Below are positions 1 through 64,000 of a stretch of 64,000 bases of DNA, piece by piece; the first letter of the stretch is position 1, and every line of letters begins with the position of its first letter. The stretch is from Sarea resinae (taxonomy: Eukaryota), in the NCBI GenBank assembly GCA_026026165.1, contig JAPEUD010000001.1, positions 496,001-560,000 on the forward strand, read 5' to 3'. A program made the translations under genes and the position numbers. Under the pieces are notes generated by a model. That model saw only the letters and a program-made list of their open reading frames with translations, searched no databases and was not told the origin of the DNA.

Positions 1-830
1 GATGTGCTTGAATTCGAGACGTGCCTGGAGTTCCGACCAGGCCCGGAACCATCCTCTGAACCGGAATATTTTCCGATGCTTTGGCTTCGTGCATGGCTAC
101 CTTTCCGTAGATGCTGCTTGTAGTCGTAGTGTCCTCCCGAATTCCTCGAGGGCAGCCCACGATTCTGATGCTTCAATATCAATTCCGACGCCTCGTCTTG
201 TGCTGCTGAATGTAAACGAATTTCATCCTTCAAATCCATATCCTCCAGAGCCTCTCGAAGAGATCGAGCCTCCTGCCTTTCCATCCATCGCTGCCCGCTC
301 TCCCTATACATGTCGGTCGGTTGGACGGTTGTGGAAGCAGCTGACGAGGCCGAAAAGTCCCTGGCAGTCACGCCGGCATGAGGTTGTTGAACGAGAGGAC
401 GGCCACCATTGCCCGATAAGGAGCTTCTCATAGATGAGGCTGATTGCGCCCGTCGGTGCGACTGCGCGCTGGCGGATCGTGGTGGAAGTTCGGACGCTTG
501 AGTAGATACAAAGGTTACTGCCGAAGGCACCCGGGACGAATGGGCGGTTTCTGAGGTTGGGTTTGGCGTCATTGCTCGGCCAGGTACACCGATCGAAGGA
601 AATGGTCTCGCACCACTTGGCCGGGCAACGCGATGAGAGCGCAGGTCGGAAAGATAATTGGCTGTCCAATCTCTTTGTGAGTCGTGGGAACTCGATACAG
701 GCTTTGTAGTGGCAGGGCCCGGACGATTCCATGAAGAACCGTAGGGTCTGGCACTTGCAGAAACATTCGAAGGAGGAGGCTGCTGACCAACTTGCTCAGA
801 AGTCATAAAAGATGGGCCCGGAGCCGCCAT
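1..830 (-). CDS. 5' part of a conserved fungal protein running off the window start; tentatively a LIM-domain (paxillin-like) protein N-terminus
   Basis: Stop-free minus frame from ATG 830 to base 1 (absent from ORF track because it has no stop): MAAPGPSFMTSEQV|ANYLSDLRSHRVARPSGARP...MYRESGQRWMERQEARSLREALEDMDLKDEIRLHSAAQDEASEL. Probable intron 662-787. Family guess is from recollection; no LIM domain is visible in the window. Confidence 0.55.
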   Translation of the reverse strand, partial: MAAPGPSFMTSEQVGQQPPPSNVSASARPYGSSWNRPGPATTKPVSSSHDSQRDWTANYLSDLRSHRVARPSGARPFPSIGVPGRAMTPNPTSETAHSSRVPSAVTFVSTQASELPPRSASAQSHRRAQSASSMRSSLSGNGGRPLVQQPHAGVTARDFSASSAASTTVQPTDMYRESGQRWMERQEARSLREALEDMDLKDEIRLHSAAQDEASELILKHQNRGLPSRNSGGHYDYKQHLRKGSHARSQSIGKYSGSEDGSGPGRNSRHVSNSST

Positions 831-1712
831 GGTTCCGGTCGGGTCTTGACTTCTGGATTAATGGGTAATGATGGGTGATGGCGAGGTTACGAGGTTGAAT
901 TCCTGATCTTGATATGCGAATGCCAACAGCACCGGGGGATGCCAATCCGAAACGAGGCGAAGAATCGAAGGGTAATGATTTTGGAGACGGCTGGGTAAGA
1001 CTAGGATTACAATAAAGGTCGTCAAACGGGCCTCGTTAGCCAAAACGAAGGTGGAGCGGGTAGATCGGAGAGATTGGTGATGGTGACGGAGCGGATGGCA
1101 GGTTTGGGAGGATGCAGTTGAATGCACAAGAGAGCGGTGGGAAACGAACGACGTTGTTGTTGATCCGAGTGCAGGGAGTGCAGATGCAGCAGTAGGGGCA
1201 TGGATGTCCAAATGTGGAGCCGTGTCGACGATCAGGTCAACAACAACATGAACAGGGCGCCCAGGTACCTGATGGAGACATCAGCGTTGTCGGTCCCGTC
1301 GACTCCTCTTGGGTGATCACGTCAGTAGCCTGGTGTCTTGTGAGGCGACAGGTCGTGTGTACACTTGGAGTATGCCATGCCAATGCTAACGTTGTGATGA
1401 CTGATGAGGGTGAATTATTGGTTGACAGAGCAACAGCGAGCAAGCGCCATAGGAGCCGTGTATCGGAGTACTTCATAACAATACACAGTCACTCGGTTGG
1501 TCAACGAGCGATCCGTGCTCCTTCGACTTCGTTCCCGCGCCCTAGTCCAAGCGAGATGGCCCCTGCCCTCTCTTCACCGATGATGGGCCCGGCTTTACTG
1601 AAGTACGTGGAGGAATAGATGACTTGGACATTCGACACTCGCTTTACTTCTGATGGATGATGCGCCGCATGATAAAAGAGTAGAGCATTGCATTGCGTGG
1701 CTGAGCCTGCAC

Positions 1713-3707
1713 CTATACCACATTACTAGGATATTCCACCTCCGCAGGTCCAGCAAACTCCTCCTTGATCGCGCGCATACTGACAAACCTCCCCAAAATG
1801 GCCGCGCTTCCTGCCTTGTCATTCGTGCCGCTCGCCCGGGCGCCGCCAAAGGGTTGCTGTCCCACCACAGCTCCCGTGCATTTGGTGTTGATGTAGAAGT
1901 TACCTGCCGCGTTCCTCAGAGCGTCCTCGGCGTAGCGAATGGCTTCGCGGTCCGAGGCAAATATGGAGCCGGTGAGAGCATATGACGAGGTCGTGTCGAC
2001 TGTGCGAATGATGGAGGTGAAAGCTTCAGTTGGGTCGGTCGTGTCGTCGTAGACGTAGACGGTTAGGATGGGACCGAAGAGTTCGCGGGAGAGTAAGGGG
2101 TGTGCTGGGTTGGTGGTCGCGTAGATGGTTGGATGGATGAAATACCCCTTTTCGGCCGAGTATTCACCTCCGACTAGGAGCTCGAGTTCAGAGTCCTTCT
2201 TCGCCTCATCGATGACCGCGGCGAGTTTGTCGAAAGAAGGCTTGTGGATGACTGGGCCGATGAAGTTTTCGAAGTTTGTTGGGTCGCCGACTTTCAGCTT
2301 CTTTGTCTCCTCGACAAGCAGGGGCTTGAAGGCGTCCCACAGAGAAGAGGGAACGTAGGCGCGGGAGGTAGCTGAGCACTTTTGACCCTGGTATTCGAAA
2401 GCGCCGCGAATCGTATTGATGACTGCGTTCCGGACGTCGGCAGAGCGGTGTACGAGGTGGAAGTTCTTACCGCCGGTTTCGCCGACGATACGAGGGTAAC
2501 CACGGTAGGTGCCCTGTGCGATATTCGCTGCTATTTGACCATACAATGAGCGGAAGACAGCAGTGGAGCCGGTAAAGTGGAGGGCTGCGAATTGCGGGTG
2601 CGCGAGGACAGCCTTGGTGGTGGCCTCTGCGTCTCCCGGAATGAATTGGATGACGTGAGGGGGCAGGCCCGCTTCGAGGAGGATACTGTAGAGGACCCAG
2701 TTCGATGCTATGGCTGAGGGTGAGGGCTTCCACAGTACGACGTTGCCCATCAAAGCCGGAGCGCAGGGCAGGTTGCCGCCAATGGCTGTAAAGTTGAAGG
2801 GGCTGATGGCATAAACAAAACCTTCTAGAGGCCGATATTCCACGCGGCTGATGGTGATGGGATTAGTTGATTGACAACAGGTAGATAATACGAGGTGAAG
2901 ACTCTTGGACTTACTTCCAGACGCCCGGCGAATTGTGGGCGGGTTGCTGGGCGTAGAGCTCTTCGGCGTACTGAACGTTGAATCTGGGTACCAATGATGA
3001 GTGGCTAGAAACGTAGAGCTTGGTAAAAGCAGTTCCCACCTCAAAAAGTCGGAGAGCTCAGCCGCGGCGTCGATCTCGGCCTGCCATGCATTTTTTCCCT
3101 GACCCAACATGGTCGCAGCCATGATCTCGTATCTGTATTTGCCCGAAATGAGATCCGCGGCCTTCAGAAAGATGGCCGCCCTGTCGGAAAAGGGCAGAGT
3201 CTCCCAAGCCGTTTTGGCTGCCAGAGCAGACTTGATAGCATCCTCAACGTCAGAAGTGCTGGTATTCGAGTATCGCGCAATGACGTCGGCGTGTGAGGCA
3301 GGGTTGATCTGGGTCAGGATAGACGATGTTTTGATCTGGTCTTCGTCAATGGTGGGGGGTTGGAACAATTCAATTCGCGCCATACATCTTTGCCGCCTAC
3401 GACGATAGGAACCTCAAGAGGCGCCTTTGCCTTCAGTGCTTCAACAGCTGCCGCCAACTGTGCTCGATCGGGCGAGCCTTTCTCATAATGTTTCTGTAGA
3501 TTCAGTCAATATGCTTAGAAGACATTTCTGGCGGGGTGCGATACTAACATTGGGCTCATTTTGTATTTTTGGAATCTTGAAGCTCGCGATGGTCGACATG
3601 TTGGCTCGGGATGTCGCTTTCAATGAAGCAGCAAGTACAAACGGCTTTGGCGGGCTTGACAACGTACGACTGATGAGAAGAGGAAATCGTGAAGTCTGAC
3701 AGGCCAT
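1713..3707 (-). CDS. PUT2: Delta-1-pyrroline-5-carboxylate dehydrogenase (ALDH4), mitochondrial; multi-exon
   Basis: QGKNAWQAEIDAAAEL, SPFNFTAIG, FTGST, GETGGKN (catalytic Glu), FEYQGQKCSA (catalytic Cys), GQQPFGGARASGTNDKAG; basic, acid-free N-terminal presequence. Confidence 0.95.
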
Positions 3708-4106
3708 TCTCAGTCGATGGTCTACGAGAAAATGAGGGCTTCGTAGCTTCTAGCCGTTATCGGACATACCTTTGAGGGGTGAGGAATGATGGTGTCAATT
3801 GGCTTCTTATAAGGCTCGGTTTCCGGCGGCATAAGAGTAAGACCGACAATGGAAGTGTTGATGCGGAGTCATCGCGTGCATCGACCTTTAGCTTCGTACT
3901 TCGTACCTCGTACCTCTTGGTGGGGCATATCTGGGGTGTTCATTTCACGTGCCGATAAAGCTGCCCCTCGCCTGTACTACCCATACAGAGAAACAACACA
4001 ATAGAAGCCTGCTCACAGTAATCGCATCGGGACCATCTCATCGTACATTCTCTTGGAAATCTATCAAGTGCAACTGAAGATACATGGGCTGGAGAGGTGC
4101 ACCCCC

Positions 4107-5733
4107 CTACATCTTCTCGCCCCGCTCAATCTTGCCACTGCCAAACTTCTTCAGCCGAATGGCATTGACCGTGATGAAACCGCCCGTCTCGCTGGGCTCA
4201 AAGTCACCAATCTCATCCATGGAGCTCTCGGTCATATCGTAGAGCTTCTCGGTAGCAGACGAGCGGCCAAGGACGGAGAAGGTGCCCTTGTAAGCGCGGC
4301 AACGGACTTGGCCGTTGACTGTCTTCTGGGATGCCACGATGGACTCCTCGAGGAACTCTCGCTCGGGGGAGAAGTATAGACCGTTGTAGAGTATCTAGAG
4401 AGATTTGTGAGTATGTGAAAACGGAAATGCAGGCGTAACAGCGGGTCTGAATTGTATTTAGAATGCGCGAGGCCATACCTTGGCGTAGTTGAAGGTCACA
4501 AATTGATCCCTCAAAGCCCGAACCTCACGATCGAGCACCAAACCCTCAAGATCAATGTGCGCAGCCCTTAGGCATGTCAGGCCGGGTGTCTCATAGCATC
4601 CACGGGACTTCAACCCAATGAATCGATTCTCGACAATATCGATACGGCCAACACCGTTACGGCGGGCAATGGCGTTGACAGCGAGGAAGAGTTCCACAGA
4701 ATCCGTGACCGTCTTCTTGGCGCCCTTCTCCTCGTACTCGAGCTTGACAGGCAGACCTTTCTCGAAGAACAAGGTGAAATCCTCAGGGACATTGGGTGCA
4801 TCAAGAGGATCGACGGACAACTTCCACATGTCTTTCGGAGGTGTGACATCCGGATCCTCAAGGATTCCGGCTTCATAGGAGCAGTGGGCAAGGTTTTCAT
4901 CCATACTCCAGGGCTTAGCCTTTGTGCTGGTGACCGGGATACCGATCTGGTCGGCGTAGTCGAGAAGGTCATTACGACCAGCAAAGCGCTTGTAAAATTC
5001 TGGGATGCGCCACGGGGCAATGACTTTGATAGTGGGTTGGAGGGCATAGAAAGCAAGTTCGAAGCGGACTTGGTCATTGCCTTTGCCGGTGCAGCCGTGT
5101 GAAACGGCAATGCAGGATTCCTTTTGAGCGACAGCAATCTGGGAGCGGGCAATGACGGGGCGAGCAAGGGAGGTTCCTAGATCATATAGTCAGAGATGAT
5201 AACCGTTGAGGTGGGCTTTCAGCATACCGAGGAGGTAGACGTTCTCATAAATGGCATTGCATTGTACGGCTGGGTAGCAGAGCTCCTCGATAAATTCCTT
5301 ACGGAGATCCTCAACGTAGACCTTCTCCGCGCCAATCTTGAGAGCTTTGGCCTTGGCAGCTTCGAAATCCTCTGTTCAATTGTATGAGTATTGGGAGGCA
5401 AGGCTCTGCGCGATCGTGAAGCATACCTTCTTGGCCAACGTCGGCCACTATAGCTTGTTAGCAATGATCCTGTTCAAACCACGGGGAAAACGTACTGAAG
5501 CAGATGACGCCGTAGCCCTGCTCGATGAGCCATGCCACTGTGGTCATTGGTCAGTGGACATTGTGATTGTAACGAGCGTCAGAATACAATCTTACAAATG
5601 CAGCTGGTGTCAAGACCACCGCTATAAGCAAGGCAGACCTGAGACGAAGCTCGAGTTAGCTCCTCTGAATTGTCTGGGGAAATGCAGGAGTAGATAGCTC
5701 TTGGAGGCGCAAACATACCTTTTCCTTCGCCAT
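4107..5733 (-). CDS. ARG1: Argininosuccinate synthase; multi-exon
   Basis: MAKEK|VCLAYSGGLDTSCI, GTSLARPVIA, HGCTGKGNDQVRFEL, SMDENLAHCSYEAGILED, GRIDIVENRFIGLKSRGCYETPG. Confidence 0.97.
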
Positions 5734-6164
5734 TGTTCAAGTAGCAAAAGGAGGAAAGAATAAACAAGTCAATGGAATAGGCGTGATCCAGTTGTTCAAG
5801 TCGACTCAATTGATTAATCGTCGACAATGCGGGCGATGGAGAAAATGATTTCTTTATGTCTGTGCGAACTGGTCATAGGCCGCAGATACCTGGGCTACCT
5901 TAGATAGAGCCAGTCGAGCACCCGACACCAACAAAATTTACGGTAGCCGCATGTGACCGGAAGTCCAATTTTTCGCTTCGCGCCGATGTTCGCTCTCGCT
6001 TTTGCTTTGCTTGGATCAACTGGCGGTCTGGCGGAACCTCCTCCCTGCTCCCTAGCGGAAACCGGGCGGGATGCCATGACTTGATTGGGACGATAGAGTT
6101 CGCATCGGCCAGGGGGTGGAGGGGGTGGAGAGAGGAAACCTCCAAAAGTTTCCTCAACGGCTCA

Positions 6165-6173
6165 ATGACTCAC
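6165..6173. promoter_or_regulatory. Candidate Gcn4/CpcA binding site (ATGACTCAC) upstream of ARG1
   Basis: TGACTCA at 6166-6172, about 430 bp upstream of the ARG1 ATG; arginine biosynthesis genes are established cross-pathway-control targets. Confidence 0.55.
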
Positions 6174-6848
6174 CAATCGAACGATAGTATTGTGGTAACG
6201 AGGGTACGTTTTCAGCGCGAATGCCGTCTATACACATGTGATCAGAGATCATAAAAGGGTTGTTCTCCTGAGCGCCATGGATCGTGAGGCAGGCCTAGGA
6301 GGGATACTGGTCAACATATGAAGGGCCATTGCTGGGCAATCTGCCATTCCAAATACATTGATATGTTATGCCCACAGTGGTCTGGAGTCGATTTATGTGC
6401 GATCGCGACCCTAACATTGGGCACTCAATGTTGGTGCGCGCATGACATAGTCTGATCTTACATGTCAGTATCGCGGAAGAACGAGGGAGTTCGTTGAGCA
6501 TCGAATACATCTCCCATCATCCTCTATCTATCAATTAGAACGCAGTCATTATACCCGCAATGTGATCACTCTCGGCTGCAGCATGATAGGCAAAAGTTAT
6601 TGATTTTGAATACTATTATTTTGAATACTCTTCATGGGATCGTCAAACAAAGCTGCTTCGAAGTTACAAACAGTCTTGGGAGGGGTAATGCGCAATCACG
6701 CGTTCGCAGGTGCTTCGCCATGCCAACCAAAGAAGCAAAAGAAAAAAGGGAGACGTGAGACCATCAGTCGTTCTATTGCCCAGACAACCAGATGGCGGAT
6801 GCCGCCTAGATTGCTGGCCAAAGCTCCCAGTGATCAGAACTCCAATAT

Positions 6849-8693
<1,845 letters not shown>

Positions 8694-9598
8694 CTTGGCT
8701 GTGGCTTAGAGGTTGGAGGAGATGACTTGTCGTGACGTGAGGGCGAGGAGACGACAAGACGACAAGACGACTTCCGGAGATGAAGTTGAGATGAAGTGGA
8801 AGGGAAGAAGGTTGTGTGGGTTTGTGTGATGGAGAGATCAGTAAGTAGGTAGGTAGGTAGGTAGTGGGGTGGAAGTAGAAGGGGAAGGAGACAGGAGAGC
8901 GGTGTGGACGGTCACTGCAAGTGCGTGAGGGAGAGAGAGAAGGGGGAAGCGAATTGATTGTTGTGGGTTGGTGGGTGCGTGTGCGAGATAGCCTGGAGAT
9001 GCAGTGGGCGTGCACTGGCCGGCACTGGTCGACTTGCATCAAATGGGCAACCCTTCGGCTAGCGTTGGCCGCTGTGTGGGCCGTGGCCTTGGTCGTGGCC
9101 TCGGTCGTGGCCGCGTCCAATCTTACGGAGTACTTGGGGGGGGGGAAGTAGACGGGAGGTATTCTCCTCACTCTGTCGATGCGGACAGAGTACTTGGTGA
9201 CGACTCGATCGGAGGCAGTTCGTTGCTTCGTGTTGGGCGTGTTGGGCGTGTTTGCCCTCCTTGTTGTCACCTTTCTGTTGTTTTGCTCTCCCCCCCTATC
9301 ACCACCCGTGATTGGGCCATTCACCGATTGGACCCTGATGCCTGTCAGGAACGCGCCCTTGGCCGTCGGGGGACGAGGACGTCCAGGATGCGTTAGAGCG
9401 AGGTACGTACCTAGCTGGCCCAACCCGACCGAGCTAGTACTCCAGAGTAGAGGATTCTTCCATTCGGAATCAAAGGGACGCGGTACAGCAGATGGATGAC
9501 AAGTGGTAGAGACGGGAGGAATGGTATTGATGTCAGTCGTTCATATTACTATCGAAATAATCTTATATACACTGCAAGGAGAGCGTCTACCGCGCATC

Positions 9599-11357
9599 TC
9601 ATACGCGTCTCAGCATGATCATGCGTCGCCAAAACTTCGTCATTGGCCTCGCTCCTGCTTGCGCTGTTTCGTTCCCCACATCACTGTCATGCTCGCGAAC
9701 AGCGTCATCATCGCGCAGTGCCCTTTCTCGTCCATCCTCCTGTAGTCTCTCTATCTCTCCAATCTTCCACGCCCTGAGGACCAACATGCAGAGAGCAGCC
9801 CCCACGAACATGAAGCCCGTGAAGATCTGGCAGCGAAGATAGATATTGCCTCTGGCGCTTCGAAGTTCGAGGCCGATAGGCTCCGAGACTATTCAGAGAT
9901 TAATGATCACCATTCAGCACGATTTCCCAGGGGCAGACGTACAGGTCGTGGGGAACGAGATCAAGACCCAAGTAATCGAAAGAGCAGATGGGAGCGTTTG
10001 GAGCCCCACGACCTCGGCCGCTACAGGAGCGGCAGTCTGTTCGCTGGTCAGATACTGTCTCATCTCGACATGCCAACAAAACTCACCGTCCAGAAAGTAC
10101 CCGCAACGGTGCCAACCAAGATGGCAAAGAAAATCAAGACGCCAAAACTCTTAGCAAAGTCCCAGATGACGAGACAGAACAATCCACACGAAAAGGTCAT
10201 AAATGCTGCCATATTGATCCTCCCGGAAGCATCACTAAAATAACCCACCATTGGTCTTCCGATGCCTTGGCCAAGATTCAGGAGCGCAGCGATGATCGAC
10301 CCCTGTTGCGCAGACAAGCCGATACTTGTGGCGTAGTCTGGCAATGAGAAAATGAGAACGATATATCCCAACATGCTAAAAAACCCGTAGCCCAAGAACA
10401 ACAAGAACTCGAATCTTTTGAAGAGAGAACGGTCGAATGCCATATGTATCGAACCAACCTGGTGGTGGCGATCCCTGATGACTAGTGCGCACACGAGGTT
10501 GACGGAAAGCGCGACGATACCTAAGATCCTGAACGCCCAGCCTAATCCAATCGTACGGATCATCGCATTAGTTGCCAGACTGTAGATCATGCCGCCAATA
10601 CCAGATCCCCCCGTAGCGATTCCATTGGCCAGACTTCGCTTTGTCGTGAACCACTGTGGAATGATGCCGACTGACGCAGAAAACAGGAAGCCCATTCCCA
10701 GACCGAAGCAAAGTCCTTGACTAAGGAAGAGTTGCCAGATTTGCTTGGTCCATGAAGCGGTAATCAAGGCAAGGCCTTCGAGGAAGACGCCCACGAGCAA
10801 CGTCGTGCGGGTGCCGTACAGTCGGGTACAGGAGGTGGATAATGGCGATATGAAGAGAGCAGTGGAGATGGACAGTCCGCCGACAAATGCATAGTCGAGA
10901 AAAGTCGATCCCGGAAACTTATCGGTGGTCAAGTAATGATTCAAGAAGACACCATAAGACTAGAGGGGTAAATCTATCAGCGACGGGACTGGAAACTGGA
11001 GCCTCATGGAGGGCTTACGCTGTTGATCCCCCACGTATGGGCGTTGATGAGAAAAACGCAGGCGACGCAGACCCAGCCATATCCGCCATTCGGAGGGCTG
11101 TCAGAAATCAGTGGTTCTGCGGTGGCCGTCTCTGGCCAAGGACCTCGGCCAGGCTGTGGGCTGGTAGTTGATCGGTTCTCGATTGTCTCTTCAAGATCTT
11201 CGGTCTTCTCTTCATCTTCGGCCTTCTCTTCGCTCATGCGACTCTCAAGCCCGGATGGCAATCTTTCAGCACTCTCGCTGTCATCCTGTCTCGGAGTCTG
11301 CTCCAAGAACTCCCCGGTCCCGAGGCCATCGTCCTTGCCTGGAAAGATAGCCACCAT
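9599..11357 (-). CDS. MFS transporter, monocarboxylate permease (MCH/MCT-like); multi-exon
   Basis: PPNGGYGWVCVACVFLINAHTWGINS, IIPQWFTTKRSLANGIATGGSGIGG, GYFSDASGRIN; many hydrophobic helices. Confidence 0.9.
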
Positions 11358-11939
11358 TGCGAGATGACTCGAGAAAAGGCTAAAGCCGCTTCGTTATAAG
11401 CAAGAGTGCATTATGCTCGAGAACAAGAGCAATACCATCTCGAAGAAGGCATCACGGCACGGCGATTGACAGGTCTAAATATGAATTTGAGTCGCGATGG
11501 CCTTCCATTATAGTCACCACCCGTTCAGACACACGCCCACCCACTTCTACTGTCTTGCCGCACTTACGTCGGGTCTTTTTCAAGTTGGGGCCAAGTCACT
11601 TGTGGGGTAGACATCAGACTAGGTCGGTTCAGATCTGCTTAGCGTCTCAATGTGTGAGATCCAGGGCCGAGGGGCTTCAAGGTAATAAAGTACCTTGGGT
11701 ACGAATGATGCGATATTCACGACCATGGCAATCTAGGTCTGTCCCTATTCAAGTCATCAGACAGTGGATTCTCACTAATCATACAATAATGGCTACCCTC
11801 TAGTGTAGAACAATGACGCTGGAAAAAGAAAATGATGGCGAATCCTAGAAGAGAATCCAGAAGACGCAAAAAGGTCGCGTTTGCTCCTCAGTGTTCCAGA
11901 ATACCCACCCAGCCAACATGCTACAAAGTTGCAAACGCA

Positions 11940-13858
11940 TCAGCGCTTGCCATTCACCATCACCTGGCCCTCCGGTAGAGCAGTGATGATGGAATATTGT
12001 CCTCCGGCGCCGGCCCAGTTGACCTTTACGTTCCTCAACGCGGTGTTATCAATCAGGGTCGCTATTGTAATATCGTCCGGGTCATCGTCGTCTCCGCCTT
12101 GGCCAGTTTGGTAAGTAGCATTGAAGCCCCAGGAGTATGCCTTGCCATCGTGCGTAATGGCGATCGTGTGGTCGCTGCCAGCTGTGGCCGTGGTGGCCTT
12201 GATGTCTAAAGAGATATCAGCAGATGGGCACATAGTAGTGCGTGGTGGGCACAACTTACGTGGTACTGCCGTGGGTATGGAGAGGATGCGGATATTCCCG
12301 CGAGCATCTTTAACGACGTTTTCCTCTGCGATGCTAGAGACGTCAATGCCGCACTGCCCTCCATCCGTACGGCCCCAGACTAAGCACTCGCCATGCGCAG
12401 TCACGCCGACTGAGTGATGGGATCCGCCTTGGACGGTCTTCATCTTCATTCCTTTGACACTTTCAACTTTCTGCGGTAGGTTGACGAAATGACTAGCCTC
12501 CTCATCCTGCTGGACGGGAATGCCTGCCTCACCGAAGCTATTCAAACCCCAAGCCCAAAGATCGCCGTCCTCATCAATGGCGAAGGAGTGGTATGAGCCA
12601 CATCCGACACCAATAACCTTCTTGCGTGGTATTACCACCCCCGAGGGGATGACCGTTTGGGCCTTGGTGCGCTCGATAACGCGACGGCCAAGTTGATTTT
12701 GCTCGCCATTACCCCAGGCATGAACACGACCAGACTGGTCTAAAGCAAGAGCATGATCCGCCCCGCAAGCACTCTGAGTGATGTGCTTAAGTGCAGGGAG
12801 CAGGATTGGCGTTCGTTGCATACTGACATGTTTGCCGCGGCTGTCGATCATGAAGCCCGGTTTTCCTTCGTTGCTCTTCATTATGTTAGCTCAATTCAAA
12901 GACAGAGGATCAAGTAAGTTACCCTGAAGGTGCCCCAGCCATAAACATGTCCATCATCTGTAACCGCAAAACTAGCACTATCGCTAGCCGCGACTTGAGT
13001 GAAGATTGTTTGTTCAGGGAAGTGTTCTTCTGAGATAGCGGAGGGCGTCGACTCGAGTGGGTTCATCTCAGCGTCATCGTCATCCGCATCGATGTCAACC
13101 AGTCCGTCCTCCCAAGTAGTATCGCGTCCAAGTGCACCATTATCGTTAACACCCCAAGACAAGATTCTGTTGTCGTGCGTAAGAGCGAGAGCATGCATAC
13201 CACCAGCGGCGATCTGGACAACGCCAACGGAATCAGGTAGAAGGTTAGGGTTCAGGCGTGGTCGCTTGACCTTTTTCACCTGCGGACCGAGGCCGAGCTC
13301 GCCTGCGCTGACTTCTCCACAGACGTAGACGTTGAGCTTTTGAGTCGGGGCTTGATTGATGATGCGGCGTTTTGCAAGCTTGGGCCGCTTTTGCGCCTGC
13401 GACTCAATCGATCTAGCGACCTTGCGCTTCGACGCCATCTCCTCAGCCGCCGGAGGGCTATCGCGACTGATTTCAGCTTCTTCTGCGAGCATAGCTTCCT
13501 GCTTGCGCTTAGGAGGGCGTGCTACGGCTGTCTTTCGGTCAGAGGCTGAAAAGGCCAACGGTCAGCAGTGAGCAAAGTAGAGAGTCATCAAATATTCAAG
13601 GGCTAATACAATGTGGGTTGATCACGCATACTCTACCGCGGCTTTAACGTCATGAGGGGAACGTTTCCGCAGAAGGCTTGGAAAGACAATTCGCTGAAGG
13701 AAGGATAGCTCACCATTTGTGGTCTCCTTACTCGAACTTCGTGCTGCAGTCTGTTGTTGTGCTGGTCTCGTGGCTTTTTTTGAAGCAGCGCTTCGTACGG
13801 TCCGCGATTTCGACACGCCATTCTTCGTCGCATTAGCGGAAGCTTTTCTAGGAGCCAT
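11940..13858 (-). CDS. RCC1: Ran guanine nucleotide exchange factor (RCC1/Prp20/Pim1); multi-exon
   Basis: Basic N-tail MAPRKASANATK; RCC1 repeats VQIAAGGMHALAL, SWGVNDNGALGRDT, ACGADHALAL, GCGSYHSFAI, YSWGFNATYQTGQG. Confidence 0.92.
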
Positions 13859-15060
13859 TGTGGAAATTTTTCTTTTCGTTGTTGACGTGTGTTGTGGAGC
13901 GCTGTAGCTGATGGCGGACACGAATTCAGGTTCGTCTCTTAGCAGGGCGTGTTGCGATTATTTCGACATGTAATCCCTCATCAAGAGCGAGGTTTGTCGC
14001 GCGTCGAGGATAAACATTGGATGTCTTGCCAGAGAGTGCAAAAGCGTACCGACCTACGTCGTCGGGAGGTTAAGTCAACTGAGCTGGGCGGCGTAGCGCT
14101 TTCGGTACTCTCGACGGTAATCATTGCCTTATTTGGCACGAACTTGGCGGTAACGCGCTCTTCGATTTTGGCCGCCCGCAAAGGTAGGTGGGGACCCCTG
14201 CTAGCTGGTTGTTTTGCAAGTCGCGGCTCTGCGAAAACCAACAACATCTGTTATTATCTAGAGTAGAAAATATTGCAAGCACTGCCTGACCGACTGTCAT
14301 CAATACTTTCTCACTACGATCAGACGGAATGCGGAAGGAGACTGACTTGTGCTGCACACTGTCGCCTTCCACAGTATCAACGGATCTGCTCATCTCCCAC
14401 CCCGTGTCTACCCGTGACGCAGATCCTTGCTGCCCCTGTACAAGCCATAAAAGCCGCTGGTTCGACACAGAGCATCAGCATTGGATGATTGCCCCTACTT
14501 GACCTTCCGCACGCGCAATCTATTCCTGTTCTCGATGTTGTCTGCCAGCAACGGGTTGATTCGCCATCCTGAACCCCTCTAATACCAGCATTACCAATGC
14601 TAGGCCTTCCGATATCCAAGCCGGAAAGGAGCCTCGCTGCGCCCCCTTTTCATTGCCTTCGAGAATGGCTATGTCTTTTGCAAGGTCTTTCTCTCTCGTG
14701 TCTGTATCGTTTGCCATGGCTGATGGGGCTCCGGAGTTTGCTTGTCAACCCCGGCTGCTCTGAAGCGTCATCTGTATTCCTTGAGATTGTTGTCCGCCGT
14801 GAAATAATGTTCTAACACGTAATCTTCTGTGGGCACCAGTACTATCCACGTCGGATTTTCGTCCAGCAAACGAGTGAGTAGCCTTAGTAGTTGATCTGAT
14901 TGGTTCTTTGAGAAGATCGTAAAAGTTTCTAGAGCTAGATTCCGGTATCCGGTATTTTGAATGATATCGCCACTGCTATTTGAAAACTCCCCCATGGACC
15001 GAGATGAACGCCATAGATACCACGCAACAAAATGCAGAAGGGAAGGACAAGAAGAGAAGG

Positions 15061-16496
15061 CTATCCACCTAGATTGCTAGCCCGCAAATACCGAGCGAAA
15101 CTGTGTTCGTCCGCGACATCTTGGCCATCGTTGTTGCCCTGTTGGCGCTCGTCCAGTGCTTGTCTGTAACGTCGCGCGAGGCCCGCTTCATCGTCATCTC
15201 CTAGGGCGTCGGGATCATCGTCATTATCCGGATCAACGAGCCCCCCATCCTCGTCTTCGTCTTCGTCTTCAAGATCACTTATTGTCTCGGCCTCCTCCTT
15301 ATTACCTTTCCTGCCCTTCTCCCTTCCGCCAGATGACCCACCCTCAGAAGAAACATTCATATCTCTCAGTAGCCTTCCTAGCTCCTTTTCTCGTCTCGTC
15401 TCCTTCGCTTTTTCCTGCTCCTTCTGCCGTCTTTCAAGCTCGGGTTTGTAGTCGCGCTCAAACTCGGCAGCTTTCTCCCTCACGGCGGTGAAGAATTCGG
15501 GTACTCCAGCGCCAGTCATAGAACTGACGCCTACGACGCTAAGATGCGCGTAGAACTCCTCGAGCATGAGAGACATGCTGTTCAATAGCGAGCCCATGTA
15601 CCCTGATCCCCCGGCAGCGCCACCCGCCCCACCCTCAACCCCCCCAAAACTGTCGACCTCCTCTTCTCTCCGGAGAGCGGCTTGAAAGGCCTCGAAGTCT
15701 GTCATCCATTCGTGCGCGAACTCGGCGTCCTGGACGTCGGTCTTGTTGAAGACTAGGATCATAGGTAGTTTGGTCTTGTACAAAATGCTGCACGCGTAGA
15801 GCATGTTGCTCATGAATGTCGCGGTCGAGGTGGTACGCGGCGTGTCTATTATGTAGGCTAGGACGGTTGGGAAGGAGGTTGCGAGGGAGGAAAGGAGAAT
15901 GCTGCCGCTTGCAGACCAGACAAAGACTTCAATCTGGCCGGGCGTGTCGATGAGGATGTTTTTGATTTGCGGTTGTGATGAAGGATCTGGCGAAGTGGCT
16001 GTTTGCGGAGGGTTGGTTTGGGTGGTGGGTGTGGGGTTCTGGGGGAGTGTGCGCTTCTCGAGGAGGGCGAGAATCTGGTCGATTTTGGTCGCGAAAAGAT
16101 TTAGGGATGTGAGGATGCCGCCATTGGGGCCGAGGTTGTACCTGTCATAAAATTATCAGATGAGCATCTTTTCTCATTGCTCGAGGCTTCAATCTGCCGA
16201 GATCCTGTTGGAGAACGAGAGGCTCACTGCTTCATAACCTCTTTATAATTGACCGAGTCACGGATGTCGATATTGCTGTCGAACGGCACGCTGCGTACTG
16301 CGGGATCTAGATTGATGACATAGGGAGGCTCGTGCTGAGAGTGAAGGTAAGAGTTGATTCGCTGCATGAAGGTAGTCTTGCCCGAGCCTAGACAGTGAAT
16401 ACACTACAGTCAGTGCTGTATTCGGACGAGTCGGATCTGGTAGGGAGACATACCGGCCATGCCGACGCAGACGATCGCTACGGGCGAGTTCGCCAT
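15061..16496 (-). CDS. NPA3: GPN-loop GTPase 1; multi-exon
   Basis: [69 protein letters not shown]; acidic C-terminal tail typical of GPN1. Confidence 0.95.
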
Positions 16497-16741
16497 GATG
16501 TCGTGGTTGAGGAAAAGGATCTGAGAGAGCTGAGGGGTGGTGGCGTCGTGAGTAGGATTTTCGATGCGGTTGCGCGCGCGATGGAGAAATTTGGCGGGGA
16601 GCTTTCCGCTGGTGATGTCAAATCTCAAAGTTCAAGTCGGTTCCTTCGCTTGTGCATACTGGGTACAGCTCGGCCAAAACACCAGAGACCTCGATTCAAT
16701 ACCAACCCAGAGCCGATAACGAGAATCAAGAATCGGTCGAT

Positions 16742-19037
16742 ATGACTCTAGAAGACTTCGAGAAGTCTCTAGGGGAGAGTAAAGCGGCTGAGAGCAAAGG
16801 TGGCGGCGAGGAGGACGAAGAAAGCCGCAGGCATAGACACCACCATCCTCACCACGGCCATCGATCATCGAAGCACCGACATTCACCACGGGATCGCAGA
16901 GACAGTGACCGACATCGGCACAAACGGTCGCGGCATTCTGATGAGGAGGAGAGGGATGTCAGCGACAGGCACAAACGAAGGCACAGACACTCCGCGATTG
17001 GGGACCAGTCTGTTGCCGCGGAAGAAGAGGATGAGGATGAATGGGTGGAAAAGGATCCTTCGCTGGCAATACCGACAGACGAGGTCAATGATAGACTCCA
17101 GGATGATGCAGACCCAAATCTAAAGCGAGACTCGTGGATGGAAGCGCCCTCGGCTTTGGACATCGACTACACACAACGAGGCGTCAAGAAGGTGTCCGGA
17201 TCAACAGTAGCACAGTCTGCGATTCCAAACTTCGAGCTGAAGATCCACAAAAACGAGCTGAATCACCATCTGCGGGACTTGGCCGAGGGCCAAAGCATAG
17301 ATGCCATTAGCGACGAACCAGCACAGCACGAGGTCAACTACACGTTTGGCGACTCGGGCGCACAATGGCGCATGACGAAGCTCAAAGGTGTATATACGCA
17401 GGCCGAGGAGACGGGAAGGCCAGTAGATGATATTGCGCTCGAGAGGTTTGGCGACCTGCGCGCATTTGACGATGCGCGGGAAGAGCAGACCGAGCTGGAG
17501 CGGCGCGATACTTACGGCAAGGATTACGTAGGGAAGGAGAAGCCGAGCGGAGAGTTATTTCAAGAGCGGAAGATGCGATTAGGGATTCGAAGGGAGTCAA
17601 AGCCTGAATACGAAACTCATGAGGAGGAGCAATTGCCTCAGGGGCAGGTTATGGAGACTGAGCCGGCCCCTGCCCAGACTGTTCAGCTCGATCAGACTGC
17701 GCTCAATCGCCTCAAGGCCCAGATGATGAAAGCGAAGCTACGAGGCTCGTCCGATGCACAGAAACTCGAGGCTGAGTACAACAATGCCATGTCGGCGGCT
17801 GCCAATCGCGTCGAGCCAGAGGTGGTTGTCCTGGGGGCAATGGAAAATCGCATGCTGGCTGGTGGACGCAAGGGCGAAGTCAAAGCCGTGGAGAATAAAC
17901 GGGGGAGAGAGCGAGGTACGGTGGAGGAGAATGAGGATATGAGCATCGAAGACATGGTCAGAGAGGAAAGACGAACACGAGGGCAGGCAGGAGGTGATGG
18001 ACGGCGATTCGCGGAACGCATTGCCAAAGACGGCAAATTCGACGTACGTTGGCTCTTTCATCCATATCGTTCGTCTTTTATTGACTTTTCTTCGCAGAAT
18101 GACCTTGACTACATGGACGACAACGCTGCGAAGCTAGCCAAACGGGTCCAGAAGTCGGAGATCAATCTGAAGAACACAGCCATCTCCGACTTCCAGAAGA
18201 TGAATCGCATCCTCGACAACTGCCCGCTCTGCCATCGCGAAGACACCGACACTCCTCCCGCAGCTCCTATAGTATCTCTTGCAACCAGAGTCTATCTCAC
18301 TCTACCTACGGAGCCCGAGATTGGCGACGGAGGCGCATGCATAGTGCCGATCCAGCACCGAGGCAACCTCCTCGAATGCGATGACGACGAGTGGGAAGAA
18401 ATCCGCGTACGTCCCCTATCGTTCCCATCATCCCAACAACACATGAAACCCTCCCCCCCCCGCCCCACCCCCCGCCCCAATCAAACCAAACTAACCGAGC
18501 GAACCTTGCTTCTAGAACTTCATGAAATGCCTGACGCGCATGTACACGGCCCAGGGGCGCGCCGTCCTCTTCTATGAAAACGCCGCGCAGCCGCACCGGC
18601 GCCAGCACGCCCTCATGGCCGCGGTGCCGCTGCCCTACAGCCTGGGCGAGACGGCGCCGGCCTTCTTCAAGGAAGCCATCCTCGCCTCGGACGAAGAGTG
18701 GACGCAGCACAAGAAGCTCATCGACACGCTGGCGCGCGCGCGCGGCGACGCCGGGCTTGGCAAGCTCGCCTTCCGCCGCTCCCTCGTCAAGGAGATGCCG
18801 TATTTCCACGTCTGGTTCGCCCTCGATGGCGGCCTGGGCCATGTCGTCGAGGACGCGAATCGCTGGCCCAAGGGCGATCTGTTTGCGCGCGAGGTGCTGG
18901 GCGGCATGTTGGACGTCGGGCCCGAGGTCGTCAAGCGGCAGGGCCGGTGGACTCGGGGCGCTGATGCGAGGAGGGTCGAGGCGTTTCGCACGCGGTGGGC
19001 CAAGTTCGATTGGACCAAGGTGCTTACGGAGGGTTGA
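16742..19037 (+). CDS. cwf19: Pre-mRNA splicing factor Cwf19 (CWF19L2-like, CwfJ C-terminal domains); 3 exons
   Basis: YTFGDSGAQWRMTKLK, EDMSIEDMVREERRT, LDNCPLCH, CIVPIQHRGNLLECDDDEWEEIR|NFMKCL, APAFFKEAILASDEEWTQHKKLIDT, MPYFHVWF. Confidence 0.92.
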
Positions 19038-20663
19038 AGTTGTCTTTTTGATACATCTCTCGTCGCACCTCTGTCCAATGAGTGAGGCGACTTTGTTGGA
19101 GTCAAGCGTCCGAGGTGCGGGCCGTGAATTCTCTCTCTCGGCGTCTCCCTCCCAGTGTCTTCCCTCTTTATCCTGCCGTACACTCCATGCAACAAGCAGG
19201 CAGACAAGCAAGCTCTGACTGCGAGCCATAGTATCCCGATCAATCTCTACGACCCACCTGCATGCATGCCTGCCTCATAGCACATCATCCAAACAAACGC
19301 AAATTTATACCAAACGAATCAAGACCCTGTCGGCTATTCTACTCTCTGTCTCCAGTCTTCAGTCTTGTCACATCTCGAGGATAGGTACGTAGATGGCCAA
19401 GAAGAGCTTTCTAGGTCATTATACATAGCCAAGGAGAGGTTTGAAGCCGTGGGATATCGTCGAAGGAAAAAGTGATTGATATTTAATATGTAGTTCGGTA
19501 TATTCTTGCAGTTTGAATATTTTCGTAGATTACTTCGAGGACGATATGATAATACAACACCCTCATATAGCTCAAGCCAGGAGCAGAAAGACCCGAAAGG
19601 AACAGCATAAGTAGGTAGAGGTAAATTGATAACCCAGAGTCTCGAAGCACTGAGAGTATTGTAGCAGTGACGAAACAGGATATAGGCTACCTATTTCACC
19701 AGACTTTTTGCATGAAGAGAGCCAAGAAAAGAAAAGAACCCCCTAGCACGAACCACACGAAGACAAAAACAACAAGAAAAAGATGCACGGAAGAGTGTGG
19801 GACACCACGATGATAAGGTCTTTAATTGCATTGGGAAGTTTTGCGAATCGGGGACACATTCATGGCCTCCATGGATGCAACCAGGCTTGAAGTACGTGGG
19901 GGAAGGGAAGTCGAGAGATAGCCTGCCTACCTTGAATAGGTAGGTACAGGTAGATTACGCACTCGAGCCCGTACGTAGATTGGCAGCTGGAGCTGGAGGT
20001 GAGCACGAAAGCCACGGAACTCCATACATACAGGTACAGGAGCTGTCTGGGCCCGAGAGGCCGTGTGCCGGCCGCTCTCATCTCCGCGCCTTGCGTAGAT
20101 GGCTACTCCGCAGTAGATAGATTGCTGGATCGGGCTGTCAATAAGCTACCTACCTAGACAACGAGATGACCCCCAAGGCTCCAACCAATCTCACCGCAAG
20201 TACTGTACTTCGAGGAGTGGGGGATGCTGGGTCTGGAATGATTGAGGCTTGCAAGTTTGAGCTGCTGCTGCTGCTGCTGCGACGACCAGTAGCGAACGGT
20301 CAGGCTCGCAGAGCAGAGATGAATGACGGCAAAAGTAGACACCAGAGACACGTCGGCCATTACCACCCGAGTACGTAGCTACGAGTACGGAGTATACTTG
20401 GCAGTACGGAGTAGACCTGACGCAGCGAGGGGCCACAGAGGGAGAGGGAGAGGGAGAGGGACAGAGGAAAAGGGATCGTGGCGATCGTGATGATCGCCAC
20501 ACGATCTCTACCTGTCGGATCTTGGGAGCCGGGCGCGGTACTCTACTGGGCTACGGCGTCGACGACGGTATCACCGAGGGAGGGTGCTGTGTCAGCAGCG
20601 GATCGTCACGGTGACGGCGGATTAGATAATTCGCGCAATGGGACAGTCACCCAGAGACGGACG

Positions 20664-20691
20664 GAGTAGAGTACTCCGGAGTAATCTACTC
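20664..20691. repeat. 28-bp near-perfect palindrome GAGTAGAGTACTCCGGAGTAATCTACTC
   Basis: Equals its own reverse complement except one pair (20671/20684); core TACTCCGGAGTA is a perfect 12-bp palindrome. Confidence 0.85.
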
Positions 20692-23600
20692 TAGCAGTAT
20701 CTCGTCGCCATGACATGACCCTGGACGGTGCGGGTGGTGGGCCGAGAGGGCAGACGCGTGGCATCAGCGAGGGAAACCCCCTGGCGACAAGGACAAGGAA
20801 GAGGAAGAGGAAGAGTTGGCCGAACATGGATATGGGGTGCAGCTTGGCCAGGGCGCAGGGGACCAGAAGTGAAGCTATCTCGACGACCCTGCATGAGATC
20901 GCCTTGGGGTCGATCAGGCCATGGACGAGCATACGGAGTACTCCAAGGTACCTTACCATAACTACGATGTATGAGCACACAGTACTGCGTACTCCGTGAC
21001 CGTACGGTACCTCGTAGGTAATTCCCGTACCTAGGCACTCCGAGTGGTCATGTCGAGTATTCGTCACCGCTCACCGCAGACTCCTTTCTGGTCCTCGCTC
21101 CTGAATGCCTACAAAAGCTCGACAGCCCTACTCGGTCCTACGACAGCATTCAGGTAGCACGCAGTCGACTCGCCGTAAGAGCTGGCGGGGTCCTCGACGG
21201 TGGCTCGAATTCCTCTATCGTTCTGGCAGTATGGCCGAATCCATGGGCCATTGCCCCCTCCTCCAGACGTACCTGGTCACTGGCATTGGGGCTGGCGAGT
21301 CCTGGCCTGCGTCTGGACTCTACTTCAGTAGGGTTGGATTCCAGCCTGCGATCGAGAATCTCGGTCGCGATCGGACTTTTGCATCCCCCAAGCCTCTCCT
21401 GGTACCACCCAAGTACCTCCATACATAGTGCAGGGGGGAAGCCACCAGCATCTGCCTTGAGAGGTACTACTGTACTAAGTGCAGATGCAGGGCGCCGGCG
21501 CTGCGAGTGGGCTCCCCTCAGGGCCAAAGGGGCCCGCCCGGCCTACTTCATACCATGTAGGAGCAGGGGTCTCGTCAAAATGATCCAGATCGAGCATTTC
21601 AACCGCGATCGCATTTCTGCACCTTCGCTTGCACGCAAGGGCTCCCTTCATTCCGTACTCGACTCCGCCGAGCGCCCGAGGAACGCCTGCTCCTCGTCTG
21701 GCGCTCATGTACTCTGTAGCGAAAAGGTCGCGACCCTGAAAGTGGCTCAACTGATGCCACTGCACCGGCGGGCGCCAACGATAGTCTCTCTGTACGGAGT
21801 TGCCTGAGCCGTCAAAGGCAGTTTCAAGGCACGTCGTGAGAGGTTCCTGGTATCTATCTGGGGATCCTGGTCTTGCGGAAAAGAAGACAAGAAGAAGATT
21901 CAGATGAGTAAGAAATTGGGCATTCCACTCGGCCTTGGTCTCGCTGTGCATCGATGATTCACCTATCTGGTCGTGACGTCCTCGTACCGTCGACGAAGAC
22001 CCTGAAGCACAACCGAAGCAACCCCAATTTGACGGAGACTGGACCCGGCACGACCGCTAGGGCACGATGACAGGCTTCCGTCTCCCAACGCCCGGCCCTC
22101 GGCCCACCTCAGCCTTTCAAGGTCTCTCTATGCTGAGGCGGCCGACGCAGCCGTTGGCTCTCGGGACTGGGGAAAGGACAGAGGATACTTGGTTGGATCG
22201 GGACCGCTGAGTCTGCCTCTGGTACCGCTTGGGCTGGCGGTACGCGGGAACAAGATAAGGTACGACATAGCCGGTACCGTGATCCCAACTTGGCCCCAGA
22301 CGTGACTTTGATCCAAGTGAGAGTACTTTCGAGGCAGGGCAGCTTATCTCCGAGGTACATATGACGGGCCAATCGACACTTCCAATCCTACGGCGGCCCA
22401 AGTACCTTTCGGCAGAGGAGACCCTTCATGCAGGGCTGGGATGATCGCAAAGGGAATAGAGGGATTATGTTGACGCTGATGACTCTTTGCACTCGTCATC
22501 CGCAAGGATCCCATTGGAGATGAGGTAGGGTCAGGCAGCACACTTTTCCTCTTGTAGGCCTCGGGAGGGCTCCATCGTATCTCTTTAGTATCAACTTGCT
22601 TGGTCGTGAAAGTCGATGGCAACGAGTGGGTCGAAGATGAAGGGGACAAAAAGAAAAAGAAAAGGAAAGGAACACGGAAGAAAACAGAAGCAAAGATCTC
22701 CACTTGTGTGTGTCATGTACGACGTTCGTTGATTACATTGGATGAGGGGGCTTCCCCTTCCAGGTCTCGACCGCTTCGCAGATCAAGATATGATCCTTTT
22801 CCGTCGGCTGGGCCGTCTCTACTCAAAGTTACTCGGGACAATCGCCATCGTCAGCAGCTCATCTTCTCTCTGCTGCGCATGTTCCCTCGCAATCCCACCG
22901 CCGGCCATAAGCCCGGACGATGGGAGATGAAAAGAAGCGTACTCTGTACTCTACTCTCCTCCGGAGTACTCCAATTTCGATTACAGCGGCCACCATGTCC
23001 GTTCGTTCGTCGAGCCCTTGATGCGAGGTACTTCGTCCTTGGTACTCTCTAGGGAGCTTTCCTAGAGTGTTAGTGGTCGTGTTAGACCCTGGACGAGGGG
23101 ACATTCAAGGTAGGGGAAAGTACGGAGTTCGCGGGAGGATTAGCAAGCAAGCAGTCACAATACATACAGGGTGGACGGGATCCGAAGGGTCCAAGGACCT
23201 ACTCTAGTACAGACTCGTCGAGGTCGCTGGACTTGCTAGTGGCTGGTCAAGGCGGTCCCGGACCTCCGTGCTCATCGTCGACATTGGTGCTGCAGCTCCC
23301 AGGGCCCTGCGCCTGAACCCCGACGGGGCTAACGAGTCGCGATGCAGATTGGGAGGGCCAAGCCCATCGGATTGGGACATGGGTGGGACGGAAAGTGGAC
23401 GGAAAGCGATGGAAATCCCACATTGCCATGCCCTCCATTACTAAGTCGAGCGAGTGCTGAGGTTCTGTAGCAGTACCTGGTACGTGGAGCCGATCGATTA
23501 GACTTCGACCATCTGCACCTGTCCGTAAGCTCTATCGCTCTCTAGGTGCCATAGTTTGGTGATGTTCAAAACCACGTCCGCCATCATTCCGACCCTCTTC

Positions 23601-24557
23601 CTCTCTTGACCCGTAGAGTCGTCGAGGGTTGGGGACGTGATCGTGATGCGAGTCGATGCGGCGACGAGGCGAGAGGTTGTTCGGGGATCCGGAAGCTTCT
23701 CCTCCACCACCAATGCCAAACCCTATCGATCTGGACATGGTTTGGGCCCGCACCGGAGACGGTCTAGTGTGGCCTTCCAACGTGGCCTGTGGCTCACCCG
23801 CCGTTTCCGGAATCGTAGATGCAGCCATGATCCATCCGTGATCCATCGTCCAACCTTCAATTCGAGCGGGGCTGATGGCCCTCGCTGATGGCCCTCGCTC
23901 TGCTCTCCTCTCCTCTCGCGTTCTTTTCCCTTCGTGCCCTTCCTGGGCCCTCGGAAATATGGGGGCGACAGAGCCATAGCGTCCGACGAGGGGCCTGGCC
24001 GTCTGGCCACGGTGCGTCCGTGGATGATGCACTCGGTGGCTTCGACTTAGCAGCGTTTAGTATGACATTAGTTGCGAAAGGTGGTGAAGAGGTTGCGCAG
24101 GATGCTCAGGGACCCCCCTCCTTCCCCCTCCCCGAGGCAGCCGATGAGGGCGGGTACTTCAGTGCGGTGCAGTACCTCAGGTCGTCGGTTCGGGCTAGGT
24201 CGACGGCGGTACCGGTACCTTGCGCCCGTGGCTGCGAGCATGAACTGCCATATAGTCAGAGTACCTGATCCTGCTCGGCGCTCTACCGCGCACTACCCAA
24301 TTGCTCTAGTACCGCCTTTGGTCATAATTACATCTCGTCGGACCTCTCTCTGGTCGCCGTGTGCTCATCCCCGGCCTGGCACCGGAATCCTCAAAATCCA
24401 TCGTGCCCTCGTCGCATCTGCTATTTCCACTCGTGCCAGTCGCCACTCTTCTCTCCCCAACAATCCCATCCCTCGAACGCAGAAGCATCGTCGACTCCTC
24501 TTCGTCTTCTTCCTCCATCACCAGCCCATCCACGCTCCGTCCTCGACCCGTCGTTGA

Positions 24558-24617
24558 ATGGCCACGTCGTCAGAGCTGTCGCGCAAAGTCCCCACCACGA
24601 ACCTGAGCTTCGTCTGA
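24558..24617 (+). promoter_or_regulatory. Candidate uORF (MATSSELSRKVPTTNLSFV*) upstream of the C2H2 gene
   Basis: ATG 24558 to TGA 24615-24617, same frame as the main ORF, ending 12 nt before ATG 24630. Confidence 0.4.
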
Positions 24618-24629
24618 GATCAATCTTGT

Positions 24630-25676
24630 ATGCAGCTCTCCTCGTGCAACGGCATGGAAGGAGTCAACGCCTCGGGTCGCAGAATATCGCTCTTGAACGA
24701 CGAGCCGATGCGCTTGCACAATCACTCTCGCACCTCGAGTTTCACGACGCAAATGTCGCCATCTCCGACAAGCTATTCACTTGACGCCCCTCGACTGCTG
24801 CGGCCCGATTCGGCCTCGTCGATAGAGACCACCTCGCCCGTGACGCCCTCGTACGGCATCCCGCAGCTTCAATCGCGGTCCGGAAGTCTCTCTTCGCCCC
24901 AGCTATCCTATAGCACCGCCTACGGCAGCAGCATGAACGGCTTCCCCGACTCTACCGAGTACCCTTATTACAATCACCTCAAGGCTTATGAGACGACCGG
25001 CTACCCCGAACCTCCCCAGCCGCCGTCAGGCTTCCTTCGATCTCCCCCGAAATCAAGCGCCACCTTGCAAAGCGCATCGTCCAAGATCACCAAGAAGAAC
25101 TCATACCCCTGCCCGTACAAGAAGAGCCTCGGCTGCCTCGACACCTTTACGACCTCGGGCCATGCCGCGCGCCACGGAAAGAAGCACACGGGCGAGAAGA
25201 ACGTCCTCTGTCCCATCTGCAACAAAGCTTTCACGCGAAAAGACAACATGAAGCAGCATCAACGCACGCACGAACTCGGTCGCGGCTCATCGGCCAGTCC
25301 AGCAGGCACGACTCCTGCATCGAATGCGACCAAGTCCGGAGTCGAGCCGCGAGCTTCTCGCCGAGCCAAGCATCATCCCGAGCTTCTGTCCAAATCCTCG
25401 CGGCCGCAGCGAGCAAGACCAGCCGCGGCGTCCCTTCAGACGCCCCCAACGCCATCGATGGGGTACGATTCTAGTCCGGAGATGCACTCGCGGTCAAACT
25501 CCGGATCTTGGTTTGCCCACGAATCGCGCGACCGGGAGCAGGATCGGAACAATATCTTCTTCAGCGGCGGCCTTGGCTCGCTGCAGGCGCTGGACACATT
25601 AGCCATGGCGGCAAGTGAGCTCAATTTCGAGTCGGCCACGGCCGCGCCGCCACAGCCCTATCGACTGCAGGCATAA
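24630..25676 (+). CDS. C2H2 zinc-finger transcription factor (two fingers, Nrg1-like FTTSGH motif); start may be ATG 24654
   Basis: YPCPYKKSLGCLDTFTTSGHAARHGKKH-TGEK-NVLCPICNKAFTRKDNMKQHQRTH; S/P-rich flanks; C-terminal LDTLAMAA; intronless. Confidence 0.92.
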   Translation: MQLSSCNGMEGVNASGRRISLLNDEPMRLHNHSRTSSFTTQMSPSPTSYSLDAPRLLRPDSASSIETTSPVTPSYGIPQLQSRSGSLSSPQLSYSTAYGSSMNGFPDSTEYPYYNHLKAYETTGYPEPPQPPSGFLRSPPKSSATLQSASSKITKKNSYPCPYKKSLGCLDTFTTSGHAARHGKKHTGEKNVLCPICNKAFTRKDNMKQHQRTHELGRGSSASPAGTTPASNATKSGVEPRASRRAKHHPELLSKSSRPQRARPAAASLQTPPTPSMGYDSSPEMHSRSNSGSWFAHESRDREQDRNNIFFSGGLGSLQALDTLAMAASELNFESATAAPPQPYRLQA

Positions 25677-25919
25677 ACACAACCCTACTCTTCTGGGCGA
25701 AGGGTTTTTTTCTTCGGTCGCTGTTTCGGATGTACTTGTTTCTTCTGGGGAGTCGAGTCGATTCTAAAGGGTTTCCCGGATGGTGTTTCCTGTCTTTTCT
25801 GGATCTGGTTTGGGGTTTGGGAATCGGCTGGAATACGGCCTGGGGGAAAAGAGACGATCGGGCTCATGATCACGGGGACGGGGCTATATACACGGATCGG
25901 GGGTTCTCCATCCCACAGG

Positions 25920-27300
25920 GCAAAAGGGATTTGGGATTTGGGATTTGGGATGGGTTGTAACGGATGGGGTAACGGCGTTTTCTAAACGGGTGGCTTTTTC
26001 TCTCGTCTTTCTCTCCTTGTTTATTCTCGAGACCTACCACCCATTACACCACACCACACCACAACACACCACTCTACTCTGAGGAAGGGTTTCGGGGGGA
26101 AAGGATTCCACCATACACACAACCTTCTCTCTCTCTCTCTCTCTTGCTTATACATTAGTACACCTACGTACATAAAAACCGTCCAATCCAATCCAATCCA
26201 ATATAATCATATACACGACCGACCTACCCCACGCATCTTGAAATCACAAAATCTGCAATTCCCCATATCCCATATACCCCATCCATCCATCCATCCGTCC
26301 GTCCGTCCCAGCACAATGTAGCAAGTAAGCCCAGGACCAGCAAGCAAGGAAACCCCAACCCTCCCGTCCCTGGAGCATTCTCTCACGCCATCAACGCATG
26401 AGAACACTCTACGACGACGACAATGGACAGCAATGTCACGATCGGGGCTTTCAGTCGTCGTTTTGAATGTCTTGTGCTTTGGTTTTGGGGTTTGCATTTG
26501 GTTTTCGTTTTCGTTCTAGTTTTGGTTTTAGGACAGCGGGACAGCGGGACAGCGGGACAGCGGGACAGTGGGGTGGGTGTGGGTGTGGGTGGGGGTGCTG
26601 TATCTTCTCTCTATCTTCATCTCCTTCGCCATTGCCATCGTCATCGCCATCGTCATCGTCATTTTCACGCAGTGACGATGACATTGGAAGGTAAGGGCAA
26701 GGGAAAAGAAGGCAGGGCAGGGCAAGACAAGGGAAACAACAAAGTCTGCTAAACCGCACAAAGAAAAACAATGAGCTAATCCACCCATCACCATCTCCAT
26801 CTCCATCTCCATCTCTATCACCATCTAGCTACCTAGGTATATATAGACAGACCGACAGACCGACAGACCGACAGACCGACAGATAAACAGATAGACAGAT
26901 AGACAGATAGACAGATAGACAGATAGACAGATAAATAGATAGACGCATGCATATATAGGTAAGGTAGGTAGGTAGGTAGGTATAGTAACATGGATCAATA
27001 CATCTATAGACCGCATATCTTTTAGCGCACCTACCCTACCCTACCCTACCTTACCTAGATCAGACTACACTATCAAGTAGATCGTAATCGGGGTGGCAAG
27101 ATTGAAACTAAAAAATTGAAAATATTTTGGTGTGGGGGGGAATTCTGGGACTCAGGCGAAGGCGAAGTTGATAGGAGATAGGAGATAGGAGATGGGAGAA
27201 TGGAGAAGGGATGGTATGGTAGGTATGGTAGGGAAGAGTGAGGGGGGGAGGAGGGGGGGAGGGAGAGGTAAAGAGGTAGAGAGACAGAGAGAGAGAGATG
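25920..27300. repeat. Microsatellite/minisatellite island
   Basis: Consecutive arrays of GGGATTT, CACAC, CT, TCCAA, CCAT, GGACAGCGG, CGTCAT, CCATCT, GACCGACA, AGATAGAC, GGTA, CCTAC units. Confidence 0.9.
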
Positions 27301-27758
27301 CGTCACATGTTACATGCTACACAGCATAACGTTTCATTCAGAATTGTCTCTGATATAGCCGAATCAGTGAGGTTAGGTAAATCAAGGAGAGGAGACTGGA
27401 TGAAGCAACCAGACAACGGATCCATAGGCCGGAAATGCAAGAACCATGTTTTTTCACTGACGGAGAGAGAGAGCAAGAATTGAATTAGAGAATAGTATAA
27501 AGTAGCATGAGGCCATGCAGATGTAGGGTAATAGCAGAGTATAACACCAGACCATCATTTCAGACGAACATGCCATCCCATCCTACCCCTTTTCTTTCAG
27601 TGACAGAGAATAGGTGTTGAAGTAGAGATAATAACACATCGCCATGTGCACGTCGATAATAGCAGAGTATAACACAAGATCGTTATTGCAAGTGAACATC
27701 CTATCCTGCCCATCAACAACCCTTGAGAAAAGCCATCTACAGCCCTTGAGACAAGCCC

Positions 27759-28764
27759 TCAAGGCAAACCCCTTCCCTCATTAACCGCCTGTGCCACCTG
27801 GGACGTATTCGGTCTGTTCTCCGCATACCGCTCATAGGAATCCAGATAGAGGTCGTCAGAACTGGTTGTCGCCTTGACATGTTCATCCTCATCGACCGCA
27901 AGCAGCCACCTGGCCCAGCGCGTACCGGGCTCCGCATCCGGCCATCCTCGGTAAGGTTTGAGCACGCGCGACAATCGTAACATCCACGGCGCGAATTGGA
28001 TGTCCACAAAGGAGATGGTCAGGCCGAGGAAGAAGGGGCCGGTGGGATGGGCGGCGTCTACGAGAGTAGTGATTGCGTTTTTAAGGTCCGAGGCGTACGA
28101 CGCCTGTTTGGGAGCATCTTGGGCTTGGAGAGTGCGGTAGAATAGGGGGATGATGTTGCGATTGATCTTGAGAGTGGTGTTAGTGAGGAAATGGAAAAGG
28201 AAAGGAGGGCACGTACGTGGTCGGACCAGAGACGGCTGTGAGCGCGAAGTTGGGGATCATTGGGAGGGAGAAGCGGCTGGCCTGTCTTGAGATCCTCAAG
28301 CTGCATGTGAAAAACCTTGTCAGGGGCATTCTTTTTTTTTCTTTTGTCCCAGGACGACATACATATTCCATCAGCACGCTGCTCTCGTAGCAGCCCCAGT
28401 TCCCATGGCGCAGCGCTGGGACCAACCCGCGGGGATTGACCTCCAGTAAAGATTCGGGCTTTTTGTATGGATCGACTTCGATGTATTGGTATTGCAGGCC
28501 TTTAACCTCGAGCGAGATCCAGACGCGCTGCACAAAGGGGCTATATCAGAGTACGACAAGGGTCAGCGATAAGATAAGATGAATAGATAGACGGGTTGAC
28601 GTCATAGTCAACCGAAGATGACGGGGTCATGCTACCACTCACCAGAAACAGCTTCCGAAGAGTTTCAACTCATGCTCTCTCGAGTGCTTCTTGACCGTGC
28701 CCAGAGCATTGCCTGTCGCTTTCTTGTGATAGGTTTTCTGCTCGCGATTTTCATCGTTAGACAT
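27759..28764 (-). CDS. Glutathione S-transferase, omega-like (CPF active site); about 263 aa from ATG 28764, or 316 aa with presequence from ATG 28923
   Basis: Exons 28764-28643, 28540-28363, 28300-28217, 28166-27759: LKLFGSCFCPFVQRVWISLEVKG, VNPRGLVPAL, YESSVLMEYLED, GPFFLGLTISFVDIQFAPW. Confidence 0.92.
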
Positions 28765-29183
28765 GGTGGCTAGAGAGCGTTTGCTGGCGGCACAAGATGG
28801 GATGGAGATGAAAGAACGATGGCAGTGAGCAATTGTAATATGAGAAGAAGGATGACGATAGTGAAGTGGGTTGGCAAACAGCTGGCTGCGACGAATTTGA
28901 GCGAGAATTGAGAATGCGCCCATGAGAGGAAGAGGAGATGAATGAAGCAAGAATGTGTCAGGTGCGAAAGGTAGAGCTGACGCAATCAATAGCGTTCAGA
29001 TCTATGTAGAGAGATCGACAAAATGTGCTGCCCGCCCGTGCACATCGATGATGCGTAACAGATCATGGATGGCAACAATAATCGCAAGGGCTCGACAGAT
29101 GCCGTGTGGCTGTGGACACTGAAGCAGCGAGCGATCGTCTCGCTTATGCACCATACTAAAATCATTGAGCTTGCCGTTCTTAC

Positions 29184-30357
29184 CTGCGCCTTCTTCTTCT
29201 CCTTGTCCTCCTTCAGCATGGAGCGCATCACGCTGTTCTTCTTCACCCTGTCGCTGTCTTCGAGCGTGTGTTTGTGAGGCCCTGCTATCCCATCGCCTTT
29301 CCCATTACCCCCGTTTCCATTCACCCGTTGGATTGTGTAAAACCTCCCCCCTTGAGATCCTGGAGGGGGTGCTGGAATCCCATCACTGGAAGTCGGTGGA
29401 AGCATAGGGTGTGATTGATGCTGCTGTTGCAGTGAGGGCCCCCCTGGCTGCCCAGGCGCAAAGAAATTGCTGGAGGTCGCTGCATTAACATGAATCGAAG
29501 GAGAGGACGGAGCGGGATTAGGAAACGACTGCCCCATCCCTTCCGAGGGGAAATACTCGGTGATCTTGATCTTGACATCACACAGATCTCTTGGACGAGC
29601 GGTACGCCTTCGTTTCTTCTTATTGGGGTCGTCCGACTTCGGAGTTCCTGGGGGGCGCCCTTTCAGACGGCAATCCCAGTAATGCGAAACGAAAGGTTTA
29701 CGCTTGTAGCGCTGTGTAGAACGGTGCGAATATATATTGTCGACGTGTGGGAAGTATATCTGGAACCTTTGGCCTCTCAGTCAGAAAAGCACACTACCGC
29801 GACAATCTGTGCGCGTACTCATCTTCCGTCAAGGTGATCATTTCATTGACGTCGAACAGCTTTTGCCTCCAGTCCTCCAAGTTGGGTGGATCTGGAACCA
29901 TTTTCATGTTCTGGAAATGCCCCTCCCCCTTAGCCCCAGTCTGCTCTGGTGTTTGAAACGGATTTGCATCCTGCTGTAGCCTGCCTACGGTTGCATGTTG
30001 TATAGCGTTACGCGCGGCGAGGCCTGACTCTGGCGTCAGAACTCCAAATTGTCCTCCAGCATGCTCAGCATGCTGCTGTTGCCGAGGCGTTTGTAAAGCT
30101 GCGTTGGATGGTGAAGGGTGTAGATGGCGGTTTGGATCGAAGGCGTTGACTGGTTGAAGATGCTGCTGTCCGTGAGACGGGCCATTGAGTTCGGCCTGCA
30201 GCCGCCGCTGGAAATTCTCGGTATTGTCAAGTCCAGACAAATTCGAGGCAAGCTGCGCGGCGAGAGCGCCTTGTTGCGCTTGGGGACGGTGGTGAAGGGC
30301 TTGGAGTGCAGCAGGCTGCAAGTCTCGCAAAGCCGGAGGATATTCCGGGTCATTCAT
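29184..30357 (-). CDS. Q-rich nuclear protein with a putative WRKY-GCM1/AFT-like Zn-binding DNA-binding domain; likely spliced in frame to the downstream GST (about 628-aa fusion, 27759-30357)
   Basis: Exons 30357-29819 and 29766-29184 join in frame (intron 29767-29818): ...LTEDEFQIYFPHVDNIYSHRSTQRYKRKPFVSHYWDCRLKG...NKKKRRRTARPRDLCDVKIKITEY...RFYTIQRV...GPHKHTLEDSDRVKKNS...KKKAQ|GTAAGA. Confidence 0.8.
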
Positions 30358-31023
30358 ACCGACGGTAAATATGGACTCGAAGGGAAGATGAAAGCTGCAC
30401 CGGAAGCGATAAGATCAACACGAAGATAGCTCCAGAAGTAGACTAGCCGGTGTCTCTTTGATCAGCGGAACGGAAGATGCCACATTCAATCCAGCGGCGC
30501 AGCGGCGGGGTGGTGCGTCGTTGAAGCGGCGTGAGGTGCAACGGAGAAAAGCAGCGACGCGACGTTCTTTGATTTGGGAGTAGGGCGGTCGCTGCTAGGT
30601 CTGCTGGGGAGATGACATACTCCGAGTACGCTGTACGAAGTACGAAGTAGTACTCTAGAGTATCACTCGGAGAGCACGAGGTAGGGCAAGCGATTCGGCT
30701 GTTTTGCGGGAGAACTTCACGACCATTCACCTCAAGATGGATGTACTTTGCCTGTTGCATCCATCACCGTTATGCCATTGTTCCATCGAGTCAGCAAATA
30801 CATAAAGGTAAGGTAGTCAAGAGCACGTAGTGGATCGATCATCGACTTCATGATGCACTGTAGATCATATCTTTTCATTCCCATCAATGAGCTACATGCC
30901 CGACACGGATCCCTTTGACAACGCCGAAATGTCTGCCCAATGTCCGACGACAGCGACTTCTGCAGATTCCATGCGACAGAAGAAATGCAGAAGATGAAAG
31001 AACCGAACCAAACCACATCAAAA

Positions 31024-32303
31024 TCACTGCTGCGACTCTCCCGGAAGCAGATTGCTCCTCACGGCAAACATCTTGGCGCTGACGCTAGCCGTGAAGCCGT
31101 CCACCTGTCTGGCATACTGCTCCACCTGTCGCGAGTTCAGGAGCACTTCCAGTCGGCTTGGCTCTTGTGGGAGCTTGAAGAGCCTTGTGTACTCGTCCTC
31201 GGGCAAAGGTGTCTGCTTCGCCGCAACTCGAGCCGCATTCTCGGCCTTTCGCTTCTGTTGCCACGCCGTAATCTTCGCCTGCTCTCGTCCTAGCTGACGC
31301 TGGTAGTATTGATGGTTGTTGAGCTCGGTGTGGTGTGTCTCGATGCTGTCCAAGAGGAGGTCGCAAGTCTTCTCGAGATAAGGGTCAATGGAAAGATCGA
31401 GAGAATCGAAGTTCGGGCACAGAGGTGCCTCTGATGTATTTGGATTATCGGTCAGAGCAGCCAGGCTGGATGGGAGGTCAAGCTCTTCTGTTTGGGGCTT
31501 GGAAGGTATTTGATGGAGGAAGGAAGTAAGGAGATGCGAGTTATGGACGATCAAAGGAAGCTCGACAAGGATGTCCTGGTATCTCAGATTGCTCTTTTGC
31601 AAGCTAGACAGTATATATTAGTCTTTACTCAACTCCTGACTCCTATCGACTCTGGATATACCTCTCGGTTGTGAATTTGCCTTCCTTGTACGCGGCCATG
31701 AACGCAGGGGACAATCTGAAAGCCCTCAGACTCAAGCTGCCTTGCGAACTGCGGCTGACATCATGCACAATCGCTACGGTCCTCTCATTCATCTCCTTCT
31801 GATAGTAGTATTGGTTCTCGATGAAGTTGGAGGTGACGAAGTTTCCCATGTTGGCACTGGTGTACCATCCAACATTGTTCGCGTCCACGTTGACTTCCCT
31901 CAGATGTTTGATCATCTCATTCTGATAGACTGCGTTGGATTTCGCCCTGGGCGCAGCAGCAGCCAGGTTCGAAGCGGCGTTGGATTCATGGTGGAGATCC
32001 GTGGAGGGTACATCGACCACGGGGAAAGGGAAGCAGTTGGTGACTTGGAGGGTGCCGTTAACGTCCATGCCCACTGTGGAGCCAGTCGCAATGGTTGGGA
32101 AGGTTTGCGAGCAGTGTTTGATGATTTTCATCACCACCTGGAGGCCCGGTTAGGTTTCTAAAAGCCCCATAGCGTCGAAGACTGATTTCTTGCATACCAA
32201 AGCCTCTACCTGCACTCCCCTCAGGGGAGAATCCTTGCTGCGAGAGGTCAGTTTTCGCTCGTCGAAGAACATCAAACCCGACTTACAATACGGTGTCCGC
32301 CAT
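31024..32303 (-). CDS. eIF3h: Eukaryotic translation initiation factor 3 subunit H (MPN domain); multi-exon
   Basis: [81 protein letters not shown]. Confidence 0.93.
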
Positions 32304-32734
32304 GTTGGGTCAAAGAGGGCGTTCGTTCGTGGTGGAGAGCGGCCGTGATGATCAAAAGCTGAGTGCGATGGTGATTTTCTTGGGGCGCAAATGCGAGCGA
32401 AATGCGAAAGGGTACGAGGGTACCAGCCCCACTAGCGAGTATCGCCAATCTCGAGGACCGAGGGCTCGCTACTGTGTAGACTGGAGGTCTTTTCAAAGGC
32501 AAAGAGCGAGAAAGACCCGGCGATGAAGGAATGCTGAATGCTGACATGCAGCAAAGCAATCGATGCGCTTCTTAATATTTCTTTAGTTTTGAATCATTGC
32601 CACAGTATCCAAAATCAATTGATGCATCATTTCTCAGCTTTGGTATGACAGCCTGAGAAGCACTCGATACATTTATTCTAAGCGTCAGATTTGTCGCTTT
32701 CACCATCGGTACGAGTAATTCGACAACAGGCATT

Positions 32735-33667
32735 ATGTCTTCGCCAGATCCACCACTCCCGACCTGTCTCGACATAGCATACTCTGTAGAAAGCTTGGTC
32801 CAAAACGTCGCCGTTTGTATTCCCCATCCTCTCGAAGATGGCGATTATCAGAGCAGAATCTGGATCATGTAAGTTCTGTTCCCAAAGTGGCAGGGCCTCA
32901 CTAATCTCACTCACAGATACATCCATGGAGGGGCATGGAGAGATCCAGAAATTCTTGCAGACTCGTTCAATCCAACCCTTTTGCAATTAATGCATCATCC
33001 AATAAAGTCTCGAGTAGCGGGTTTTGCGTCCATCAACTACCGACTTTCGCCGTTCCCGTCACATCCAAGAAATCCCAGCATGCCCGAGAATCCAGCACGC
33101 AACGCACGTCATCCGGACCATATAGAGGACGTACTGACTGCCGTGTGCGCTCTTCAGCAGAGATACGGATTTGGTGAACGATATCTCCTTGTTGGGCATA
33201 GCTGTGGAGCGACCCTTGCCTTCCAGGCCGCAATGAACAAGTGGGAAGGGGATAACGGAGCAGAGGTCATTCTGCCTTGTGGGATTGTTGGTGTGGAGGG
33301 CATTTATGACCTGCCAACTTTCCGGGATACGCACAGAGACATGCCAGTCTATGAAGAGATTATTCAAAACGCATTTGGCAAAGACGAGAGGCTCTGGCAT
33401 GAAGTCTCTCCGGTTTCTTGCAATTACGCAACTTCATGGCCAAACGCGCAATTGACTCTACTCGCTCAGTCCAAAGATGATGAGCTAGTCGATGAAGTCC
33501 AGCGAACGCGAATGACAGCAGCCTTGGAGGCAGCGTCCAGCAACCCCAGTACAGGGGCCAAACGGAAAGATATACTACTTACCCTCCGGGGCAAGCATGA
33601 TGAGATATGGGAAGAGGGAACGGAGTTAGTGCGGGTGATCTTAGAGGCCATGGATCACATTGTATGA
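32735..33667 (+). CDS. Kynurenine formamidase-like alpha/beta hydrolase (Bna7-like); 2 exons
   Basis: WII|YIHGGAWRDP, FASINYRLSP, ARHPDHIEDV, LVGHSCGATLA (GxSxG nucleophile), GIYDL, QSKDDELV, GKHDEIW. Confidence 0.85.
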
Positions 33668-34399
33668 TGTGCTGTTTGGGGGCTCTGGTGTCATTTATAG
33701 GGATGTATGGTACAGAGGAGTTTGATCATCAAGGTGGACTATCCAAGCATCATAATATATTAATTGTACATAATGGTAAAGGACAGGGCGAAAAGAGAGA
33801 TCTGAAATCCATACCTGAGCAGCACTGACCTGCAATGATGACCACCAGCTCAAGTTTCTACCTGGTCTGGCCTTCTCTGTTTGAAAGTGATCGTCAGTCA
33901 GGGTCTGGATCTTCTGTCCGTACAAGTATTGTTGCTAGTGCAATAGGATCCATTCGTATTAGCCATGGAAGAGCCCATTTCTATTCGAGCGTCTGCTGTT
34001 CTCACTGGCTCCACTGGATAAGCCTACATGCAGCGCTTGTGGACTTGGATTAGTATCGCAGTGTCCGGGACACAGATGCCCTTTGTGCTTGCGACCGCCG
34101 GAGACGCCCCAGGACAAGCGATAAAGCGATGTGGAGGACGAAAGGACGATATCGGGCACCTGGGCACCTGGGCACCTCGTCTCAAGCAAAACTCCACCTT
34201 TCTTGGTAATAAAGTCCGCGCCAGGGCATTCGGATCCTACCACGACTACTAACGACTCCTTGCTACTACTTCGACTTACTGCCCGTGCTCATATATAACT
34301 TTGCATATCATCATACCTCAAGAGTGACTTCCTGTTGACTCACCACCACCCTGTGAAGGACAGCCGGCACATTTCCCCAATTGATTTGATACTTCTTCC

Positions 34400-36108
34400 A
34401 TGCATCTGCTTCCTTCAACCTCACATCTCTCTCATATTCCCCGGACGTTTGCTCGATTCCCCGTGACGCCTGCTCGCGTGCTTTCTGCAACGGTATCAGC
34501 TCCAGCTTTGTCTCGGCGTTCCTACCACTGTGGGGCAGTAGCGGGGCGCAATCTGTGCACGGGCAGAACATCATCATCACTACTGACCTCACACGGACTC
34601 TACAAACGGGCTTCAACTACACCAGCCATCAAATCAGCCTTCTCTACCACTCTTTCACGTCCATTGTGCTCTACTTCCAGCATGGCATCACAAAAACCCA
34701 AGGTCATGCTTTTGGGCAAAATTGACCAGTGAGCAACCTTACCCAATTCCTGCCCTTCCATTTTCGGGCACAAATGCCCCACATGTACCGCAACCGATAA
34801 CGGCGCCGTGATATGTATCCCACACGGGCCTTGTTTTGACTGTTTTGCAGCGCAAAAGACACATGGCAGTCACTCGGCGACATTGCCGAATTGATTGAAC
34901 CCAAAGCGACAAACCGTGAAGAATTCATTCAAGAGGCCAAGAATGGCGGATTGGATGGAGTTGTTGCGACCTATCGGACGTTTGCATCCTTTAGCATTAC
35001 GGGCATGTTCGATGAGGAGTTGATCAATGTCCTGCCAAAGTCGTTGAAAACTATCTGTCACAATGGTACGAACAGAGTACATTTAAAACATGATTCTCAC
35101 GTTTATCTGAATATTTGCTTGGTTTCTACTTTCAATTTTTTCATACTTTTTATCAAGTCTGCTAGCCTACAATTTCTGTCTTTAACGTTCTCCTGCTGGG
35201 GCACATTTGTAGCTCCCATGCGACATACCTTGGTGGCTTATTGTCTTCAACGTTGACTGACCTGCCTACCTTAGGCGCCGGCTATGACCAGATCAATGTG
35301 CACGCCTGCACAGAAAAAGGGATCCGCGTCTCGAACGTTCCTACAGCAGTCAACGATGCCACAGCCGACACCAACATGTTCCTAATCCTAGGCGCGCTGC
35401 GTGGTTTCAATGTGAGCATGATGAACCTCCGCGCCGGCACATGGCGTGGTCAACCCCCGCCACCCCTTGGCCATGACCCTGAGGGCAAGATCCTGGGTAT
35501 CCTGGGTATGGGAGGCATTGGTAGGAACCTCAAGAAGAAAGCCGAAGCCTTCGGCATGAAGGTGCAGTACCACAATCGCAAGCGCCTATCGGACGAATTG
35601 TCGGACGGGGCCAAGTATGTCAGCTTCGACGAGTTACTCGCTACCTCGGATGTGCTAAGTCTGAATCTGCCGTTGAACGTAAGATATACAAATTTTGTTC
35701 TTTCCCCACATCTCTCGTATTTCTTTCCTGAACCACCTCAGTCAACTTACATGTGACCAGAAAAACACCCATCACATCATCTCCACCGCCGAATTTAAAG
35801 CCATGAAGCCGGGCTCCATAGTAATCAACACCGCCCGCGGGGCCGTCATTGACGAAGCCGCACTCGTTGCCGCGCTCGACTCTGGACACATCGCTTCGTG
35901 TGGTCTGGATGTCTACGAAGACGAGCCAACGATCCACCCAGGATTGGTGAAGAATCCGCATGTGATGCTTGTGCCACATATGGGGACTTGGACGTATGAG
36001 ACGCAGACGGAAATGGAGCAATGGAATATTGGCAATGTGAGACTTGCTGTTGAGGGGAAGAAACTCAAGAGCCCTGTGCCGGAGCAGGAGGGTATACTTG
36101 GCAATTAG
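34400..36108 (+). CDS. D-2-hydroxyacid dehydrogenase / glyoxylate reductase (Gor1-like); multi-exon; alternative start ATG 34682
   Basis: ICHN|GAGYDQI, VSNVPTAVNDATAD, LGILGMGGIG, YHNRKRL, INTARGAVIDEAAL, GLDVYEDEP, LVPHMGTWT. Confidence 0.92.
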
Positions 36109-39100
36109 GATCTGGGTGAATAGGCTTTGAGATGCGTGAATTCGGGATAGAGGAATCGGGTGAATTGGCAATGCAGACATTGCTAGAATACATCTTTCAA
36201 GGGATCTCTCCGAGGAAACGGCCAAGCGCCTAGATAGATAGAGATTAGTCCTGGTTAGCTAGCTATATGAACGTGGCAGCAGCAATGACAAAGGCGCCTA
36301 CTATGAGAGCCTGTGTGATGCTTAGACAGCGTGTAGGACAGTAGCATGGGTGAGACACGGCAAGTACAATTATCAAGGTGTGGCTTAGTCTTATCTACCA
36401 TTGAATAGATTTCTGAGTTCAATTCTCGATTTATATTCAATCTACTGTTCTAACGGGAATCATAACTACAGATAAAAACACCTGACACACGTGTGAAATG
36501 ATGCGACTAAGTTTTTGCTTTCTCTCCGACATTTGAGATAGTAGTTGACAGATGAAATCCATATTTTAGGCAGCTAGATCTACCAATATACCTCATGTGC
36601 CGCTGATAGATAGTCAAGGACATGTGCACTTTGAAGCAGTAACCATCTCTAGCTGTTGACGAACCTCAAGTCCTAAATACTATTATGTCTGTTTCAGGGA
36701 TAGCTGCGTGTAGGACATCGGGCGTTTCCGATAATAATAGACAGATAGATAGACAAACGAGAATTTTAGGCGGGGGATTGTCGTTGACAGACTGTCTTCT
36801 TTTCTTCTTTCCCACCTTCTAGCTCCTCGTGCCAGCCAGGAACGCGAACACGAACACGGGATGTGATACCCGACAGGGTCGCAGAGACGACGTTTGCTGT
36901 TGCACAGTAAGGGGAGGGATGGGGTGGTGCAAATGCAAGTCAGAAGTTTTGCATTTTGCATCTTGATACAGCATTACCGTGATACCAAAAAGCAACGGAG
37001 ACATTGATATCATAGATGAAGCATCCATGGAGGTGCAATGTGCCTCTGCTTCGGACTTTCTTTCGAGCAACTCAACGCATTGCAGCCCCAACATCTCCGA
37101 CTAGAGAGGGGTATAGATGCCTTGGCTCAGGCCCAACGGTCATCACTAGGTACCTGCCTACCTTGGTAGACATCGCAGGTGTCTGCCTGATTTACTGAAG
37201 CCTTTCCATTCCTTCTCACTTCTCACTTCTGCGTACCACTGCAGGTACTATAATAGGTACCATAAAACAACTCTCGATAAGACGTGTCAGGTCGAGGTCA
37301 GGTTCAATGTCCATCAGGGCCTGAGGATCTCACTCTGCTCCGTAAAGGCCAGATACAATAGGCCTACATCCTAGCAGCGACGATTTGTATATGTCTGCAA
37401 TGTCATTTACCCCCCTCTCAGCCGTGAAAGCCATACCGGCGGATATATGCACTCGCGTGAGGTGTATCTAAGGATCCGGGTTCGTGTGCTGGGCTACTCG
37501 CTGACACTTTCAAGATGATAACCTGAATTCTGAGAACTTCCTTGCCCGAGCACGTGACGCAGTACGTCCAGTAATTCTCTTACGACCTTTTCTACCTACC
37601 TAGTAGGTAGGCACTTACCTTGTTCTAATCGTACATAGTAGGCAGTAGATACCTTGCTAGCCTAGTTCTCTCTTCTTCCTCTCCTCTATTGCTAGTCCGC
37701 GGGCTCTCGATTCTAAAGGAAGGTGAGGAGAGCAGGTGTCGCCAGTAGCAGTACCACCCTCATGGGTGCATAAGGCGATGTGGAGATTGATAGGTGTGGC
37801 GAGGATGAGGTAGTTAAGGATTTCCAATCTGACAGCGACGAGAGGAGGTAGCCCTGAAATGGACGTCGACAGCGTCATTTCTGAGCCAGGGCCGAGGGCC
37901 CCCAAGATGTTCGTACCTCCCTAGACAGTGCTGCGTAGAGTGAAGCAATTGATCCATATCATGAGAGAAAGACGCCGACACTCAAACACGGTGCGACTCG
38001 ACCTTCATCCTTCTTATATCCAACCATCAGCAGTCAGTGCCCGTCTTACTTCCCGCGTACGATTAGCGGCACCGAACACAGGCGTCTCCATCTTCCGGGC
38101 TCTCTTGAGCCTACCTTACCTAAGCGACTTCTTCCACAAGTTCCATAACCTTACTGGATCTGGTCGGATAGGCTCTGCCCGCTCCGACGCAGGTCAGCTC
38201 CAGCGGAGTACGAAGTAATAGTACCGCGGGATTCGTACCCCCCGGCTCCGTACGCCGTGCTCCTCGAGCTCCTCGTACCTCCCTCCACCAGCACTGCGCG
38301 CGGTGCCATACAAGGCACCAAGTACTCCGAGTACTCCACCTTAAGCTCGAGACCACCCCCCTTCTCTTGTTCTTCGTCGGTCTCCCGTCATACTCTACAC
38401 CGTACACACGCGAAGGAACCGTCCCGTCAAGTAGGGTATTCAGGCCAGCCTTGAGGCCTATCCCGCATTCCTCCACTGTCGGGCTGTCTTCGCTCGCTTC
38501 GAGCCAGCCAACGCTCGTCGGCAAATCAAACGCGTTGATATCAAGAGACCTCACTGAGGCCTACAATCGGGCGTGTCTAGCAAGTAGGTACGTCAGGGAC
38601 CGCTTTCTTTGCCAGCGATTGAGGCATGCGACCGGCTTGCTGGGTGCATCTTCCTTTTCAGCCCCCATACATGATGCATTTCTCTCAGCGCGCTTCTCTG
38701 CTCTGTACGGGTACTGGAGGCCTCAATTGCCTCGTCTGCCTGTGTTGTGCTTATTGTTCTGATGCCTCGGCGGATGTTACGCTGTTGCTTCCTCTCCAAT
38801 GATACTGTGTCCTTGCCCGTCTGCCGCTTCATGGGATTATCCTATGAGCGACGAGATCATACGTTCAATTTCCCCCATCGGCGTCATAGCACCGCCACGG
38901 CAGCACGACCAGTCTCAAGGGCGCGCGGTGAGAGGCGCCAAGAAGGGGGGACCTTCTCAGTCTGGCTAAAGCGTCGTTGCCGAGTAAAGGCCGCCGCCGG
39001 CCCTCCATCTCAGCGGCATGTCATTTCATGTTTCATTTCATGTCATTTCAATTGCACGCACCTTGCATTATTCTTCCCACCTCGATGATGACCCTCCGCC

Positions 39101-40232
39101 TCCGGCTCGTCTCGACTCGACTCGACTCGACTCGTCTACTGAAGCGACGGGGCGAGCCAGCTGCGAGCCGTGAAGGTGCTCGAGTACTCTGTACATGTAC
39201 CTCGGCTGTCTGTGCTGTCTGTTCTATTCTGTCGTCCTTGACCACCGTTTGCACTGTCATTCACCGTCCAGGTGCGCATGAGTACGGCACGCATCGGTAC
39301 TCGGTACTTGTCTACATATTTCCCTCTGCTGGCTTGTCGCTTGCATGATCCGGCTCGGATCCAATGAATGCGCTCGCTAATTGCACCCCCAACCTCGAAA
39401 AAGGCTCTGACCTCTTTTTCCTCTCACCACTAGGGCTGCCACTGGGGCTGCACGACCTCACGACCTCACTACCTCACTACCTGGCCACTACCTCACCACT
39501 ACCTTACGACTTCTACCGGCCCAGGACGGGTTGCGCTCTCAGCTCTCTCACCCCAAAATACCCGCTCTCTTCCCTCTTCTGCGCGCTGCATATCCGGTTA
39601 GCGACTCTCGCCATCCACGTCTCTATCACCCGTCGTCCACCGTCCATCGTCCATCGCCGCACAGGAACGCACGAAGCCAAAGACGAGGCGGAGAGGGGTC
39701 TGATCGCCTCCACCCTTTGCCGTTTGGTCCGATTCGGGCGGGACGAGCAAGCAGTCACCCATACCAGCAGGTAAGGTACCTTGCCTGCCCTCGACACGAC
39801 TCAGTACCGCCGGTACTCTCCTTCACTCTGCACCTCCAAGTACTACGTAACGCCGTATTGATTACGTGACCACCAACGCGAAAAGAAAAGCCCGACTTCC
39901 CAATTTTCCTCGTTCCTTGTTCCCCTTCTCTCGTCTCTCGTCTCTTCTCGCCTCTGCCCTTCCTCGCCTCCCAAATACTCCCGCGCCTCTCCTCGTCTCG
40001 TCTCGTTTCGTCAACTACCAACACCAACACCACCATAGAAGGCTCGCTCGACGATCTCGCTTGAGCCAGCGTCGCTTCCCGCTGTCGCGAAAATCATCGA
40101 TTGCGTAGAGAGGCGTCTCGTCTCGACTGTCGATAGTCGATTGTTGACGACTGATCATTGTCGTGGATTGAACGCAATTAGCACTTCGCTGTTCAGCCTG
40201 AGGTGCAGAGGTTGAGCACTGGTAGACAACGC

Positions 40233-42474
40233 ATGTCGCATTCGCACGCCTCACCTCACCTCTTCCATCTGGACCAGACTCAATCGTTCCTCTCAACACC
40301 CTCACCGCCGTACCCGCAGTACGCGCAACCGAACATGTCGCAGCAAAACAATAACCAGGCACGGCAGCAGCAGCAGCAGCAGACGTCGTATCCGTCGCCG
40401 CATTCATATCCTTCACCGTCCATGTCGACGTACGCGTATCCGCCACCCCAACAACAACAGAACGTCGAGCCGTATCGTGCATCACCCACCGGATCACACG
40501 TGTCGCTGCCATCATTGAATCTTCCTCCGATCAGGGCCATGGACGGCCAGCAAACGCAGCAACAGCAGGCGGCGCAACAGCAGCAGCAGCGATCCCAGCA
40601 GCAGCAACAGCCTGGGCAGCCTCAAATGGGTTCGCCACTACCGCCTCCAGTCGCGCCGATGGGCTACTATCCGGCTCAAGGTCAACTACCTCCGGGGCAG
40701 CATCCAAATGTCACGTCCTCGCCTCATAATCAACAGATGCGCTACCCAATTCCCGCGCCGGATGGGAGGATCATGTCGGGAGGTAGACACAAGAAGGAAA
40801 TTAAGCGGAGGACCAAAACGGGTTGTCTGACCTGTCGCAAGCGACGAATAAAGGTATGTCGATGACGATCCTAGAGTCGAGTTTGAAGATTCGCAAGAGG
40901 TGCAGTCGTGGCGTAGGTGATGCTTCTTACCGAGCCGCCTTTAAAACGTCGGCTATGCAAGCGACTCGCTTCCTCGTCTCTGGAGACGAGACGAGACGAA
41001 GTCAAGTCGTGCCTGGTGCAATCTTGTTGCTGGACCGTGAACCTCCTACTACGCGACATGATGCTGACGAGCGTTTCCACAGTGCGACGAAGCCCATCCG
41101 ACGTGCCGAAATTGTCAGAAGAGCAAACGCGAATGCTTAGGCTACGATCCGATCTTCAAGAGTCAACCTGGTCCCGCAGCGATCCAGCCCGCACCGAGTG
41201 TCGGCCCCATCATGGCTGCCCCGATCCCAACCTCAGTGCCAGCTCCTTCACCCTACCCACCAGCGCCTCAAGGTTACGCGCCCGCCGTCAGCGCAGGCTA
41301 CGCCCCTCCACTCTCGGCAGGAGCGAGCTCGCCTGGTTCTTCCGTCGAGCCATATGACTATACGGCTGCGATCGATCCCGCTCTCGAGGCCTCTGCTCCC
41401 ACGCAGATCGCAGGGCAGGCGACGTCGTACGATGGGATACAAGGCTTTCGACCGGACCTGAAGGGAGCGCTGGACAGTGCAAGTCCTTATTCTACGGCGT
41501 CGGATACGCAAAACCAAAGAGGTGCATATCAATCCCATCTTATTGTTGATCCCTCTGGGTCCCAAGTAGATGGGCCTGCCGATGAATGGCTTGCTCACAC
41601 GTATTCTCCAGCAAAGCGGATCAAGATCGATGACCTCCTATCCGCTGGAGGGGTTGTCCCTCCGCCGCTCACGCCTCCCAGCGACCAGCCCTTGTCGATT
41701 ACTGCCGACATGTACGACTCGATCAAGGAGTTCTATCTTTCAGTGTACGCCCCAGCGATCGACAAGTTTTTGGAGACGCAATGGTTTTGCTCAAAAGGCT
41801 TGGCAATCTTGATGGCCGACAATCGTCTGTGCGATCAAATGTCGACTTTGATTAATAAGATCAAGGAAGGCCCAACTGTTCCCGATGATCTGGCCTTGAC
41901 TCAACAGATGGAGATTCGGGTCATCTGGTCTCTGATGCTCATGTGTCGCACCACGGCTTCCACGAGCAATGAGGAAGGAAAGCCACCTGGAGCGGAGGTC
42001 AGCGTGACCGAGACGGCCAAGAGGCTGGAGATTTTCGAGAACCTGGTCTGTTTGCATACCCTCGCCGCGAATCCGGTTGAGTCATTCAGTGGCACCACTA
42101 CGTACGGGTCAAGACGAGTCGAGGAACGAGACTTTTGGCGCTCCCTCGGCAATTTTATAACCCTGCACGAAAGCGACCCCAACGCCGCAAAGGACATCGA
42201 GAGCGCGCTGTCGGTTTGTCGAGGCGTTCTTGGCGGCTTGGAGAACCGCGACGTCTTGTATTCGATGGCCATTGCTCGACATCTCGGCCCGCGCATTCCC
42301 GGATTCCCCAACAACGTCCAGCCTGTCAGTAACAATGAAGATGACGCGCTGAACAAGGTCTACGTGGCCAAGAAGTTTCTGGAGGATGAAGCAATTGGCA
42401 AGGGGACTACGCAGGTGATCCAGCGGGTTTGTGCACTGGCTATTCGGTCGTGGTCATTGGCGTCGTCGCATTAG
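40233..42474 (+). CDS. Zn(II)2Cys6 transcription factor (RRTKTGC type; Moc3/Wor2-like cluster) with Q/P-rich N-terminus
   Basis: RRTKTGCLTCRKRRIK|CDEAHPTCRNCQKSKRECLGYDP across intron 40854-41082; conserved-looking helical C-terminal domain (YAPAIDKFLETQWF...LENRDVLYSMAIAR). Confidence 0.92.
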
Positions 42475-42919
42475 ACTAGGTTTATGGATGGATGTCCCGT
42501 GGGGGCTCAATCTCTCGCTCGTCTTTGTCGCTTGTTTTGCTTGCGGCCTCTAGACCTCGGAGCGAGCACTTGCATTCTCCGTTTTCGTTATCCGCATATT
42601 TTCCGGTTGTTTTCTTTCCCATGTCATCGACCTATACTGCCCGCCACTCCGGTCTTCCGTTTTGTCGTTTCTAGCATTAGAGATGGGGTTCCGGTATTCA
42701 AATTTCTTTCGTTCTAGCGTATGTATGGGGGCCTCGGGGAATTTGCGGGGGTGGGTGGGTTGGGGAAAGGGTCTTTTTTTTCGGGGGGTCCCTACCACAC
42801 AAAAAGAATGAAACCCCTGCCAGATGTAATGTAACCGGAGCTGTATTTCTTCTTTTTCCTCTCCCTCCTTCCTTTACGGTTGGACCGGCTTACTACCAAT
42901 AATAACCTCTTTTTCTCAC

Positions 42920-43610
42920 TTGCTCGCTCACTTGCTCGCTCACTCGCCAATCTTCTGTTCGATCCATCCATCCATCCATCCATCCATCCATCCAATTATC
43001 CATCTCCCGTGAGCTCTCTTATTTTCCTTTCTTTCTTTCTTTCTTTCTTTCCTTCTTTCCGGTTCCACTGCACATGGGGCCCGAGGACTCGGTCCTAGTC
43101 TTGTTCCTGGTCCTGGTCCTGGTACTGGTAATAGTGATTTAGGCGGTCAAGGGGGTAAAAGGAAGGCGAAGGGGGAAAATTCCAGGCAAAAATGGAAATT
43201 CGAAGAAGAATCAGAAGAAAGTATGTAAATAAAACATCAATGAAAGGAAAGAAAATGCTTCTTGTCTTCTTGTCTTGTCTTGTCTTCTTGTCTTCTTCTG
43301 ATACTGCTGCTATTCTGCTACTGCTGTTCTACTCGACTTTCTGCTACTTCCACTTTCTGCGATTCTACTCTACTGCTACTCTACTCGTGTCTGGAATGTG
43401 GGTAGGGTATAACAGACAGAGTCAAAGGAAAAGGGCAAAAGAGGGAAAGGGGGAAGGGGGAACAGAGGGAAGGGGGAACAGACTGACTGACTAAGTAATT
43501 AATTAACTAAGTAACTAGTTAATTACACTGCATCGGTCCCACGATCTTAGTCCTAATCCTAATCCTAATCCTGTTCCCAATCCTGATCCTAATGCCCACG
43601 AGAGCGACAC

Positions 43611-43645
<35 letters not shown>

Positions 43646-44190
43646 AAAAGAAAGACACTAAATTTCCCCCCTCCCCTCAAAAATAAAAAACCCTTTGGAA
43701 CTCTCTCTCTCTATTGACGTAGCTGGACGTAGCTTGATTGGCGTAGCTTGCTTGCTTGCTTGCTTGATTGATTGGGAAAGATCAGGAAAGATTGGGGGAT
43801 ATACGCAGGATTTATTGTTCTCACTTTATGCGCCTTTTTTTAATTTGAAGGAGGGGAGGGAGGGGAGGGGTGGGCTGAGGCTGGTGATATCTATGCATGT
43901 TTGTGCATATGCATGTGTATGCGTGCATGTGTGTTGTATGGATGTGTGTGGATGGATAGATGTGGATGAATAGATGGATGGATGAATTTCTGGATGAATA
44001 AAGGCAGACAAGCGCATGCGCGCACGCTATGCAACCAGCGCCTCTATCTCTCTCTCCATTCTTGAATCTCTCCGTCCCATGCACCGACCTAACCTGACCT
44101 AACCTGACCTGACCATGCACAGGCTTTGGAGGACCTTTTCTAGACTTCCCCATCATCGAATCACTCGTTCGCATCGTTCGTTCGTTCACT
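42920..44190. repeat. Microsatellite island
   Basis: Arrays of TGCTCGCTCACT, CCAT, CTTT, TCCTGG, CTTGTCTT, GACT, TCCTAA, GA, GCTT, GATT, ACCTG, TTCG units. Confidence 0.9.
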
Positions 44191-44428
44191 CGATATCACC
44201 TTAACGGGCGGCATGGAGTTGCTCTCAGCTGGAGTACATGTCTAGATGCTTGTATATGCTATTTTCCCGCCCCGTACCATTCATTTATTTCTCGCTTTCT
44301 CCCTCGGATCCCCCGCCTGCCGCCCCCCCAGACAAACTCGTGCGGTGTCGTGGAGCTGAGAGAGCGCTCGGCCAGCTAGCCAGCCACCTCGGCCCTTGGT
44401 TCCCTGTCCTCGTGAGACCAGGACTGCG

Positions 44429-47136
44429 CTATGCGGTAGCAGACAACCGAGGTGCAGACGCTGACGCGTTATACTTCCTCAACGTGTCCTGCGCCGTGAC
44501 AATCTTCATGCCGATCCTATGACGAGAAAAATCAAAATTCAGTAAGGCGAAACTAGAAGCACCTCGGCTTCAACAGACAAAAAGACAGAGCTTACCTGGC
44601 GTCCAGCTCGTAGCTCTCCCATCGGGCCGCCTTGTCCAACCACTCGGCGCACTTGGCCACCTTCTCCTGATCGCCTTCCCCTCTGCTCCCATCCCGCTCG
44701 AGCCAATACGCAACTGCCATCTCGTAGTGCGCCGTCGGACACGTCCAGTCTTCTTTCAACGGTCCCTTGAAAGCAGCGCGATCATGGCATAAGATCTCTT
44801 TCTGCAGCACATCCCGTGCCTCGTCGAAGCGGCCCAGATTGCGTAAAGTGACAGCTCGCAACAGCGCAAGCGTGGCATGCTCGTCCAGTTCTTCACGGGA
44901 CCAGTTGGCGTTAGAAGGAGACGAAGACCAGGCGAGCGCAGCGAGAGAGTCTTCGAGGTGGGTAGGCCGCATCCGTTTGAAGCCGTTCCAGAGGTAGATC
45001 ATTTCTTCGATGGGAGAGACGCCGACAGCATCGACGAGAGGGACTTTCCACTCGCTGGCGCGGGCTTCCCATTTCTGGAGTTTGCGATACACAAAGATAT
45101 CAAACGGCAGCTGGCGGGCCATGAAACGTTTCTTCCCGGTGTGTTTGGGGACTTCATGCAGGAGTTCCTCGGCTTTGGCTGCATGTTTTTGCTGCAGTGG
45201 CTTAGTTAGCAGAGACCAAGCCGAGACAATAGATCTTCTTACGGCTAATTTGGGGTCACTCGTCATGAACCGGCGGTATAGCTCGACATGTGCGGCGCCC
45301 GCAATGTAGTAGTAAAGAGCATGAGACCAGCTGTTGAGCTCGATGCACTGGAGGTTCGACGTCAGTAACGTCCTAGCGAATGACTGCAGGCTCCACTACC
45401 TTGAGAAAAGAATCCGCGCAGAGCTCATATCGATGTAGATACATTGCATCCAAGCTCTTTTCGAACATGGCAAGAGCCTCGACCTGCTTCAACGGACTCT
45501 GAGTCTCTCCGCTCAAAAGCTCAACCCCTTTCTCAAGGTTTCCGTTCGCCGCTTCCATTCTGGCATCCTCAAGCAGCCAGAGATAGCTTTTCGGGTACTG
45601 TCTTCGCATCTCTGCCAAGAGAGCTTCCAAGCGCTCTCGAGGGTAACCCTCCAGCTCGTCCTGGTCCCCATCCGGCAAGATGTCGGCGAATCCTATCAGC
45701 CCGTTGTAAAAGGTAAGTATGACCAATGCAGCCAATGCACCATGGATGTTCTGGTATTTGCTTGCTTCCCAGATCATGCGAAGTCCCCTTTCTCTGTCAC
45801 CTTTGAATCCGATGATATACAGGAGCTTTCCAAAAGCTGGAGGGATCATCGACATCATCACCAATAGCATGCCAAAGCAAAAGTTCGCTCCTGAGTGAGT
45901 AAATGCTTCGATCGGGTTCAATTTGCCCCAAGCGTCTTCTTCTTGTGCTGAAGATCCGTTGAGTGTTGCCGTCTCCGTCGGGGGGCGAGAAGACGTGGAC
46001 TGCGACTCGGCGAAGTCTTGAGCAGCCATTTGATCTTGCAAAGATAGATCGTTCAACTTCTCAATCACGGGATTGGTCTCTATATGACCTGTGTATGTTG
46101 CTGGAGTCCGAAGCCCGTCGTGGGTCTCATCTGCGTCATAAAAATCATCGATCTCATTATTTCCTGACCCGTTCGACTCATTCTTGCGACTCTGTGCATC
46201 GTTGACGACTGAAGCATCCGTTGAAGAATACGGCGGTAGCAGACTATCGTTACTTGACGCAGCCGGAGGTTCCATCGGAGGTTCGACGGTCTGCTTTGAT
46301 TTGCTCGATTGCAGAGAAGCTGAAGAAACGGTTCTTGCACTGTCTATGCTAACTGTGCTCCTTTCCTTCAGGTAACTCTCCTCTGAATCTAATATTCTCT
46401 GGAGCGTAATATAGGCTTTCCGGAGTTTGTAGAACCCCTTTATGCTTTCAGTCAGACTCTCGGTCATTACGGCCACCACCGCATTCATTAGTTGGGATTC
46501 TGCGTGGCACAGAGCAAAGACGGTCCCGGGGGCATAGATGGTCGAGTGATTGGAGGCAGGATCGCGCTGCGCATGACGCTCATCGTTCGAAGAGGCTACT
46601 TCCGCTTCTCCGAGGCGATCAGAAGCTTTCGTAGATGACCGGTCAGCCGACTGTACCAATAATCGACGAGGGTTTTCCAACCTTCTTTCATTATTTCGCG
46701 CTCAAAGCCTAGAGTAGCCTTGATGAAAGCTACCACTCCCATTCCGAGCTAGAAACGCACTGATTGTAAGCCATGGGACGAATGGTAGAACGAAGCAGTA
46801 ATTGATGTGCCAAGCCTCCAAGAAAGCTCGTCATTTTGACCTTACCTTGTGAAACGTAGAATGGCCTTTCATTAAGCCTGCTTCGGCAGCCTCAACATCG
46901 TCATTCATGATATGCATAACAGCTGAGATCGTATAAGCCAACATCCTGTTCTGAAACACTCAATGCCGTCGTACATCTCATAGCATCCTCCACTGTGCGC
47001 AAAGGTCAGCTTTGAATATCTCGTCGAATCAAGTAACAATGTCCATACAAGATTGTGGCTCCTCCAAAGAGGTCAGCGATTGTGTCGAACTGGCAATCCG
47101 TGGCTTGGACTGAAGCCATGATCCCATGCGCAACAT
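44429..47136 (-). CDS. IML2: IML2/TTC39-family TPR-like protein; multi-exon with an 18-nt microexon (46975-46992)
   Basis: IMNDDVEAAEAGL, IYAPGTVFALCHAESQLMNAVV, ESIKGFYKLRKAY, GFKGDRERGLRMIW, NSWSHALYYY, KKRFMARQLPFD, VSPIEEMIYLWNG, WESYELDAR|IGMKI. Confidence 0.9.
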
Positions 47137-47912
47137 CTTGAATATTTACACGGACACAGCCGGTGATGAATTGATAAATGAAATAAAGAGGACGGTCTTA
47201 TTCAAAGCCGAAAAGAGAATGAAAAGAGGGATGTGAGGTAATGATCAACTCAAGGCGGGCCGAGACCCGAGCGAGATTCGAAGAGTTGATGGCATGACCA
47301 GAAGGTAGAGAAAGGAGAGGATGAAGAACAATGATTGGAAATGGAAGAAGGAGAGAGGAGTCAACCAAGTATTCAGAAGACCTCAAGACCTGGAAATCTC
47401 ACGACCTCGAAAGCCCTGTCCGAATAGAAGGATGAAGAGGCAATCAACTCGACAACAGGAGGACGGCGACAACGACCCTCAGGCATCCATGGATCTACGG
47501 GGATCTCTATCTAACGATGTCATTGTGGTTCCTTGCCGATGGCCATATCGGGTAGTGCAATGTACCGACTACCGGGGACCGTGCTCGGTTTCAGTGCGAC
47601 AACGGTTATCAGCAGGAATCGTGGCATGTATATCTACCTTCGACCCAGCCTGTCAGATACCGCATCTGGCCCATCTGGCCCATGGATGAATGAATGAGCG
47701 AGTCAATGCGACGGCAGATCCCGTCATCCATCCCATTTCATCCATCCATCATCCATCAGCCATCAGCCCTCAGCCATCAGCCCTCAGCCATCAGCCATCA
47801 CAGACGACGCAGCCGACAAGCTTACCAGTGCTTTTGTTTGTTCAAGATACCAACTTGGACCTTCCCAACCCTTCTTCCCACCGTACCAGCCACAAACAAA
47901 TCCTCACAAGAC

Positions 47913-48408
47913 ATGTCCGGATCTGCCCAAGGCTCCTCGCAGATGGCCAAGAAGGGCCTCGCAGAAGACAGCCCAAAGACCGGCGAAACAGCCAAGGAAC
48001 AGCTTCAGGGAAAGCCCGCCGCCAGTCTCGAAGAAGATGACGAGTTTGAAGACTTCCCCGTCGAAGGTACGTCCAGCACCATCACCGCTCCAGTCCCTCA
48101 CCCTCATCGCTTCAACATGATACGGTTCGAAGCAGGGCACAACCGCCCCGAGCACAGCTGACAAGCCGACCAGACTGGACCCAAGAAGACGTCGAAGGGC
48201 CTGAGGGCAACGCCCACTTGTGGGAAGAGAGTTGGGACGATGATGACACGAGTGAAGATTTCTCGGCGCAGCTAAAGTGAGTGAGCGAGCATGCAGAAAG
48301 GATCGTTGTGCATGCAGATCTACTGTTCAATGGAATGATTCTGGTTACTGATGAACCCTTAACAGAGAAGAGTTGAAGAAAGTCGAGTCTTCCGGCCGAC
48401 GGGGCTAG
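47913..48408 (+). CDS. SEM1: 26S proteasome/TREX-2 subunit Sem1 (DSS1); 3 exons
   Basis: LEEDDEFEDFPVE|DW...HLWEESWDDDDTSEDFSAQLK|EELKK. Confidence 0.95.
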
Positions 48409-48884
48409 ATCCTAGCTGGAACAAGATTTCTCTCTTGCGAGCGACTGAGGATCAGACAAGGCGTTGGAGCGGAGACCATGGCATGCATTTCGTTCAACTA
48501 TTTTACGGCGCGTTTTGATTCATTGTACATACATAGCAGTATCGACACTTGGGACCACAACCATACAAATCACTGTTAGCACCTCGTGGACAAAGCCTAC
48601 AGCATCAAATACGCAGCAAGGCTCGTGCGACCACCACTCCAGAGCGATCATCATTAGCGCCTTTCCCGTCAAACGGAATAGCGGATTATTGATTGTTTAT
48701 ATGGACTTTTCATATATATGCGTTACGATCATTAAGATCCATTCATAACTCCGACGAGCAATCAACTCATGAAACCATTAAAATCTCGTTCCGGCCTCGA
48801 GCGTGATACCAAGTTGTTAATGTTTTGGACCCAACATGAGAGGTGCCGGGCTCTAACCCACTGTGATTGGGCGGAGAGCATAAT

Positions 48885-50378
48885 TTACTTGGTCTGCAGG
48901 CTGTTAGTCAATGGTATTGGCTGGTCGGAGACCATTGAAGGTTTTACTCACGGAGAGGGCGACAACACCGGGAAGGGCTTTGCCTTCAAGAAGTTCGAGG
49001 GAACTAGAGTAGCTGTTAGTGATGACTCAATTATTCACTTGGCAGGACAACTCACGCTCCGCCTCCGGTCGAGACGTGGCTAAGCTTGCTCTCCACCCCA
49101 TACTTGGCTGCCACGGTGGCAGTGTCACCACCACCAATGATGACAATCTTGCCAGAGGTAGCAGCTGCGACGGCAGCATCCAGGGTGGCCTTGGTTCCCT
49201 TGGCGAAAGCCTCGAATTCGAAGACTCCCGGAGGACCGTTCCAGAGGATGGTGTTGGCCTCTGCGATCGTGCTCTTGTAGAGCTCGATACTCTTCTCACC
49301 ACAGTCCAGACCCATCCAGCCATCTGGGATACCCTCCGCATCGGTGGCATATCCGGTCTTGGCGTCCTTGTCAAACTTATCGGCGGTGATGTAGTCCACC
49401 GGCAGCACAATCTTGACATTGTTCTTCTTGGCCTTCTCGACAAGAGCGGCAACGGTCTTGCTGCCAGCCTCGTCGAACAAGCTGTCTCCGATCTTGACGT
49501 TCTCGAGCGTCTTCTTGAAGGTGAAAGCCATACCACCGCAGATGATCAGGCTGTTGACCTTGCCGAGAAGGTTGTCGATCAGCTGGATCTTGTCGGAGAC
49601 CTTTGCGCCGCCAAGGATGGCAAGGAAGGGACGCTTGGGGTTCTCAAGAGCTTGAGCGAAGTAGTCGAGTTCCTTCTTCACGAGGAAACCAGACGCCTTC
49701 TGGGGGAGATCAACACCGACCATAGAGCTGTGGGCCCGATGAGCTGTGCCAAAAGCATCGTCTATGAGCCGTTGTTAGCTTGACTGTTCACGTGGCTCAA
49801 TGCAGGCGTTAAAGACGTACTGATATAAATGTCTCCCAATGCGGTCAATCCAGCCCGGAATTCCTTGACCTTTTCAGGATCGGCCTTGACCTTCTTTCCG
49901 TCTGGTCCCTTGCTGCTGCCCTCTTCCTCGGCGTGGAAACGAAGGTTCTCCAGCAGGATGATCTGGCCTCCGGAGGCCTTGTTCACGGTCTCTTCAACCT
50001 CCTTTCCGACCGACTCGTTGCAGAAGATGACCTTCTTGTCGAGCAGCTTCTCGAGCACGGGAACAACGGGCTGCAGGCTGTACTTCTCAGATCGCTTACC
50101 GTCGGGACGACCAAGGTGGGACATAAGAATGATTGCCTTGGCACCGTGCTCGGCAGCATATTTGATGGTGGGGAGGGCACCAACGATACGCTGGTTGTTG
50201 GTGACCTGCTTCTCAGCATTGAGAGGGACGTTGAAGTCGACCTGCGCGGAATGAATCATTAGCAATGCATTCAGTTTGGCGGTCGATGAAAAGGAAAGTC
50301 GATGGAGCATACCCGGATCAAGACACGCTTGCCGGTCAAGTCAACGTCGGTGATTGCGAGCTTGTTGGAGAGAGACAT
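48885..50378 (-). CDS. PGK1: Phosphoglycerate kinase; multi-exon, last exon ACC AAG TAA
   Basis: [108 protein letters not shown]. Confidence 0.98.
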
Positions 50379-51537
50379 GTTGAGAATAGGTAGTGGGAAT
50401 AAGGTATAAGGATGGTTCGGGATCGCTGGGTTGATCTTTGCAATGCAATTGATCTCTGAGGAAAGGAAAGACGGTAGGAGAGGATCACTACTGTCAATAT
50501 AAAGCACTTTTAGGGATGGTCTGATGCGCGAGTTGTTGTCTGGCGGGTAGTGGGAGAATGGCAAGGTGGGTGGTGAGTTGGGTGTGAGGGCTGCTACGGG
50601 TGGTGTTACTCGTATTGGCAGACTCAGTGCCGTGGTGCAGCGGTGCAGCGGTGGTGGTGAGGGTAGCGGGGCACCTTCTGGTCGGTTCGTTGGTGGGGTG
50701 AATCTGACGCAACCGCAAAGTTCCGAAAGGACTGATGGACGCGGGATATTATTGATAAGACGACCGACCGAGCAGGCCAAAGGGAAGAAAAAGCCTCAGC
50801 TCTGGGTCTACTCATAGTACGCCGTACTAACCTACCTCACCTACCTTCCCGTGGGCCAGCAAACGACCTCCAGGCATCACTCGTATGTATGTAGTAGAAT
50901 CAGAAACAGCGCATTCGTTCACCACTTGACCATGGAGGCGGGACAACATGGAATATAGCAGTCGCCATATCCGGTGCATAATTGATCAGCAATTATATTC
51001 GCAGACCTCATGCTTGGCGGTCGTGACACCAATCTCGCAATCGGCAACTACCTGACCAGTGCTTGATTATTTGAAGGACGTTTTTCATTTCAGGTCAACC
51101 AGTAAACACCATATCAAGATCCAGCTGTAGGCACCATCACAGATATCAGACATTGTCGATTGGACTAAAGTAAACTCATGATATATAATAATAGTCTAGA
51201 CGATGGAGCCATCCGAGGCTATCTACTACTACTGACTTGCATCAAGCTATACTGGCCTAAAACTCCAAGGAAAGTACATCTGCATTCGGCGCAATTTAAA
51301 CCGCAGCACGCTCCCCGAAATTTTGATCGAGAAGCAGCCCAACACCCAAAAACCGTACTCCGTACAAATACCATACCGTCAAACACCAAGAACCTGGAAC
51401 GCGAGCCCACGCTGTACAACGACAGAAGAAATCGCCAGTGCCAATGCAGGTTATTCGACCCCATCTCGACGACCCTTGCTCTATACATCGAAACAAACGC
51501 CGCCAAATTGTATTCCAACTCAATCTAGTAAAGCGCT

Positions 51538-52703
51538 CTATGCGTCTTCGGATGAATTCGCGAGTGATAAGTATGCCGTCCAAGCGATACCGATGGTAGA
51601 AACGAAAGGCTGCATCATGATGTTAGTCTCAAGTCGACATTCAAGATGTGTCCAAAGGTTGACCTACTATCTGAAACTGAATTGGCAAAAGTCTGAAGTT
51701 GATAATCTGCACAGCTGGCCAGATGACATAATTGGCTTTCAAGGCTGGCAGGTATACATCCTGGAACTTTCGCATAACTGCACGTTTGCCCCCGCCCTCG
51801 GCGACTGTCATGAACGTGAAGAAGCAGGCCAGACCTGAGAGAAAGTTAGACGCTTATGGGCTTGACTATTGAGGGGTTCCCTGGGCTGGACGGCCAACGT
51901 ACCACATGGAGCGAACATCAGTTGATCAAAAGCCACCCTTTTCAAAGCTGGAGCGGTCCCGCTCGCCTTTGTGATTGGGAATATGCGAGCTAAGACGCCA
52001 AACCATTTCCATTGGATTGGAGCCATTATGAAGCCGTAAGCCATGAATCTTGTGAGCCTCTCGAAGTCGAATGGTGGTGGAAGCCTCATGGAAGGAGGGA
52101 TCAGTTCACCCTGCGGCAACGGATTCTTCTTATCAAGCTCGTGTATTTCTATCGCAATGAAGTCATCCTTGCTGATGCCGCCTGGTTGTCGTATTGCTCT
52201 TTGACGAATGGATGTTAGGGTTTGAGCGACGGTGTCGGCAATGCCTCCAAGGACCTGCAGTAGAGATAGGTAATGAGTAACAGGAATATGATATGGGCAA
52301 GATGATTGAAAGCAGCTAAGGTGAAGCATACGGCATTAGTGACCATGGTGGTCAAGACTATCATCGTTGAAATCAGTCAAGGATTCTCGAGTCGGTATCA
52401 TGGATGTCGAGTATCTCTACATACCTGGTTTATCCGCATAGGCCGAGTTGAATTTTTGGATAAGCCTCATAACGATCAACATCTGAATGAAGAATACTAT
52501 TGAGTGTAATAGAGGCTGAAGAATCGATGAAGAGTGAAGAGATTAGCTGTTGCATCACTAGCGTCCACTTCCCGTGGACGATGACGGGGGGCGGCATCAT
52601 CAGTGCCAATCGAAGGACGGGAGCGCCTCACTATTTTGCCATAAATGTAACGACTGTTGAGTGCATCCAGCACTCGCCTTTTAGCGGTTGAAATGGAATT
52701 CAT
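51538..52703 (-). CDS. Mpv17/PMP22-family membrane protein; multi-exon
   Basis: KPV|LTTMVTNA|VLGGIADTVAQ, FDFERLTRFMAYGF, ALKRVAFDQLMFAP, LKANYVIWPAVQIINFRL, IAWTAYLSLANSS. Confidence 0.88.
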
Positions 52704-53506
52704 TGTCAAGGGTTCGCCGAAGAGCGCAGAAGTTTCTGGGGGGATTCGGGGGAGAGATAGGTAGGTAAAGGTAGATTACGTCGAAGCGCCCGGTCGCAAC
52801 TGCGTCAGGATGTCGTAAAAAGGAGAATCCCACGCAGAGCGGGCGATCTATGTCTGTTGATCGTATCCAAGGAAAGCGCACAGGATGGGAGAAATATCGT
52901 TTTCTTTGCAGATATAAATGCCGATTATATTCCAGCGGCAAACGATGAAAGATTCGAGTTGATAAGAGGAGAGAAGCGGAGGTTCGAGGATGGCGTTATT
53001 AAAAGAGCGAGGGCGCAAGCGGCAAACATGCGCCGCTGCACGACCGCCTGTTGCCTGTGCAGGCTCATGGTACCTCCTCGAGAGTACTAAGATAGGTGCA
53101 AGACAAGGTACTCAATCAGATGTCACCCGCACCGTACCTCCTTAGCTGATAAGTCAGAGCGGCATATGATTCGAATCGAGGGAGGTTCCACTTGTGATGC
53201 ATTAGGTATCTACTGTAGTACTTCATACCTACTGAGTCCTGCCGCCTTTCGATCCTGCTACGCTTCCTTAGGAGCTGTTCTGAACCGTGTGAATATCACC
53301 GAGCGTAGAATATCTCTCTGCGCCTTTCACTAGGTTCTTGTGCCTCACATTGAATCATCATCTGCGTTTGTGTGCTTGAGGTCTAGAGGCTATGCATAGC
53401 AGAGTATCTGCATGGTAGTAACGGTACGCCAAGCTATTCATTCGCCGTTCCGCCCATCTTGGTATCTTGTAAACCTCCATCTCAGCCGATTCCCCTGCTC
53501 ATGGAA

Positions 53507-55495
53507 TCACTCTTTGGTGACTGCGAAAACACCGGGCAAGTCACGAGCATATACTTCCGTCGTATCCTGCGTCGCGAGGTCGACGACCCGCACTGTCTCC
53601 ACATGCAATGCACCCGTAGCCAAAGCGAGGAACTTCAACTCAACCGTATGGCACGCCCCGGGAGCAAGCGGGCTATGAAATGTTTTGTTAGCTGAATAAC
53701 CCTTGACCGTTGGACGCGGACCACGGGGAAACATACCCTACTCTCACATCTGTACTTAAACTCACAAGCTCGGCTGGCTCCATGATCGCGTTTCGTTGCA
53801 TCGCATAGACAATGTTCTCGTCCACGACAGCATCTGCAATTGAGTCATCCTTTCGTCTACCAGACGACGAAGATGGTCGGGGCAAATGCCTCCGGAAGTC
53901 CGTCTTTCTCCGTCTTGGAACTGGAACCAGTCCTAGTTTCCGATGTCTGTTCGAGCGATTGACGATGAAGACGCTCCATCGAAACGGATCCCCGACGTGT
54001 ACCGTTTCAGGTCCCGAAAAGGTCAACGTGATACCCAGACCACTGGTAGAACTGGCCCTCTGTCGACTGACGTCGCTGTCAATCGACTGTATTGACTGTG
54101 TTGACGCTCGGTTGCCGGGGGCTTGAGAGGAAGCCTTGTCCGGGGCGCCGGTTCCCGACATGGCCCCGTCAACTGGAAGGCTAGATGGGCGGTGATTCCT
54201 TTGCATTAATTGAGTGGGCGCGCCGAAACTAGGGTTCACCGGCATTGAAAAGTCGACGGGAGCTTTCCATCTCATGGTAATTCGTGGTCTGCAGTCCTCG
54301 GACACCAGAATAGAAGCACCAACGGACACATTCAAGTCTCTAAGATTTGCAGAACTTTGAGATCCTGGCGTGCTAGAGTCAGGGGTGAGCTTATAGAGGA
54401 AGGTGATGTCGTCTCTTGGCTGGCAAATTACGGGAAGCCCAGTGCCCTGTGGACCTTCGAGTGCTTCTGCATACCCTCCTGGAAGTTCTATTTCGATGGT
54501 TTTAAGCTCCGTATCGTAACCCGCAAAAGGAGTCACCTCAAAGTCGAGAGAAGCGATAATGACAGCTTGAGAGACTGATGTGTTGAGCCGAGAATACCTC
54601 ACGCGTGATGTCAGTGCCGGTGCGACGCGGAACCGTCGTTGAGATTTGTTCTTCAGGGGCCGCAGTAGTTCCTTTGCTACTCTCGTGGCTGGTGCAACCC
54701 GAGAAACCCTCAATGCTGACAGTCGTGGATTGACCCCAGCAAGCACTGGATCGTCCTGAAGGGACTCGAGCAAGTTGAGGCCAGCAGGAACCTGACTTGG
54801 TAGATACTCCTCCTCGACAACGTCTGTGTCAACCTTTTCAGCCGGACGTAGATTAGCAGAAGCCGAGAAATAGATTGCAGGGCTCTGTATTCGTTGTCTG
54901 GGCCGCGCTGCATCACTGATCAGCAACTGCTACGGAGCCACAAAAAAGACGAGAGCAAACGTACAAAGGTAAACTTGAAGTTTCCACGCTACAAATATAT
55001 GTCTATCTCCATTGCTTCCAGATTCATGAACTACGATGAGGGGATCATCCCCTTCGCTGACAGCGGCCGAGAAGATCAGCTCCGTATGATCCGGTTGCTG
55101 TGCATGTTGTGAGCTTCGCGATTCGGGAGGATGAAGGTGGGCGACATGCGCCTCAAGGGATATAGAGAGTCGTGATAGATAGGATTTCAAGGTCGCTTCG
55201 TCAAGATAGGGCGTTCGGAGTACGACGTAGACATCGGCGAGTTCATCTGTAGGTCTACGAATGAGTAAGAGGTTGTGCTTGCTGAAGTCGAAGACGAGGT
55301 CGGCGTACCATAAAACAGAAGCGATCTCTGAGGGATCGTCGACAGAACAGAAGCGTCCCAGTCTCCAGTCTCCTCGGATGAGGCAGAAGTGAAGACATCC
55401 TCAAACTTGATGTCTGACGCGTGAGGGACGATGGTGTCCAGGACCGCGCTCTCCATAAACTCCCCACTTCCTCTGGGCCTGCTTTCTTCCGACAT
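53507..55495 (-). CDS. TRS65: TRAPP II complex subunit Trs65-like; multi-exon
   Basis: VLDTIVP, IPQRSLLFY, DEEYLPS-like/EEEYLPSQVPAGLNLLESL, LPVICQPRDDITFLYKL, ITLTFSGPETVHVGDPFRWSVFIVNRS, LVSLSTDVRV|GPLAPGACHTVELKFLAL. Confidence 0.8.
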
Positions 55496-55908
55496 GGTCA
55501 GACGGGGTAGGACACCGCCGTCTGCAGGAGCTGCTGGTCTCTTCCAGTTGGTGCTGACTCTTGTTCAAAGCAATCGCGACATGGGCTCAGCAGCCTCGAA
55601 GATTGAGAATTGACAATCGAACATCGTCGTGAATGGAGCCAACCAGTATATGTAAGGTACTCCGTATGAAGCAGCATGGAGCAACTGGAGCTCCAAGGGC
55701 AGGGCAACTGTAGGCGAGCATTCACTTGCGCGACAGATTGATGTACGGTGTACTTTGTACATCCATGTCTGTCTTGATTTCTCGCGCCGCTCCTCATACA
55801 GTAAGGTAGAAGTCGTCCAACCACCACAGACACCTTTCGCGCCTTCATCATCCTCGCCTTTGCACGCCGTGCTAGACGGCTGGAGCTCTTCTTCAGAGGA
55901 AAGCTATC

Positions 55909-58770
55909 ATGAACGGCATTAATGGGACATCGGGTACTCTTGGGCTCTGGCAGGAGGCTCGCAATGCCGACGGCCGGGTCTACTACTACAATACGCAGAC
56001 AAAGGCGACGCAATGGACGAAGCCTCTCGAGCTGATGACGCCGGCAGAGGTAAGCGGGTTTCTCAGTGTTGGCAAACAGATGTTGATACTGACTTGGAAT
56101 TTGTAGCGTGCCTTGTCCAATCAGCCATGGAAAGAGTATACAGCTGAGGGAGGTCGGAAATACTGGTAGGGCTTCAATCTGCGACGACCGTGGATCGGAG
56201 AACTGTCGCTGACTCAAACTCATCAGGTATAATACGGAGACCAAGCAGAGCTCCTGGGAGATTCCAGAGGTCTACAAAAATGCCCTTTCACAAGGCCAAC
56301 CGGCGCCCACAACGGCTGCGCCGTAAGTTCTTTGTCCAGAAATCCTTGACGGCGCATCAGTGCTGATATCATCACAGTGCCCAGCAATTCGTTGCTGGTG
56401 GAGCCTCCACCTTCTCCCCATATCCGCAAAGAGATCGTGACGACTATGGATCCGAGCGTCTAGGACCAGACCGCCAAATCGGGTATGGACAGGCCGACTC
56501 GAATAGGGCGCGTGGTACCGCACTGGGACCACAGCAGAACGAGCCGGATTATTCATCCTTCGAAGACGCCGAGGCAGCCTTTCTGAAGCTGCTGCGTCGA
56601 GCCAATGTGCAGCCTGATTGGACATGGGAACAGACAATGCGAGCCGTCATCAAGGATCCACAGTATCGAGCTCTAAAGGATCCTAAAGATCGTAAGGCTG
56701 CCTTCGAGAAATATGCAGTCGAGGTGCGACAGCAGGAAAAGGAAAAAGCCAAAGAGAGAATAGCCAAGCTACGAGCTGATTTTGGCACCATGCTCAGGAG
56801 TCACCCGGAGGTTAAACACTACACTCGCTGGAAGACTGCCAGGCCAATCATTGAGGGCGAGACTATCTTCAGGTCGACAAACGACGACGACGAGCGGCGA
56901 CAGCTTTTCGAAGAATACATCATTGAGCTGAAGAAAGCAACCGTAGATCGTGAGGTCACCACCCGAAAGGCAGCAATGGACGATCTCGTAGGCATTCTCA
57001 AGGCTCTTGATCTGGAGCCGTATACACGATGGTCGGAGGCGCAGGGGCTCATCCAGTCGAATGAGCGATTCCAAGGTGACGACAAGTTCAAAACCCTAAG
57101 TAAATCAGACATTTTGACTGCTTTTGAGAACCATATCAAGTCCCTGGAACGCTCGTTCAACGACGCCCGCCAGCAGCAGAAAACCTCCAAGGCTAGAAGG
57201 GAACGCCATCATCGAGAAGACTTTATTGCCTTATTGAAGGACTTGAGAGCAGGTGGTAAGATCAAGGCTGGAACCAAATGGAAAGACGTCCTGCCACTAT
57301 TTGAAGAAGACTCTCGCTATGTGGCAATGCTGGGCCAGTCTGGGTCAACTCCCCTAGACCTCTTCTGGGACATGGTCGAGGAGGAAGAGCGGTCCCTACG
57401 AAGCAGAAGAAACGAAGTCCTCGACGTACTGGACGTGAGTCTCCCGTTGCTCCTCCAGAGCTATCCAATTAGAGATACTGACAATACACTCTCAGGACAA
57501 ACGCTTCGAGATCACGCCCAAAACTCCCCTCGAAGATTTCCTCTCCCTCATGCAATCCGATCGCCGCACTGCCCAGATCTCCCACGACGACCTCGCCCTC
57601 ATCTTCTCTCGCCTCCAGGAGAAACTCGCCCGCCGCTCCGAAGACGACAAGCACGCCGCAGAACGCCACCAGCGCCGCACGATCGACGCCCTGCGCTCTC
57701 GCATCAAGCGTCTCGAGCCTCCCGTCCTCCTTACGGACACCTGGGACGACATCAAGCCGCGAGTGGAGAAACTGGAAGAATTCCGCGCTTTGCCCTCGGA
57801 CGACCTGCGCCGCTCCGCCTTCGACAAGGTCATCCGCCGTCTGCGCGAGAAGGAAGAAGACGCCGAGAAAGACCGGGAGCGAGAGCGCGACCGTGACCGT
57901 GACCGTGATCGTGAACGTGATCGGGACCGCAAACGCGACCACCGTGACCGCGACCGGAACGGCTACCCCCCTTCGCCCCGGCCAAGCCACCACAGCAGCA
58001 GCAGCCGCCGCCACGCGGCCGCCGTGGCCGGGGGTCGAACCCCCGAACCCGACGCCTACGAAGCCGACCGCAAACGCGCCCAAGCGGACCGCGAACGCCA
58101 ATATCGCAAATCATCCGTGACGGCCTTTTCGCCGCCGCCGCCATCCTCATCGCACCACCGTGGCGGCGACCGAGACCGCGACACCCGCCACGCCCGCGCC
58201 CTCTCCACGCACTCGCACTCGCACGCCTACGACCACGCGCCGGGCCCGCGCGGCTCGCGCGAAGACGAGCGCGAGCGCCTCTACCGCACGCGCGGCGATC
58301 CGCGCGGCTCGCGCGACGAGCTCGACTACGGCGAGGGCGGCAGGCCCGGGTCCTCTGCTGCCGCCGCGTCTACGTCCGGTGCTGGTGGTGCCGGCGGCGA
58401 GGCGGCGGCCGCTAGGGCCGGGTCCAGGAGACGCCGGGCCGATTCGGTGGATGACGGCGATGATGGGAGGAGCGTTGTTAGTGGTGGCGGAGGTGGGGGG
58501 GATAGGAGGGATATCAAGCGGTCGAGGAGAGATAGGGGGGGTGAGAGGGACAGAGATCGGGATAGAGATAGGGAGAGGGAGAGGGAGAGGGAGAGGGAGA
58601 GAGACAGAGATAGAGATAGAGAGAGGGACAGGGATGGCGGCAGGAATGGCGCCAGCGCTCTGGGAGGAGCGAGGAGTCCCCCTCCCGGCCAGGTCCCGGA
58701 CATCAAGCCCGAGAAAGATGAGCCGGCCGTTCATTCCGGAAGCGAGGAGGGCGAGATAGAGGAGGAGTGA
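55909..58770 (+). CDS. PRP40: U1 snRNP-associated splicing factor Prp40 (2 WW + FF domains, RD/RE-rich tail); multi-exon
   Basis: [89 protein letters not shown]-terminal SEEGEIEEE. Confidence 0.94.
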
Positions 58771-59505
58771 GTAAAGTTAGCTAGTAGACCCAGCCAGCCA
58801 GCCAGCCAGCCAGTCACTCAGTCACTCAGTTAGTGTCAAGGCTCTCATCTACAGCTTCCTTCAAGTCAAAAAGACATTTCTTTCCCTTTCAACATCTCGC
58901 AGCCAGATAGAAAATGATATATCCTGTCAGCAAGTAGGCCACCCAAGTTGATTACGCTACTACATCGGGACATCGGACAGGTCACAAGGGGTAGGAAATT
59001 GCACGCCAGACAAACAAAGACTTGCAAGATTTTCCATCCATTTCTATCTACCTATTTAAGATTGAATTGTTTCCCGCTTCCATCTTTCTGTTCGTAGATG
59101 CAATGGATGATAGAAGCAGCAGCAGCAGCAGCAGCAGCAGGTCACCTGACTTGACCCGTGCGAAGGGGAAGTATACGATCTGTCATTCTTTCGTAGGTTA
59201 CCTTAGTGAGGGACTGGAGCCTTCCTTTCGTCCTACCCTGTGAGCCTACTTTATTTTCGATGAAAGACCGAACCCAACTACTCGCGACAGGAGGTAGACT
59301 TGCTGCGGGGCTGGCTATGTCGTCCTCGTCGTCATCGTCGTTAGAAGTCGCTTCGTCGTCTGGGAGACCAGCTGGCCGCCTTTTCCCACCGCCGCTAGAT
59401 GTCGTAGATCGTAACCCTAGAACGCCACCCGAATGTGAATCTAAACGAAGAGGAGGCCGACGATGCTCATGATGCGGCGGGATATGCTTGTGTGGGATGC
59501 CCTTT

Positions 59506-61829
59506 TCAACTATCGTCTTCCAGGAAGAACTAGTGGATGAAAGGGTTAGTGTTATGACACAACCAACTTCAAAGTACTTCAGATATTCCTGCAAAGGAAG
59601 ACCGGAACACTCACGTAGTTGCCGTTCAACTTCTGTTCCTGGTCCAGCTGACTCTGGTACTTGTTAATGCGCGGACGGAAGGAGTTGGGGTCCCGTCGGA
59701 AGGTGACGTCAAGGTTCTTCAAGAACTTGTTGCATCCTGTGAGCAGGCCCTCGGGGGAGTTAGCACGGGCGTCGACAGATGGCTTGCCGTCGAAGACAAT
59801 GACACGGTCGGCGAGGTAGGTTGCCATGATGAAATCGTGCTCGACGATAAAGGCAGTCTTCTTGGAGTGCATGATGAAGCGCTTGATGACACGCGCCGCG
59901 ATGATACGTTGCTCGGAGTCAAGGTAGCTGGATGGTGTTAGAATCCTTGCAAAGGACGGGAGGGCGAGAACGGAAAGTACTTACGCGCTAGGTTCGTCAA
60001 TGAGGTAGATGTCAGCTGGCATTCCAAGAGCCAGGACAATAGCTACTCGCTGCAGTTCACCACCAGAGAGATTCGGAACTTCTTGGTCGATGAAGTCGTC
60101 CAGCTTGAGAGGCTTGTAGACATCGGTCTGGAATTGCGGGTTCAAGAATGCAGCCTTGATCTTCTTGAAGAAGAGCTGACGGACCGTGCCCGTGAACTTC
60201 GGCGTGATTTTCTGAGGTTTCATACTGATGTTCATCTTCGGGATTGACCTGGTACCATCGGGCTTCTCGGCACCGGCAAGCATCCTACAGAAGGTGGTCT
60301 TGCCTGTTCCGTTCTCGCCCATCATGACGATGATCTCAGAGTCGGTGAACTCGCCGGCTTCGATTTTCAGATGGAAACCGCCAAGAGTCTTCTCCATGGC
60401 CGGATACCTGAAAGCGCGCGACCTGTCGACCAGATATTCATCTCCGGCCTCAGCAATGCGGAATTGAAGAGATTCTTCACGGAATCGCAAGTTCTCGGTT
60501 GGAATGTTGCCGTCAAGGAAGATGTTGATACCTTCGCGGACCGAGGCAGGGAGCGTAACCACACCATAAACGGCGGGCTTTCCATATAGAACGCAGATGA
60601 AGTCAGAGAGATAGTCGAGGACCGAAAGATCGTGCTCGACAACGATGACGTAGTCATTGGGACGTAACAGATTGCGGATGACCTTGGCAGCATTCAGACG
60701 CTGCTTCACATCTAAATAGGATGAAGGCTCGTCAAACATGTAGCTATGTCGATGTCAGTAGACTGCAAACCAAGAAAAGGGTATGAGACGACATACACAT
60801 CGGCTTGCTGGACACAGACTATGCCAATAGCGAAACGTTGCAGTTCACCACCAGACAGCAAGTTGATATCTCGATCGAGGACCTGTTCCAATTCTGGAAA
60901 TCGTTAGCCATAGTTTCAAAGGTCCAAGGCATTATTCTTACCCAAAACATCCTTGATCTCCTGGAGATTCTCCATTTGCGATCGCGCCTCGAGCAAGACC
61001 TTGACGCTCCGCTCGGGGCCCTTGACGGCCTTGGGGATCTGATCGACATACTGAGGCTTGACGACAGCTTTGAGGTCATCCTCTAAGACCTTGGTGAAGT
61101 AATCTGCACATATATCAGCCGACCGATCAATCACTCGATTCGACAAGATGACCGACTTTGAAGTTCCGAACCCCGAAAGTACTTCAAGATCTCCTCCCAG
61201 TCCGGTGGGTTCTCGTATCTGCCCAAATTCGGCTTCAATTTGCCGCTAAGGATCTTGAGAGCGGTACTTTTCCCGATACCGTTGGTGCCGACCAGACCCA
61301 AAACTTGTCCCGGACGTGGCATAGGCAGTCTGTGGAGCTTGAAGCTGTTGGCCGAATAACGGTGGGTGACCTGAGTCTCGAGATTGGTAGGCAAGTTGAT
61401 AATGTTGATGGCACCGAACGGGCATTTTTTCGGGCAGATGCCGCAACCAATACAGAGACGTTCTGAAATGAAGGCGATCTTGGACTCGGGAGAGACCTCG
61501 ATGCAAAGCTTGCCGGTGCGCACCACCGGACACGACTTTTTGCATTCTTGTCTGCATTTCTTCACGGCTCGTCAGCCCCAAGTCCGTCAAAGGATCAGAT
61601 GGTGGTTGCATACCTTGGGTTTGCACTGCGCAGCGTTTTGCGTCTGTCAGAAAGGTTTCTTTGATTTTCGCCTGAGGCATAGTGGGGTAGCGGGGCATGC
61701 TCGCCCTCAGCACGGAAATATGCGCACCTTGTCGCTGTTCACGATCGCGATACTGCAGCAGGATCAATTAGCCAGACTCTCTCCATCTTGTCGTCTCATC
61801 GAGACATACCGCGTCAATCGGTCCGACAT
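59506..61829 (-). CDS. RLI1: ABCE1/Rli1 Fe-S ABC ATPase (ribosome recycling); multi-exon
   Basis: [60 protein letters not shown] twice, [33 protein letters not shown]. Confidence 0.97.
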
Positions 61830-63399
61830 GGTGGGCTATCGTCGACGGTGTGGGATTGTGGGGATGAAACGAGATCCCACTCAAAGCAGCAGCGACCGTC
61901 AGGAAAGCTTATGGGTGAAGGCTCTCGCCAATCCGTCTGGACGATGCACCGAACAAGGCTGTCTGTCTGTCTGTCTGTCTGTCTGTGATAGCAAAGCTGT
62001 GAGGGGTCGAGGGGTCGAGGGTCGAAGATGTCTCGAGGAAGAAACAATCAATGGGAGACTGGACCAGGCAATTGGAAGCGTGACTGCCCTACCCGATGGA
62101 CCTGGGCTACACGACCTCGTCTACGTCTACGGCAGTACTGAAGTACGACGACCGGAATCCGAATTCGATGACCGCTCATTGGGCCAGCGACGTCGACCGA
62201 AGAAGTTTTCCCTTCTCGACCGAGTCGCGTGCATGGTGTTCTTGGCCCGCCGTAGCAGCCACAGCCCTCCAGCTGGAGCTTGGCTTGTTCGATATGGAGG
62301 TCGGGCAGGTCAATCCAGAATCAGAGCCGTATCAAGGCATTCACCGAGTGAGGAACCCAGTAGGCACGTCGAGTGCGGACAAGAAGATTCTATTGCCATG
62401 ATCTATTGATGATGCCCGGCGAAGGGAAGCCTGCCCGCGGCCAACAGGCCAGCCCCGTGATCCGGAGTGCATCTCCACTATCTTGTGCATGTTTTGGGGG
62501 GTGGAATCCATGGTCCGAAAGGCATTCATCAGTCACCTTCATCATCATCAGGATTATCATGATCATCATTGTCACCATTATTCCCTACCTATGGGCGACA
62601 GGATGGCGGCGAGGCTGAATCAATTGATGTGGTCTGAAGGGGTCCAGCTGTGAAGAGTCAGTCAGTGACTTGCAGCGATTTGAGCCATTTGCTCGCCTAT
62701 TTCCGTACGCGAGACGGCCAACTGACTACCTACGGACTGCCTGGCTGGCTGGCTACCTACTACCTACTACCTACTACCTACCGCCATACATCCATACCTA
62801 CACATACCATACCTACCTGCCTGCCTTACTGGTGAGCTAACTCCGCTCTCCTCCAATTTCGATGCCGCCATAAACACAACCCTTCTGCTCCACGACGCCT
62901 GTCATCACCATTTCCACACAGTTCACCTTGCCCTGAGGGCTCCCCAGGCCATGGCTTGTAAGTCTATCTCAAATTACCACTCTCCGCCTCTTCTACGTGC
63001 GGTGAAATCCGCACCTCTCTCGCTCCGCCGCGTTCTCGAATCGTATCAAAATACCCCCCCCATCATCCCATGCAATTGTCCAGACCCTTTGGATGTCTCT
63101 TGGATTCGTCTCGACTGCGTCTCTTCGTGGTAGGGCTGCTGTGAGAATGGTCGGATTCGACTTGACCCCATGCCATCGCTCTCGAAGCATCGGCCGCGCT
63201 GTCCATCTAATCCATCATCAAGAGCTTCGATTCCATCTCCGCCGACCATTTACTCTTCTTCCCTGCACCCGATAACTGTCGTGTCGACGGATTCTGGGTC
63301 GCATTCACATCTACTGCGTGGACCTCACTCAATCGGCACTGCGATCGTCCCATTGCCAACACTGGCCCTTGCTGACATTGTTCTCTCACAGCGGGCGGC

Positions 63400-64000
63400 A
63401 TGGTTCTCTCCTCTACCTCGAACCCGAATCCCTCCCTCCCTCTCTCCAATGGCCATCGATCGCCTCTAGCAGATAATGTCTTCACCGCCGATGAATTATC
63501 AGCAGAGAGTGAGAGCGATCTATCTGACGTCAACGGCCCGTCCAACAATGCTCGCGCCCTCCAGTCCGTATCTAGGTCGAGCGAGGACTCCCTCGAGCAA
63601 GATGACGGCGGAGACATGGATACCTCGGCAGATAACGATGAACAAGGCTCCGAAGATGCAGACTTCGATACGGAAACGCCTCCGCCGGCCGGAGAGCCTA
63701 ACGCCCGCACCTCACGCTCATTGTCGCAAGAATCTCGCAGACCGGCGAAGCGGAAAGCAGGTGTAGAAGACGACGAGTACATTATGAACAATCCAGAACT
63801 GTATGGACTGAGGAGAAGCGTATGTCGGTCCTGCATCACACCACATGTTGCCTACTGACCAATTGTGCCCCAGGGTCGTGCGCGACCAACTCGCCGGATA
63901 GTACGTTCAAGTAGCTGCTCCGCTGTGGAGACACCCATTGACTGTGTTTCTTAGATCGAGTCGAGCTCTGAAGACAATGCTTCGGACTCCGATGGGATCG
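63400..64000 (+). CDS. 5' end of a probable chromodomain helicase (Chd1/Hrp3-like), truncated by window end
   Basis: Acidic disordered N-terminus with ESDLSD, DADFD and KRKAGVEDDEYIMNNPELYGLRRS|GRARPTRRI|IESSSED, resembling my recollection of filamentous-fungal Chd1 N-termini; chromo and helicase domains are not in the window. Confidence 0.6.

What the first reader, a model, noticed from the sequence alone, without database searches (positions are those of the whole stretch)
28738..28923. The fusion intron doubles as coding sequence for stand-alone cytosolic and mitochondrial GST isoforms
Seen: inside the 446-nt intron are two ATGs in frame with the GST. ATG 28764 has strong context (GCCACCATG) and reads MSNDENREQ. 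ATG 28923 adds 53 aa (MGAFSILAQIRRSQLFANPLHYRH...SKRSLAT) rich in R/S/hydrophobics with no D/E, like a mitochondrial presequence. The branch point CTAAC is codons 2-3 (TCT AAC) and the acceptor CAG is codon 9 of the short form. Inference: one locus yields nuclear TF-GST, mitochondrial GST and cytosolic GST via an intronic promoter and start-site choice.
Basis: partly seen in the sequence, partly recalled or inferred. Interest (0 to 1): 0.7.

Follow-up and report, generated by a model that had tools for sequence, protein, structure and literature searches.

The report
One fungal locus, three GST forms
A fungal gene appears to make a zinc-finger regulator joined to a glutathione-handling enzyme, while the intron that joins them hides the start of the free enzyme and a mitochondrial address tag, and many distantly related moulds keep this layout.

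Summary
The 446-nt phase-0 intron (29183-28738, minus strand) joins a WRKY-GCM1-like zinc finger to an omega-type Cys-GST (628 aa). Its last 186 nt also encode a 53-aa acid-free presequence (weak-context ATG 28923) and the start of a 263-aa GST (strong-context ATG 28764). Relatives support each piece. An in-frame upstream ATG occurs in 36 of 39 distinct loci (shifted frames 3 and 1), with 0.6% acidic residues and a weak-then-strong Kozak pattern. Spliced fusion contigs exist in two other fungi. The acceptor Gln codon is CAG in 21 of 21 loci of the finger-linked group and CAA in 14 of 18 loci of a group lacking the finger. Sordariomycete-type genomes hard-wire the fusion. Corrections: the codon 2-3 branch-point overlap holds in only 6 of 19 loci, and the imported form should trim to about 265 aa. 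Not shown: RNA 5' ends or proteins for this species, mitochondrial import, DNA binding. Dual-AUG targeting is known; ten paper searches did not find this three-product locus.

The parts
29819..30357 (-). Exon 1 of the zinc-finger/fusion gene (ATG 30357; Q/H-rich region, then conserved PDPPNL..WR..LF helices)
   Evidence: conserved block; the start codon is inferred
29767..29818 (-). 52-nt intron (GTACGC..CTGAC..AAG)
29184..29766 (-). Exon 2: WRKY-GCM1-like zinc finger (C, 30-residue basic insert, C, then HxH), ending ..KKKAQ at the donor
28738..29183 (-). 446-nt phase-0 fusion intron; 5' part is the inferred promoter/leader, 3' 186 nt are coding for the free GST forms
28978..28982 (+). TGACG half-site about 59 nt above ATG 28923; relatives carry TGACG/ACGTCAT at a similar distance
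   Evidence: alone in this window it is not above chance
28765..28923 (-). Weak-context ATG (CCTCTC-ATG-G) and 53-aa mitochondrial presequence-like extension
28762..28764 (-). Strong-context ATG (GCCACC-ATG-T) of the 263-aa GST
28756..28760 (-). Branch point CTAAC = codons 2-3 of the short form
28738..28740 (-). Acceptor CAG = Gln codon 9 of the short form
28643..28737 (-). First exon piece shared by all three forms (KTYHKKATG..FGSCF)
28541..28642 (-). 102-nt GST intron, containing a full TGACGTCA palindrome at 28597-28604
28363..28540 (-). GST exon with the CPF active-site motif (Pfam GST_N_3, E 3e-17)
28217..28300 (-). GST exon between introns 28362-28301 and 28216-28167
27759..28166 (-). 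Last GST exon (GST_C), stop TGA

Best explanation
One locus, two transcription units, three proteins. (1) A transcript from the upstream promoter splices 29183 to 28738 and makes a 628-aa protein: a WRKY-GCM1-like zinc finger with a basic insert, fused to an omega-type Cys-GST; probably nuclear. Shown in relatives as spliced contigs, inferred here. (2) A second promoter in the 5' part of that intron makes a shorter mRNA that starts within about 120 nt above ATG 28923. Inferred. (3) On that mRNA some ribosomes start at the weak AUG 28923 and make a 316-aa precursor that is imported into mitochondria and trimmed to about 265 aa; the rest scan on to the strong AUG 28764 and make the 263-aa cytosolic GST. 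Inferred from sequence signatures that match the known fungal leaky-scanning pattern. The last 27 nt of the intron therefore serve as branch point and acceptor and as GST codons 1-9. The layout is old within Pezizomycotina and has resolved both ways: Capnodiales-like loci keep only the two-start GST, Sordariomycete-type loci keep an intron-free fusion. The likely role of the fusion is a glutathione/thiol-redox-responsive DNA-binding regulator; that step is inference only.
For: Upstream in-frame ATG 30-70 codons above the short-form ATG in 36 of 39 distinct loci, against 3 of 39 and 1 of 39 in the shifted frames; D+E 0.62% against 4.1% and 4.3% in the same DNA read in shifted frames. By group: 19 of 19 Pleosporales-like, 11 of 13 Capnodiales-like, 6 of 7 others; net charge +3 or more in 35 of 36; only 7-16 of 53 residues identical to the window's in 9 comparisons. 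Base -3 is a pyrimidine at the upstream ATG in 31 of 36 and A at the downstream ATG in 33 of 36; no out-of-frame ATG between them in 33 of 36, 19 expected. A phase-0 GT donor follows the finger in 19 of 19 finger-bearing genomic loci, window included; 96 of 150 finger-profile hits read V[S/R/C] at that point. Contig L004 encodes an uninterrupted 619-aa fusion with the window's junction, and raw ORF P0160 is 100% identical to it over 173 aa and then runs into the intron there. In Cenococcum a 637-aa fusion (NCBI and Logan) and a 266-aa short form (Logan, 9 contigs up to 1407 nt) share 254 of 254 GST residues. Acceptor Gln codon CAG in 21 of 21 against CAA in 14 of 18. Raw ORFs with the finger running straight into the GST: 8 clean cases among 150 hits, plus 7. 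Seven loci have the neighbouring eIF3h gene inverted directly above the GST, no finger in between, and still carry the presequence. TGACG at -140..-30 in 25 of 36 loci, 7.9 expected.
Against: No RNA evidence for this species: the one run offered held mostly other organisms' contigs and none across the fusion intron. No 5' end was mapped in any species, and intronless short-form contigs could in principle come from intron retention. 32 of the 39 loci come from two orders, so counts are not independent. L009, L069 and L079 lack the upstream ATG, as do L001, L013 and L019, which were outside the count. The window lacks the ACGTCAT heptamer found in 15 of 19 introns. The fold match is weak (best Z 4.3; first model best Z 3.4 to unrelated chains) and Pfam has no hit on the finger. 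No targeting predictor was available; the hydrophobic moment of the presequence peaks at only 0.5.
Confidence: 0.8

Rival explanations
1. In this species these are two adjacent genes: a free zinc-finger gene ending in the 'intron' (439 aa) and a dual-targeted GST. The fusion splice is vestigial or rare.
For: The public model holds only the 263-aa form. No RNA joint for this species. A 439-aa unspliced product is open.
Against: The unspliced tails are 11-146 aa with no shared sequence between distant loci. Donor, branch point and acceptor are canonical and in phase. Spliced and hard-wired fusions exist in relatives and the acceptor codon is constrained.
Confidence: 0.1
2. Fusion and cytosolic GST are real, but the upstream extension is not a working mitochondrial signal in this species (vestigial, or ATG 28923 lies above the transcription start).
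For: 6 related loci lack the upstream ATG. The window's extension alone is a 5% event in shuffles. No predictor was run.
Against: The window's extension has the same signature as 35 relatives: no acids, net +6, weak -3 C, no intervening ATG, Arg close to the second Met.
Confidence: 0.06
3. There is no intronic promoter; short forms come from intron-retaining or otherwise processed transcripts of the upstream promoter.
For: No 5' ends were mapped. Short-form contigs do not show where transcripts begin.
Against: A retained-intron mRNA has the long finger ORF and four further intronic ATGs above 28923, which scanning would not pass (general knowledge). Loci without the finger keep the two-start GST as a free-standing gene. 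A conserved non-coding motif sits above the upstream ATG in otherwise unalignable introns.
Confidence: 0.04

Closest known systems
Fungal dual-AUG mitochondrial/cytosolic genes (Wallace et al. 2020, PMC7049704; passages read)
   Same: Weak upstream AUG, targeting sequence, strong in-frame downstream AUG; sometimes backed by alternative transcription starts.
   Different: Here the whole two-start 5' end lies inside the intron of a longer fusion gene and overlaps its 3' splice signals. 'glutathione' occurs 0 times in that paper's main text; its supplements were not read.
Insert-containing WRKY-GCM1 family: Aft1/Rcs1, Aft2, Rbf1, FAR1; isochorismatase fusions in filamentous fungi (Babu et al. 2006, PMC1702500; passages and section 10 read)
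   Same: Four-strand sheet, two Cys separated by a basic insert, HxH, a helix before strand 1; fusion to an enzyme domain proposed there as a sensor.
   Different: The partner is a GST ('glutathione' and 'GST' occur 0 times in that paper's main text), there is a second variable insert between strands 3 and 4, and the fusion is optional by promoter choice.
Omega-class cysteine GSTs: PDB 6SRB (E 6e-70), human GSTO1 (E 1e-27); AbGSTO1 of Alternaria brassicicola (PMC4470081; passages read)
   Same: CPF active-site motif, GST_N and GST_C domains. AbGSTO1 is a deglutathionylase induced by isothiocyanates and H2O2.
   Different: No fusion or mitochondrial form is mentioned in the passages read. Whether AbGSTO1 is this gene's ortholog was not tested. 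That 6SRB is Trametes GSTO3C is recalled; the tool lists it as uncharacterized.
SKI7/HBS1 and PTC7 (Marshall et al. 2013, PMC3597508; abstract and outline only)
   Same: An ancient fungal one-locus, several-protein arrangement that some lineages resolve into single-product genes.
   Different: Those cases rest mainly on alternative splicing; here the switch is an inferred intronic promoter plus AUG choice, with three products and three compartments.

Membership tests
Dual-AUG leaky-scanning mitochondrial/cytosolic genes | Two in-frame AUGs with an open frame between them | tested here: met
   Window; 36 of 39 loci
Dual-AUG leaky-scanning mitochondrial/cytosolic genes | Weak upstream and strong downstream Kozak context | tested here: met
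   Window -3 C and -3 A; 31 of 36 pyrimidine upstream, 33 of 36 A downstream
Dual-AUG leaky-scanning mitochondrial/cytosolic genes | Presequence composition (Arg/Ser-rich, acid-free, net positive) | tested here: met
   MitoFates/TargetP not available
Dual-AUG leaky-scanning mitochondrial/cytosolic genes | Ribosome initiation at both AUGs and mitochondrial import | not testable with these tools
   No ribosome profiling or localisation data
Nested transcription unit (intronic promoter) | Capped 5' ends inside the intron | tested here: inconclusive
   Only assembled contigs were available; indirect support
WRKY-GCM1 insert-containing family | Two Cys separated by a 20-70-residue basic insert, plus HxH | tested here: met
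   180 of 187 proteins with the full region; spacing about 30; all four ligands invariant in 80 sequences
WRKY-GCM1 insert-containing family | Four-stranded sheet with a helix before strand 1 | tested here: met
   Predicted models, mean pLDDT 69.5 and 65.8
WRKY-GCM1 insert-containing family | Structural match to solved members | tested here: inconclusive
   Top of 48,161 chains is AtWRKY1 6J4E, Z 4.3, rmsd 2.8, 61 of 61 aligned; Aft2 Z 3.8, rmsd 4.7, 87 aligned; tied with unrelated chains. 10 WRKY chains among the top 19 Foldseek rows, none at E <= 0.001. ESM lead CaRF/ALS2CR8 0.88
WRKY-GCM1 insert-containing family | Conserved W in strand 4 | tested here: inconclusive
   Y in the window and in all 12 rows; W in Sordariomycete-type relatives
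WRKY-GCM1 insert-containing family | Sequence-specific DNA binding, nuclear location | not testable with these tools
   None
Omega-class Cys-GST | GST_N and GST_C domains with active-site CPF motif; omega GSTs among the closest solved relatives | tested here: met
   (C41-P42-F43 invariant in 31 sequences)
Omega-class Cys-GST | Deglutathionylase/thioltransferase activity | not testable with these tools
   None

The most novel reading that the evidence does not exclude
The fusion is a previously unstudied glutathione-redox-sensing transcription factor of filamentous ascomycetes. Its Cys-GST domain is the sensor and dimerisation module. A stress-inducible (CRE-like) promoter in its own intron produces free GST that goes partly to mitochondria and partly stays in the cytosol, where it can pair with the fusion's GST domain and titrate the regulator. 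One locus would thus couple nuclear, cytosolic and mitochondrial thiol status.
Probability: 0.25. Interest if true: 0.82.

Novelty: new variant of a known kind. Interest (0 to 1): 0.64.

Why it matters
Public gene models split this locus inconsistently: 78 of the top 120 homologs are fusions, 37 short forms and 5 other, and few carry the presequence. So a widely conserved candidate regulator and a mitochondrial omega GST are both hidden, and any deletion of 'the GST' in Aspergillus, Alternaria or similar fungi removes up to three proteins at once. It is also a clean case of sequence serving as splice signal and as code, with release of the constraint where the fusion was lost (CAG to CAA), and of lineages resolving a multi-product locus in opposite directions. 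Every step can be tested by point mutation in a laboratory mould.

Tried and rejected
RNA check: one run offered (share 0.10); 10 contigs laid, 7 under 90% alike, no joint across the fusion intron, no cover at 28768-29223; uninformative. Strict conservation of CTRAY at codons 2-3: rejected, 6 of 19; 17 of 17 Pleosporales-like loci instead have TGAC made by ATG-AC with the A 15 nt from the acceptor, 12 of them with no canonical CTRAY; L054 has its CTRAY above the ATG. A conserved finger-only C-terminus: rejected. Pfam and PDB sequence searches of the finger: no hit. First fold model: no informative match. The idea that the finger binds the conserved intronic motif: not favoured, since TGACG also occurs above finger-less loci. 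Search for a free short form of the Sordariomycete-type GST: 67 hits, mostly exon fragments or finger-GST ORFs, no clear stand-alone form; weak evidence of absence. A prediction of finger-GST packing was not obtained, so no statement is made on it. Second copy in the own genome: one locus each for finger and GST. Rows dropped before the 36-of-39 count: 22 of 80 loci without the N-terminal anchor, L004 (spliced), 11 near-duplicates, 8 with under 210 nt upstream; the window itself is one of the 39; L002's short-form Met was set by hand. Literature: ten searches found no description of this fusion or of its isoforms; subscription papers and all supplements were not seen. PMC6176087 (passages) concerns a different Candida GST intron. 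Tree: deep branches unresolved, so no order of events is claimed.

Full report
Observation. The locus is on the minus strand. A donor at 29183 and an acceptor ending at 28738 define a 446-nt phase-0 intron with CTAAC at 28760. Joining exons gives stop-free products of 628, 316 and 263 aa; leaving the intron in gives 439 aa. The 263-aa form is identical to P0001, labelled Sarea resinae by NCBI. The 53 residues between the two ATGs hold 5 Arg, 1 Lys and no Asp/Glu; by itself this is a 5% event in base shuffles. The genome has one copy each of the finger and the GST.

The two domains. The downstream part is a GST (Pfam GST_N_3, GST_C_2) with an invariant CPF motif; its closest solved relatives are 6SRB (E 6e-70), a thiol-dependent reductase (E 1.5e-38) and omega-1 GSTs. 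The upstream part has no Pfam or PDB sequence hit. It has two Cys about 30 residues apart around a basic stretch and a later HxH in 180 of 187 proteins, and models show a four-strand sheet with a preceding helix. With a short-insert relative, the top of 48,161 chains was AtWRKY1 (Z 4.3, rmsd 2.8, 61 of 61), Aft2 scored Z 3.8, and 10 of the top 19 Foldseek rows were WRKY domains, none significant. ESM features pointed to CaRF/ALS2CR8 at 0.85-0.88, a lead only. This fits the insert-containing WRKY-GCM1 family as described by Babu et al. (PMC1702500). 'Transcription factor' is an inference from that.

Is the fusion real? Of the top 120 homologs, 78 are fusions, 37 short forms and 5 other. Fusion models come from Pezizomycetes, Geoglossomycetes, Leotiomycetes, Lecanoromycetes, Eurotiomycetes, Dothideomycetes and Sordariomycetes (genus labels; class assignment from my knowledge). 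Most are predictions, so I looked for other evidence. Contig L004 encodes an uninterrupted 619-aa fusion with the junction KKTQ|KTYHKKA. Raw ORF P0160 is 100% identical to it over 173 aa and then runs into non-homologous sequence at exactly that point, which marks L004 as a spliced form. In Cenococcum the 637-aa fusion is recorded from NCBI and Logan, a 95%-identical fusion lies on a 2405-nt Logan contig, and a 266-aa short form lies on 9 Logan contigs of up to 1407 nt; fusion and short form share 254 of 254 GST residues. A phase-0 donor follows the finger in 19 of 19 finger-bearing genomic loci, and 96 of 150 profile hits read V[S/R/C] there; 25 run into the GST motif, 22 were unclassified and 7 lacked the motif. 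The Gln codon at the acceptor (N-Q-G-G-D) is CAG in 21 of 21 distinct loci of the finger-linked group and CAA in 14 of 18 loci of the group without a finger; relatedness inflates these counts. In 8 raw ORFs and 7 the finger runs straight into the GST with no intron; they resemble named Xylariaceae, Trichoderma, Colletotrichum and Madurella fusions, which form a 100/100 clade. Their taxonomy is inferred from resemblance.

Is the intron coding? From 80 metagenome loci plus the window, 39 distinct loci had the GST N-terminus and at least 210 nt upstream (drops listed under Tried and rejected). 36 have an in-frame ATG 30-70 codons above the short-form ATG, against 3 and 1 in shifted frames; D+E is 0.62% against 4.1% and 4.3%, Arg 9.5% against 5.4% and 3.3%. 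Lengths are 36-70 aa, net charge is +3 or more in 35 of 36, and identity to the window's extension is 7-16 of 53 in 9 comparisons: character is kept, sequence is not. Base -3 is a pyrimidine at the first ATG in 31 of 36 and A at the second in 33 of 36, and 33 of 36 have no out-of-frame ATG in between, 19 expected. This is the leaky-scanning pattern reported for Cryptococcus and Neurospora by Wallace et al. (PMC7049704). Gene models that read through the same stretch in Aspergillus, Macrophomina and Phyllosticta show similar extensions (P0104, P0062, P0097). Against: 32 of 39 loci belong to two orders by best-hit affinity; L009, L069, L079 lack the ATG, as do L001, L013, L019 outside the count. 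The window's extension ends R-S-L-A-T-M, which matches the R-3 cleavage motif as I recall it; cleavage would leave about 265 aa.

Is there a promoter in the intron? Not shown. Indirect signs: donor-to-ATG distances are 291-536 nt while the gene's other introns are 50-102 nt. ACGTCAT occurs in 15 of 19 introns, though not in the window; TGACG lies at -140..-30 in 25 of 36 loci, 7.9 expected, and at -59 in the window. That this is an ATF/CREB-type site is recalled. The window has 122 ATG-free bases above 28923. The order eIF3h, finger, GST holds in the window and in 9 distinct Pleosporales-like loci; in 7 loci eIF3h is inverted directly above the GST, no finger lies between, and the two-start GST persists. 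So the unit that begins in the intron can stand alone. The only RNA run was uninformative.

The branch-point overlap. CTRAY at codons 2-3 holds in 6 of 19 loci. All 17 Pleosporales-like loci have TGAC formed by ATG-AC with its A 15 nt from a codon-6 CAG. Many Aspergillus and Penicillium models place the acceptor just above the Met (for example P0058, P0079, P0112). The overlap of splice signals with the GST start is general; its register varies.

Mechanism and status. Shown from sequence: all signals and frames in the window. Shown in relatives: spliced fusion, intronless short form, hard-wired fusion, free two-start GST. Inferred: intronic transcription start, leaky scanning, import and trimming, nuclear DNA binding, redox sensing. 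Ten paper searches did not find this locus described; subscription papers and supplements were not seen. Verdict: a real feature, built from known parts in an undescribed combination; new variant of a known kind, interest 0.64.

Noticed in passing
window 28597-28604: A full TGACGTCA palindrome (within ATGACGTCA) in the 102-nt GST intron, which is longer than the gene's other short introns; one of 6 ACGTCAT/ATGACGT sites in the window.
   Followed up: no
window 31024-32200 (-): eIF3h gene directly upstream of the finger gene; same order in Pleosporales-like loci, inverted in finger-less loci, and downstream of the GST in L044/L045.
   Followed up: partly
P0186, P0203, P0214, P0220, P0235, P0288: A second, divergent type of finger-GST fusion (up to about 800 aa, longer linker); three of them group at 98/95 on long branches. 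Possibly a paralog; taxa mostly unnamed.
   Followed up: partly
P0191, P0193, P0237, P0257: Sordariomycete fusions have lost the otherwise invariant GST C-terminal tail and evolve faster, as if the GST domain changed role once fusion became fixed.
   Followed up: partly
P0296 / P0312: A 381-aa ORF with the window-type junction and no introns, on Logan contigs of up to 14.6 kb; could be a genome that lost all introns of this gene.
   Followed up: no
L023-L056, fusion intron: A near-palindromic element CGTCAT-NN-TGATGC is kept in otherwise unalignable introns of Pleosporales-like loci.
   Followed up: partly
window 26000-27300: About 1.3 kb rich in microsatellites (GATA/GACA, CCAT, GGTA, AG runs) between the GST 3' end and a C2H2 finger gene at 24618-25676.
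   Followed up: no
window 32873-33667 (+): Alpha/beta hydrolase ORF (BD-FAE, Abhydrolase_3) divergent from eIF3h.
   Followed up: no
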